Below, in pieces: positions 1-64,000 of a DNA stretch of 64,000 bases. The stretch covers positions 1,674,001 to 1,738,000 of the forward strand of contig CP075496.1 in the NCBI GenBank assembly GCA_021613535.1. Reading direction: 5' to 3'. Both the position numbers and the translations under genes were made by a program. Numbering within the stretch: the stretch's first letter is position 1; every line of letters starts with the position of its first letter. The notes below the pieces were generated by a model. That model saw only the letters and a list, made by a program, of their open reading frames with translations. It made no database searches and was not told the origin of the DNA. Origin of the DNA: Adineta vaga. Its lineage: Eukaryota; Animalia; Rotifera.

Positions 1-748
1 ACAAATATCATTAACTACTCATCCCGATGTTCAATTGATTATTTTCAATGATGGTACTAATGTTACTAGGAATCTTGATCCCGATGGTGATGGATGTGAT
101 CTTATATCAATTGATACTACAATGACTGTACTTTTAACTACTGGTAGATCAGCAACATTTTCATCGATCGGCGTTTCATCACCAAATGTCAATCAGATTG
201 ATGTTGCACTGTTTGATGAAATTTCAAATCGTCCTTTAATACAATCATCACCACACGGAATAATACGATCAGCACGAACTCTTAATCCAAGTATACAAAA
301 TTTACCTTTAAATCCAGCCAGTACAATAACTATTACTTTTTTGAGTACAACTGATGGACAACCACCACGCAATGTTAAACTATTAATCTATGCTTGTTTT
401 CCAACTACGAGTATAACATCGCCATCAGATGAATCAAACAGTTCTCCGGTAAGTAATCGCAGAATCTTCGATGATCTTATCAATTTAATGTATAATTGTC
501 ATTATATTTAGTATCAAAATCCATCCATTAAACCAATAAATATCTGCATTGATCCTTTTCAACCAGCTCAAGTAACATCCATAGGAAATACGGTACTAGA
601 TTTTTTTTATCTTCCAATTCCAGTTCTATTCTTCTTCTTCTAGCCATTACCTCCAGCATATTATTCATCAAGTCAATGTGTTTGTATTTGCCAAGATGGT
701 TTTATCATACCACAATCGAGCGGTGCTATTCAATACGATCGAAAATGA
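1..748 (+). CDS. 3' part of an uncharacterised, probably extracellular protein (5' end outside window)
   Basis: Open frame to 448, GT-AG introns 449-511 and 593-643, and phase-0 exons 512-592 and 644-748 ending ...QCVCICQDGFIIPQSSGAIQYDRK*. Contains a beta-rich domain ending TTDGQPPRNVKLLIYAC followed by an S/T/P linker. Confidence 0.6.
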
Positions 749-1866
749 CATAAGATACTATTGAATTTGAAAATGAAATAAAATAAATTCGTTTAATATA
801 TTTATGAATCATGTAGACATAGATGATAACTTTGATCCGAAAGATGTCGATAGAGAACAGTAGAAGTAAAATAATCCTTATATCGTTGCCGAGACAATGC
901 TCAACCGTCATGTCGGTCGACTTCAATCAGACTTTTACACAGAAGAAAAATTCTCATATCTATTAATCTTCATTTCAATCTCATTTTTTGGTTTTCTCTT
1001 CTTTTTCTTTTTGACAATAATTATTTTCAATTAATATTTTCTTTTCTTCTTTGTTCTCTTTTAAAGATTCGACGACAATTGTGACTATGTTCGTTTTAAT
1101 ATTACTCGAAATTCTATTACCGAAAGAAAACATCACCAAATTTCGAATAATTACCAACTACCAACATGTTAACGTAAGTACACAAAAACCAATGAGAGGG
1201 GAGAAGAAGAAAAACGCAGACTTATTAATCTTTTCTTTTTTCCAAATCAACGAGACATTATTGATGAACATGTTTTTATACATTGAGATGATCAAGGTTA
1301 GGATTTAAATGGAGAGTACAAAACGGATGAGAAGAGAATGAGAGAAAAAAAACGCAACTTTTCTTATATAAATAGAGTAGCAACAGCTACATCTCAAACT
1401 CTCACACCTTCTGTATGTTTTTTTTATTCTTTTTGAATGATCACTTATACAAATTCTTCTCGATCTCTTTCTTTTTTCTTCTTCTTCTTCTTATTCATGT
1501 TGATATTACGTCGATCAAACTCTCTGGATATATAAGTGCAACATCTCTCGTATCCCTATACACACGCATACAACTTCTTTGTCTTTTTGATTTTTTTTCC
1601 TCTTCAAGCTTTTATTATAAATGAACAAGAAGTGCACGTCTATTTAACGCTTTTTGTTTTTTCTGCCGTGTGCCTGATATATAATATATTTGCGTGTGAG
1701 TGTGGATACTAAAGAGAAATGTCTTATAAAAGTCAAGATATAAAACCTTGCCATTAGGTGGTCGGTCAACAAACAAAGAGGAGAAGAAACACGGAAGATT
1801 CATTATTACAATTTAAGCTGATGAGCACCAGCATTTCTATTCGATTGAACACGAACGATATTCAAA

Positions 1867-4800
1867 ATGTATCCAAAAAGTCGACGAAAAAAGCGTACAG
1901 ATAGTTTGCAAGTAACAACTGGCGAACGAAATTCTGATGAAGAAGAAGATGAAGGAGATGATGATGATAATTATCGAATGACTAAAACAAAAACTGTATC
2001 AAAATCCTCTAATCCTGTTCCAACTGCTTCCTTATCCAGTCTTGCAAGTAAGAATTACCATGTATTTTATATAAACAATCTCGTTTTTTTTATGTTAAAA
2101 TTTGTTCGATGTTTGCAGATGTAAAGCTTCTTGTCTGTTATTTCACTTCGAAATCGATTGGAATTAACATTGATGTTTTTATTGAATCGATTGAAAAACG
2201 TCTTTAGTTTATCATTTGTCCTTGTATAAAAGAATTCTTACTTTTTTGTTTAGTTTAATTGCTCTTAGAATGAAATTTCAAGTAGAGCAGAACTGAAACA
2301 TTTTTTAATTAAGCAGTTTGACGTCTCGCTCTATTCGTTGAAATGTTAACACAAAGAAAAGATTTTGATCATACATATTATTTGAACATCTATTAAGATG
2401 AAAACAAAAGTTCTTCTTCAATTCTTCTTTTAAAATCTTTTATATAGAAATCTTTTGATTTTCTTAGTGCCTACGGATCTTGATCATCATCGTCAATTAT
2501 CTCATTCAGCTGCTCTTCAAGTTGCACAAATACTCGAAAGTTCAAATCTTCAAGAAATTATTCAACTCGATTGGGTTGAACAAATTCAATACTTTGTTAC
2601 GGAACGTACACATTTGATCAATCAAGTAAAACTTATTTTCAATTATTTATCATTCGATCGAGTTTTCATCGTTTAGCTTGAACATATTCGAACACAATTT
2701 GATAAACAATATGAGTCCATAAAACGTCGTCTCGATGAAACGGAAACAGAAAATGAACGTCTTACAGCTCAAAATCGATCAGCAACAAAACAACTTCTTC
2801 TTTATAAAAATCTTATTGAAGCTCCTGAAAATTCCGATTCACCTACTCCGAAAAAAGATTATCAACAATTTAAATCTACAATTGAATCCATTGTCAAAGA
2901 AAATAGTCGTCTATATGCCGAATTACAAGAATTCAAAACCAGTGATCCTGTGTATGATCAAGTTAAATTATTAGAAACAGCTAATCGACATTTAAAACAA
3001 GAATTACTTCAAAGTTCCAATCAAAATACTCAATTGAAAAAATTCGTCAATATCGATGAAATAAAACATTTAAAGTCAAGTCTCGCGAAAGCATCCGATG
3101 AATGTGAACAATTAAGATTATTGAATAAAAAACTTATGAATGAAATTGATCATCAACGAACACAAAGTCCATCATCTAAACAGGTTTGTTAAACAAAAAT
3201 TCTCAAAACGTATATGTACTGAATTTCTTAGAGATTTCATTTGACTTTGAACATTTTATTTCATATTTGTTCACTAATAACAAATGTCAGATATGGTAAC
3301 CTTGTATTGATCGGGTTTCTTACGTACAGGTTAAAGAAAGCCTGAGAAGAAAAAGGAACTATATATCCTCTTTAATGTTTGTCATGATCATTGGCAATAT
3401 CTGATTTATCGAGACGATCGATGACCTTGTATAAAAGAAAGAAATCATTTTAATGAATGTTGATATAAAAGAAAAACTTTGAATCGAAACTTTCGTTTTG
3501 ATGAATATTTAAATAAGAAGGAAAAAAAAGAAAAAAGATTTGTCACATTGAAAATCTGATGTAATAAAAAAATTTGAATAAACTTTAATCAACATAAATA
3601 CATTAACGAGAAAAAGAAGAAAATTTGCATAGATTTATACAAGTGTTCAGGCGTTCGATGTCCTCTTATTGGATGAAATCTTCTATTCTCTCGTTTTTTT
3701 GTTATTTATACGATGAAAAGAAAAGAAACGAAGAGAAGTAGTCTCGACAATGACCAAATTAGGCTTTTTTTTCTTCATACTTGTCTTCGACATACAATGA
3801 GAGGAGAGAAACAAAAGATCATTATATTTTGTATTTGTTCTTTTATTGATTAACAATAAACTAAACTTGAAATCGTTCGTTTCTTCTAGTTACGAGTTTT
3901 TGTTCATCCATCAACTCAATCACAACATTCACCACGATTAAATATTAATCCATCATCACCTACATCAAATTCTAAACGAATCGATGAAAATACTTCATTA
4001 TTAACTATAGGAAATCTTCAACAATTTGATAAAACATCAACATCAGTCAATATTGCTGAATTACATGAACATGTTCAATTATTAGAACAAAAATTACAAC
4101 AACGTGATTATGAATTACAAACATTACAACATGAAATTGAAAAAGGTACAAGTTCAATAATGAGTTCTATTGAAGATCTTTGTGTGGCATCAAATTCTGT
4201 TTCTCCAACTCCACATTCTCCCACGATCAATTCTAAACTTATACGAAATCAATTACAACCAACAATTGAAGAATTACAAAATGAAATCGATCAATTACAT
4301 GATAAATTAGATGAATTAACTCGAGAAAATCAAACATTAAGAAATCGTACACAAGAATTCGACACAATTTATGAAGAAAATGAATATTTATATGCAGAAA
4401 AAAGTCATCGAAATGATGAATTTGAACGTGCACGAATACGTGAATTAGTTTTAGAACAAGAAATTCGTACATTAAAAGAACGTGAAAAAGAATTTCTTGT
4501 TACAAATGATTCGTCAAATGAAAATTCCAATGTTACACAATTGAAATTAAAAATTGAATGGTTACATCGAACAAATAATGAATTAGAACTTGAAAATGTT
4601 CGTGTTAATGAACAATTTGATTTATTGAATAAGAAATATCATGAAATTAAAAAAGAATCAAGAGAAAAAGATGAACGTTATAAACAAATTCTATCCATTG
4701 CAGAAAATCAACAAGAATTACCCGAAGTAAATCGAATGTTATTGTTTTCTTCTTCTTCTTCGTATTGAAACGTTTCTTTCGTTTAGGAATTAATTCGATT

Positions 4801-7476
4801 AGAAAAAGTTAAGATTCATATTGAACATCAAATGGAAAAAGAACGACAAGAATATGAAAAAACTCTTCGAAGCATGGAAGAACATAGTGAAAAACGCGAA
4901 CAGAAATATAGTGTAAGATAAATTATCAAAGACTTTGTTTTCTTTGTATATACACAGTAAGAACACACTAGAGAATCAATCACTAGGTCCGCCTAATTGT
5001 TTACACAGTACCTTTTGTCCATAGATAAAACATGTCTGTCCGTCGATTTTTCATTCAATCTAATTTATCATTTTAGACACTTTATGATACAATTCTTAAA
5101 CTTCAAAATGATTATCGTCAAAAAGAATTAGATTATGTTCAACAAATGGATGATGTTCTTAAACAACGTGGTGAACTTCATTTACAATTAACAGCAATTC
5201 AACAAGAAAATAAATCTTTAAAAGAAGAAGTTTGTTTCTACTAATCTTATTTTTATTTTCGACTGACCGTTTTCTTTTCTCGTATTTAGATTAAATCAAA
5301 AGAGGAAATCAATCGTGATCTTAAATTAGCATTAACATCATCGAATAATGATACTCAATCGACTTATAATCAATTACGTCAAGTTAATCTTAATCTTATT
5401 GAATTACAAGAAAAATACGATCGAGATATTGCAGAACGAAATAAACAAATTGAAATCTTAAGTAATCAACATAAACAAATAAAGGTAATGGAAAATAAAA
5501 TCTTTTCTTTTTCTATATTTAAATTTTTCAAATTTTAGACAAATCATGATGAAGGTTTATTAAAAACTCATCAAACTCTTATTCAATTGCAACATGACAA
5601 TAAACAATATGTAAATCAAATCGAAACATATCGATTAACTATGCAAAAACTTCAAGCAGAAGTTGATGAAAAAAGACACGTAAAATCAACAAAACAAAAT
5701 TTCCTTTAAATTTCCTTTCTTTTTCTCCTTCGTAGTTTATTGAACAAGTTCAAAATGATTTAACAGAACGATCTGCATTACATGTGAATATTAATAATCA
5801 ATTATCCCAAGAAAATAAAGCACGAATGACGAAAATCTCTGATTTAGAACAAGCACTTTCTCACGAACAACACCGAGTAAGAAATCTTTTGAAAATTTTC
5901 CGAAATTTATAAATAAAATATCGTAGAAAATGGAATATCAACGAACAATTCAAGATTTACAAATTGAATTATTAAAATCACGCGCAATAGCTAAAGAATC
6001 TTTAGAAAAAAGTCAAGAATTAGAACGACGTCTTCATGAAACAGATAAACATTTCGAAGATACGATGCGTAATCATCTCACTGAAACTACTGAACCAACA
6101 CGACGTGAATTAATGTCATTAAGAGCAGAATTAGTAACAAAATCTGATCAAGTCACACTTCTTCAATACGCGATCGATGAAGAAAAACTCAAACGGTATT
6201 AAATTCGATCATAAAATGTATGAATTCTCATTTTATTTGTTTTAGACAACGACTTGAAATGAAATTAAAACGATTAAAAGATGAATATATCAATGTTCGA
6301 AAAGAATTATACAATCGTATCGAAGAAAATAATTCACTTCAACATGAATTAGTTGAATGTCGTTTTAAAACTGATTATAATCTATACCTAACAAATCAAA
6401 CATTTAGTTCAATTAAATCTGTAGGAAGATTTGTTTGTATTCTTTTATGGAAATCTTTTTTCTGATGTTTTTATAGACAAATGAAAGTGAACCATCAACT
6501 GCAGTACAACTTTATCTGAAAGAGAAAACGGATAATCAACAATGGCAATTGAAATGTCGAACCTATCAACAAAAAGTCGAACAATTACAACGAAATTCAG
6601 AATTAACAAAAGAAAAATATAAAGAACGTTTACATGAAGAACGGTTTGTTTGTTTGTTTGTTTGGAATTTGATTTCATATATCTAATCGTTCTTTTAGAG
6701 AATTATACGAACGTACCAAACGAAAATATCTCGATCATTTGAAAAATGTTCAACGTGATCTTCATGAAACTCGACAATTATTAGAAAAAGATGCAGAACT
6801 AAAATTCAATCAAGAAACAGCATATCAACAATTAATCGATGAACGACGACAATTATTAACGAGGTATAATCCATTACAATCGATTACTGATGCTTCTATC
6901 CGCACTACTTCTTCTGCTATTGATCACATATATCCACGAGTGATTGATAATGTCACTTTTTATAGGCAAGTTTTTCCTCACTGCACTTCTTCTCTTCGAA
7001 TTCGCTGAGCTTGTGTTTGTCTTGGAAACTTAATTTTGATTTCGATTTTTTTTGTATTTGCTGAATTTTTCTTTGAATAGTATGGTTGATAAAGATGCTA
7101 AAGTTCGTGAAATGCGTCGTGAAAATCTTCTATTAACTTCGAAAATTCAATTATTGGAAGATCAAATGGAAAATTTAAATGAACGTGTTGATCGAACATT
7201 ACGTGAACGAAATCAATTTCGTCGAGAAATTGGAACTCTTCGATTAGATAGTAATCTTTCCATCGAAGTAAAAATTTCATCATATAATTTTTTCGAAAGA
7301 TTGTCAATTCGTTTTACTTTCAGACAGGATCTCGTTCATCGTCAAGTCCATCGCCCACTCGAGCAATAACTTCGATCGAAACAACAACAACAACAACAAC
7401 ACGAAATCAACCTGTTCATCATACAGAATCATTTGGTTTCGATAATATTCGTCAATATGAACTGACAAATTCATAG
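1867..7476 (+). CDS. Large multi-exon coiled-coil protein, possibly centrosomal/ciliary
   Basis: ATG 1867. More than a dozen exons joined by GT-AG introns encode long E/Q/K/L heptad-rich sequence. The last exon reads TGSRSSSS...YELTNS* with TAG at 7474-7476. No diagnostic domain recognised. Confidence 0.75.
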
Positions 7477-7711
7477 TTGACATTTTCTTTTCTTCTCAGG
7501 TTGTCTTAGCGAAATGTGTTTTCTTCTGTTTTTTGTTTGAAATTTTCTGAGATTTCGTCAGATATTTGTCTTCTTTTTTCGATTCCAATTTGTAGAATAT
7601 CATATAATTAGGTTATTTTTGTATTCTTACTGTGTGATGAACAAATAAATTGTATTCATATCAAGTGACGAAAAAACAGGAAGATTTTTTGCTTTTCAGA
7701 TTCGAAAAAGT

Positions 7712-10332
7712 ATGAGTTCAAGTTTAGTCACTCTTGCAAAAGAACTAAGTCGAACACGACCAGAAGAATTACCCGAAAAATTCTTACAACTTCAACGTAG
7801 GTTTTCATCTTTCTCCAAAGATTTTATCATTCGAAATGTCGTTTTTTTCTAAATCTAGAACTTCTACAACGAACAACATCAATCACTAGTCTTAAACATG
7901 AAATTATTTCACTTGATATTCTACCGATTTTATTACTAACACTTCGACAAGAATTTACAACTATTCCAAATGGATGGCGATTAGCTTCGATAAATCTTAG
8001 TCCACTAGCTTGGTAAGACTTTGTCTCTTTTCTATCGATTATCAAAGAGTTGTTTCATATAAAGTTCATGTATGTCCGTGGAAGTCGATAAGACAAATAC
8101 AAAAATTAAAACATGGTCAACGAAATTTTTCGATCGATATCTTCCACAAGGTATCGATAGTTTTATTTTACTTACACGACATTTACAAGATCGATGCATG
8201 CAAGAAAAGAAGGTTTGCAAAGATATTATCCTTTTCTTTATGTTTACTGTTGATTGGTTTAGTCTCATCTTCGTCAAGATTATATTACCTATATGACAAC
8301 AGTTCTGCATAATCTTCTTGAAGTATTAAATTTTCATTCGAATCAATATACATTGATTAAACAAGGTGAATAATTCGAAATTTTCTTCTATTGAAAAATT
8401 TCGTATTTTAGTTTTGGTTTCGAACAAATTTATGGAATTATTTCTGACTGATGATGTTTATATCTGTGCATTGGTAATTAATGGTTTCGAAGATATCGTA
8501 CGAAAGAGCAGGTTTGGATTTTGAAATGATAAAAGGAAAGTTTTATTTACTCGGATTTTAGACGATTAACTGGTTCAAGTGTATTTAATGAACTATCGAA
8601 TAAATTAAAACAAGATTATGTTAATGAACTTGCATATAAACTAACAGTTTTTGATAATGTTGATGTTGGAAAGTAAGTTCTCAAGTGAAACTTATTTTAT
8701 TCCTCTAGTTTATGTCAATTTTTAGAGCGGCTGTACGTGCTTTGATAGCTGTTTGTGAAACGGACTCAAGTATTGTTACTTTATTAGCGGATAAATTCAA
8801 GTAAATATGATGCCTTTTGATGGAAAATTCTATCGAAGTTTTGTGATTTGTTTGTTATTAATAGAGGTTTACCGACGATTCTTCAACGCTGGCAAGGTCG
8901 AGGTTTTGGTATGGATCTTCAAGATTTACTTGCAATTATACGACGTACTACGAGAGGTGGTCCGTATTCTCGAGAATATCAAGTAGAATTATTCATCATT
9001 AGTTTCATATTTTCATATAAATTAGATCATTTTAGAGAGAAAATTATGCTGCTAGTCGAATTCAAGCTTTATGGCGTGGTCATGCAACTCGAAAACGATT
9101 GACAAAAGCTAATCAAGCAATGACCCAATTTCAAACAAGTTTTAGGTTTAACTTTTTTCGTTTACTAGTATTCAATGAAAGATAAATAGATGATTGGTTT
9201 TCATTTTTACAGAAAGAGAAAATTAAAAGAACTTCAAATGAAAGAACGAGAACGTGAACGTGCTGAAGTTCAATATCAAGCAACACGTGAACATTATCGA
9301 CGTTTACGTCAATTCAAACTTGAACAAATGCAAGCAATTCATATATTACCAGCTTGTGAAATACATTTTTTTCTAAAATAAAAGAAAATGAAAGTTCTTT
9401 GTTTAGCGGAAATTGATAAATTTCTTGAAATTCAGCGTTTACAAAGTGCAACAAAAATTCAAGCAGCTTTTCGTGGTCATTTACAACGACGTAATTTAAT
9501 GAATGGTGGTCAGGATCGTTTGATAGCTGATCGTGCTGCACGTCGTATTCAACGAACATTTCGAAGTTATCGACAAAGAAAACAAGCCGAACTTGATCGT
9601 CGCCAAGAACGACTTCAATATATCAAACCAAGTATTCTTACCGAAGCCAAACGAGAAGAATTACTTGAACAAATCGATCAATGGAGAAGTGAAAGAGCAG
9701 TAAGTATAGAATTATTCGAGAGAAAATTTTCACATAGGATTTTTATTTTTAGCCAAGACCAATGTCGGATGAAGAATTTCAAGCACTTCATTCACGTTCA
9801 CAAGAAAGTCTTAATCGATATGTTACTACGAATCGAGCATGGCGTCGTATTGAACAACGACAACGTCTATTACTTCATATGCTGAATAATGATTCGGAAT
9901 TTCTTCTTACAAGTATGAAAACTAATCGACGTCATTTTGTTTTGTTGACAATAATGAATTTCTCTTTATTTAGATCATCCAAAATTGAAATCTGCATTAG
10001 ATACGACTGTTCAAACGAATTCATCATTGAATCATTTGGATAAAGCAGCAGCTTATTTAAATCATCCATCATCAGCTATTCGTTATCGTGCACGACAAGA
10101 TCATATTGAAGCATTGAAATATGCTCGAGCACCATGGTATAAAGCAATACAAATGGCTAATATGGATGAAGATGAAGAAGATGATGATGAACTTTTAAAT
10201 CGTATTGGTATAGATGATTTTGGACGAAATGACATTTTAAATAATCCAAATCGATATGAATATGAAAAACGAAAATTTCATCAATTTACGCCAAGTACAA
10301 CAAAATCATCATCAATTCAACGTTTACATTAG
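7712..10332 (+). CDS. IQCB1: IQ calmodulin-binding motif-containing protein 1 (nephrocystin-5) homolog
   Basis: Spliced ORF contains RWQGRGFG, IQ motifs AASRIQALWRGHATRKRL, SATKIQAAFRGHLQRR and AARRIQRTFRSY, and a C-terminal APWYK. This motif order matches IQCB1 as I recall it. Confidence 0.85.
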
Positions 10333-11286
10333 ACTTGATTTTTTAAAATACTTTCAAAGTAGAAGTTTTGTCCCAATAAATCAGGAATGATATGTATTAG
10401 TAGATAAATTATAGAAGATTAATTAACATCGAAAGAATGATAATCGTGAAATTTGAGTTTTCAATCGTTTTCAAATAATCTTTCTTTCGATTGGAGTGTT
10501 TCTATGTTCAAAAGCACGATAAAAACGAGTAAACTTCGTAGTGTTACAAATCGTAGATTTTACGAAAACATGTGTAAGTCTCCTAGGCAAAATGAAATCT
10601 AGTTAATAACACCAAAGCTAAACATATATAATCGTTTTCTAAACAAATCCTTTCTCCCTTCCCGGTCGAGATATTAATGTCATGCTCATAACCAGTATTT
10701 GTAACTTCTAAGACTTATTAAATGTTCCTATATCCTATTTGATTTTATATTAATCTTATCTGTTATAAGCATTAAAATATGAATATAGCTGACAAATCTT
10801 TTTCAGAGATTGCTGCGTAATTGAACAACTGGGACTACTGAATAAATAAATGATAACTAGAATCAATGTATAATACATAACCAAGCATAATGTGTGATTA
10901 TTATAGTTCATGACCTATTGTTCATTATTCAGTACAAACTAAAGTATTTTCTCATATGGTTTTGATGATACGCACGTAAAATAAAATATTTCTTTCGTTT
11001 GTATTGAAATACCCAATTCACAATCGATAGATGACGTTAGTATTCAACAAAATATAAACCTAATATTTCCATGGACTTCAATTGGTGTTCTTCGTTTCGA
11101 ACATATACATGCTTACTTACTTACTTCATATTGATCCCATAAAACAAGTAGTGGTAGTGTAATCAGTCTTGAACACATCATAACTGTTTATTTGCTCGTT
11201 TTCTTTTTCTTACAAATGAAACATTTACTGTATTATTTCGAAGATAAACATGTCGAAGATCTCGAATGAATTGTTCTAGATATAAA

Positions 11287-12207
11287 ATGTCGTCAACAAA
11301 ACCAAACGTTATATTTGTCTTGGGTGGACCAGGCGCTGGTAGATATCTATTTTGATCAATAAACTTCTATTTATTACATATTATTTGTATTTAGGTAAAG
11401 GCACACAATGTAGTCGAATTGCTGAAGTGGGTTAATTGTTATCTTTAGAATTCTATGTTTGAATTGTTTGTAGAAATTCGGATATGTTCATTTATCTGCC
11501 GGTGATCTTCTTCGTGAAGAAGCAGCTAAACCAGATTCAACATTAGGTAAAGAAATCAATGAACATATTACAAATGGTTCTATCGTACCTGTTGCTATCA
11601 CTTGCAAATTACTTGAAAATGTATATTTTCTCATTCGAATGAAATTCCCTTTGAGTGTCCTTTGTTTTTCATAAGAGGCAATGAATAATAATGGAAAAGA
11701 AAACTTCTTAATCGATGGTTTTCCACGAAATAAAGATAATGTTGATGGTTGGCAGAAAGCATTAGACGGAAAAGTGAATATTCAATGTGTCCTTTTCTTT
11801 GATTGTGATGAACAAGTAATGGGAAAATTTCTTCATTCGATTAACTTTAGAATTTTGTTTTCATTTGAATAGACGTGTGTTGTTCGATGTTTGGAACGTG
11901 GTAAAGCAAGTGGACGAACAGATGATAATGAAGAAAGTTTGAAAAAACGGTAGGAAAGAAAAAATTCGTTGTAGAAATAAATAAAATTGGGTATTTTAGA
12001 ATAGTGACTTATAATGAATCAACTCGTCCGGTTATTCAACTTTATGAAAAAGAAAATCTAGTCAAACGAATTGATGCATCACATGATGTTGACAAAGTAA
12101 ACTTCATGATCTTTGGTAAAGAAAATAATTTACATTTTGATTTTCTTATTTAGGTATTTGAAGATGTTTCCAATGTATTAACGAGTTTAAAATCAACAAA
12201 ACAATGA
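11287..12207 (+). CDS. CMPK1: UMP-CMP kinase
   Basis: [17 protein letters not shown]-loop, [18 protein letters not shown] and [14 protein letters not shown] across short GT-AG introns. Stop TGA at 12205-12207. Confidence 0.93.
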
Positions 12208-12340
12208 AACAATCTTTTTCATTGATAGTTTTCTTACTTATTTTAAAAAGTCTTTTTAAATACATCTCATTGATACACATGTTTGTTTTCGAAAAGAAAA
12301 ACGCATAGCAATTGTTTTTTGTCTTTCATTTCAGATAAAT

Positions 12341-14876
12341 ATGCAACGTCCATCGAATGGTTATCGTGGTGGTGTTCGTGTAGGTCATCATTATAGTCAT
12401 CATCATCATTCGATAACTCATGATGATGAAATGAATTTATCTTCTCCAAATTCCTATTCAGACGAGAAAGAACGAGTATCAAGATATTCTTCAATTGAAT
12501 TTAGTAATGATTTTGAATCAGCAATACGAAATCTTCGTCCATCAGCAACTCAACAGAAAAAAATCAAAACAAATTTAAATATTAGTAAACAAAAAGCTGA
12601 TTTACCACAATTGAATCCAACCATTGAGGATGAAAATAGTAATAAGAATCTCAATGAACAAAAATCAAATGAAAATTCTTTACAAGATAAACAATCACGT
12701 CGTTGGTTTCCAAATCCCGATATTGGTCATGTCGATTCCGATGCATTTATTCGACATAACCATGTTGGTAGGTTGATTTTATCGATCAAAAATAGACTTA
12801 TTTCATTTACTTTTTCTCAAAAGAATCATTGCAACAACGAACGGAATTAAATGATCAAATCAATCCACCAACTCTGTTAACAACCTGTCCTCCTATTGGA
12901 ATACTACACGTCCAACTGCAGTTGTTGCACCAGCTGGTCCAACTCGATCGATTTCTGCTTTTTTCTCTTCAAATTCATCAATTCAAAACATAAATAGTGC
13001 TCATCAAAATACTTTCATTAAAACAAATGATCAATACCCAGTCATTTCATCTACTTCTGCCTTTCAACCGATTAATAATCTTCTTCATAAACAATCAACA
13101 GTCAAATCTGCACCACTTCTCATGGATATTCCTCAACATAAAACATTAATCCATGGGCAAAAATTAAGCAAAGTACATATTTCACATCCACAAAGTCCAT
13201 CCATTGTTCATGTAAGTTTTCTCGAAACAAAAAACCCAGAAAATTTTCCATTGAAATTCTTCTAGCTTATGTTACATGAAGATTTTGATACAGCCTGTCG
13301 TCTTCTTCATGATATGGCTATTCATCCTGATCTTCAACTCGATCATGCACCAACACATCCTTTCAAGTATGATATTCATACATTCTTTCTTTCTTTCTTT
13401 CTTTCTTTTTTATTACAATTCCATTGTTCTATTAGAGCTCAAGTCAATCGTTTATGTGCATGTTATCATGAAGGTCGTTGGTTTCGTTGTCGTATTGTAC
13501 AAATTTCTCCAGATTTTTCATCTGCTACTATTGTTTATTTGGATTGGGGTATGACAATACCAACACAAATTGGTCCTGAATATATTCGTCGTCTACCGAA
13601 TGAATTTTATGCTGAACCTACTTGTTCAATCATGTGCCATTTGGATGGTGTACCAGATACGAACGAATCAATTCCAGCTGATAGTATTGCTGGATGTATT
13701 GCTTTATTAAGTGAAAATGAATACGATGTCATAGTGACTAGTCATGAAAACAGTACAGATATTAAGATTATTCTTTCAATCAATGGAAGAATTGTTAATG
13801 ATCAAATTCGACAATTACTTGTACCAAATGTAAGTTGTATTCTGGAAGAAGATTTTTATTGATCTGTTTGTTTCTGAAATTTTAGAAATCGTTGTCAGAT
13901 GATGATGAATTAGTTGAACAATTTCGTCATGAACTTCCATTAAAAATTGGTGATGAATTAAAAACTTTACTTAGTTCGTTTAGTGGTAAAGATGATTCAT
14001 TCTATGTTTTACTTGTCAATGAACATACAGTAACTATCGATCGTGCAATGACTCAATTACAAGAAAGTAATCTTTCGAATTGTTACATTCGTGAAATTCC
14101 TCGAATAAAAACGTATGTTATTTTTCTTGAAACTATCCTTGGAAACTTGATTTTTTAGTCTTGTTGCTGCTCGTTATGCTGATGATGGTAAATGGTATCG
14201 TGCATGGATTAAATCTATTTGTTTACAACGGCAACAAGCAACTGTCTTTTTCGTTGATTTTGGTAATGAAAGTACAGTTATGTTTTCGGATATGTCATCA
14301 TGTCCGGAATCTATTCGAACAGTTCCATGGCTTGGTATACGTGTTCGTTTAATCGATGAAGCCATGTCACATGATGAATTAGCAGCATTTTGGAAAATTG
14401 CAGAATCCAATTATATTTGGATCAAAATTTTAGATATCTTAAAAGATTCCTATAGTATACAAATTAAAATCGATTATAAACTTATTCTTCGACAAGAACG
14501 ATTGAAATCATTAGAATCGAATCAAAGTGTTCATATTGGTGTACAAGTATGTAAATAAAAGAGTTAAGTTTTCGAATAATATCATCGTCTTTTCTTTCAG
14601 ACATTGTCCAAACAACGATCATTATCAACGATTTGTCCATCGAACCATTCGGATGTGAATTCATGTGTCATGACGCCATCAATTAATGATCAATGTTCAA
14701 ATGGAAATGAAACAATAGTTAAAAATTTATTTGAAATGATGGGTAATGAATTACGTCGTCTTCGACATCGTGTAAATGATAGTGATGAAGCTTCACAAGA
14801 TCGACATAGTCAATTAATGCAATTATTATTTTCAACATTTAATTTAAATAATAGTAATAATTCAAAAAGACTTTAG
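12341..14876 (+). CDS. Tudor domain-containing protein (two extended Tudor domains)
   Basis: Tudor 1 is CACYHEGRWFRCRIV...VYLDWG and Tudor 2 is AARYADDGKWYRAWI...FFVDFGNE. Low-complexity N-terminus and a short coiled C-terminus. Confidence 0.85.
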
Positions 14877-15110
14877 ATACTCGATTACACTCAAGAAAAA
14901 ACACCCCGACTAGTCAGATGTTTTTTCTTTGTTTCAGATTAAACAAAACCGGTTTGTTTTAGAACTGTTCTCATTTTTCTCCTAGATTCATTTGTGTGTG
15001 TTTGTGTGTTCTTTGTTTCAAAACGAACTTTCTAATAGATTATTGGTTACTTCTTTTTTTCTAGATACTTATTTTTGTGTTTAATTTCATTGCTTTTGAT
15101 CAATATCGCA

Positions 15111-15706
15111 ATGGCTAGTCTATTTCGTAATACACGATCAATTCTATCTCGATTATCCTATGTTCATCGCACTGCAACAACGACAACAGCCACTGCAGGA
15201 ACACAAGTTAAAACATCAGGAACATCAGCCCAAGTTTCTCCACCACCACGTTCAACAAATGGAAATAATTTGGCTGTACGAGATGTTCGACAACGTTCGA
15301 ATGTATCCGATCCAATTAGACCAAGAGCTGCAGGAGGATCAACGACGATGTATGCATCGATTTAATATAATACATTCTTTTCAAAACCATCTTATTATTT
15401 GTCTTGTTCTATCTATTCTAGTCCGTTAGTTGGCACAGCATTGAATACTTCTGGACAAATGGTTTTAGGCTTATTTCTCGCCATTAGCGTGTACTTTATT
15501 TATATTAATTATATTACAAATCCTGAGTTTTATAAAAGTCTGAAAATAAGTCGTGAAGCAAGTAAACAAAGTTCACAAGAACATTCAGCTCAGTAAGTTA
15601 AAACTTACATTTTTCTATTTAAAGAACAATGTTCTTTTCTTGATTTAGTCATGAAGGAGCAGGTGGAAAAAATCATAATGATGTTAAAACATCAAAAGCA
15701 CATTAA
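15111..15706 (+). CDS. Small single-pass membrane protein with mitochondrial-presequence-like N-terminus
   Basis: Three exons. MASLFRNTRSILSRLSYVHR is Arg/Ser-rich with no acidic residues; hydrophobic segment MVLGLFLAISVYFIYINYI; ends ...VKTSKAH* with TAA at 15704-15706. Confidence 0.65.
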
Positions 15707-16701
15707 ATAAAACACCTGTGAACATTTGTCAATGATCCAACAATTTTTCTATTTAGTTTTTAGTTATATTCGTCTTGATTTACAACTATCATAGTTTCAT
15801 CTCTAACATAGAAAGGAAAAAACTATCATCCAACACAATTCTCCAACATTTGCTTGACCTTTTCTTTTCTTTCTCTCCCTAAAAACAAATAAAGAACGAA
15901 AACGTAATAATCATTATTCAAATTACAAAGAAACTCACAAACTGCTTTCCTTTATAAACATAAACATATAATTAAAGAATACATTTAGTGAAAAGAATCT
16001 TCCTTGAAATGATTAAAAACAAAACATTCCTCTTAGATTATCTTTTGCACTAAGATAACACGAACTGAAATACATGTTAAAATGGTTATTCTATAGTTTT
16101 TCTCAACTAAACCAGATCATCTCCATTCGAATGAATAATTAGAGCAAAAATAAGCTGAGAAGAATACTTGAAATGAACGACACATGATTATTCTTATAGT
16201 TTAATGAATATAAAATAAAAACAGAAGTACATTATTCTTCGTTGTGAAATTCATATTCATTTCAAATGACCTGAATGCCATCTGCACAGGATAAATAATA
16301 GATTATTTTATCATTCTTTTAGGCAAAATATATATTTGAAAAGAAAAACATCGTAGATAGTTTCAATCATGAAAATGCAGAAGACTTCTCGATAAAGTTT
16401 TTTTTTTTTCACTAATTAAACATTTATATTTCTCAACAAAAACAAGATCACAGTAAAATCATTTTAACATATGTGCCGACAAATAAACTCGAAGAGAATG
16501 ACAACTCTCTTTGATTATATATTTTCAAACTTTTTTCTAAGTAACAATTTTATTAAATTGTTAAAGGCTGAAATTGTTCATGAAAGTACATATTTGAGAA
16601 GTTATTGACTTGTTGATGAGATAAAAGGATAAATTTGCTGTTGTCATTCGTTCTCTTTTTTCGGAAATTTGATATAATTATCAAATAAAAACAGTAGAAT
16701 T

Positions 16702-17985
16702 TTACCAAATTGTTTTGTCATTTGATGTCCAAAGTGCTTCAATAATGGGTTCTAATTGTTGCTGTTGGTGGGAAATACTTTTACGAATGAAATCATTCAT
16801 TTTATCTTGAATGATTTGAGAATTCAATGTTCGACTGATCAATGATGTTAATAATTGTACAGATTGACGATAACTCGTTGAACGTGAAAGAATATAACGC
16901 CATAATAATTCAACGTAGATATTCTGTGCAGATAGGACTGTTCGTGTTACATTGATATCCGTGTTTATCATTGGATCAAATTCGTATGGAATATTTAAAT
17001 ACGTTGAAAGCATAAGAATAACGAAGAATAATTTCAATAGAATCGGATCGTGAACAAAAGCTAAAAGTGCATGGCCGCGTTCACATAAATTCATGTATAA
17101 ATCTTTGGGAAATAAATGTAAAAGAACAGGAGAATCTTTCATTAGATGAGGAGTTATTGTTTTCGTGATTAATGCACTGTGTTTAAATAGAACTTGATTA
17201 AAATTGGATTTAACGAGAAAGATTTTAGTATCGACTGGTATGGATCGAAATTCTGGAATGGATTGAAGAAATGAGATAAGTCCAATGTAAATATTCGATG
17301 ATGCATTGAGAAATTTACGTAATGTTAATGTTTCATTTACAGGCATATTTAAATGTTCGTTATAAGTATAAGATGTACACATTTGATCATATGATTGATA
17401 AATATTTGTCAGACGAATATGATCATCCGGTGATAAAATAGATTGTTTTAATGTTGAATTACATAATAAATTAATTGGTCGTATCTAAATCAAAGAAGTT
17501 AGTTATTTAATTGTAAGAAATTGAATGAATAATTTAACTGATTGTTTATTTGAAATGATCATTGAATATTCTGTATCATTATTTTGTTCTGATCGTTTTT
17601 GACGATTATATTCAATCAATTGTAATCGTTCTTGTCGTTGATCATCTGTACGAATAGCTTTTGGATTCATTCCGACACGAAAACATTTTGCTAGGCGACA
17701 ACAATTACATTGCCGACGTGTGTCACTTGTCACTGGACAATCTCCATCGTCTCGACATTGAAATTCCGTTGTCTAAAAACTTCAAAGGTTGCTTTTTATG
17801 TAAACAAATAAATAACATACCCCAAGTTTGACAGCATTGCGTCGAAAAAAAGCTTTACAAGGTGAACATGTTTGTACACCAAAATTCAAGCCAATAGCTG
17901 GATCATTACAAACACGACATTTATCATCTTGTTTAGTCTTTCTTTTTCTTCCTGGTCTTGTGCGAAATTCGAGTTCGACATTCAT
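16702..17985 (-). CDS. Nuclear hormone receptor, NR1J/HR96-VDR-like
   Basis: C4 zinc fingers CRVCNDPAIGLNFGVQTCSPCKAFFRRNA and CRDDGDC...TRRQCNCCRLAKCFRVGM. LBD signature FLQSIPEFRSIPVDTKIFLVK. Three exons. Confidence 0.9.
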
Positions 17986-19350
17986 TTCTATTTTTTTTCT
18001 CTAAAAATACAAACCTCCATTTATTGACTGTAAACAGAAAAATAAACGACAGCAGATGATTCGCCTATTTCGCTCTGATAGGTCGATAATTTGAGCCAAT
18101 TATTTCGTCTATCGTCAATAAATATAAAATTCAAAAGACATTTTTTCTCTTCGTTCCATCTTTTTGCCTCTTAATTCTCACTGTCTGCTGCTGTTTGATA
18201 TGTTCTTTAAAATGTGAAATAAAAGAAAAAAATATTCTCTTTTGCGAATACTACTTACACGATATAAATTATTCAGCCAGTGCGAAGGAAAAGAAAAGAA
18301 AAGAAAAGAAAAGAGGAAAAATATGACGACGGATTTCTTTTTAATGCAAAGAAGAAGAAGAAGAAGAGAGAAAAGGACAACGTATAGTATCATTATTACT
18401 TTCAACATCGTTCAGTGCATCTATCATTGAAGAAATGATGAATAGAAAAAATTTTCTGAATAGAAAATTCAAGAAAAGAATGTCGCACAACGATGTATCG
18501 TCACATTTTTTTTCAACGTGTTCTCCACCAGCTTTTTCTTCATTTCCGTTAATCAGAGAATAATAAGTTGTTTTGACGTTTTCTCAGAAGGGTTTAGATG
18601 GCACGTAAATACAGAAGAACCTTCTCGAAGTACATCATGCTGACTGATATGTCGACTTTCTTATGTTTTCATGTCTCACATAACCATAAATGATTTATGA
18701 TGACAAAATCCTTAATTAATTTTAGTTCGTTAATGTTGACGATTTAAAACTTATTAATAATTATTCATATTTTCTTCGCGTGTCATCATTCTTCTGTAAT
18801 GAAACTCCGTTGAAAAAGAAACTATTTCATTTTTCTTCAAAACAATAGTTTTTTGTCTTTTAATTTCTTTCGAAAATATTTACACTGAATAAACTCTGTC
18901 GTTTATACTGTGTACCTAACTTCAGATGTCCTGTGTTCTAATTATCCCTTTTCTATCTTACTATTAGAAGAGAAAAAACAGAATGTATTATTTAATTAAT
19001 TTATAGTACCTTGCACATGCAAAACTAATGAAAAATATTGCAGATTGGAGGAAACGGAAGGTTTTACAGATGAAAATAAAGACTGAAAATATCTGACATT
19101 TACCATCAGGAACTTCGAGAAGTTCCGCATTTAAAATTTAATTTGAATATAACATAGTACCCGAGAAAAAGATAAAAATATGATTTATCTTCGTGATGAA
19201 AGAGAACGAACAAAATTCTTATCAAAAGAAAAACATTTTCGTGCAGATAACGTGTACGATATCGATAATAAACAGCGAAATTCTCATTAGATATATCACA
19301 AAACAAGACAGACAGAAGCAAGTAGGTTATTGAAGAATTTTTGTCTATAT

Positions 19351-22300
19351 ATGGATCGAATTAAATCATTTCGAAGATTATCGATTAGTAATGATGAATC
19401 AATCAATCAATCTGATCATTTGTCTTTGATACCAAGTCAGAAAAAAATTACAATTTGTACTTTCTGTGGACGATACAAAGGTTTTCGAATGTCGTGTTAT
19501 CTATTTCTATCATTTTGTGTTCTATTTGTTCTACTTATTCTTCTACTTGGTATATTATTTGTTCTCTATGTTGTCGTTCCAATTATCGTTCGTTCAACGA
19601 TTGATAAAACACAACTTGCCTTTCGTTCAGTTAATATTGAAGAAATTGAAAAGGATCGTTTTCGTCTTCGAGCTCAATTAGAACTATCTCGAACAGGATC
19701 AATTCCTGCAACTATCATTCCACCCTTCATTATCCATGTTGATAATGTCGGAATCGTAACTATTAATGAATCGATTTCGATTAAAGGTGATTCATCTGCT
19801 ACAACAGTTGTTCCGATTGATTCTCCATTTGATGTTATAAATATAACTGCATTTCATAATTTTACTCGTTCACTTGTTTTCCAATCTAATGTAATATGGC
19901 ATTTAAAAGCTCAAGCAACCATTCAACCACTTACACGTCATATGCTTTCATATTCAAATATTCCATTTAATAAAGATGTTTCGTTAAATGCTTTAGATGG
20001 CCTTCAAAATGTAAGTATTCGTTCAATAAATATGAATCGATCGACTGAACATCAAATCTATGCTGATATTCTTATTCAAATTATTAATCCATCGATATTT
20101 AGTATTGATGTTGGTAAGTCGAATCAATCGCAACATTCGACTGAAACATAGGAATGATATTCCTTTCTAGGTCAATTATTTTTCACTTTACAATATAATA
20201 ATTGGTCAATTGGCTATGTTGAATCTAGTAGTCATAATGTAACAATTCATCCTGGAGAGAATTCCATTCAATGTCTTGGTGAATTACAATCGAATTCACC
20301 GAAATCTTATCAAGCACTTTCGACTGTTATACAAAATTTTCTAACTGGTCAAATAAGTCAAGTTGAAGCGTTAGCTGGTCCAAATGTCACATCCTATCCT
20401 CTTCTTTCTATTGGTATGATGGGTCTTTCGTTAAATGTTCATATGCCACCATTTAATGAACAGCTAATTGTTTCATTAAATTTCAATTCCATGTCTTTAA
20501 TTCCATCGACAATTGAACAACAAGTGAAATTATCAGCGTCGATTAATATTAAAATCAATTCACCACTGGGACGAAATTCTCCTTTAAATATTCAAACCAT
20601 GGATATGAGTGTTTTTCTTCTTTTTGAAAATCATTCTGTTGGAATGTTAAATGTTTCTCAAGTACCAGTCAAACAAATAGATTTTGAAACTTTTACAACA
20701 AAATTTGATAATGAATATTTAATTTTAACTGATCATGGAATTACCTATGAAAAATTTACTCAACAATTTATTCAAGCTAATCAAACAAATCCAGTTCAAT
20801 TTCGTCTTGTAGGTGTTGCTTCAATTGTTGGAACATTTGCGCTTGGTCCTCTGAATGTTGAAGGAATTCTTGTTGAAAATGATATATCATTAGTTGGCCT
20901 TGATGGCTTTAATGATGTTCGAGTGGATGATATATCTGTAGATGGTGAAGAAGGAAACGCTCTTCGAATTTCAATCAATGCTACTATTGAAAATCCAGGT
21001 GTAACCAGTGTTCAATTACAAAATTTTTCACTTCATATGGCCGAAGGTAATAATGGAACTATTCTTGGTCAAGTTCCAATCGATACACTTGCTATTCAAC
21101 CGGGTAGTAATAAAATCGCCTTGAAAGGGTGAGCTTTTTTGTTCTTGTTTTGAAATCATCATAAAAATTTCATTTCTTTATTTAGTTTTCTTTCTCCATT
21201 ACATGAAAGTGATCTTCCTGTTATTGGTGAATTCTTTTCTGCATATCTCAATGGTCAGACACAATCCGTACGACTTTTTCATAATGAAACATCTGAACAA
21301 AATGCAAGTGCTTTGGATTTAACAATAAGTGGTCTATCTATGAAAGCGAATCTTCATGGAATTCAAACGAAATTAATTCGTCAAGTCAATGTTCTTAATT
21401 TTGGAATTGAGTTCGATTCGAACGATGTAAATAGAGTTTATATTACTGGTCGATTAGCCGTTTTATTTGAATTACCATCGAATGTTCATATGATATTTAA
21501 AGTTTTAACGACGAGTATTGATTTTACAATGCGTTTTAAAGATGGACCAAAGATGAGTCGAATGAATCTTGACAATTTACCTGTTGAACATAATCAAACA
21601 ACAAATGAAATTCTTGTTCAATTTACTAAACAAGAACTCATCGTTTTGAATAAAGAATATTTCGAAGAATTTGCAGCCAATCTCGTTCTAACAAAAAATG
21701 TTTCAGTAATTATTGAAGGTTTAACAACAGCAGTAGCTGCTGTGCGAATTGGTAATCTAACATTATTTAACATTCCAATTAACGATACAATTGATCTTGT
21801 TGGATATAATCAATTTGATAATGGACATTTAACTATTGATAATATTGATATATCAGGATCGATTTCATCTCATGCACTATCACTTCGTGTTAAAACACGA
21901 ATTATAAATCCATCGGTAGTGAATATTATTAATGGTGGTCGTTTAACATTAGATTTATGTGATATAATGAATTGTACATCATTTGGAACTGTCAATATTG
22001 ATCCTTTCTATTTACAACCACAACAAAATTTGACTTATCTAGATGCCGAAGGTATTTTTCTACTAACCGAACAGAATACAATTGTAGCACGAGAATTTAT
22101 ATCAAATATGGTATGCGGAATTGATACTAATGTTGAATTACGTGGTACATTACCTGATAATACAACCGGAACTTCTATACCATTATTATCATTAGCAATT
22201 GGAGGTCTTCGTATTCATACACTTGCACCTGGTCTTTCTGGAAATCAATCATTTATTCGTGAAATTATTGTGAAAAAACTAACTGCTGAACAAATTATTG

Positions 22301-22677
22301 GTATTCCACTTGGTCTTGTCAAAGTTCTATTAATTCGTGTTCGATTAATGAATCCTTTTAGTTCATCAATAACAATTCAAGGTATGCATATTCGAGCTGA
22401 TTTTAGTTCTGTTGTTGATAAAGATCATCAGGTGGGTTTGGTAGAAGATAATACATCATTCATTATCAATCCTCATCAAGAATTAATTACATCTTATATC
22501 AATGTAACATTATCAGCGAAATTAAGTACAATGATTGCATTACTTGGACCTTTATTTGCTGGAAATGCTCATCTGTCATTAACGGGTTTTATTGATGTGA
22601 AAATTGGAGAGAGTTTTATATTAATTCAACTTCCATTAACAGTACTTAATGTACCTACAGATCAAGAACATGCTTGA
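19351..22677 (+). CDS. DUF3712 / Tag1-like (LEA_2-repeat) membrane-anchored protein, about 1070 aa, fungal/protist type
   Basis: Exons 19351-20113, 20171-21128 and 21186-22677 total 3213 nt in frame. N-terminal TM helix followed by repeated beta-rich units with motifs PFNKDVSLNALDGL, INPSIFSIDVG, ENPG, FFSAYLNG, INPS and LMNPF typical of DUF3712 proteins. Confidence 0.75.
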
Positions 22678-24156
22678 TAAGAATGATTTCATATAAAACG
22701 CTTTTTTTTTCGAAATAATTTTCTCTATGTAAAATACTCTATTTTATCTTTCGTTTTGAAATCAATGAAATTCATTTATTTAAATGTATGTAAAGGAAGT
22801 GTCAAGATCAAAAAAAAGAGCGTTCGAAATCTTGAAAAATAATCAATAGTTTTGTCTACAATTGTGTCATTGGTGATAATCAAATAATCTACGTGATTTT
22901 CAATTTCTTGCGACTATTATTCTTTGATAATCGACAAATATTTTTTCTCATTTCAAGGACATCATCAGTGGATTCAATGATAAGAAGAAAAAAAACAGCT
23001 TAATTATTTCGCAAAATTTCATCTTTCTATTCATAGAAACATTTAACACTTCTATGAAAACAAATAATCATATTAAAAACTTTATTCGATCGGATTTTTT
23101 AAGCATCTCAAAGAAATATTTATTAAATTTATAGTGGAATTCATTCATGCATTCAAGCATTATCTCTTCTAATGCGTTTGTTTTTGAAGCAGAGGAAGAA
23201 GAAAAAAGAAAAATCCTCGTCTTCTTTTTTTTCTCGCTTGGAATATCCTGTCATCATCGTTTCGATGATTGTCATTTTAATTCTGCTCAATCTCGGGCGG
23301 TTAGCTAGCATAAAAATGCTCGCGTATCTTCTTCTTCTTCTAATTCGAATAGAAATGTCGAAATAAATTGTGTTTTCAGTTCAGGCTCTTCCGACAACGT
23401 TATGATGAAAAATGTCTAATCAAATAAATGAATAGTTTCGCTACTAGAAAAAGAAGAAGAAAAATGAGTGAAATTGTATTCCGATAGACGAGAAAAAACT
23501 GGAGAGACAGAGAGAGAGAAAAAGAACTCGAGTGACAAAGCTCATTGTGTAAGACATCGTATAAAGATAAAGAAAAAAACGAATAGAGAGAGAGAGAGAA
23601 GAGAGCGGGAACAAACATCACCCGTAGAATCCAAACACATATAACCAATTCTTCCGTAAGTTAATTGTAAATTTAAAAAGAAAATAAAGAAAAAAGGTTT
23701 TTTTACTCATTAACATGTAGAAATTCATCTGATAAGAAAAGTTTAAGATATTTGATCACAGAGAGATATAAATATATTCTGAGAAGATTAATCTAAGATG
23801 AGATTGAATTAATTGCAGGAGAAGAACAAGAGAAAAAGAAATATTCTTTTACTTTTTAACTAGCCCAGAAATAACATCATCTTACCATGGTACTTTACAA
23901 TTTGCCTCTTCACCCCATCCGACTATCGTTTCTTCAATTAACTTCCTATTGCCAAAAAAGAACTTCCGCTTAGAATACAATATTTACTCATCTTGAGAAA
24001 GAGAGAAAGAAAATCTCTTTGTAGACAAAACTATGAGTAAAAGAAAAGAAAAGAAAAGAAACATACTAACTTGTCTATGTATTCCATATTTATCAATCAA
24101 ATATTGAAATGATTTTGTTTTTTACTTTCTCATTCTAGTAAAAATAACATCTACAA

Positions 24157-26397
24157 ATGGTTGTTCATATAGGTGGCCTTGTGGCCGTTATTATTTTTTA
24201 TGTTCTTATCTTACTTGTGGGTATTTGGGCTGGACGAAAACAGAAATCATCGGAAAAATCACCCGATACAGAAGAGATTATGTTAGCAGGAAGGAATATT
24301 GGTTTACTCGTGGGAATATTTACAATGACAGCAACATGGGTTGGTGGTGCATATATTAATGGAACAGCTGAACAAGTGTTCTCAACTGGTCTTCTTGCAT
24401 GTCAAGCTCCATTAGGTTATGCGATTAGTTTAGTCGTTGGAGGATTGTTATTTGCACGACCGATGCGTAATGCTGGATATGTCACAATGTTAGATCCATT
24501 TCAACGAAAATATGGTCAACGAATGGGAGGATTATTGTTCATACCAGCATTATTAGGAGAAGTTTTTTGGTCAGCAGCTATTCTATCTGCATTAGGAGCA
24601 ACCATAAGTGTTATATTTACTGATGTGTCAATGACAGCTTCGATTATTATTTCAGGTAGATAAAAATATCGTTTAGAAAAACGATCTACCTTGGTCTTTT
24701 TCTAGCTGCTGTCGTGATCTTTTATACTCTTTTTGGTGGATTATATTCCGTTGCTTATACAGATGTTGTTCAACTTGGTTTTATTTTTGTTGGTCTTTGG
24801 TTAGCTGTTCCATTTGCACTGAGACATAAGGGTGTCGGTAGTATTATATCAACCTGGCCAGAATGGCGTGGTGAAATAAAAGAATCACAATATACAGAAT
24901 GGATTGATAGTATGCTTTTACTTATCTTTGGTGGAATACCATGGCAGGTTTGTTTGTTTGTTTAACTTTTTTGTCTTCAAATATTCGTTGAAAGTTTGAG
25001 TTAATGTGTCTAGACATAATTTAATAAGATTGCTTGACTAAATTCTTTGTTTTCATAATATTAAATAATTGAAGATCGATTTACAAGAAAATCAAAAATT
25101 TCTCATGCAAGAATTTTCTTTTTGATACGAAAAAATAAAATCAATTGTGAATCTATGTAAAACGATCTAATAAACTTTCGTAAAAGATTTGTTTTGCACA
25201 TTGTCTAGGTCTATTTTCAACGTGTTCTCTCGGCCAAATCAGCAAAGAAAGCAATGTATCTTTCATTTTGTGCAGCGGTTGGTTGTATTGTATTAGCAAT
25301 ACCACCTGTTTTAATCGGTGCAATTGCCAAATCAACAGGTTAGTTTTGTCTTTTTGATATCTTTCTATCGATTTTGAATTCTGTTCATCTTTCAGATTGG
25401 AATATGACCGATTATGATATTAATAAAGATATACGATCACCAGAAGCAACAAAATTAATATTACCATTAGTTTTATTACATTTATGTCCAAAATTTGTTG
25501 CATTTATCGGTTTAGGCGCTATATCAGCTGCTGTTATGTCGAGTGCTGATTCGAGTGTACTCAGTGCAAGTTCAATGTTTGCTCGGAATGTTTGGAAACT
25601 TGTTTTTCGTAATCAAGTATGTTACTATTTTCATAAAAAAAAAAGCTTTTTCTAAAAATTATCATATTCAATAACATTTTTGACTATACAAACATTTAAA
25701 TAGTAATTATTTCATGAAGTACTAAATGAATTGAGATGAACAAGAATAACTTAATTTTATTATTGATATTTATATACGGATATTTTAATAGGCATCAGAA
25801 CGTGAAGTTCTTTTGGTTATGCGTATTGGAATTTTTCTTGTTGGAGCTGGAGCTGCTGGTATTGGTATTCTTGTTTCTTCAATCTATGTTCTTTGGTATT
25901 TATGTTCGGATCTTGTCTATGTCATACTTTTTCCACAATTACTTTGTGTTGTTTATGTTCCACATACGAATACATATGGTTCATTATCTGCCTATATTGT
26001 TGGTTTTGTCTTTCGTATTCTCATTGGTGAACCATCATTAAATATTCCAACAGTGATCTCTTTCGGTCGATATATTCCACCCAAAACGTTATGTATGATT
26101 ATTAGTCTTTTAACTACTTTAATTATTTCATTTATTGCAAAAATTCTATTTGAAAATCGTGTTCTATCACCACAATTAGATGTTTTACATTGTCTTGTTG
26201 ATATACCAAATGAAACATTACCATTAAAAGAAAGTACAACAACTGATGAATTACATCAACAATCTCGTATTATTAAATCAACAATTCACCATGAACAACA
26301 ATCTCATCATCTCACTGAACCAATCATGATGATAAATACATCCTATTCTCCAAGTCAAGATACATTAAATACTTATGGAAATTCTTCTAAACAATAA
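24157..26397 (+). CDS. SLC5A7: High-affinity choline transporter 1 (sodium:solute symporter)
   Basis: [69 protein letters not shown] and [17 protein letters not shown]. Five coding exons. Confidence 0.95.
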
Positions 26398-26930
26398 AAA
26401 AACAGTACATTGTATGTATTCATGTATAGATTTATTCCTTCCGGTGAATGTTGTTTTTCTTTCCTTGTATATCTGTACTTATCAATCAGTTAATTAGATT
26501 CTCTTGAAAATATTTATCTTAGTAAAACAAGAAATATTACACAAAACACATGTGGAAGGTGCTTTTCTTCTTCTTCCTCTGCGTTTGTAGTCAGATTAAT
26601 CATAATCGAAAAGAAAACAAATAAACTTACATATCAGTCTTTGAAACTTTCTCTCCAACATTGTGATTATGAAACAAACATATCATTTTCGCCTTCCACA
26701 TATAAAAAAAAAGCCAAGCATGATCAAAAATCAACATATCAAATTCTCCTATTTCTTCTTCTTGTTGTGTTTATCAATGTTTGATGTTGTCTACCGTAAT
26801 GAAAATGAAAATAAACAATTTCTTCAATGTTCCTTTGACCTTCTTATAATTTTAAATTTTATTTATTCATTCTTGCATTTAAATATATAGAAAGATAGAG
26901 AGAGAGATATTACAAAAATAAATTGACTTT

Positions 26931-28206
26931 TTAATTCGATGTTGTTGGTGTGGAATCTGTTACAGGCATTGGATTATCATGATGATTGACCATCCAATCG
27001 AAGATTTTATAAGAGATACGTAAACCATCTTTCGAACCTTGACGATCGAGTAAAGTTTTTAATAAAGATTGTTTAGGTTCATCAATATATTTTGCAATCC
27101 ATCTTCAAATAGAACAAGAAACAAATAAATATAGATTGAAGAAAACTAAAAATAGTTTCTTTACCTTAAAACTTCGGTCTCCGATCGACCAAAATCATTT
27201 TTATACCAAAGAAATAATTTTGATAATCGAACTTCAGCATTTTCAAGAACAATATCAACTTCAGCATTACAATACGATGTTGTTGCCATATTTAGTGCTT
27301 TTTCTAGATTTGTTGACGAATAAATTGCTATCTGTGGACATGAACGTGCACCACTATTCAATGCAAAATGAATACGTGGATCACAACGACGCATTGCATA
27401 TCGTGCACGAGGGTCATTGAATGTAAAATGTCGTTGAGTGCAATTCGAATGAGGTTTATTTCCTGAATGAAAAGAATTAATATTTGAAAAAAGAAAAGAT
27501 TGACAATAAGAAGAAATTTCACCTCGTAAAATGCCATGTTCAATATCATCTAATGAATAGAAATAGGTTCCAACTTTGTAGGATGTTATTTTCCAAAATT
27601 GATTTAAATCAAGTACAGATTTAGGTAATTCATTAACAGATGCAATGCCATGAATTGTTAATACATTAAAAAGATCTTGAAGTATTATTAAAAAATATAA
27701 ATTTTCATTTTAAAAAACAAAAGAAAAAGGTTTTTTTTACTTATAAAAAAGGTTTTCCGTTCATTTTCTGTGACATTTTCAAGGCTAATTGTTGTTAAAC
27801 GATGAGCCATTTCACATAAATCATTATAGACATTACTTGCACGCAAACGACGATAGTTAACTAAACGACCGGATGGATCAATAAACATAGCTTTTACACT
27901 AATATTAACAAAGAAACAAATGCAATAAAATAAATCGTAATTCATTCGTTTACTTTAACATTTTCTTTTGTAATTCAATTGAAATTTGTACAGCATTGTA
28001 ACCATTTTTCGATTTCGTTTCATTTTCTTCATTAACTGGTGGAGATGATTTATATGAAACGGGATTTTCAAATGGTGACCAATTTAATGTGTTAAGTAAA
28101 CGTGGATTTTGAATTTCATCGAATTCATTCGTATTTTCATTCGTCGTTGTGCCATTCTCAGATGTTAATGAAGGTTGAATTCCATTAATTATTTTCACTC
28201 GATCTA
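26931..28206 (-). CDS. DUF547 domain-containing protein (5' exon/start not located)
   Basis: VNYRRLRAS, ERKTFFI, SLDDIEHGILR, DPRIHFALNSGARSCP, LSKLFLWYKNDFG and YKIFDW. Stop at 26931-26933. Confidence 0.8.
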
Positions 28207-28813
28207 TGGAAATTAAGAAAAGGGAAAAAAAGAGACGTTAATGTTATTTTCTATTCCCTAAGTGTATATGTTTATGTTCGACAAATATTCATGTACATCT
28301 GCTTTAATTCTCGTTGGCATAACATGATATGACAGAAACATTTTAATCATCGATATAGTTCTTCATTTTTTGACAAGGTTAGAGAATTGTTGTTATTACA
28401 CTTTGTACTGATCAAATAAACGTCAAATAATTATCATCATAGAGTGTCAAAATATATCCAAAGAACAGAAAATCCAAATCGATTCGCGATTTTTTTTTCT
28501 TTTTGTAGAAAAATTTGACTTTAAACAAAATCGAATGACACACTTTTTCCTAATTTCCGTTTCATTAGATGTGTATTTATTCGACAACGGAAAAGACAGA
28601 TGTGTTTCACAACGAATGTAATCTATGTCGACGCATGATATGAATAATTACGTTTGTCGGTTCTTCCTGTTTCTTTCTTCCTCATTTTTTTTCTGTTATT
28701 GTGGTATTATGCGCGTATTTTCTAAGAACAAAAAGAAGAAGGAATTTTTCTTTCATCTAATTATTCGATACGGTGATATGTCGAAAGGTAGACAAGTATT
28801 CACGAAGAAATGA

Positions 28814-28843
28814 ATGATGATGATGATGATGATGACGACGACG
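28814..28843. repeat. (ATG)n/(ACG)n microsatellite
   Basis: Direct reading: atgatgatgatgatgatgatgacgacgacg. Confidence 0.8.
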
Positions 28844-28982
28844 TTTGAATTTGTAAGCTGAAATCGATATTTATATGCCATAGATCTCTATTCTTTTTAT
28901 TCATATGACAACAAAAGAAAACTGAATCTATTGTGAATTTATATAATTAAATGAACATATACATTTATATTTATATGGATAC

Positions 28983-29002
28983 ATATATATATATATATAT
29001 AT
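28983..29002. repeat. (AT)10 microsatellite
   Basis: Direct reading. Confidence 0.85.
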
Positions 29003-30538
29003 TTATATTGATTCGTTAGTACGTTTTTTTTCTTTCTTTCTATTGATGTCGGAAGGTACGTATGAAAATTATGAAGACTGATCGATCAGCAAACGATCTT
29101 TTCTATCCAATATTGCACGCGAACAAAACGACGGAAAAGCACATATAAAGAAAAAATTCTGTTTGAAATAAATCAAAAACGAGAGAGACAGAGGGAAAAA
29201 GCCAAGTCTAACCAAGCATTTGACAGATCATTCATTTTTCAAGACCATATGTGTAAAATAAAAGGCAAAGAAAATAGAATACAGGTATTTAGAACGGAAA
29301 TGATTATTTGACTGCATACATTTTTCAATAAGACCGGAAATATTATTATTTCCTGACAAGTATAAATACAATACAAAAGCAAAGAGTAGTAAAAACCAAT
29401 TTGTTGTTTACAGATACTTCGTTTCTTTTATCAAACATCAAGATATATATATATATATTGAAGGAAAAAATTAGTTTCGTCATTTCTATCTGATGTTCGA
29501 TTGAATCTGTCGTACTGTATGTCAAATGAAATGAAGCAAAACACATGAGAGATAATTCTTAATGAACAATGATGTTCCGATAATTTTTCTCGAAGATTTC
29601 TTATGTTTAACGATGATATAGTTGAAATAACAAGAAAATGATGAATCAATTAATTGAATTACTCAATAGATCATATTTCGCTCGAGGTTTATTATTTCCT
29701 TGTCATCGAACATTTTGCTCATCGATTATCTTTCAATTAATACAAACTATACTTACAAAAAGGTCTTGAACTACTTGATCGACTATATCGAGACATTTCT
29801 AGAACCGAAGAAGAATTGTTTGAAGTTTAATTTGATCTTTGTGTTAATATTATTGTCGTTGTTAATAAGTAAACATTTATATATTCCTAGTAAAACATCA
29901 ATTGATCAATGAACGTTCAACATACTGAAAATCGTTTAAACGGCATCCGAACATTGCATAGAAAAAACACACATAGAGAGAGAGAGAGAAAATAAAACCC
30001 TTTCTTGCTCTCTTTCTTCTAGAGAGAAAATCCAATGACAGTATTTCCTCTTCTTATTCTTTTTTTTCCTCTGTATCTCTCGTTCTCTCTCATATGTTAT
30101 TATGTTGATCAACATCACCTTTTTCTCTCTCTCTCTTTCTTTACTACTTCTCCATTTTTTTTTGTCTTCTCTTGATGAATAATACTGTACTCAGCACGTA
30201 GCCAAAAATGACTGACAGGCGGAGTATAAGTGCACTAGACAATCGAATAAATTCAAAGATGAAAGTATGTTGAAGAAACGGAAATGGATGAGCACATCAA
30301 TAAGAATCTGATAGAAAAGAAACGAAGAGCCGAGGAGAATGTCAACCAAATCAATTTCATTTGTATGTTCTTCATCTTCTCCTTCACTCATCATCACTCT
30401 GTGTATTATTATTATTAGCACAAATCATTTTACAAGTACATAGAATGTTTTGATTAACACTAAAAGAGACAAGTTAAACAACAGTTCGCCATTTTCATCA
30501 ATTCACCGGTTTTTCGTACACGAATGATGTTGAAAATA

Positions 30539-32202
30539 TTATACAGGTAATGGAGATCGTCGATCAGGTAAATCCAATACAATATCCATATCAGGTGTAC
30601 AACTAAAATTCAAGAAGAACAACCGTTTTATTTTCTAATCAGCTTTTCTTCGAATTAAATCTTTCTTTAAATAATTGAACATCATCCTGAATTATATAAG
30701 AAAGAATTTCAAATAACCTACATTGGTAATGTTTCATGTCGAAAAACATGAGGAAATAAGGTTCGAGGATTGAATGCTTCTTTTTGTTGTTGTTTCAATT
30801 GTGCATTTAATTTTCTTATATGTTCAATTTCCAGTTCGATTAGACGAAGTTTTTCTTCTTGAATAAGAACTTCCTAGACCAAAGAAAAAAAACAAACAAT
30901 TGAATGATTACGAAAAGAAATCATCTGGATTCTTTACATCTCGCATACGTTCATTATCAAGTGCAACGAGAAGATACGATTTATGCATCGTTGAAAAGGC
31001 AGTCTACGAAAAAGAAAAAAAGATGATTTGAGAGAATAAATGAAATTGATCAAACCGTTGCTTGTTCTTCACGTATTTGTTCAACAGTTGATCGAACTTT
31101 TTCTAGATAACGTTGTTGTTGTTTTTCAAGAATACGTGTAAGTTCATCAACTTCTTCCTAGTATGATTAAAAAGCAAAGGAAATTCGAGATGTTTATTAA
31201 ATGATTCACAAACGGAGTTAAATAAATTGGTTTCATCGATCTCTTGTAATAATTTTTGAAGAACTCGTTCTTTTTCGGGATATTCTGTATCCTATAATAA
31301 TCAGAAGAAGAAGAAGAAGATTAAACTCTTCATTTTTTTGTAATCATTTACTTTATATGTTTTTAATCGTTTTAATAATTGTTGACATTCAATTATTTGT
31401 TGATCCAAAGTTGAAAGTTGATTTTCATACACTGGGAAAAGAGAAAAACTTTTGATTTGAAGAAAGAAATCACGATTTCTTTACTTTCTAATTCATTAAC
31501 AATTCTCTTTCGTTCACGATTAACAGCCTCGAGTAATTCTTGTTTTTCTTCGATTTGTTTTGTTTCAACGAGTGAAATTGTTTTCTTAAGTGTGAAAGAG
31601 ATGATACGTTTCATTTGCATTCGATCGAAACAATAAAAATTCTACTTTATATTGATCAAATCGACGTAAATTAGTTGCGACAGTTTCATGACTTGAACGT
31701 TCCGTGTTAATAATCATCTCTCGTATTTGAGCGTTCGCTTCTTTCAATTCATATTCTCGTTGAACATATGTTTCTATACGTGTTTGATACACTTGAAAAA
31801 GCAACGAGAGCTTTCTTTTATTGATTTCCTTGTAAGTAATCTTCACTTACTATGTAATTCTAAAGTTAACCATTGAATTTTCTCGGGATTTTCAGGAATA
31901 ATATGTTGATCAGGAGCAGAACTTTTACGTAAATGTCGACAACAAACATCTGAACATTTGTTTTCACCTCGTGCAGCTAAAAACATGATCGATTTTTGTT
32001 ACGAGTAAAATCAATAGAATGACTCACGAGGAGGATGAACAACTACAGTTGTTTTCGGTTTAGCTGGTGGTGCTGATTTTACTGGTCGTGTTTGTTGTCT
32101 CATCCATGGTGAATAATCAACAATTGTATTAGAAAATTTATTTTGAAATGTATTTAAACCAATTGCACCAGAGGATTGTCGACTGGATAGATTTGAACTC
32201 AT
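30539..32202 (-). CDS. C20orf96: C20orf96-like coiled-coil protein
   Basis: N-terminal DYSPW, a central coiled coil, and last exon CTPDMDIVLDLPDRRSPLPV*, matching the recalled C20orf96 C-terminal motif CTPDMDVILNIP. Confidence 0.75.
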
Positions 32203-32302
32203 CTAGAAATACAAAAGAAGAAGGCAAACACTTTAAAATATTATATATCAGACATTTCGACAAAGAAAAGCAAATTTAATTTAAGGCAAAATCACTAAGG
32301 AA

Positions 32303-33414
32303 TTATTTCATCATGTAATAATCACATTTCAGTATAGGACAATCGGCACGAATTCCTAATGGATAATAATCATAATAAAGTGTATAAGTTGGAAAGACTT
32401 GTTTATGTGTACCATCTTTATAGGCACCAGTTAATCCATATGATTCAAGTGAACGCATTGGATCAAGAATCACATCTGATGAACGAATTTTTTCACGAAA
32501 AATTTGTATTGAACGTGTTGGAAGATCGGTTTTATCAATAACCATTTTCGATAGAGCATATATACTCATATGATCAGGAATAGTTAAATGAACATGACCG
32601 GGATAGACATTATATGCATCAAATGTAATAAGGCGAAATTGAATAGTTACATATCTAAACATAAACTTGGATCAATGTCGGAATGAATAAAGATCAATGG
32701 ATGATTTTACTTGGGTTGATCGATTTCAAATGGTTCGTTAAATGGTCGTTTGATTTCTTTAATTGGTTTTTTTTCAAGAATAATATCAGTTGATGATGGT
32801 ACAGGTAATTGTTTAACATGTTGAAGTACTCCATTACTAGATTCTTCATCAAAAATCATTCGATAATCAATCGCTGTACCATCCGTTTGAAATAATTGTG
32901 TTAAAACAAATAAATCTTCTGATGATAATTCTGGTAAACGATCACGAATGACTATATTATTATATAATAAATCAATAGACTATTCTTTATTTTATTTGTT
33001 CTAGATTTTTACTTAATCGAAATTGTTCGTATGATAAAGAACCAATATTATATTTATCTATTAATTGACAAGCAGCAAGTAAATTCTTTTTCTGAACAGA
33101 AATCAATGAATTAATTCGTTTACAAACATCATTTAACTTCTCTGGTGTTTCTAAGATATCTTTCGTTCCTTTCGTCAATCGATCCTAAAGAAACAAACAA
33201 GAAGAAGAAGAAAATTTTCGACAAAAATGAAATTTTCATCTTTTACAAGTTCTTTCTGTCGACCAGTTTTCGCTTTCTTCTTTTTCTTCTTCGTTTTCTC
33301 CGTTGTTTCATCTGTTTGTTCTTGTAAAAGAGATTGAACAAATGATGATGCTGGTACTTGTTCAACGTTAGTTATTTCAATTGGTTTCACTTGTTCTTCA
33401 GGCACGACTTCCAT
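32303..33414 (-). CDS. Uncharacterised protein with degenerate EF-hand pair and C-terminal ubiquitin-like-looking domain
   Basis: ATG 33414 (MEVVPEE...), poly-Lys stretch, EF-loop-like DKYNIGSLSYEQF, and C-terminal YVTIQFRLITF...TLYYDY...DCPILKCDYY. Three exons. Confidence 0.65.
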
Positions 33415-33999
33415 CTTTAGAAGGAATAACAAACAGAATCATAGAAAAAGAAAAAAGAATCATGATCACTAACGATGCCATTCATCGTTAGTTTACCATG
33501 GCATCCATACGAACACATTGTTTGCATGATGCAAGTCGATTTCAATAAGGTAGAGAGCGCTGTTATTTGAGCTTTTATTCTAATTAAACGGAAAAAAAAG
33601 TACAATGTCAAAAAATCTATTCACACATTTTTTTAATTATATCAACTAATGAATAACTTATAATATGCTCTTTCTTATTCAAGCATGATGTTTATCGATA
33701 AGAATAACTTATGCGTTGAAACTAGGTTAATTATTATTGTCATTCGAATCTTCTATGGAATTCCTAAGCAAAATTGAATAAGACATTGATTGAGACAACA
33801 AAGAATACTCAAAAAAATATTCATATTGAATTAGTATGATGAAAATCGTTCGTTTCAAGGAACAACAAAAAATGTAAGTATAAGCTATAAAGAATGTGTA
33901 TTTTGCAAATCTTTTATTCGATATATTTGTTTTTCAACTAATCAAATACATGCAATTATTTAATAAAAATGAAACTAATGAATGTTATTTAATTGAAAT

Positions 34000-34581
34000 C
34001 TAATCAACACGTTTGTACCAACGACGAGCTGTGACATTTCCAGCTTTCATTTCCTAAACATTCGAAAATGAAATGAGAAGAACGAATAGAAAAGAATTTC
34101 TACTAACAATTTGTTGTTGTCCTTGATCATCAACCCATCGTGTAACAGTTGATTCTTTACCATTTTTATCACGCATTGTATGAACCCATTTATCATTTTG
34201 AAATTCGATTGTTGACTGAAAAAGATATAAGATTGGCTCGATTGATTAGACACGAAAATTTCATTAACTAACTTTAACAATTTCACCATCGAGACGATTT
34301 TCATCGAATTCAATACCTGGTGTAAAATCATACGAAGCACTTTTTAATGTTGATTCACTTTTAAGTGTCCATTGATCACCATTTTGACTAATAATCAATT
34401 TTGGTTTTATTAATTTAGCTGATTGACGAAGACCAAAACCGATGCCCTATACAATAACAATAAGAAATGCAAATCCATCATCCAATCTACTTACAATTTC
34501 TTTCAAATAATCATCAAAACGTTCTCCATCAACATATTCCCATGTACCTTGTAATTTTACAATACCACTTGAAGCTGCCAT
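34000..34581 (-). CDS. Fatty acid-binding protein (iLBP family)
   Basis: MAASSGIVKLQGTWEYVDGERFDDYLKEIGIGFGLRQ...FTPGIEFDENRLDG...ARRWYKRVD*. Four exons. Not resolved in the ORF track. Confidence 0.9.
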
Positions 34582-34630
34582 TATACGAAAAGAAGATTCA
34601 CGAATGATGAAACTTCAGATAGAACCTCTC

Positions 34631-34638
34631 TTTATATA
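34631..34638 (-). promoter_or_regulatory. TATA box of the FABP gene
   Basis: TATATAAA on the minus strand about 50 nt upstream of the FABP ATG. Confidence 0.5.
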
Positions 34639-35047
34639 GAGGTGTTTTCAAAGATAGAGATAGAGAGAGAGAAGAAAAAAAGGAATGTCGGGTAAAGTAC
34701 AGCAAAGAAAAATGCATAAATAAGCATTTCATATTTTGTTTTCTTATCAAAAAATTTCTTGGTTACATTTATATCATTCTAATTCCAACAAGTGGCAAAG
34801 GTGAAAAGATATTCGAATATTAGATAAGAACTATTTCATATTCTTATTCATCAGAAACATCGAGAAGATATGTTATAGAAGATATCTATCGATATGAATA
34901 AGTAAACCATTTTCCTGTACATTGTTAATATAAAATTAATTATATTTGTGGAAAAAAAGAAGCAAGTTGAGAATACATAAACAAATACTACTAAAATAAT
35001 CTTATTTAAAAATAAAATAAATAGCAAAAAAGTAAATAAGCGTTCTT

Positions 35048-36868
35048 TTAATCACTATCATCATCGAAATCTCCACTAATACTTCCCGTTGTTCGAGAAA
35101 GATTTTCTTCGTGTTGATCACTATCAATTCGAGTTGCTGTTGATATACTCATATTTTCCTTTTCAGCATGATAAATTCGACTGATTTGTAAAAGCATATT
35201 TCCAATTTCGGGATCACTGAGATAATTTGTTATTGATGTTGGATTTTCTGAGATTTGTAACATAACTAAAAATGAAATTGAAAGTCTTTTAATACATCAA
35301 ATGATGAAATTTACTAAAGAATGTTTTCGGATTATTTAATGTTCTTTGCACAATAGGATTTTGCATGATTGCTTGAAAAATACTGGAATTAGGATCGAGA
35401 CCTTGTTCACTTTCAGCATCATTCATATTTTGTTGCTGTTGTCTATCACTAAGAAGATATTCACACTAAAAGAAAACGAAAAGAATTTGAAAAAAATTCC
35501 AAAAGAAAAACTTTCTTACAGCTAAGTTTTTATCATTATTAAACATTCGTAATGCAGTGACGATATCATCATGAGCAAAACCGATTTCTTTTAATGATTG
35601 AATTGCCTAGAATAACAACATTCAAAGATAATTAGAGAAATTAGTTTTCATTGCATTACCTTAGCATTCGGTTGAAAACGTTGTTGTCGAAATTTTCGAA
35701 AGGATATAAAATGACCATTTCGAGAAAACAAAGGTGTTCGTTCTATTTCCTATACATAAGATAAAGATCAAGAATATTCATAGCAAAAAAAAAAAGATTA
35801 ATGAATTACAAATTTATTCGGTTCTGATGGTTCATTTTCGTGATCACTTTCATCATTATCATCTGTAATATCAGGCTTTGTTAGAAGTAATTCCATTGCC
35901 GCATGAATATCATATCTAAATCAAATGAATCATTTTTTTTATGGAATGAAATTTTGAAATTAAACTTTGTTCGTTTGAGTCCAATACGTGCTTGTTGTTC
36001 AGTAAAACCCATATCAACTAATTTACTTATTTGACGACGACGCGTTTCGAGATCTTCTGAAGATGTTGACACTGTTGTTGGATTAGGTATTTCATCGGTT
36101 GATGAACGAAGAAGAAATTCTAATCAAGAAATTTACATAGATAAATGATAAGGATTGTCTATTTCAATTACCTTCAGCTTGTTTAAAGATATTTTCAGCA
36201 TCCGGATGACACCAAAGTAATTTTTGTGAAGTTTCAATTAGAGTTATTAAAATACGATTAAGATCAGTTCGAAACTATTGATAAAAGAAACATATTAATG
36301 TGATTTAATCTAACAAAATAGTTGAATTTACTTCTGTTCGAGCTGTTAATCGATAATCTCGATTGATTGAACGCGAAGCTTTCGGAAGATCTTGTGTACG
36401 ATTTTCAATTAATGCTGCATCAACTGTCGGAAAAGTTGCTGTCTGTTCAGTTTTTGGAGATGATACAAGTCTCTTTGTCGCTAATAAATATTCATCTAAA
36501 CGACAATCAATGTCAATTTATTCATTTATTTTATTCTTCTCACCTCCATCTTTAACATTTTGTTGAGCTAAAGTTTTCTCCTCATCAACAAGTCGTTTTG
36601 ATCCAATGGAAATTAATTTATAATTTTCAATTTCATCTAATGAGATATGATTTCGATTCGTTGCAAGTGTTGTAAACGATGATCGTCGATAGTTAAATGA
36701 ACTAACATTATTCATGAGAAATTGTCTAACAGCAGAATATTTCACATCAGCAAATGTATTTTTTTCGACAGAAAAAACGTCTTCATACGTTAGACCAGTT
36801 TTAAACCATATTTTCAATGTAATACGATGTGAATGTTCATTAAATGATGAACTTGCTGTTCCTCGCAT
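35048..36868 (-). CDS. UBAC1: Ubiquitin-associated domain-containing protein 1 (KPC2)
   Basis: N-terminal Ubl (LDEIENYKLI...EKTLAQQNVKDG), FRTDLNRILITLIETSQKL, UBA1 LVDMGFTEQQARIGL, UBA2 LKEIGFAHDDIVTAL, and STI1-like region ending DPEIGNMLLQISRIY. Confidence 0.88.
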
Positions 36869-37370
36869 GTTCAATTCTTCAATCTAGAAAGAAAAATCAA
36901 AAATTTGTTTTTTCATTTCTTATCCGTTGCATAAAAAAAACCTTTTACACAAAAGAATAAAGTTGGCTTTTTACTCTCATTTACACACATATATATATAT
37001 GTATCTGTTAGCTGAGAAAAAAAAGATGACAGACAGTTTACAATCACACACAGAGAGAAAGAGAGAGAAGTATATATATATTTATATTCATGACGACAAA
37101 TGAATTGTATTTGTTTGGTTGGTTGGTTGATTTATTTTTTTTCGAAATACAGATATCAGTGTTGTAAGAAACAAACTAGAAGACGCATAAAGAACAATGT
37201 GTTTACAAGTTAAACAATAGACTCACAAAGAATGTACAAAAAGAAGAAGAAGAGAGAAAACACTACAGTAATCAATTACATTTGGTGGCGAACAAAGCGA
37301 ACTATGTAATATAAAAAAGAAGAAAGAAAACGAAACGAACATGGTTTGATTCAGTTGTTATTCGAAAGGA

Positions 37371-38450
37371 TTAATTTAGATTAAGATATTGACCATTTTC
37401 TTTTAGCCAATCGACTGCACATGCTTTGACATGAGCTGTGATACCTTGACATTTTAGTGACTTTCGACATTGAACATTTGGCTAAAATAAACGAAAATAT
37501 TTGAATAGATGTTTATAGGAGAAAACAAGAAGAGAAAGAGAGACGTACACATTCATATTCTCCTTCAGCATTTTTCATTAATAATGTAACAATTTTATTT
37601 TTTCCACTTCGCCGTTTTTTCACCACGGGAGCCGAGGATGGAAGTTGTTGAGATGAACGATCATGATGATGAGAATTACTCTGATGATGTGTAGCATGTG
37701 CATTATGTGAATGTGATGGTGGTGCTTGTTGTTGCGGTGGCGGTTGTTGATGATGAGATGGAAGTTTACTTGGAGTATTACCATTCTGTTGAGTATTTAT
37801 AGTATGGTGAGTAGCAGATATATGATGATTAGTAGTACCAACAGCAAGTGCTGCAGCAGCAGCGGCTGCTGTTGATGCTGCTGCAGCTTGTTGTTGCGTT
37901 GTTTGACTAATATAACCGCATTGATGTTGAATAAGTGCTGCTTGTGACATGGAAATTTTACCAACCGTTGCCCAACGTTCTAATAATTCACATAATGTAC
38001 GTTGTTTTTCATCAAGTACTTGAGCTGTTGTTGATGATGGTTGCTGTTGAGATGTTGTCAATAATGCACGAATATTAGCTTTAACAATATTAGTTTCTAT
38101 TTCAATAACAAACAAATAAGAAGAAATTAGACAATCATTTAATGATATTATCTACCGTTTATTAATTGTTCAATTTCATATCGTAATAAATTTTCATGTT
38201 CATGTATATGATCAATGCAGAGTAATAAATGACAATGTGGACCTAAAATTATAATCGAACAATGTTTAGTAATGATTGAATATTTTATCTTACAAGAAAC
38301 ATAAAGATTTCGTGAACATGTTAATAAACCATTTTCATTTCTATGTTGACATTTAACTGATATTGTTTGACATATACCAGAAAAATAAAGTGAAGAAGCT
38401 TGATCATCTGCTGCTTGTTGTGTTGCAGCCATATGAGTCCCGGCTGCCAT
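37371..38450 (-). CDS. Zinc-finger protein with B-box-like N-terminus, Q/H/A-rich linker and C-terminal C2HC finger
   Basis: Spliced sequence CQH...CSRN...CPHCHLLLCIDHIHEH, then a low-complexity Q/A/H tract, basic KKRRSGK, and YECPNVQCRKSLKCQGITAHVKAC...LNLN*. Confidence 0.7.
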
Positions 38451-39280
38451 TGAATTTTATAAAACCAAACGAATAGATTTGTTTGAAAACAAATGAATTA
38501 GATCGACATAAGAAAGAAAGAGAGAGAGAGGGAGGAAATTTTCAATTTTGATATGAATTATTATGATTATTGTTCGATGTAACAGAGCAAGTTCGATGAA
38601 AACAAAATTCGAGATTGACGATTATTTGACAAAAGATTTTTTCAGTTCATCCACTTTTCCTATCCACATTTTACATGTCAAGTGTTCGATGTCATCGACC
38701 ATAATGAATGATTTTGACAATCATTATCTCAAGAAGGTTTAAAACACTTATGCATTTATCGACTACTAGCGACATCATTCAACTGCATTCTATATGTTAT
38801 GTGAATATTTTCAATAGAAAGACAAGCATCACCTGAGCAGAGATTAAATTCTTGTTATCTTTTATCAGAAGTCATTTTTACTTAAGAATATCTATTGTAA
38901 ATAAATAGGTATCGTAAGACGATACAATAAAACGAAAAATCTCTAGTTTCAAATTATTCATTAAGGATATAAAATTTGAAAATAATTTATTGATGATCAA
39001 TTTGATAATGAAACTTTAATTGAATGATAAAATAAGAAGATTAATCTTTTCGATCTATGAATCGAATTTTTCCTGATGCATTTGATTTTAAAATAATGAC
39101 CTTTTTCAGTCTCGTAACTTTACTAGTATTTAAAAACAACACATTGAATGATTAAAATTGACCTTGACGGGTTTTGAAAGTATCTTTATGGTAAATGATA
39201 TTTCATCATTTTCGAGACATTCTTTATGTATCACCTCTACGAAGTTTTCACTTTTTTTATACAATTCAAAATAGACAACA

Positions 39281-39701
39281 ATGAAAGTTCTTTTATCTAT
39301 TTTCTTTTTCATCACTGTATGTTTAATTCAATATTCGATTGAACAAACTGCAAGTGAAACTGAACTCGCTTCTGAAGTCACTGAAATAAGCACAACAACA
39401 ACACGTATATATCTCAAACAATGAAGTTTTTATTTTATTTTATTAGTCTTATCTATATTTAGCTTGGTGGACACGAACATTTCCAATTATTCCCCCACGT
39501 ACAGTAACAGCACCTCCCAAACGACCAACTACAACTGCTACAAAACTCAGTCGTGTATCGGATTCCGTTGCAATTGCTGTTCCATTGGCTTTATTTGGTG
39601 TTACAATATTAGTTGGTTTTGGTCTGATTATTTATGCAACAATAACAGGTGGAAATGGCGTGTTTTTTCTCACTCGTACGAACCAAGATCAAACTCCTTA
39701 A
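39281..39701 (+). CDS. Small mucin-like type I membrane protein (about 120 aa)
   Basis: Exon 39281-39404, intron 39405-39462, exon 39463-39701. Signal peptide MKVLLSIFFFITVCLI, T/P-rich stalk, TM VAIAVPLALFGVTILVGFGLIIY. The correct frame is absent from the ORF track. Confidence 0.7.
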
Positions 39702-40159
39702 AAACAATAAACTATATTCATGTTTTGTAATTATCAAAAAAGAATTTAATACGTAATTATTTCTAAACTCTTTTACTAATGTATGATTATCGTCTAATAC
39801 AACTTCAAGATATCAAAAACATACTGTAAACAAATTACATTCTCTAACAAACGATCTTAGATTTTGTATTTATCGAAAAAGGGCTTATCTAAGATATTTA
39901 TTAAAGTATGTGCATCTCTAAACTTTCATATAGACTTTGTTAATTCATTTGAAATTCGTTGACAAGAAAGAGAGAAGAAACAAAAGAAGAATACACACAA
40001 AAGAAATATTGCTGATGGTTTTTGTTTGGTTATGATTGTTGAGCACGCATGTGTATAAAAAGAAAAAGGTGAAATAATAGAAAAACGAGGGATTTAGACA
40101 GAAAAAATCCGATCGCCGATCGTTTCATGTCACCAGTAGATACAATCGAGAAGTTTCCT

Positions 40160-40811
40160 TCATTTGAAAAGACGAGCACGTAATTGTTTAATACCATCTA
40201 ATTTTCTTTTCATATTATTTAATTCATAACGATTTTTTAGCTGAAAAGAAAAAAAAAGAAGATATTTGATGTTGATTTAAATAAAGAATATTTACTGCAT
40301 CTGCTTCCATTTGATAAAAACGTGATGCTACACCATCTGAATTTAGAAGCCATTCACGATTTAAATCACTTCGTTCTCGAATATCATAAATTTTATCGGC
40401 ACATTCATCATTCATACGTAAGAATTCTCTTGAAAAACGAACATTTATGAAATATTCATCTATTTACAATCAAATGATTTGTTTTCAACATACTTTCCCG
40501 CTTCAGCTTGATCTTCACATCGCCATGTTGATGGTTTATGATCAACTTTCTTTCCTAATGAATTATAAGTTGAACCAACTTCATTGACATGATTCTTTTC
40601 AAGCCATGCATACTGAAAAGTAACGAATATAAGAAATAGTTCTCAACTAAACACTTGTTTATCTTACTTTATTTTGATATCGATCACGAAATTCTGCACG
40701 TTCACTACCAGTAAATGGAATTAAACTAATATCCAATGAATGTAATGGAGGTGTATAATTTGAATGACGAAGAGAACTGGAGACAGATGAAGAACGATAA
40801 GATGAACGCAT
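40160..40811 (-). CDS. Uncharacterised 158-aa protein
   Basis: Four exons (40668-40811, 40494-40612, 40296-40428, 40160-40240) splice in frame with GT-AG introns, from MRSSYRSSS to ...KQLRARLFK*. Confidence 0.65.
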
Positions 40812-42257
40812 CTCTTTTCCTCTTATTAATACAAAATAAATGTTTCTCTAAAGAAAGAATTGAACATCATTGTCTTTGGAGATAAAAAGAAAAATAAACA
40901 TCACATACATTCAATTATTATTTCGAAGAGATCCTCTTCTTCTTCTTCTTTCTTCTTTCTTTCTTGTCGGATACCAGGAATACCACAAACACCAAGTAAT
41001 CAAACGAAGGCTGTTATGGTGTTTTGGGAACTCTAATTCTTTCTTTTCTTTTCTTCTCTCCCTTTCCTTTTTAGTTCTCAATACCATTGCCAAACAAAAT
41101 CGATTATCCGAAAGATCATATACAAAGAGATGGATAAAGCGAATAAGAAGAAGAAAACGCAGCAATATTCTCAATGATCTTTGCTAACAGATATATTGAG
41201 AATAACAGAAAAGAAATATATTTCTGATCCGAAGAAGGAGATGCTGATTTTCTTCTCCTTTCTTCCTTCTTTCTTCATTATTGTAATATCCATGGACGAT
41301 GATGATTAGGAAACCGCTTGTTATATATGCTTGCCTCATGGCCAGATAAACGACGAGTCAATAATAATAACAGTAACACGTAGACAAAGAGAACAAAAAT
41401 GACTGATGCATTTTCGAATATGCGGTATTCAATCATAATCATCAACGACAATGAAAGGATTATTCAACCATGATTATCTCTTCTTGATCGATTAGTTAAA
41501 TCGATATTTATTGAATATTTTTCTCATGTTAGATTAGTTTTTCTCTAATAAAATACATGATGAATGTGATGTTGATATTCGATCTATTTCTTGACGCCTG
41601 CTGATGTTAGCCGGATGTCATCAAGGTCTTTACGTTTATCTTTCTAGTAAGTGGGAGTATCAATAAGAACGTAGGTGGTTATATATCTGTATCTTGAAAA
41701 CTCTTGTAATCAATCTCTACGATCATATATGTCGACAGACAGCATTCCAACTGTGTTACAACGTGATGTTATTTTTATTATCATTAGAAGTAAATTATTG
41801 TTCGATTGCATAATAACATATAGCTTTGTTTCAAGTACTTGAATATTCTCTTCATTAACTAATTATATAAGAAGATAAATGATATTCATACGTTTTCTTT
41901 TGTGTACGAAAGAGAAGGAGAGAGAATGTAAACAAATTTTGCTTATTCATGTTCTACAATGTCCGTTAATCGACACTTCTTTGACAAATCAATTCGATAT
42001 CTTTCGAAAATTGATATTTATAGTTATTTGATTCGATAGTTCGACAATTCTTAGGTCAATAGTAAACAAGTCAATCTTTATTGCTCTAGTTCGTGTTCTG
42101 TTTTTTTTTGCAATAGAAAAAATCACACAATCGTTACTAAATGCTTATTTATGACTGAAAAAAAAAGAAACTTCTGGTTTAAATAAAATCAGCAAGATTA
42201 ATAAAATCACGACAAAACTTTCACAAAACAACATTCATTGTTAAAGCTATTTTCTTC

Positions 42258-42915
42258 TTAAACTTGATTTTTTAATAAATCACCAAATTTTGTCATAAAT
42301 TTATCGACTTTACTTTTAACAACTGTCGAACAATAACCTTGACTTGGATTTCGACTGAAATAATCTTGATGATATTCTTCAGCTGAATAGAATGGATTAC
42401 TTTCAATTGGCAAAATTTCCGTAATAATTGGTTCTTTATGAACATGTTCATCAGTCAAATGTGCTTTGAACATTTCAGCTTCTTTCTGTTGAACAGGATC
42501 GTGATAAAAAATCACAGAACGATATTGTGTACCTATATCACTACCTTGTCTAAATAGAAACATTAGATTTGATTTTAAATTTCAGAATTAACGAACTGAT
42601 CTTTTGTTGTTGGATCATGAATATTGAAAAAAACATTTAATAATTGTTTGTAAGCAATTGTTTGAGGATCAAATGTTATTTGAATAACTTCAGCATGATT
42701 TGTATTTCCTGTGCACACTTCTTCATACGATGGATTTTCTTTATGACCACCCGCATAACCCGAAACAACTTTTTCGACACCTATTGAAAAAATCTTATTC
42801 ACAATCCAATTCCTATTCAAAATAGTTCTTTACCTTTCAAACGTTGAAAAACAGCTTCAAGACACCAAAAACATCCTCCACCTAATGTTGCTAAACTTTT
42901 CGAATTTGACATCAT
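42258..42915 (-). CDS. msrA: Peptide methionine sulfoxide reductase A, bacterial-type
   Basis: [46 protein letters not shown] and [15 protein letters not shown]. Two short introns. Confidence 0.93.
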
Positions 42916-42986
42916 CTAAAAATCAATCATATATACATTCATATTTCTTCGAATATTCAATCGAAAATAGGATAACAAAATTTTAT

Positions 42987-45086
42987 TCACAAAAACATTG
43001 ATAACGAAGGATCTTTTGAAATCCATCCAGTTGCATAATAAAGTTCAAATCCACGAAACATTTGATATTTACATTGTTGATAGATAAGTGACGTTTGTTT
43101 CATTTGATAATAATTCTTCTGATCAGTCGATTGAATCATTTTATATAATTGAAACAGTTCCTTTTTACATAGACGAGAAACTTCGTTATTGGGTCTAATG
43201 AAGAGAAGAAAAAAACACACGCATAAGAAAGTTTCTTCGAAGAGAACAAATATTTCCTACATACTTCCGTCTTCCCGTTGATGGTTCAATTAATTCAATC
43301 GTTCGATCACGAAGATTCCAATTAAGACTATTGTAAGAATTATTATTTCGATTGATTTCTTCTTTCCATTTCAATCTTGTATGTCCTATACGAGGATGAT
43401 TTAAACGATAAGATTCGGGTAACATATTTGAATGAAAATAATCTTGTAATCGACAACATAAGGCACGACATATATGACCATAATGAAATGGAAAACCTAT
43501 TGAAAAATAATAAATATTATTATTAAAGAAACTTATCAAACGATTATCTACCGATTGTTATCGAATATAAATAAATCGGTTGAATTAGATGTGAAAGGAG
43601 TGCACCTTGAATTCCAAGTACATTCCAACGAAAGATTTTATCAGAACATGACATATGTCTTACATGTTTACCATTAGCTATGGCATCGAGAGAAAGAATA
43701 CTACTTTTCGGATCCGTAGGAATTGTTCCTTCACCTAAAGAAATCATTTGACTATTAAGAAGGAATGAAGATTGATTTAACAAACCATTTTCAATTTTTG
43801 ATCGAAGTTGACCTTGAGTACGTGCGGTACGATAACATTCATGTTCATCTTTAATTGATGCTTCAATAATTTTATCTCTTGGAGAGAATAATGCAGAATC
43901 TCCACATGGAGCAAATGATGTATAAAAATGAATACGAATTGTTGATTTTAATATTAATTTATCCTCATGACTTTTTTCAAATATTGATTCTTGATTTTGA
44001 TTAAAACAATCAATTTGTTCGTATATAAATCTATACAACAACAAATAATAATTGACATCAATTATTTTGTAACAAACCTGAGAAATCCTCGACGTGCTAA
44101 TTGTTCAGCATGACTATCATGAACAACTAATCCTTGTGAAGATAATACTGAACCACCAACACATTTATTACCTACATAATCGTATATGAAATTGTTATAA
44201 TTAACATCGAATTGCAACACTGAGATATATTCGAAGAGTAATGAAAATAGGAGAAAAGAGAAAATAGAATTTTTTTTCTCTCAAATAATCTATTATCTCG
44301 ATTTAGAATAGAATAATGAAACTGACATTTGCTTTTGGGTAGAATTTTCAGCCTCACCGCCTCACTAGAAATGATTACATGGTCTCATTCTTCTATTTAT
44401 AATGACAAAAGTGTGACATATTTGTTCTCTTTCGTTCTCCGGAAACGGAACTGCATCTTCTAGTTATATACTTCTTTTCATACCTGTTGCTAAACTAATA
44501 ACACTAAACGTTTGTTCATTACATTGTTCTAGAACAAAACCAGCAAGAACTTTACAACCAATCAATTCTAATTGCACACTAACACATAGATCACGATATT
44601 TTGATAAAATTTCCGATGCAATTCGATCAAATAATGTACAATCTTTATCTAAATTGAATCTCTACAATACAAAGAAAACATTCATTTTCTTTTGTTGATC
44701 ATCGAATATTTGTTTTTACTTGATTTTGTCTTGCATCTAAACTTAATTGATAGAGAACTTTATATGCAGCTTGTATTGATGCTTCACGTTTTGTCGAGGC
44801 GAATTCTGCTGGAAATTGTCGATCATTCAAAAGTACTGCTATAGCAAAACTAGAATTGATTTACAGTATATTCAAAAAGAAAATGTTCATTACTCACTTA
44901 CTTTGGTTGATGACTTTGTCCTGATTGACTAATCATTTGAAATAGTAAATTTTGTCCATTTAATTGTGCATATTCATTTAATAATGAAAGACAATTCTTG
45001 GAAAGAAGTGTCAATGATGGATCTAATTTGAATTCTTCTATAAAATCATCATAGGATTGTTCAATTGTCTGAAGATTGCCTGACAT
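42987..45086 (-). CDS. ADAR/ADAD-family adenosine deaminase with one dsRNA-binding motif
   Basis: dsRBM ([12 protein letters not shown]...GQSHQPKF...[15 protein letters not shown]) and deaminase motifs [25 protein letters not shown] and [21 protein letters not shown]. Confidence 0.88.
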
Positions 45087-45688
45087 CTAAATTATTGAAT
45101 AGGATCAAACGAATTCCTTCATACCTGAACGATTGTTTAGATAGGAAAGACATGAGAAATATCTAATGTCAGTATAGAGAAGTTATGAGTTTCTTTTAAT
45201 TAAAATGAAAACGAAATAATAAAATCTAAAAAATGAATTTTTCTGTTCTTTATATTATCTAATTCGAAGATAATAAATACATTTATTATTTTTTCTAGAT
45301 GAGTATTTTCCATAAACAAATAAAATACTAGACAGAGATTAAAAGATAATAGAACGTAAGTTTTGTCATTGAGAAACCGTTTTTGCCCAAAATACAATTA
45401 AGAATGAAAAATAGAGATTTGTTCGCTAAAAGAAAAGTACACTGTTATAGAGAGAAGAAAGAAAAGCGTAAATACATAAGAAGAAAATGCTTTCAAGAAT
45501 AATAGATCAACCGAGATAGAATAAATTTGTATCAGACAATTCGTTAAAATCGAATGTATTGGTATAGAGATAGATGGAATGTTAAATTAAAGAATAAAAT
45601 TGCAATGGACGGAGTCCAAATAAAAAACAAATTCATGATCTTATTCACCGGAGAAACGTAAAAAGGATGAAAGAGAGATATTTGTCTA

Positions 45689-46659
45689 TCATCTTGATAT
45701 CTTGGAAAAACTTCTGGGTAAAGATCTTTGTTGTAGAAGATTCTGATTTGATCGTTGTGAACCATCATCACTTCGAATAGATAAATGATTGAAATAATAT
45801 GGACGTATATTTGATTCATTGAAATGATATTGACTTGACGTATTACCATTATGTTGATGATGTTCTTTATCAAATATTCGTCGACGATATTCTTCTTTGA
45901 CACGTGCAGATTGAGAATAAAGTTTTTCAAAAATTAAATGCAAATCATTGGGTCGGAAAAGTTTGATCAATAAAGCTTCGATAACAATATATACAAATCG
46001 ACGATTTAACGTTTCATTTTGTAATAATTCAAATAAACGTAATAAACCACGACGAGTTGTTTCACTACCAATAATATGACGAAGTTCATCTAAACAATTT
46101 CATTTTATTTCTATTTTTAAAATTCACTGAATTTTCATTACCAGAAACAATACCAAGTAGTTTTGATTTGCATAGAACTTGAGTTATATTACGAACATTT
46201 GCATCACGTTCAGGAGCCTTATCAGCTAATATTCCATTTGGCCAAAAATCATCTTTCAAACGTGTAATTTCTTTTGCAATTTTTGGTGCTGACGTCCAAT
46301 GTTGTACAAATACTGCTATGCGTCTAAAATACATTAACAAAAGAAAGTCAAATGATACAAAAAGATCTCTCAATCGAAACATACCGATTAACTGAATCAC
46401 CCATAAATGCTCGTAGAAATCGTTTTAATATTGAAACAAATCTCGATCGAAACCACATATTTTTCTGTTTTAAATCAAATACTTCATCCATAATCACAAG
46501 TAGAACACGAAGAGGAATATTTTTACTATTCTATTCAAACAAACAAACAACATTTGAATCATTTGTCATTCTTATATAAACAAATCAAATTACTTCAACT
46601 TGAGGTTCTTCAACAATTGGAAATGTTTGTAAATCTCGTGTTAATTGAATACTATAACG

Positions 46660-46690
<31 letters not shown>

Positions 46691-49600
46691 GTAGTCGAAT
46701 TTGTTCGAAAAATTCTTCCAGCATTTTCCACAACACTATCCGAAACACTTGTCAATCCATCACCAATCTTCGAAACACCTCTAACAACATTGCTCGGGAA
46801 TGATGAAACACCTTTTGCTAAATCTCTTGATGCTTCTTTAAACGGTTTAACGAATGTGTCCATCTAAACAGAGAGACAATAGGTAAAAAAAAACATGAAA
46901 CTACGTGAGAGAAAACATGAAGTGTGCAAAACAAAAACAACAATGTTCTCTAAATGATCGGTGAACAATATAGAATTGTTAGGGAGTTTTTAATAAACAA
47001 ACCGTTGATGCAAAAAGATCCTAGAAGAAAATAATAGATATGCTTTTGTTTCTTCAAGGGATAAATCATATATGGGAATAACTAACACCACAAATCAAGA
47101 TCGATGTAAAAATTGATAAAATCATATATCATGAATTTACCTTGCGAATTAATTCTGTTTGTTCATGTTTCCATTGTTGATTTCGTAGGAATTTCAAAAG
47201 AAGATCACCAAGATACGGATGAGATTGTAATATTCGAGTTTGTGTTAAAATCTACAATTGAAACAAATACTTCTCATCTATCGAAAGAACGTTTTTGTTT
47301 TCACTTACAGAAAGATAATCATTCAATTCTTTTTGTCGTTTTAATCGAACTTCTGAACTTGTATTATTAATCAGACTTTTACCCGGTAAACGAGCAATAT
47401 TACGTAAATCTGGATATCGTTTTCGAATTGTTATATCTAAATCATTAAATTCACTAAATCGTCGATACGTTATCCATTCACGTTTTTGATCGCTAACATT
47501 AACTCCATGAGAATTCAACGGTTTACATAAAACAGATATAACATAGATTGCATATTTTTCACCTTTCTCACAACATACACCTAAAAAGAAAACATTTCAT
47601 TCGTAGATGAATTCAATTGCGATTTTTCTTCTACCCGAATCATTTATTTCAGTTGCAATTGAATAATTCTGAATGTTATCTAACATATCTGATACTGCAT
47701 TTGACGGGCTATGATGATCTGTATAATCACCTGAAATCTCATTGCTATTGTTACTTGATATGGATATAGCGTCTATATTTTTCAGAATAGAATAAAAAAA
47801 TTCAAGAACAAATAACAAACAAACCGGAATTATCAGTTAATGAATCATTGAAATCAAATTCAGTTAGAACTTTTAAATACTGTGGTGTAGTTTTAAATTG
47901 TCCATAATAACGATCGGAAGAGAGAATTTCAAAAACCTATTCAATCATGAATTAATCAAAAAAAGAAAAGAAAAGAACGACATACTTTTGCTTGTAATTC
48001 ATCAAGAAATGTTTCATCAATTGCTTCACTTTTCAAAGCTTTTAACATTTTATCAATAAGTTTTTCATCCATCGATAATCGAAATGTTCCCTAAACAATA
48101 AAAAGTAAATGTCAATTATTTTCTTAAATAATTCAAATATCTCAACCGTTGGAAGAAAATATTGTTCAATTAAATCATGTGCCATATTTCGAAGAACTTC
48201 GAGATTTGATGAATGATGATTATGTGTATTAGTTTCATTCTGTTGTTGATGAACAGATAATCCCGCACAACGAAATGCCTGAAATGTAGATAATAATATT
48301 CAAGATTTGATTAGATTTAAGTGTACACACTTCAGCATTAAGATAGAAATTTGCATAACCAACAGCATCGATTGTTTGAAGAAATTCTAGAAATTGAAAA
48401 CAAAAAAAAATTTAGTTAGTTATTTGAATATGATGATAAATTTACTTAGAAAATAATCTAAACCATTACAATTATTCAAGATTTCAGTTAATGGTAAATC
48501 ATGATAGGGAACTTTCGATAAAAGTTCATCATCATCCTAAGAAAAAACGAAATTTTCTCTATCAATAATCGATTCTAGTATTTAATACATACAAATGTCG
48601 TTGTTGGTGCTTGTTTTTCTAATCTTTCTAGAAGTAATTTTTTCAAATATTGATAACTATTCAATGTTGCTCGAATATCTGCATCTAAACACTCAAAATT
48701 TTATTAAAACGAGACAATTATTTTTTTTCTTGTTAATTACCATTTTCTCCTCCGGTATCTTTTGCACGCCATCGATTTATTTCAATATCAATGCGTTCAT
48801 TTAATGTGATTAATTCTGTACGGGAATCTGTTGTACGAGCAACCAAAAGAAAATTATCAATTGTTAATGGAATTTGTTGACACTAAAGAGAAATGTTTTC
48901 GATCATCTTTCATGTTCTACGTGTTTGCCTCACCATTTTAATAATTAATTGATTGATCGCATCTGGATCTGAATACATATCAATGAAAGGAACGAGTCCT
49001 AAGTTAATAACCACTTCCTTCAAAGATAAAATCGTTCATTGATTTCGATAAATATTCAATCGTACATACTCGGATTAACATTCGAGCAGGTGTACAACGA
49101 AATTCATGTGCAGGTAATAGAATATAGATTAAAACTTCGACAATATCACGAAGAAATTCTATGAAAGAAAAGTTGTTGTTTTTTTGTTTGAAAAGAATGT
49201 TATAAAATACCTTTTTCTTTCTCTTTGTCGATACAAACTTCATCTCGACAGATTCCTCGTTCATATTCAGCTTCCACATCGAAAAAACATGCACTTATAT
49301 CAGTCGATTGTTCTGCTCTCATACGTTCTTTTGCATTTCGATATAATCGAACATGTGTTGCAAAACTATCAACAATCGTTCCCGTACAAAAATCTAACCA
49401 ATCAATTTCTCGCAATCTGAAAAGAAGAAAAAAACATCTCTTCTCAATTCTATATCAATCTCATTAACTAACCTTTCAGCTAAATGTCGTATTGTTATAT
49501 AAATTCCATTTTTAAAATCATGTATAAACGATTCATCAGAACTGATTTGAGTTTTATACCAAATCTCGACATAATCACGAATAAATAAATCAATAGCCTG

Positions 49601-50078
49601 AAAGATTAATAACTAATGAAGTAGAGAAAGAAAAAGAGAAGCATCAATGTTCATACTTCATAGAGTGGCTCGTCAATAACAGGTATTCCTGTTAATGTAG
49701 GACGATCATTTGAATGTGATGATGAGTCACAATTATCACCATCGATCTTTACAAATGGAGAAAAAAAAGAATACATGTATAACAAATTACTTCTCTCAAA
49801 TGGGTAAATATCATTACATGTGTCACTAATTTTCGTTTTTTAAACGATGTTTTAATCGTTCGTTGTATGTCATTTGATTTAATCCATTGAAATTTATGAA
49901 AAATCAAATGAATTAAAAAACTAGAATAAAATTAGAATAGAATTTCCGTAAAAGACAAATCAACCAACCCGAAAACGAACGTCGCAAAAAAACAAATCCA
50001 ATAGAATATCGTTCGAAATCCAAGAATTCCCAGAAGAAGAAGACATGCACCGGTGATGATTAAATATTTGGAAATCAT
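45689..50078 (-). CDS. SNX13: Sorting nexin-13 (TM-PXA-RGS-PX-Nexin_C)
   Basis: Hydrophobic N-terminus, PXA (IDLFIRDYVEIWY, DSFATHVRLYR), RGS region, PX (WITYRRFSEFNDL), RK|MDTFV, and Nexin_C (FWPNGILA, LNRRFVY). Confidence 0.9.
46660..46689 (-). repeat. Coding (AAT)10 repeat giving poly-Asn in SNX13
   Basis: (ATT)10 on the plus strand; N10 in the ORF translation. Confidence 0.85.
47003..47020 (-). other. Predicted 18-nt microexon in SNX13 (DLFAST)
   Basis: Minus strand TTTTCTTCTAG|GATCTTTTTGCATCAACG|GTTTGT, phase 0-0, between the exons ending ...ELIRK and starting MDTFV. Confidence 0.55.
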
Positions 50079-50275
50079 CAGATAATCTGCAGAAAAAAAA
50101 CTTCTCGCTGAAAGAAAAAGTTTTTATTTTGTAAACACACAATATCAAACTTTCAACTTCATTGGTTCATTTTTTAAACAATCAATAATTCATCTATAGA
50201 TTGAGCTACATTCTTCTTATTTATCTAATGGATTGATGATAAAACGTTCGTCATTCTTTCGTTTTTTTTCTTCAA
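50079..50275. promoter_or_regulatory. Putative bidirectional promoter between SNX13 and TBC1D20
   Basis: Divergent start codons only 197 nt apart. Confidence 0.45.
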
Positions 50276-51859
50276 ATGGGAACAATAAATAATGAAAACA
50301 ATCCGTTAATTATTGATCAATTGAAAACATTATTTGACCGTCATCTTAAGAAAAATGAACTCGAAAAAAAACTTATTTCTTATGCAAAAAAAACCGGTTT
50401 CATAAATAATATATATCGTAAACAAGCGTGGAAAGTGTTAATTAATTCATCGGACAATGAACATTATTCTTCAGGTTAGTTTGTGATCTCATCAATTGGA
50501 TTTTGTTGATGTTCGAAGTATTTTTAGACAAAAAACAATTGGAATCACATCAATATTTTGAACAAACAAAATTAGATGTTATTCGAACATTGAAACGATT
50601 TCCTCCAAGTAGAAATATACGATTGAATTGATAAGAAAACAATCGATTGTTATTTTTCACTTTTCTAGATTATACCGAATCGGAAAGAAGTGAATTACAA
50701 GATGAATTAATTGTTATTATTACAAAAATTCTTGTTAAACATCCAGAATTACATTATTATCAAGTAAATTATTTATTTCAAGACAAATTTTCATTACAAA
50801 AATGAATGATTCACTTTCTAGGGTTATCATGATATATGTTTAACATTTCTACTTGTCCTTGGCAATGATTCATGTCTTTCAATAATGGATTCAATTACAA
50901 TATCACATCTAAAGTATGACTTCATTAAATATACACATAAGTTTTTGATAGATGGATATCTATTTCGATAGTTTATCTTTAATTATCCGAAACAGATTCA
51001 GGATGATCAATATAATGAACTAAATCTTTAGATATTTCATGGAACCAACAATGGAAAAAACACGTGATTCATTATCATATTTATTGCCATTGATTAATTG
51101 TATTAATAGTGAATGTGCAGAATACATGGAAAGGTAGAAAATTATTTTCTTTATTCAATCGAATTTTATTGATTATTTAGAGGTGGTGTTGGACATGTAA
51201 TATTTGCTCTGCCATGGTTTATCACTTGGTATTCTCATGTATTAGATGATCTTGATATTATTCTTCGACTTTATGATCTGTTTATTGTCTCCGATTATCT
51301 TATGCCACTTTATATTGCAGCAGAAGTAAATCAAATCGAATTCTTTGTCTAAACATGTGATTTTTTTAATTTCTTTAAATTTAGATTGTAAATTATTATG
51401 GTGATGAAGTTTTATCGAAAGATTGTGATATGGCTAATTTACATCAGTATTTATCCTATTTACCAATTGAAATTAGTGGTGAAACTTGGGAAAAAATCAT
51501 TGAACGTGCTTTATATTTAATAAAAATACATCCGCCAGAAACATTGGATAGTTTACATACTGAATGGAAGATTAAATGGTAACTAATTCTTGTTAAATCA
51601 AAAGAAAATTTCATTTTTTTTTCATTATCTATTCAGTGAATATATTGAAAAATCTCCAAATCAATTTTATGTTCCACGACGTAAGAATAATATGAAGACG
51701 AATAATGAAAAGATTTTAGTCAAACAATCACATATATTATCACGTGTGATGTTGTGGAGTGTTACTTTTGCAGTCGGTGGTGTATTAATTTATCTTTGGA
51801 ATCAATCTTCAACAATGGATTTGAATAAATTTATTAATCTTGGAGATTTATATCGTTAA
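50276..51859 (+). CDS. TBC1D20: TBC1 domain family member 20 (Rab GAP)
   Basis: QTKLDVIRTLKRFPP, LHYYQGYHDI, FALPWFITWYSH, LRLYDLF and CDMANLH, with a C-terminal TM segment. Confidence 0.9.
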
Positions 51860-52514
51860 TAATAACTTTTTTTTTCTTTTTGTTTCTATTTTACATTCCT
51901 ATTAAACGCTAGTCGAGTTGTTAAGTTTTAAAAAAGGAAATCAAGCATATTCATTTCTCAGTTTTTCCTTTATTTTTTAGATGATTGAATGAAAATCAAA
52001 CAATTGGTAAGTTAACATATCGAATATATTTCATCATTCACCATGAATAATTGGAGTTTGAAAAATGAATTCTCAGCACAGAATTTGTATCCTTTTGCTA
52101 AGTATCTAATCTCTTCAAGCTTTTTTAACCTCATTAAAATGGAATTTCCTGAGTGCAGAATGATATTTTTAGACACGACAGTAGAACATGAGTTAATTTA
52201 ATAAAAGAAAGAGTAGAATTCATTTATAATGTAAATCGAGAAATGATTTCCTCCTTATTATATCGTAGTTATTGTTATTAATATGTAATTATCCAACAAA
52301 TGACTACTAATCGATTAGATTCTATGAGATAATGACAAGTCATTTAATACGAGACTGAAATAAACATCGACGTCATACGATTAGTAAATATTAACTTCAC
52401 ATGTTTGAGAAATTCAATCATCAATTGATTTATTTGACATTCTCTCATTTTCTTTTTAGATATAAACCATTCGTGATGTTTTACTAAGAAGCTAATCCAT
52501 CTTTTGTCTCAATA

Positions 52515-55500
52515 ATGAATTCCTATTCATCATCATCTTCTTCGGAAGTCTTATTCAAACGATTTCGTCTTTGGAAACGACAATATCTTCATGTTGTGAT
52601 CTATACATCTTTATTTTGGATCTTTCTTGATGTATTTTTTATTATGCTATTTTCTGATTGTACGAAAGAAGTACTTCTTCCATGTCCATCAGCTTCTTCA
52701 AATGAAAATGTCGATGTAATTAAATCTGCTGAAGACATTCGTATTCGACATCCGAAATTTCAAAATAATGGAATCTATCAACGAAATCAAACGATATCAG
52801 AACGAAGTAATCTAATAAATAAAAAGAAAATCAAACAAATGAAAGATTCCGGAGGAGGTTTTATAAAAAAATGGTTTGGATCAGGTTTGAAATGAACTTT
52901 TAAAAATAAAAGACAGACATTTTCTTCGTTATTTACAGATGGAAATCCATCGCATTGGCCAGGCGAAGGCGGTCGTGCTGTTGTTATACCGGAAAACTTA
53001 AAACAAGACGCAAAAAATCGTTTTAAAGAAAATCAATTCAATATTGTTGCATCTGATCTAATGGCTTTGAATCGATCAATCAATGATCAAAGATCATCAA
53101 AGTAAATTGTTATTTTTCTTGTAATGAAATATTCTTCAATCGTTTCTTTCGTTTTCAGATGTCGATCTCATGTATTTCCACCAGATTTACCAACAACATC
53201 GATTATAATTGTTTTTCATAATGAAGGAAATTCGACATTATTACGAACATTAACAAGTATTGTTGGTAAAAGTCCAATTGAATATATTCATGAGATTATT
53301 ATGGTCGATGATGCAAGTGTTGATCGAGGTAGAATTGAAAAATATTTTCGTTATTTTTTTATGTAATTTTCTTTTCATGCTATAGAATATCTCAAAGATA
53401 CATTGGAAACGTTTGTTAAAGAATTACCAGTTCGTGTTCAAATTCTACGAAATACTCAACGATTAGGTTTAATGAAATCTCGTTTGAAAGGTAAAGGAAA
53501 AAAGAATGCAAACGAATGATTGATTAGTTTGATTTTATATTCAGGTGCGGAAATAGCAACGGGTGACACTTTAACATTTCTTGATGCACATATTGAATGT
53601 TCACCGGGATGGTTGGAATATTTGTTATATGAAGTGAAAAAGGACAGGTTAGAGAGATTATCTATTATAAAGATTGAAATGAATTTCTTGTTTTAGAACC
53701 GCTGTTGTATGTCCGATTATTGATGTGATTAATGATGATGATTTTGCTTATCTAACTGGTAGTGATATGACTTGGGTAGGATTTTGTATTTTTAAGATAA
53801 AATAATTGTGATAAGTTTGAAAATTAATAGGGTGGATTTAATTGGCGATTGAATTTTCGATGGTATCCAGTACCAAATCGAGAAGAAGTTCGTCGAAATT
53901 ATGATCATTCCTTACCACTTTTGTAAGATTCAATTTGTTTTCTTATATTTAATTTATAATGTTTGTTAATAAAACTAGATCTCCAACAATGGCGGGCGGT
54001 TTATTTACAATCAATCGTGAATATTTCTATGAAATTGGTTCATACGATCCTGGAATGGAAGTATGGGGTGGAGAAAATTTAGAAATGTCATTTCGTGTTT
54101 GGCAATGTGGAGGCAAAGTTCTTATTCATCCATGTACGATAATTTAATCTTTATATTTGAAAATCGAAATCGAAATCGAAATTGATGATTTTAGGTAGTC
54201 ATGTTGGTCATGTTTTTCGTAAACAAACTCCATATACGTTTCCAGGTGGTACTGGCAAAGTTATCTTTCATAATAACAAACGTCTTGTTGAAGTATGGTT
54301 AGATAAATATAAAGATTTCGTTTATTCCATTATGCCTGGTTTGAATTTGATTATGAAATGAATGAATGAATTAATTGATTGATTGGTTGATTTTCTTTTC
54401 TATTAGAATTGAAAAATGTTGATGCAGGTGATGTATCCGAACGTCTTGCACTTCGTGAACGTCTTAAATGTAATGATTTTCGTTGGTATTTAAAAAATAT
54501 TTATCCTGAAAGTTCAATGCCGGTGGATTTTCATCATGTTGGAGCTGTAAGTTTGACTTAGACTTGAAAGTATTTGAGAGGTGTTTCCTTTTTTCTTCTT
54601 CTTTAAATTCAAATGCATTTCTTCTATCTCATACGAATAGCTGAAAAACGAAGCTCATGGTTGTGCCGATTCACTCGGTTATGACAGTGAGAATGGAGTC
54701 AATCAAAATGCCGGCATTTTTCCTTGTCATAATCAAGGCGGCAATCAGGTGTGTATACTAATATGTTTCTTTTAACTTATTTCAGATACGGAGTGGATCA
54801 AATTCTTGTCTATCATTTCGTTATGTTTACGGAAGTTCGAGAGCGAATCGAACGACTAGATTATATACAAAGACTTGTATTAATCGAAGTCATTCATCTA
54901 AGACAGCTGCTAATCAGGTCGGAAATATATGAGAATCATGTATGCTTGAATAATAGAATCTATTTATCTATCAATCATTGCATGAGAATCGATTTTTCAA
55001 GTTGATGTGAGAAAATATTTTATTTATGAATTAGACGCATGGATTACAATTGCACAAGATTGTGATTATATAGAATTAGAACAGTTATATGTATGAGAAA
55101 GACAATTTCCGAATGTTTTGTTTTTCGAATCAGTTGAAAATGAATTCTTTTATGCAAAGATTGATATATGATGGATGAATTACTAGCGAGTGAACCTATA
55201 TCTTATTCATTTATGCTACTTATCTGCCTTCCTAACTAGCTTCTCATATTTTACATAAGCTATATAACTAGAATTGAGTAGTCATTTTTATTATCGTTAC
55301 TATGATAGTACATCGAAGAATGATAATTTTCAAAGAAAGTATTTGAAGCTAAAAAGTATATTCAGATTCACAAATCGATATATCGACTAAAATTCCTTAT
55401 AGAAACATAGATTACAATCAGTAATTGTGTCGATGTTTATCTTTTTCTACAACTAATCATTATTCAATACATTTATTCTATAAGATTCATATGTAAAATA

Positions 55501-55900
55501 CATAATTTTGTGTAGATTGTGGTTTATTCAAAAAATGGTGAATTACGTTTTGATGATTTGTGTATGGAGAGTAGCAAAAATAGTGTTGTTAAATTACAAA
55601 AATGTATTGAAGGCAATCAAAAACAAGTTTGGAATTACAATAAAGAAGTAAATGAATCATTTCTTTTCTTTCTCATCCTTATAATTAATCAACAATCTTT
55701 CATTTAGTCAAAAGAAATGAAACATACATATTCCGATCAATGTCTTACTGTAGATTCAAGCAAAGACGATGGTAAACTACATCTTAGTAAGTGAATTTTT
55801 CAAAGTTTTTAAAGAAAATACAATGGAAATTATTTTAGTGCCATGTAAAGAAGGAGAAACGAATCAAAAATGGCATTTGGAGCAATCTATGTTAACTTAG
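52515..55900 (+). CDS. Polypeptide N-acetylgalactosaminyltransferase (GALNT1/13, pgant5-like)
   Basis: Type [26 protein letters not shown] (DxH), [44 protein letters not shown], and a C-terminal ricin-B lectin domain. Stop TAG at 55898-55900. Confidence 0.93.
54786..54917 (+). other. Predicted alternative (mutually exclusive) exon for the GalNAc-T lectin alpha subdomain
   Basis: TTTCAG|132 nt open in phase 0|GT, encoding [44 protein letters not shown]. It parallels exon 54641-54748 (two Cys, terminal NQ). Confidence 0.7.
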
Positions 55901-56683
55901 TTCACCTTTTCTCTTTCGTTTTTTTCTTCTTTTTGTTGAGAATGATACTCAAATTTTTTTTTTCATTGTTTCTATTTTTATTCATTTATTCTTGATGAAG
56001 AAAAGTTTTAACATTCCAAATTTTTGTCGAGAATTTCATCGAAGGAAAGTTTATGCCATCAACGATATTGTCAACGCGAGTTATCAAATTATTTTTCGCG
56101 AATTTCTTTTACCCTGTGTGGCAATAAATATTTATGAAACGAAGAAAAATATTATATCGAATCGATTTCTTTAATGTAATTACTAAAATTTGTTATTGCT
56201 TTCTTTCGTTCTTTTGTTATCTACTGTCTTTTACTCATTCATACCAATCCTTTACTTTCTATGGTCGTATTTTCTTGTGTTCATTTTTCTCCTCTTTTTT
56301 TCTGTTAAATCTTTCGAAAATATATATAGAGATATTTATTGCAAAGTCCTCTTCAAGATATTTTATGAATCATAATGACGATGTATAGTGTCATCTGTTG
56401 ACGGGTGGTTTTCATTGTAGTACAAATGATAGCCACATGGTTATTTCTTTTCGCTTCGTCTGAAATTTAAAATAGTCATACTTATGAAGGAATTCTAATG
56501 AAGATTTATTTGCTCTTTAATACGGCTTTCATAAGAACATAGCGATATGGTATATGATCATGAATTGTTTTACGTTTTCAGCTCATTTCCTAGGGACTTT
56601 TTCGTTAAATATACTCGATGAACTTTATTACACATTCACGATGTGACTTTCCTTTATTTTCTATTTTCTAGATTTGAAACATA

Positions 56684-58023
56684 ATGGATACAGTTAAAGA
56701 TACTTTCAACTCTCTTCTTGGTCGGAAACCAACTGGACCTAAAATTCGTTATGGTGTCGTAGCTGCTGGATGGATTACACAAGCTGCATTTATTCCAGGT
56801 GTTGGACAAACATCGAATTCAGGTACTATTATCAACTCATGCTATTGTTTAACATAAGAAAAACAATTTCTGTTTTCAGTTGTAACTGTCTTAATCAGTG
56901 ATGATGCTGAAAAACGTGAAAAACTTGGCAAAGAATATAACTTAAAATCTTACTCCTACAATCAATTCTCACAAGCACTTGCAGAAGGACATTGTGATGC
57001 TTTCTATATTGCAACACCTAACAATCAACATAGAAAATTTGCTGTTCCAGCTCTCGAACAAGGTTATCATGTATTACTTGAAAAGCCCATGGAAGTTTCA
57101 ATTGAAGATTGTGAAGCAATCTTAGAAGCACAAAAGAAAAGTGGTGCAAAACTAATGATTGCATATCGTCTTCATCATGAACCTGGTACACTTGATGTGA
57201 TTGATCGTGTTCGAAAAGGAGATTTTGGTGATCCACGAATCTTTTCATCTGTATTTACACAAGATTTAAAACCGGAAAATCATCGTGCTAAACAAGGTTA
57301 GTATTTATCTAATAATTGAATTATGAAACAACGGATAATATGTTTAGGTTATGATGCTGGTCCAATTCCAGATATGGGAACATATCCAATCAATGCTGTA
57401 CGAAATATTTTTGGTTTAGAACCAACTGAAGTTACAGCTATTGGATTCAAAACTCCAGGTCGCGAGTTTTTGAAAATGGACCATGACACTGTCACTGTTA
57501 CACTTCGATTTCCTGGTGATCGTGTAGCTCAATTTACTGCTGGTTATGCTTCTGCAGGAACCGAAGGTTATAAAGTTGTCGGTACTAAAGGTAGAATAAC
57601 TCATGAGTTTCGCGGTCATATTTAAAAACATATTCATTTTTTTTCTCGTCTATAGGTGACATTGAAGTGAATCCTTCGTATGGATTTGGTAGTGGTGTGA
57701 AGATTGCTTATAAAACAAAGATCAATGGCAAAGAAGATTCGAAAACATTTCCCGAAACTGATCATTTCGGTGGTGAAACTGAATATTTCTCTGAATGTAT
57801 TTTGAACAATATTGATCCTGAAGCTGATGGTGAAGACGGTCTGAATGATGTACGAGTAATTGTTGCAATCAAAGAATCACTTGATGGTAACGGTAAAACA
57901 GTAAAGATCAAATCAAATGAACGAAAGAAACGACCAGTAATGGAACAAGCGAAGAAACTATCTTTGGGCAAAGAACCAAAGGTTCTCGTCGGTCGAGATT
58001 CACAAAAACCAGGCGCCAATTAA
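56684..58023 (+). CDS. Gfo/Idh/MocA oxidoreductase (glucose-fructose oxidoreductase-like), copy 1
   Basis: KIRYGVVAAGWI Rossmann start, YIATPN, HVLLEKPM, LMIAYRLH, DMGTYPIN and TDHFGGETEYFSECI. Introns 56823-56879, 57297-57347 and 57591-57655. Confidence 0.9.
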
Positions 58024-58649
58024 ATGATAATCATTTTTATATATATACTATAAATTTTTATGTTTTAAAAACTAGTTTTATAATAAACAAGCACGAAGTG
58101 ATAAATTTGATTAAAATCTAAGAAGTTTCGATAGAATTTCAAGTAAATAATAGAGGTGCAAACAAATGATTCGGTTTATTTCAAGTTCATCTGTGAATGT
58201 GAAATAGCTCGTAGTAGAAAACAAGTTTTTTCTGAATGAATTTGAATGAATTGAACAAGATAAGTTAATTATATTGATTATGAGCCATAAGGGACATGTA
58301 AATTACTTATGAGTAACATATGTTTCTTACATAGACTGGTAGACAGAATGACACGTGTACAGCTACACGAGCGGAGAACAACGAGTAAAAAAGACTTATT
58401 CCGTTTTCTGTTAAAATATTATTCAGTTATGGTCTCTACTCTAGATCTGTAACGTAGTTCATCAATACAACGAATATGAATATAGTATTTAATTAGCATT
58501 CATTAATTTTAATTGCTTGTAACCGTCGATCCACATTTAATGTGCAAAGAACTATACGGTACGTACTGATCAAAAATGCACTCTGTTAACCTTTTCGAAT
58601 AAATATCATTTCTTCGCATACTTATTCATTCTTGTGAATTTATATCGTC

Positions 58650-60011
58650 ATGGATACAGTTAAAGATGCTGTCAATTCTCTCTTGGGTCGTAAACCAACT
58701 GGACTTAAAATTCGTTATGGTGTCATAGCTGCTGGATGGATTAGTCAAAGTTCATTTATGCCTGGTGTTGGACAAACATCGAATTCAGGTATATTTAGAT
58801 CTTTCTTCTTAAAAAAATATATAACAAGTTATTCTTCTGTTCTAGAGTTGACTGTCTTGGTCAGTGACGATGCTGAAAAACGTGAAAAACTTGGCAAAGA
58901 ATATAACTTAAAATCTTACTCCTACAATCAATTCTCACAAGCACTTGCAGAAGGACATTGTGATGCTTTCTATATTGCAACACCTAACAATCAACATAGA
59001 AAATTTGCTGTTCCAGCTCTCGAACAAGGTTATCATGTATTACTTGAAAAGCCCATGGAAGTTTCAATTGAAGATTGTGAAGCAATCTTAGAAGCACAAA
59101 AGAAAAGTGGTGCAAAACTAATGATTGCATATCGTCTTCATCATGAACCTGGTACACTTGATGTGATTGATCGTGTTCGAAAAGGAGATTTTGGTGATCC
59201 ACGAATCTTTTCATCTGTATTTACACAAGATTTAAAACCGGAAAATCATCGAGCTAAACAAGGTAAAGTCTTATATGCATCTTCTCAAGAAAGGATGATC
59301 GTATTATTTGTACATTTGATGTTTAGGGTTTGATGTCGGTCCAATTCCAGATATGGGAACATATCCAATCAATGCTGTACGAAATATTTTTGGTTTAGAA
59401 CCAACTGAAGTTACAGCTATTGGATTCAAAACTCCTGGTCGCGAAGATTTGAAAATGGATCATGATACTATCAATGTTACACTTCGATTCCCTGGTGATC
59501 GTGTAGCTCAATTTGTTGTAGGATATGCTGCTGCCGGAGCTGATTGTTATAAAGTTGTTGGTAGTAAAGGTATGATATTTTTATTTCGTATTTATTCAGT
59601 AAATAGATTGCATAATGCTTGATTGTTTCCTTCTTCTTATCAGGTGATATTACAGTCAATCCTGCTTTCATGTGGGGTAATGGTGTAAAAATTGCCTATG
59701 AAACAAAGATCAATGGGAAAGAAGATTCGAAAACGTTTCCCGAAACTGATCATTTCGGTGGTGAAACTGAATATTTCTCTGAATGTATTTTGAACAATAT
59801 TAATCCTGAAGCTGATGGTGACGAAGGTTTGAATGATGTACGAGTAATTGTTGCGATCAAAGAATCACTTGATGGTAACGGTAAAACAGTAAAGATCAAA
59901 TCAAATGAACGAAAGAAACGACCAGTATTAGATCAAGCAAAGAAGTTATCTTTGGCCAAAGAACCAAAAATTTTCATTGGTCGAGATTCACAAAAACCAT
60001 CATCCAGTTAA
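58650..60011 (+). CDS. Gfo/Idh/MocA oxidoreductase, tandem copy 2
   Basis: Same motifs and the same three intron positions as copy 1, offset by 1966 nt over exons 1-2. Confidence 0.9.
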
Positions 60012-60841
60012 ACTGTATTTTATGAGAATAAAAATCTTTTTTGTTAGCTTTTAAGATTAGTTTTTTAATAAACAAGCTTCGGTAATTAATATAGTGTACT
60101 TTGTTTGGAAAGATAGAACATCAAAGATGATGCATTTCAAATCTTTCGTGTGTAAAAAAAATCTATTTCGAATGTTGTATCTTCTTTCTATCAATATGTA
60201 CGGTACGCAAACACTTTCATTCTTGCATTTCGAATGTTTTTCTAAGCTTTGCAAATATTTTTTCTTGTTAATAGATTACTTTTGAATTGAGATGGTTCTA
60301 TTTCGATTTCTTTTACTGATCGATAGTCATGTTATATACTCTATTTTCCTGATTAATCAATAGAATCTACTTGCTAGTCTCTCGGCAATATTATCTTGAC
60401 GATATGACTCATTTGATCTCGTTCAAAACATGACTCACAAGATAATAATACTTATAAATACAAACGAAATAGTTTGTGTCCTTCATTCATATCGTACGTA
60501 ATTAACATTATTCTACCTATTTTACGGTCTATATTTACCTATACGAAATTTGTCACGTGTCCAAAGGTTTTTCACAGTCTCGATATAAATAATAAAACAA
60601 CGTCACCGTTGTTAACGAAATATAGACATAAGAAAAAGACCATTGAGTAAAGAGAAGAAAGAAAGAAAAAGAGAAAGAATATAAACAAAAAAGTAGAATT
60701 ATTTGTCGATGCAGGTTTTTCTTTTACATGACTCAGATTTTTTTCTCTTAATATTATCGAAACAAAATATACATTTTTAAAAATAAAGTTAATTTCATTT
60801 TTCAATAGATTTTCGTGAACTAATCTGTGATTATTCTATTA

Positions 60842-61492
60842 ATGTCTTCTAATGCTCGAATAGCTAGAAATCTTGATGTTCCTATCAATCCTGATCCAAA
60901 TTCTGCTTCTCAACCATCAACAAAACCAAGTTCTTGGAAAGCATTTACTGAAACTTCTTGTTTTAAATATACAAAACTTACTTTAATTGTTATTTATGCA
61001 TTGAATATTGTTGCCTGGGGTGGTATGTTATTTCTTATATTAGTCGGTGCAGCAAATAATTCGATGCCAAATGAACAAACACGAAAGATTTGGATCGAAA
61101 TTGATTCACAAATTCTCAATGCTTTATTTTGTGTCACAGGTATTGGTCTTATTCCATGGCGTGTACGTGATCTTTATCAAGTTTATAGAGAAAAACATCG
61201 ACGTAAAGTTTTCCATCGTCATTCCTATACAACTGATCTAAGATGGATTCGAGTAATTATTTGGACTTTTATTGCGAATTCTTTATTTCAAATTGGTATG
61301 GCTGTTTGTATGTGGTCAATGGATATGTACACAAGACCTAGTTGGCTAGTTGGATTATTTGTTGGATTAGGTTGTGTATCGGGAATGTTTGCTGGTCTAG
61401 CACAATTTATACTTGGACGACAAATGAAAAAAAGAACGAAAACAGAACAAGAAAGTACTAATATAATAGATAATAACGAAAATGTAGTATAA
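60842..61492 (+). CDS. DUF2985-family multi-pass membrane protein, fungal type, intronless
   Basis: IYALNIVAWGGMLFL...RKIWIEIDSQILNALFCVTGIGLIPWRVRDLY...NSLFQIGMA...RPSWLVG, with four hydrophobic segments. Confidence 0.8.
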   Translation: MSSNARIARNLDVPINPDPNSASQPSTKPSSWKAFTETSCFKYTKLTLIVIYALNIVAWGGMLFLILVGAANNSMPNEQTRKIWIEIDSQILNALFCVTGIGLIPWRVRDLYQVYREKHRRKVFHRHSYTTDLRWIRVIIWTFIANSLFQIGMAVCMWSMDMYTRPSWLVGLFVGLGCVSGMFAGLAQFILGRQMKKRTKTEQESTNIIDNNENVV

Positions 61493-62362
61493 GTAAATAA
61501 ACGAATGAGTTGATGATATCTCATCAAGGGAGGAAAATTGGATCGTGAAATGAACATTTGATAGAAGTCAAAACTATATTCAAAATTATTTGAATTCATA
61601 CGTATATATTAATTTCTTTAAGACTTACTAAAGTTCATCTATCCCAGCGATAGTTCGTACAAGCACAAGGTGGATCCAATTTTGCATTCTTGTATTCTCA
61701 TTATATATTGAATTCATATGTTCAATCGAATATGAATACAGAATGGAAAACTTATTCTAATCGTTCTCAATCAATAAAACAAAGTCAACAATACGTCGTG
61801 AAAATCCGATTTCATTCAGTCATTATCAACAATGAGTCATGTCTTTGTGATCATTGTTCATCCTTGCGTTCTTAAATATCAAACTAGTACTAATCATTGG
61901 CAACGAATTGTATTCTTGTTACATCACACATACAAGTTAAACGATGTTTCAATCAAATACTATTCGAGAAAGACTATTCATCAATTTCCAATCAAAACAA
62001 AAATCTCTATTGTACGATACAAACATTATTTTATTCTCTAATTCACTGAATATTCATTCATCTTTGAAGTACATTATATAGAACTCTGTAATTCATGACT
62101 TTTTATTCAATTCTTCGCATTGAAAAAGTCATAAAGAAAGATTTTCGTACATAGTTTAATGTATATTAAAAAAGGTATTTTCTTCTCATTTGTACCTCAT
62201 TATTCTTCTCTTAGATTGCTAATGCGATGTTTTTTTACAATAATAAAAACATTGTCCACCTACATAATTCCATTTAGTAAAAAACCGTTTTTATTTCTCT
62301 CTTTCATCTTTATTACTTCTTATATTCATTCCAAATTCGATCGTTTGATTCTCATTCGAAAA

Positions 62363-64000
62363 ATGTCTTCATGTCTGGTGATAATCATTCTAATTCATAT
62401 CTGTTTACATCGTTCCGAAGCTTCTCCTTGTTCGGAATTAGATCTTTCAACATCAAATAAGAATACAGATGAAAATTATTCAATTCAAACGGAAAAACTT
62501 CCATCAACAAATATTCTGAAAGTTTCATTAATAAAAAAATCTATTATTTCCGATACATCTTGGTTTCTTATGGGTGCAAGTGATTCATTGAAATTAGTTG
62601 GTTCATGGCAACCATTTACTCCTATGGATGGTCAAGTTATCGATTGTTCAAGTTCATCATCTCAAATTGTAACAAATGAAAATTCATTAGTAAGAAATTC
62701 TGATCAATTACAATATGCATTCTATTGGATTCCTCCAATATCATTGAATGAACCGATCGTTTTCGTGGCAACGATTTTCTATCGAAATGAAAAAACAACA
62801 ATGACACATATTCAAAGTTTACCAATTGAAATTAATCAAAATCGATATCAAGACGTTAGTCCAAGTAAGTTCCAAAAGAATTTTTGTATTGCAAGAAAAC
62901 ATAATCTTTTCTTTTCTAGCATTTTGCGATTCATCACCTTGTCTAAATGGTGGAACATGTATTCGTGATACACAATATTCATTTTGTCGATGTGTTGCAC
63001 CATGGAATGGTGTATTTTGTGCTCTTCGTAATTTCTTTCTATTTGAATGTTTTTTCTTTTAATATTCTCTTCTTTTTTTTCTCATAGAATATTTTCATAT
63101 GATGTTAGCAAGTACTCAACCATTTACAACAGAATTTTATTTTAATACACTTAATTCTCCATCTTATACGAACTTAACAACTTCATTAACTGCCTATTTA
63201 AATTCAGCATTTAGTACACTTCCAGCTAATCGAATTTATTCAATCAATTCTGTTTCGTAAATTCTTGGTTTTTTTTGTTTTGTTTTCTAAACTAAACTTT
63301 TCTTTTCTTTTTAGGCCAAGTCCCATTGGAACATATTTATCCATCAGTGTAGCATTAACACCAACGAGTGGTTTATATACTCCTGTAATTCTTTCAGCAC
63401 TTGCAACAGCTCTTGCTCGTAATAGTACAACACCATTTGGTCATCAATTATCAATTAGTCCAACATATATAAGTAATGCTGTAACACAAGATGGAACACC
63501 ATATACATGTAAATTGATAGTTTTATTTGAATGAAGAAGTATTTGATTTTGTATTGTTATCTTTTAGCTTGTGTATTTCCATATACATTCAATTTACTTG
63601 ATTATAATTTTTGTATTCCATATCAATCAAATTTTGTTTGCTCATCAACTCGTGTTATTGATAGAAATGCGACTCTTAGTAGTCTAGATTGTTCAAGAAA
63701 TAGTTCGTTCATTTGAATTATGTATACATTTAAAAAAAAACATTTTCTCCTCCTTTCTAGTCTTTAATTATATTACCAGAGATGTATGTTTTCCAAGTAT
63801 TTGTCTCAATGGTGGTACATGTGTGAACGTCAATGGAATTGCTACTTGTAATTGTCCGGCATACTTTACGGGTAGTCGTTGCGATCAATGTAAGTTTGAT
63901 TTGATCTATTTCATTATAATTCTTTTCTTTTGTAGTATATGGTTGTAATCCAGTAACAAATTCTCAAGCAGTTACATGTGCAAATGGTGCCACTTGTGTT
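62363..64000 (+). CDS. Secreted/surface protein with Reeler-like domain, EGF repeats and a possible SEA-like segment (3' end outside window)
   Basis: Signal peptide MSSCLVIIILIHICL; WFLMGA..VGSWQ..IDC..FYWIPP..IVFVATI (Reeler-like); EGF repeats CDSSPCLNGGTC...CRCVAPWNGVFC and CFPSICLNGGTC...CNCPAYFTGSRC. Confidence 0.75.

What the first reader, a model, noticed from the sequence alone, without database searches (positions are those of the whole stretch)
54641..54917. Hidden mutually exclusive exon pair: an acidic/basic switch in the GalNAc-transferase lectin domain
Seen: the only long intron of this gene hides a second phase 0-0 exon. Exon A (54641-54748) encodes [36 protein letters not shown], with 4 acidic residues and 1 Lys. 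It keeps the C-x-D and CH..GGNQ sugar-binding pattern. Exon B (54786-54917) encodes [44 protein letters not shown], with 8 Arg/Lys and no acidic residue. It keeps both Cys and the terminal NQ but replaces the binding Asp with Ser. The spacer between them is only 37 nt (54749-54785), shorter than the usual 50-60 nt introns here, which could sterically prevent A-B joining. Established: Drosophila PGANT9 uses alternative lectin alpha-subdomain exons of opposite charge to change substrate preference, and C. elegans gly-5 has lectin-domain splice variants. Inference: this lineage has an equivalent splice-controlled O-glycosylation switch that ORF-based annotation would miss.
Basis: partly seen in the sequence, partly recalled or inferred. 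Interest (0 to 1): 0.8.

Follow-up and report, generated by a model that had tools for sequence, protein, structure and literature searches.

The report
Conserved alternate lectin exon, unseen in RNA
A sugar-adding enzyme gene of a bdelloid rotifer has a second, hidden version of one exon; selection has kept it as coding sequence in many related rotifers, so it is probably an either/or splice choice, but no transcript using it turned up in the four RNA data sets examined.

Summary

**What is there.** Exon A (54641-54748), the 37-nt GT..AG spacer and exon B (54786-54917) are exactly as described. They lie in a GalNAc-T1/T13-like polypeptide GalNAc-transferase gene.

**Evidence that exon B is real coding sequence:**
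- It is present in the ohnolog on contig 1 and in 15 metagenomic bdelloid-like loci.
- It is 132 nt wherever its full length is on the contig (16 loci), and only the predicted frame is open in all 16.
- Omega is 0.34. Omega = 1 is rejected (p about 1e-6) on the seven loci found without using exon B.

**Evidence for either/or splicing.** The A-B spacer is 27-44 nt everywhere, shorter than every RNA-supported intron of this gene (49 nt or more). A branch-point-like motif sits about 10 nt after A's donor. This fits steric mutual exclusion.

**Evidence against current use.**
- Assembled RNA contigs from four runs (four studies) show only 54546^54641 and 54748^55516.
- No B junction was seen, and B's first 36 nt have no coverage.
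- The window's B is the fastest-evolving copy, and one close lineage has deleted B.

**Best reading.** B is a conserved alternative alpha-subdomain exon that is rare or conditional here. It resembles PGANT9 exons 8A/8B but is not orthologous to them. The GALNT13/Pgant5/gly-5 family is already known for such exon pairs. This scan also noted the same kind of pair elsewhere in this genome (s1-498898).

The parts
52936..55900 (+). Part of a polypeptide GalNAc-transferase gene (GT27, GalNAc-T1/T13-like) laid with RNA contigs; the stop codon is at 55898-55900
   Evidence: Spliced contigs with GT..AG joints in 4 runs. Pfam hits exon by exon: Glycos_transf_2, Glyco_transf_7C, Ricin_B_lectin. Best PDB relatives are 1xhb and 8v9q, both GalNAc-T1.
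54407..54546 (+). Constitutive exon just upstream; it ends in phase 0 with ..HHVGA, at the start of the lectin domain
   Evidence: Joints 54337^54406 and 54546^54641; translation; omega 0.03 across relatives.
54641..54748 (+). Exon A: the default lectin alpha-subdomain exon, 36 codons, acidic, with the C-x-D, His and GGNQ sugar-site pattern
   Evidence: Joined to both neighbours in the RNA contigs. Omega 0.17. Net charge -3.
54749..54785 (+). 37-nt spacer. It carries A's donor (GTGTGTA), a branch-point-like CTAAT at 54758-54762 (a second, TTAAC, at 54772-54776) and B's acceptor (TTTCAG)
   Evidence: 78% identical and gap-free against the ohnolog, where other introns are 36-59% with gaps. Length is 27-44 nt in all 16 relatives that hold both exons, and the motif lies 10-14 nt after the donor in 12 of 16.
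54786..54917 (+). Exon B: alternative alpha-subdomain exon, 44 codons. It keeps both Cys and a conserved N-R-T sequon, has none of the sugar-ligand residues, and is followed by the donor GTCGGA
   Evidence: No RNA junction, and no coverage of 54789-54821.
54918..55515 (+). Rest of the long intron, 598 nt after exon B; not conserved
   Evidence: 53% identity with 212 gap columns against the ohnolog. Length is 150-516 nt in relatives. Only low-depth unspliced contigs lie on it. No Rfam match.
55516..55647 (+). Next constitutive exon, encoding the lectin beta repeat
   Evidence: Joint 54748^55516 in all 4 runs. Matches Ricin_B_lectin profile positions 41-86 of 126.

Best explanation
Exon B is an old, protein-coding, alternative version of the exon that encodes the alpha subdomain of the ricin-type lectin domain of a GalNAc-T1/T13-like polypeptide GalNAc-transferase. 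It lies 27-44 nt behind exon A in every lineage that has it. That gap is shorter than any confirmed intron of the gene. B's likely branch point sits only about 10 nt from A's donor, so A cannot be spliced to B. The pre-mRNA therefore takes either A or B between the same two flanking exons. A is the default and is all that the RNA shows in this animal. Use of B is inferred to be rare, tissue-specific or condition-specific. The A form has an acidic alpha subdomain with the canonical GalNAc-binding residues (Asp of C-x-D, His, Asn of GGNQ). The B form has a neutral-to-basic subdomain that lacks all three and carries a conserved N-glycosylation sequon. It would change or abolish lectin-guided substrate choice. 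What is shown: the anatomy, coding constraint on B, a short spacer in every locus, and A-only transcripts in four runs. What is inferred: that B is spliced in at all in this copy, that the choice is exclusive, and the biochemical consequence.
For: Both exons, the 37-nt spacer and their splice sites are kept in the ohnolog on contig 1. Five of the nine informative loci found through the upstream exon alone carry A, a short spacer and a 132-nt B. Ten further loci came from ORF hits to a B profile. Frame +0 is open in 16 of 16 copies, while the other frames have 19-64 stops; pairwise divergence by codon position is 0.28/0.24/0.46. Omega is 0.34 with 2dlnL 73.7 against omega = 1 (17 sequences). 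On the unbiased 7-sequence subset omega is 0.38, 2dlnL 23.3, p 1.4e-6. GC content of B is 0.36-0.39, like exons, against 0.16-0.30 in introns. Both Cys are invariant and the N-R-T sequon is present in 13 of 17 copies. Spacers are 27-44 nt against introns of 49 nt or more, and a YTRAY motif lies 10-14 nt after A's donor. B occupies the slot between the same flanks as the PGANT9 variable region (PMC6115407). Distant branch points near the 5' splice site enforce exclusive splicing in OGDH (PMC7969005 abstract). A donor-to-branch-point distance under 50 bp is an accepted steric criterion (PMC5740500).
Against: No contig in four RNA-like runs joins B to anything. Positions 54789-54821 are uncovered in all four runs, although intronic contigs at about 5% of exon depth were assembled nearby, and one of them reads straight through B's donor. 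The window's B is 66-68% identical to the B of its closest relatives, whose flanking exons are 83-94% identical. One close lineage (L006, L008, L009, L010) has removed B cleanly and kept a 51-nt intron. B's donor is non-consensus (GTCGGA). No detectable A-B homology, no PDB match for B and no Pfam match for B. Contigs drop rare variants, so absence is weak evidence, but nothing positive exists.
Confidence: 0.55

Rival explanations
1. Relic exon in this copy. B was a working alternative exon in the bdelloid ancestor and still is in some lineages or in the other ohnolog. In this contig-4 copy it is no longer spliced in and is drifting towards loss.
For: Only A-form transcripts in four runs. The window's B has by far the longest branch: 1.0-1.2 against 0.13-0.15 for L007 and L012, whereas the window's branch in the exon-A tree is only 0.16. 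It departs from the consensus at several otherwise conserved positions. A close lineage has deleted B altogether.
Against: The frame is still open with no indel. Differences from an ancestor proxy fall 15/7/20 by codon position, with omega about 0.2. GC content is still exon-like. Acceptor, donor and spacer are intact and conserved.
Confidence: 0.3
2. B is a cassette exon included together with A, through removal of the 37-nt spacer or some other pattern. That would add an extra partial repeat rather than replace A.
For: Both exons are phase 0-0, so A plus B stays in frame. The minimum spliceable intron length in this animal was not measured.
Against: No 54748^54786 joint. Spacer lengths of 27-44 nt are below every confirmed intron here. 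A fourth repeat would not fit a three-lobed beta-trefoil (established knowledge of the fold). Both A and B start with the [LI]-[KR] and end with the Q that the flanking exons expect.
Confidence: 0.07
3. B is not coding. It is a conserved intronic regulatory element, an antisense feature or a chance ORF.
For: No transcript evidence for inclusion. The test on the two ohnologs alone was not significant.
Against: Omega is significantly below 1. Only frame +0 is open in 16 of 16 copies. Third codon positions are the most variable. Length is fixed while the flanking non-coding parts vary. No Rfam match.
Confidence: 0.03

Closest known systems
Drosophila pgant9 exons 8A/8B (PGANT9A/B; PDB 6E4Q, 6E4R)
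   Same: Two alternative exons encode the alpha subdomain of the lectin domain, with opposite net charge. One form is confined to a single tissue and the other is the general form (PMC6115407). The variable stretch lies between the same conserved flanks as here.
   Different: The gene is not orthologous: all three exons tested are closest to GalNAc-T1. Here one form also loses every canonical sugar-binding residue and gains an N-glycosylation sequon. Use of B and its effect on substrates are unproven.
Tandem duplicated exon substitution events annotated in GALNT13 / Pgant5 / gly-5
   Same: This is the GalNAc-T1/T13-type subfamily, listed as having such exon pairs in vertebrates, arthropods and nematodes and judged convergent (PMC9741552).
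   Different: The human and fly events are in different regions of the protein (supplement). I could not check which region is involved in gly-5. A rotifer case was not mentioned in what I read.
Steric mutual exclusion by a short inter-exon intron or a branch point close to the upstream donor (alpha-tropomyosin exons 2/3, from my own knowledge; OGDH exons 4a/4b, PMC7969005)
   Same: The intervening intron is too short, and the branch-point-like motif lies next to the upstream 5' splice site. The criterion of less than 50 bp is used in PMC5740500.
   Different: The branch point is not mapped here, and the minimum spliceable distance in bdelloids is not known.

Membership tests
Polypeptide GalNAc-transferase (GT27) | GT-A catalytic domain with a D-x-H motif plus the Gal/GalNAc-T motif region | tested here: met
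   Pfam Glycos_transf_2 (E 4e-7) and Glyco_transf_7C (E 5e-8) on single exons. D-A-H is in the exon 53545-53647 translation. PDB GalNAc-T1 at E 2e-15.
Polypeptide GalNAc-transferase (GT27) | C-terminal ricin-type beta-trefoil lectin domain | tested here: met
   The next exon matches Ricin_B_lectin positions 41-86 at the gathering score. Exon A aligns weakly (E about 0.5) to the GalNAc-T2 alpha repeat.
Mutually exclusive (tandem duplicated) exon pair | Adjacent exons, same phase, encoding the same structural segment | tested here: met
   Both are phase 0-0, 36 and 44 codons, between the same flanks. Both begin [LI]-[KR], hold a Cys pair and end in Q.
Mutually exclusive (tandem duplicated) exon pair | Detectable sequence homology between the two exons | tested here: not met
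   hhalign of 15 A exons against 16 B exons gives probability 4.8%; the alignment is in register but not significant.
Mutually exclusive (tandem duplicated) exon pair | Both exons kept under purifying selection | tested here: met
   Omega is 0.17 for A and 0.34 for B. Omega = 1 is rejected for B.
Mutually exclusive (tandem duplicated) exon pair | Transcripts contain one or the other, never both or neither | tested here: inconclusive
   Only A-containing contigs in 4 runs; no B, no A+B and no skipping of both. These are contigs, not raw reads, from whole animals.
Mutually exclusive (tandem duplicated) exon pair | A mechanism that forbids joining the two | tested here: met
   The spacer is 27-44 nt in 16 loci against confirmed introns of 49 nt or more, and a YTRAY motif lies 10-14 nt from the donor. 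The functional consequence is inferred.
PGANT9-type charge switch | Orthology to pgant9 | tested here: not met
   GalNAc-T1 chains outrank PGANT9 for all three exons tested.
PGANT9-type charge switch | Opposite net charge of the two alpha-subdomain versions | tested here: met
   A is -1 to -4 in 17 loci. B is +2 to +8 in 15 of 17 loci, and 0 and -1 in the other two.
PGANT9-type charge switch | Isoform-specific substrate preference and tissue-specific use | not testable with these tools
   Needs enzyme assays and tissue-resolved RNA.

The most novel reading that the evidence does not exclude
After the bdelloid genome doubling, both ohnologs kept the A/B exon pair but are dividing the work. The contig-4 copy keeps a sugar-binding A (C-H-N-Q-G-G-N-Q) and lets B run fast. 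The contig-1-type copies (ohnolog, L030, L032) have lost the His and Gly-Gly of A, and two of the three keep a near-consensus B. This would be isoform subfunctionalisation caught in progress. B would encode a lectin-dead, N-glycosylated alpha subdomain that turns a glycopeptide-guided enzyme into a differently targeted one.
Probability: 0.2. Interest if true: 0.65.

Novelty: new member of a known kind. Interest (0 to 1): 0.45.

Why it matters
If B is used, bdelloid rotifers would be a further animal group that independently evolved splice-controlled swapping of the lectin alpha subdomain in a mucin-type O-glycosylation enzyme. That would strengthen the idea that this subdomain is a preferred tuning knob for substrate choice. 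The locus is also a clean natural test bed for steric mutual exclusion: the spacer is 27-44 nt across many lineages, and one lineage has a precise deletion of B. It could also show the fate of alternative exons after whole-genome duplication in an asexual animal. For annotation, it shows that a conserved coding exon can be invisible to standard RNA-seq assemblies.

Tried and rejected
- **Two-sequence tests, window against ohnolog.** Differences by codon position were 14/14/20 (not significant), and a permutation test on amino-acid identity gave P = 0.39. This was underpowered and was replaced by the 7- and 17-sequence tests.
- **Search for spliced B-containing proteins.** The 1.84-billion representative library gave only unspliced genomic ORFs that read through the spacer and the donor. 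The word search with P0003 residues 29-72 gave 2 candidates, both unspliced. Isoforms would in any case be hidden inside identity clusters.
- **Database matches for B.** The PDB profile search found nothing credible. Pfam found nothing for A or B alone.
- **A-B homology.** The A against B profile comparison was not significant.
- **Other copies in this genome.** Only the contig-1 ohnolog was found.
- **Non-coding RNA.** Rfam found nothing on 54400-55700.

Full report
**Setting.** The window is G000 contig 4, 1674001-1738000, in a genome of 100.8 Mb in six contigs. It is about 30% G+C and has introns of about 50-60 nt. Six scaffolds, and a paralogue of this gene on contig 1, fit the published Adineta vaga AV20 assembly. 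In that assembly chromosomes 1-3 are homoeologous to chromosomes 4-6 (PMC8494291). The species name is my inference; the tools name nothing.

**The observation.**
- The spacer 54749-54785 is 37 nt, GT..AG.
- Taken exon by exon, the gene has Glycos_transf_2, Glyco_transf_7C and Ricin_B_lectin.
- Its best solved relatives are GalNAc-T1 (1xhb, 8v9q) for three separate exons, ahead of PGANT9.
- The exon after the long intron matches Ricin_B_lectin profile positions 41-86, so the A/B slot is the alpha repeat.
- Exon A aligns to the alpha repeat of GalNAc-T2, matching its C-L-D and its C-H-N-A-G-G-N-Q.

**RNA evidence.** I laid Logan contigs of four runs from four studies (X1, X18, X19, X5) on 52800-56300.
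- All four runs are spliced at GT..AG joints, so they behave as RNA.
- The joint 54748^55516 is in all four runs, and 54546^54641 is in three.
- No joint touches 54786 or 54917, and there is no 54748^54786.
- Exon depth in X1 is about 72. Its only material on B is one unspliced contig, 54822-55088, at depth about 5, which runs through B's donor.
- The other three runs have nothing on B, although X19 and X18 hold low-depth contigs further into the intron.
- B is therefore not a major form, and in X1 probably below about 5%. Contigs drop rare variants, so this shows no presence rather than absence.
- The confirmed introns are 49-68 nt, one of 94 nt and the one of 767 nt.

**The ohnolog.** A paralogue on contig 1 (L002) matches through exon A, the spacer and exon B.

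| Segment, window against ohnolog | Identity | Gaps |
|---|---|---|
| Exons | 64-91% | none inside the 12 internal exons |
| Ordinary introns | 36-59% | present in most |
| A-B spacer | 78% | none |
| Exon B | 63.6% | none |

- B's G+C is exon-like at 0.36 and 0.39, against 0.16-0.30 for introns.
- With two sequences only, codon-level tests were not decisive.

**More relatives.**
- A metagenome scan with the upstream exon, chosen to be independent of B, gave 23 loci.
- Nine of the close loci reach far enough downstream to be informative.
  - Five (L007, L012, L014, L015, L017) have A, a spacer of 34-43 nt, a 132-nt B (cut short by the contig end in L014), and then a longer intron.
  - Four near-identical loci (L006, L008, L009, L010) have A followed by a plain 51-nt intron and no B.
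- A profile of B against 1.84 billion representative proteins found eleven more ORFs.
  - All of them are unspliced genomic reading frames that run through the acceptor and the donor, so they are DNA evidence, not transcripts.
  - Their contigs (L029-L039) show the same anatomy, with spacers of 27-44 nt.

**Is exon B coding?**
- In 16 complete copies, frame +0 has no stop. The other five frames have 19-64 stops.
- Length is always 132 nt, while the spacer varies between 27 and 44 nt and the downstream intron between 150 and 598 nt.
- Mean pairwise divergence by codon position is 0.28, 0.24 and 0.46.

| Data set (codon model) | Omega | 2dlnL against omega = 1 | p |
|---|---|---|---|
| Exon B, 17 sequences | 0.34 | 73.7 | about 1e-17 (my chi-square estimate, not computed in a call) |
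| Exon B, 7 loci found without reference to B | 0.38 | 23.3 | 1.4e-6 |
| Exon A | 0.17 | not tested | - |
| Upstream exon | 0.03 | not tested | - |

- Both cysteines are invariant. An N-R-T glycosylation sequon is present in 13 of 17 copies.
- B never has the Asp, His or Asn that make the sugar site in A.
- B is therefore a real coding exon kept by selection since before the two ohnologs split.

**Exclusivity.**
- In every locus the spacer is shorter than any confirmed intron of the gene.
- It always starts GTGTGTA.
- In 12 of 16 loci it carries a YTRAY motif 10-14 nt after A's donor and 19-30 nt before B's acceptor.
- If that motif is B's branch point, A's donor cannot use it. This is the recognised steric mechanism (PMC5740500; PMC7969005 abstract).
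- The branch point itself is inferred, not shown.

**Cautions for this copy.**
- The window's B is only 66-68% identical to the B of L007, L012 and L039. Their flanking exons are 83-94% identical to the window's.
- It has the longest branch in the B tree.
- Its changes are still codon-structured: 15/7/20 by codon position, with omega about 0.2 against an ancestor proxy.
- Its +8 charge is an outlier. B is mostly +2 to +4 elsewhere, and A is -1 to -4.
- Together with the deletion of B in the L006 lineage, this leaves a real chance that B is falling out of use here.

**Comparison with known cases.**
- PGANT9 exons 8A and 8B swap the alpha subdomain and its charge. The 9B form is confined largely to the salivary gland (PMC6115407). 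A form like that would be easy to miss in whole-animal contigs.
- The GALNT13/Pgant5/gly-5 family, to which this gene is closest, is listed as having tandem duplicated exon substitutions in three phyla, judged convergent (PMC9741552).
- This locus is therefore a new member of a known kind.
- A and B show no significant profile similarity, so their origin by duplication is only presumed.

I searched the gene model exon by exon, by reference.

Another first-reader note in this genome (s1-498898, 277 letters) describes the same kind of pair. It is probably the contig-1 ohnolog that I examined myself.

Noticed in passing
window 53979-54102: A second set of contigs, 90-95% identical to the window, overlies the most conserved catalytic exon at equal or higher depth (for example 84.7 against 70.4 in X1). 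It differs mostly at third codon positions. This is most likely the contig-1 ohnolog's mRNA, so both copies are expressed. It also explains the odd TT..AG joint 53783^53979.
   Followed up: partly
L002:1677-1784 (minus strand), L030:1273-1380, L032:2977-3084: In the ohnolog, L030 and L032, exon A has lost the His and Gly-Gly of the C-H-x-x-G-G-N-Q sugar-site motif. The replacements are C-Q-H-D-S-T-N-Q in the ohnolog, C-Q-R-D-S-A-N-Q in L030 and C-Y-S-E-N-Q-N-Q in L032. Exon B in the ohnolog and L032 stays near the consensus. This could be complementary specialisation of the two ohnologs.
   Followed up: partly
window 54792-54806 and L029:420-434: The window's B and the B of L029 share the motif S-G-S-N-S where all other copies have x-E-x-x-S. 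L029 is not a close relative by its flanking exons, and the first Ser uses codons from different families (AGT against TCG). This points to parallel change, or to a chimeric low-coverage contig.
   Followed up: no
L006:3303-3353 (also L008, L009, L010): This lineage has exon A followed by a 51-nt intron that begins with the same GTGTGTAT and then the next exon. Exon B and the long intron have been removed cleanly.
   Followed up: partly
L035:2166-4147: In one activated-sludge metagenome relative, the gene downstream of the GalNAc-transferase encodes RdRP-domain proteins (PF05183). I did not compare this with the window's neighbours.
   Followed up: no
window 42258-42990: Another first-reader note on this window (s1-484932) concerns a foreign-looking msrA behind an ADAR-like gene. 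I did not examine it.
   Followed up: no
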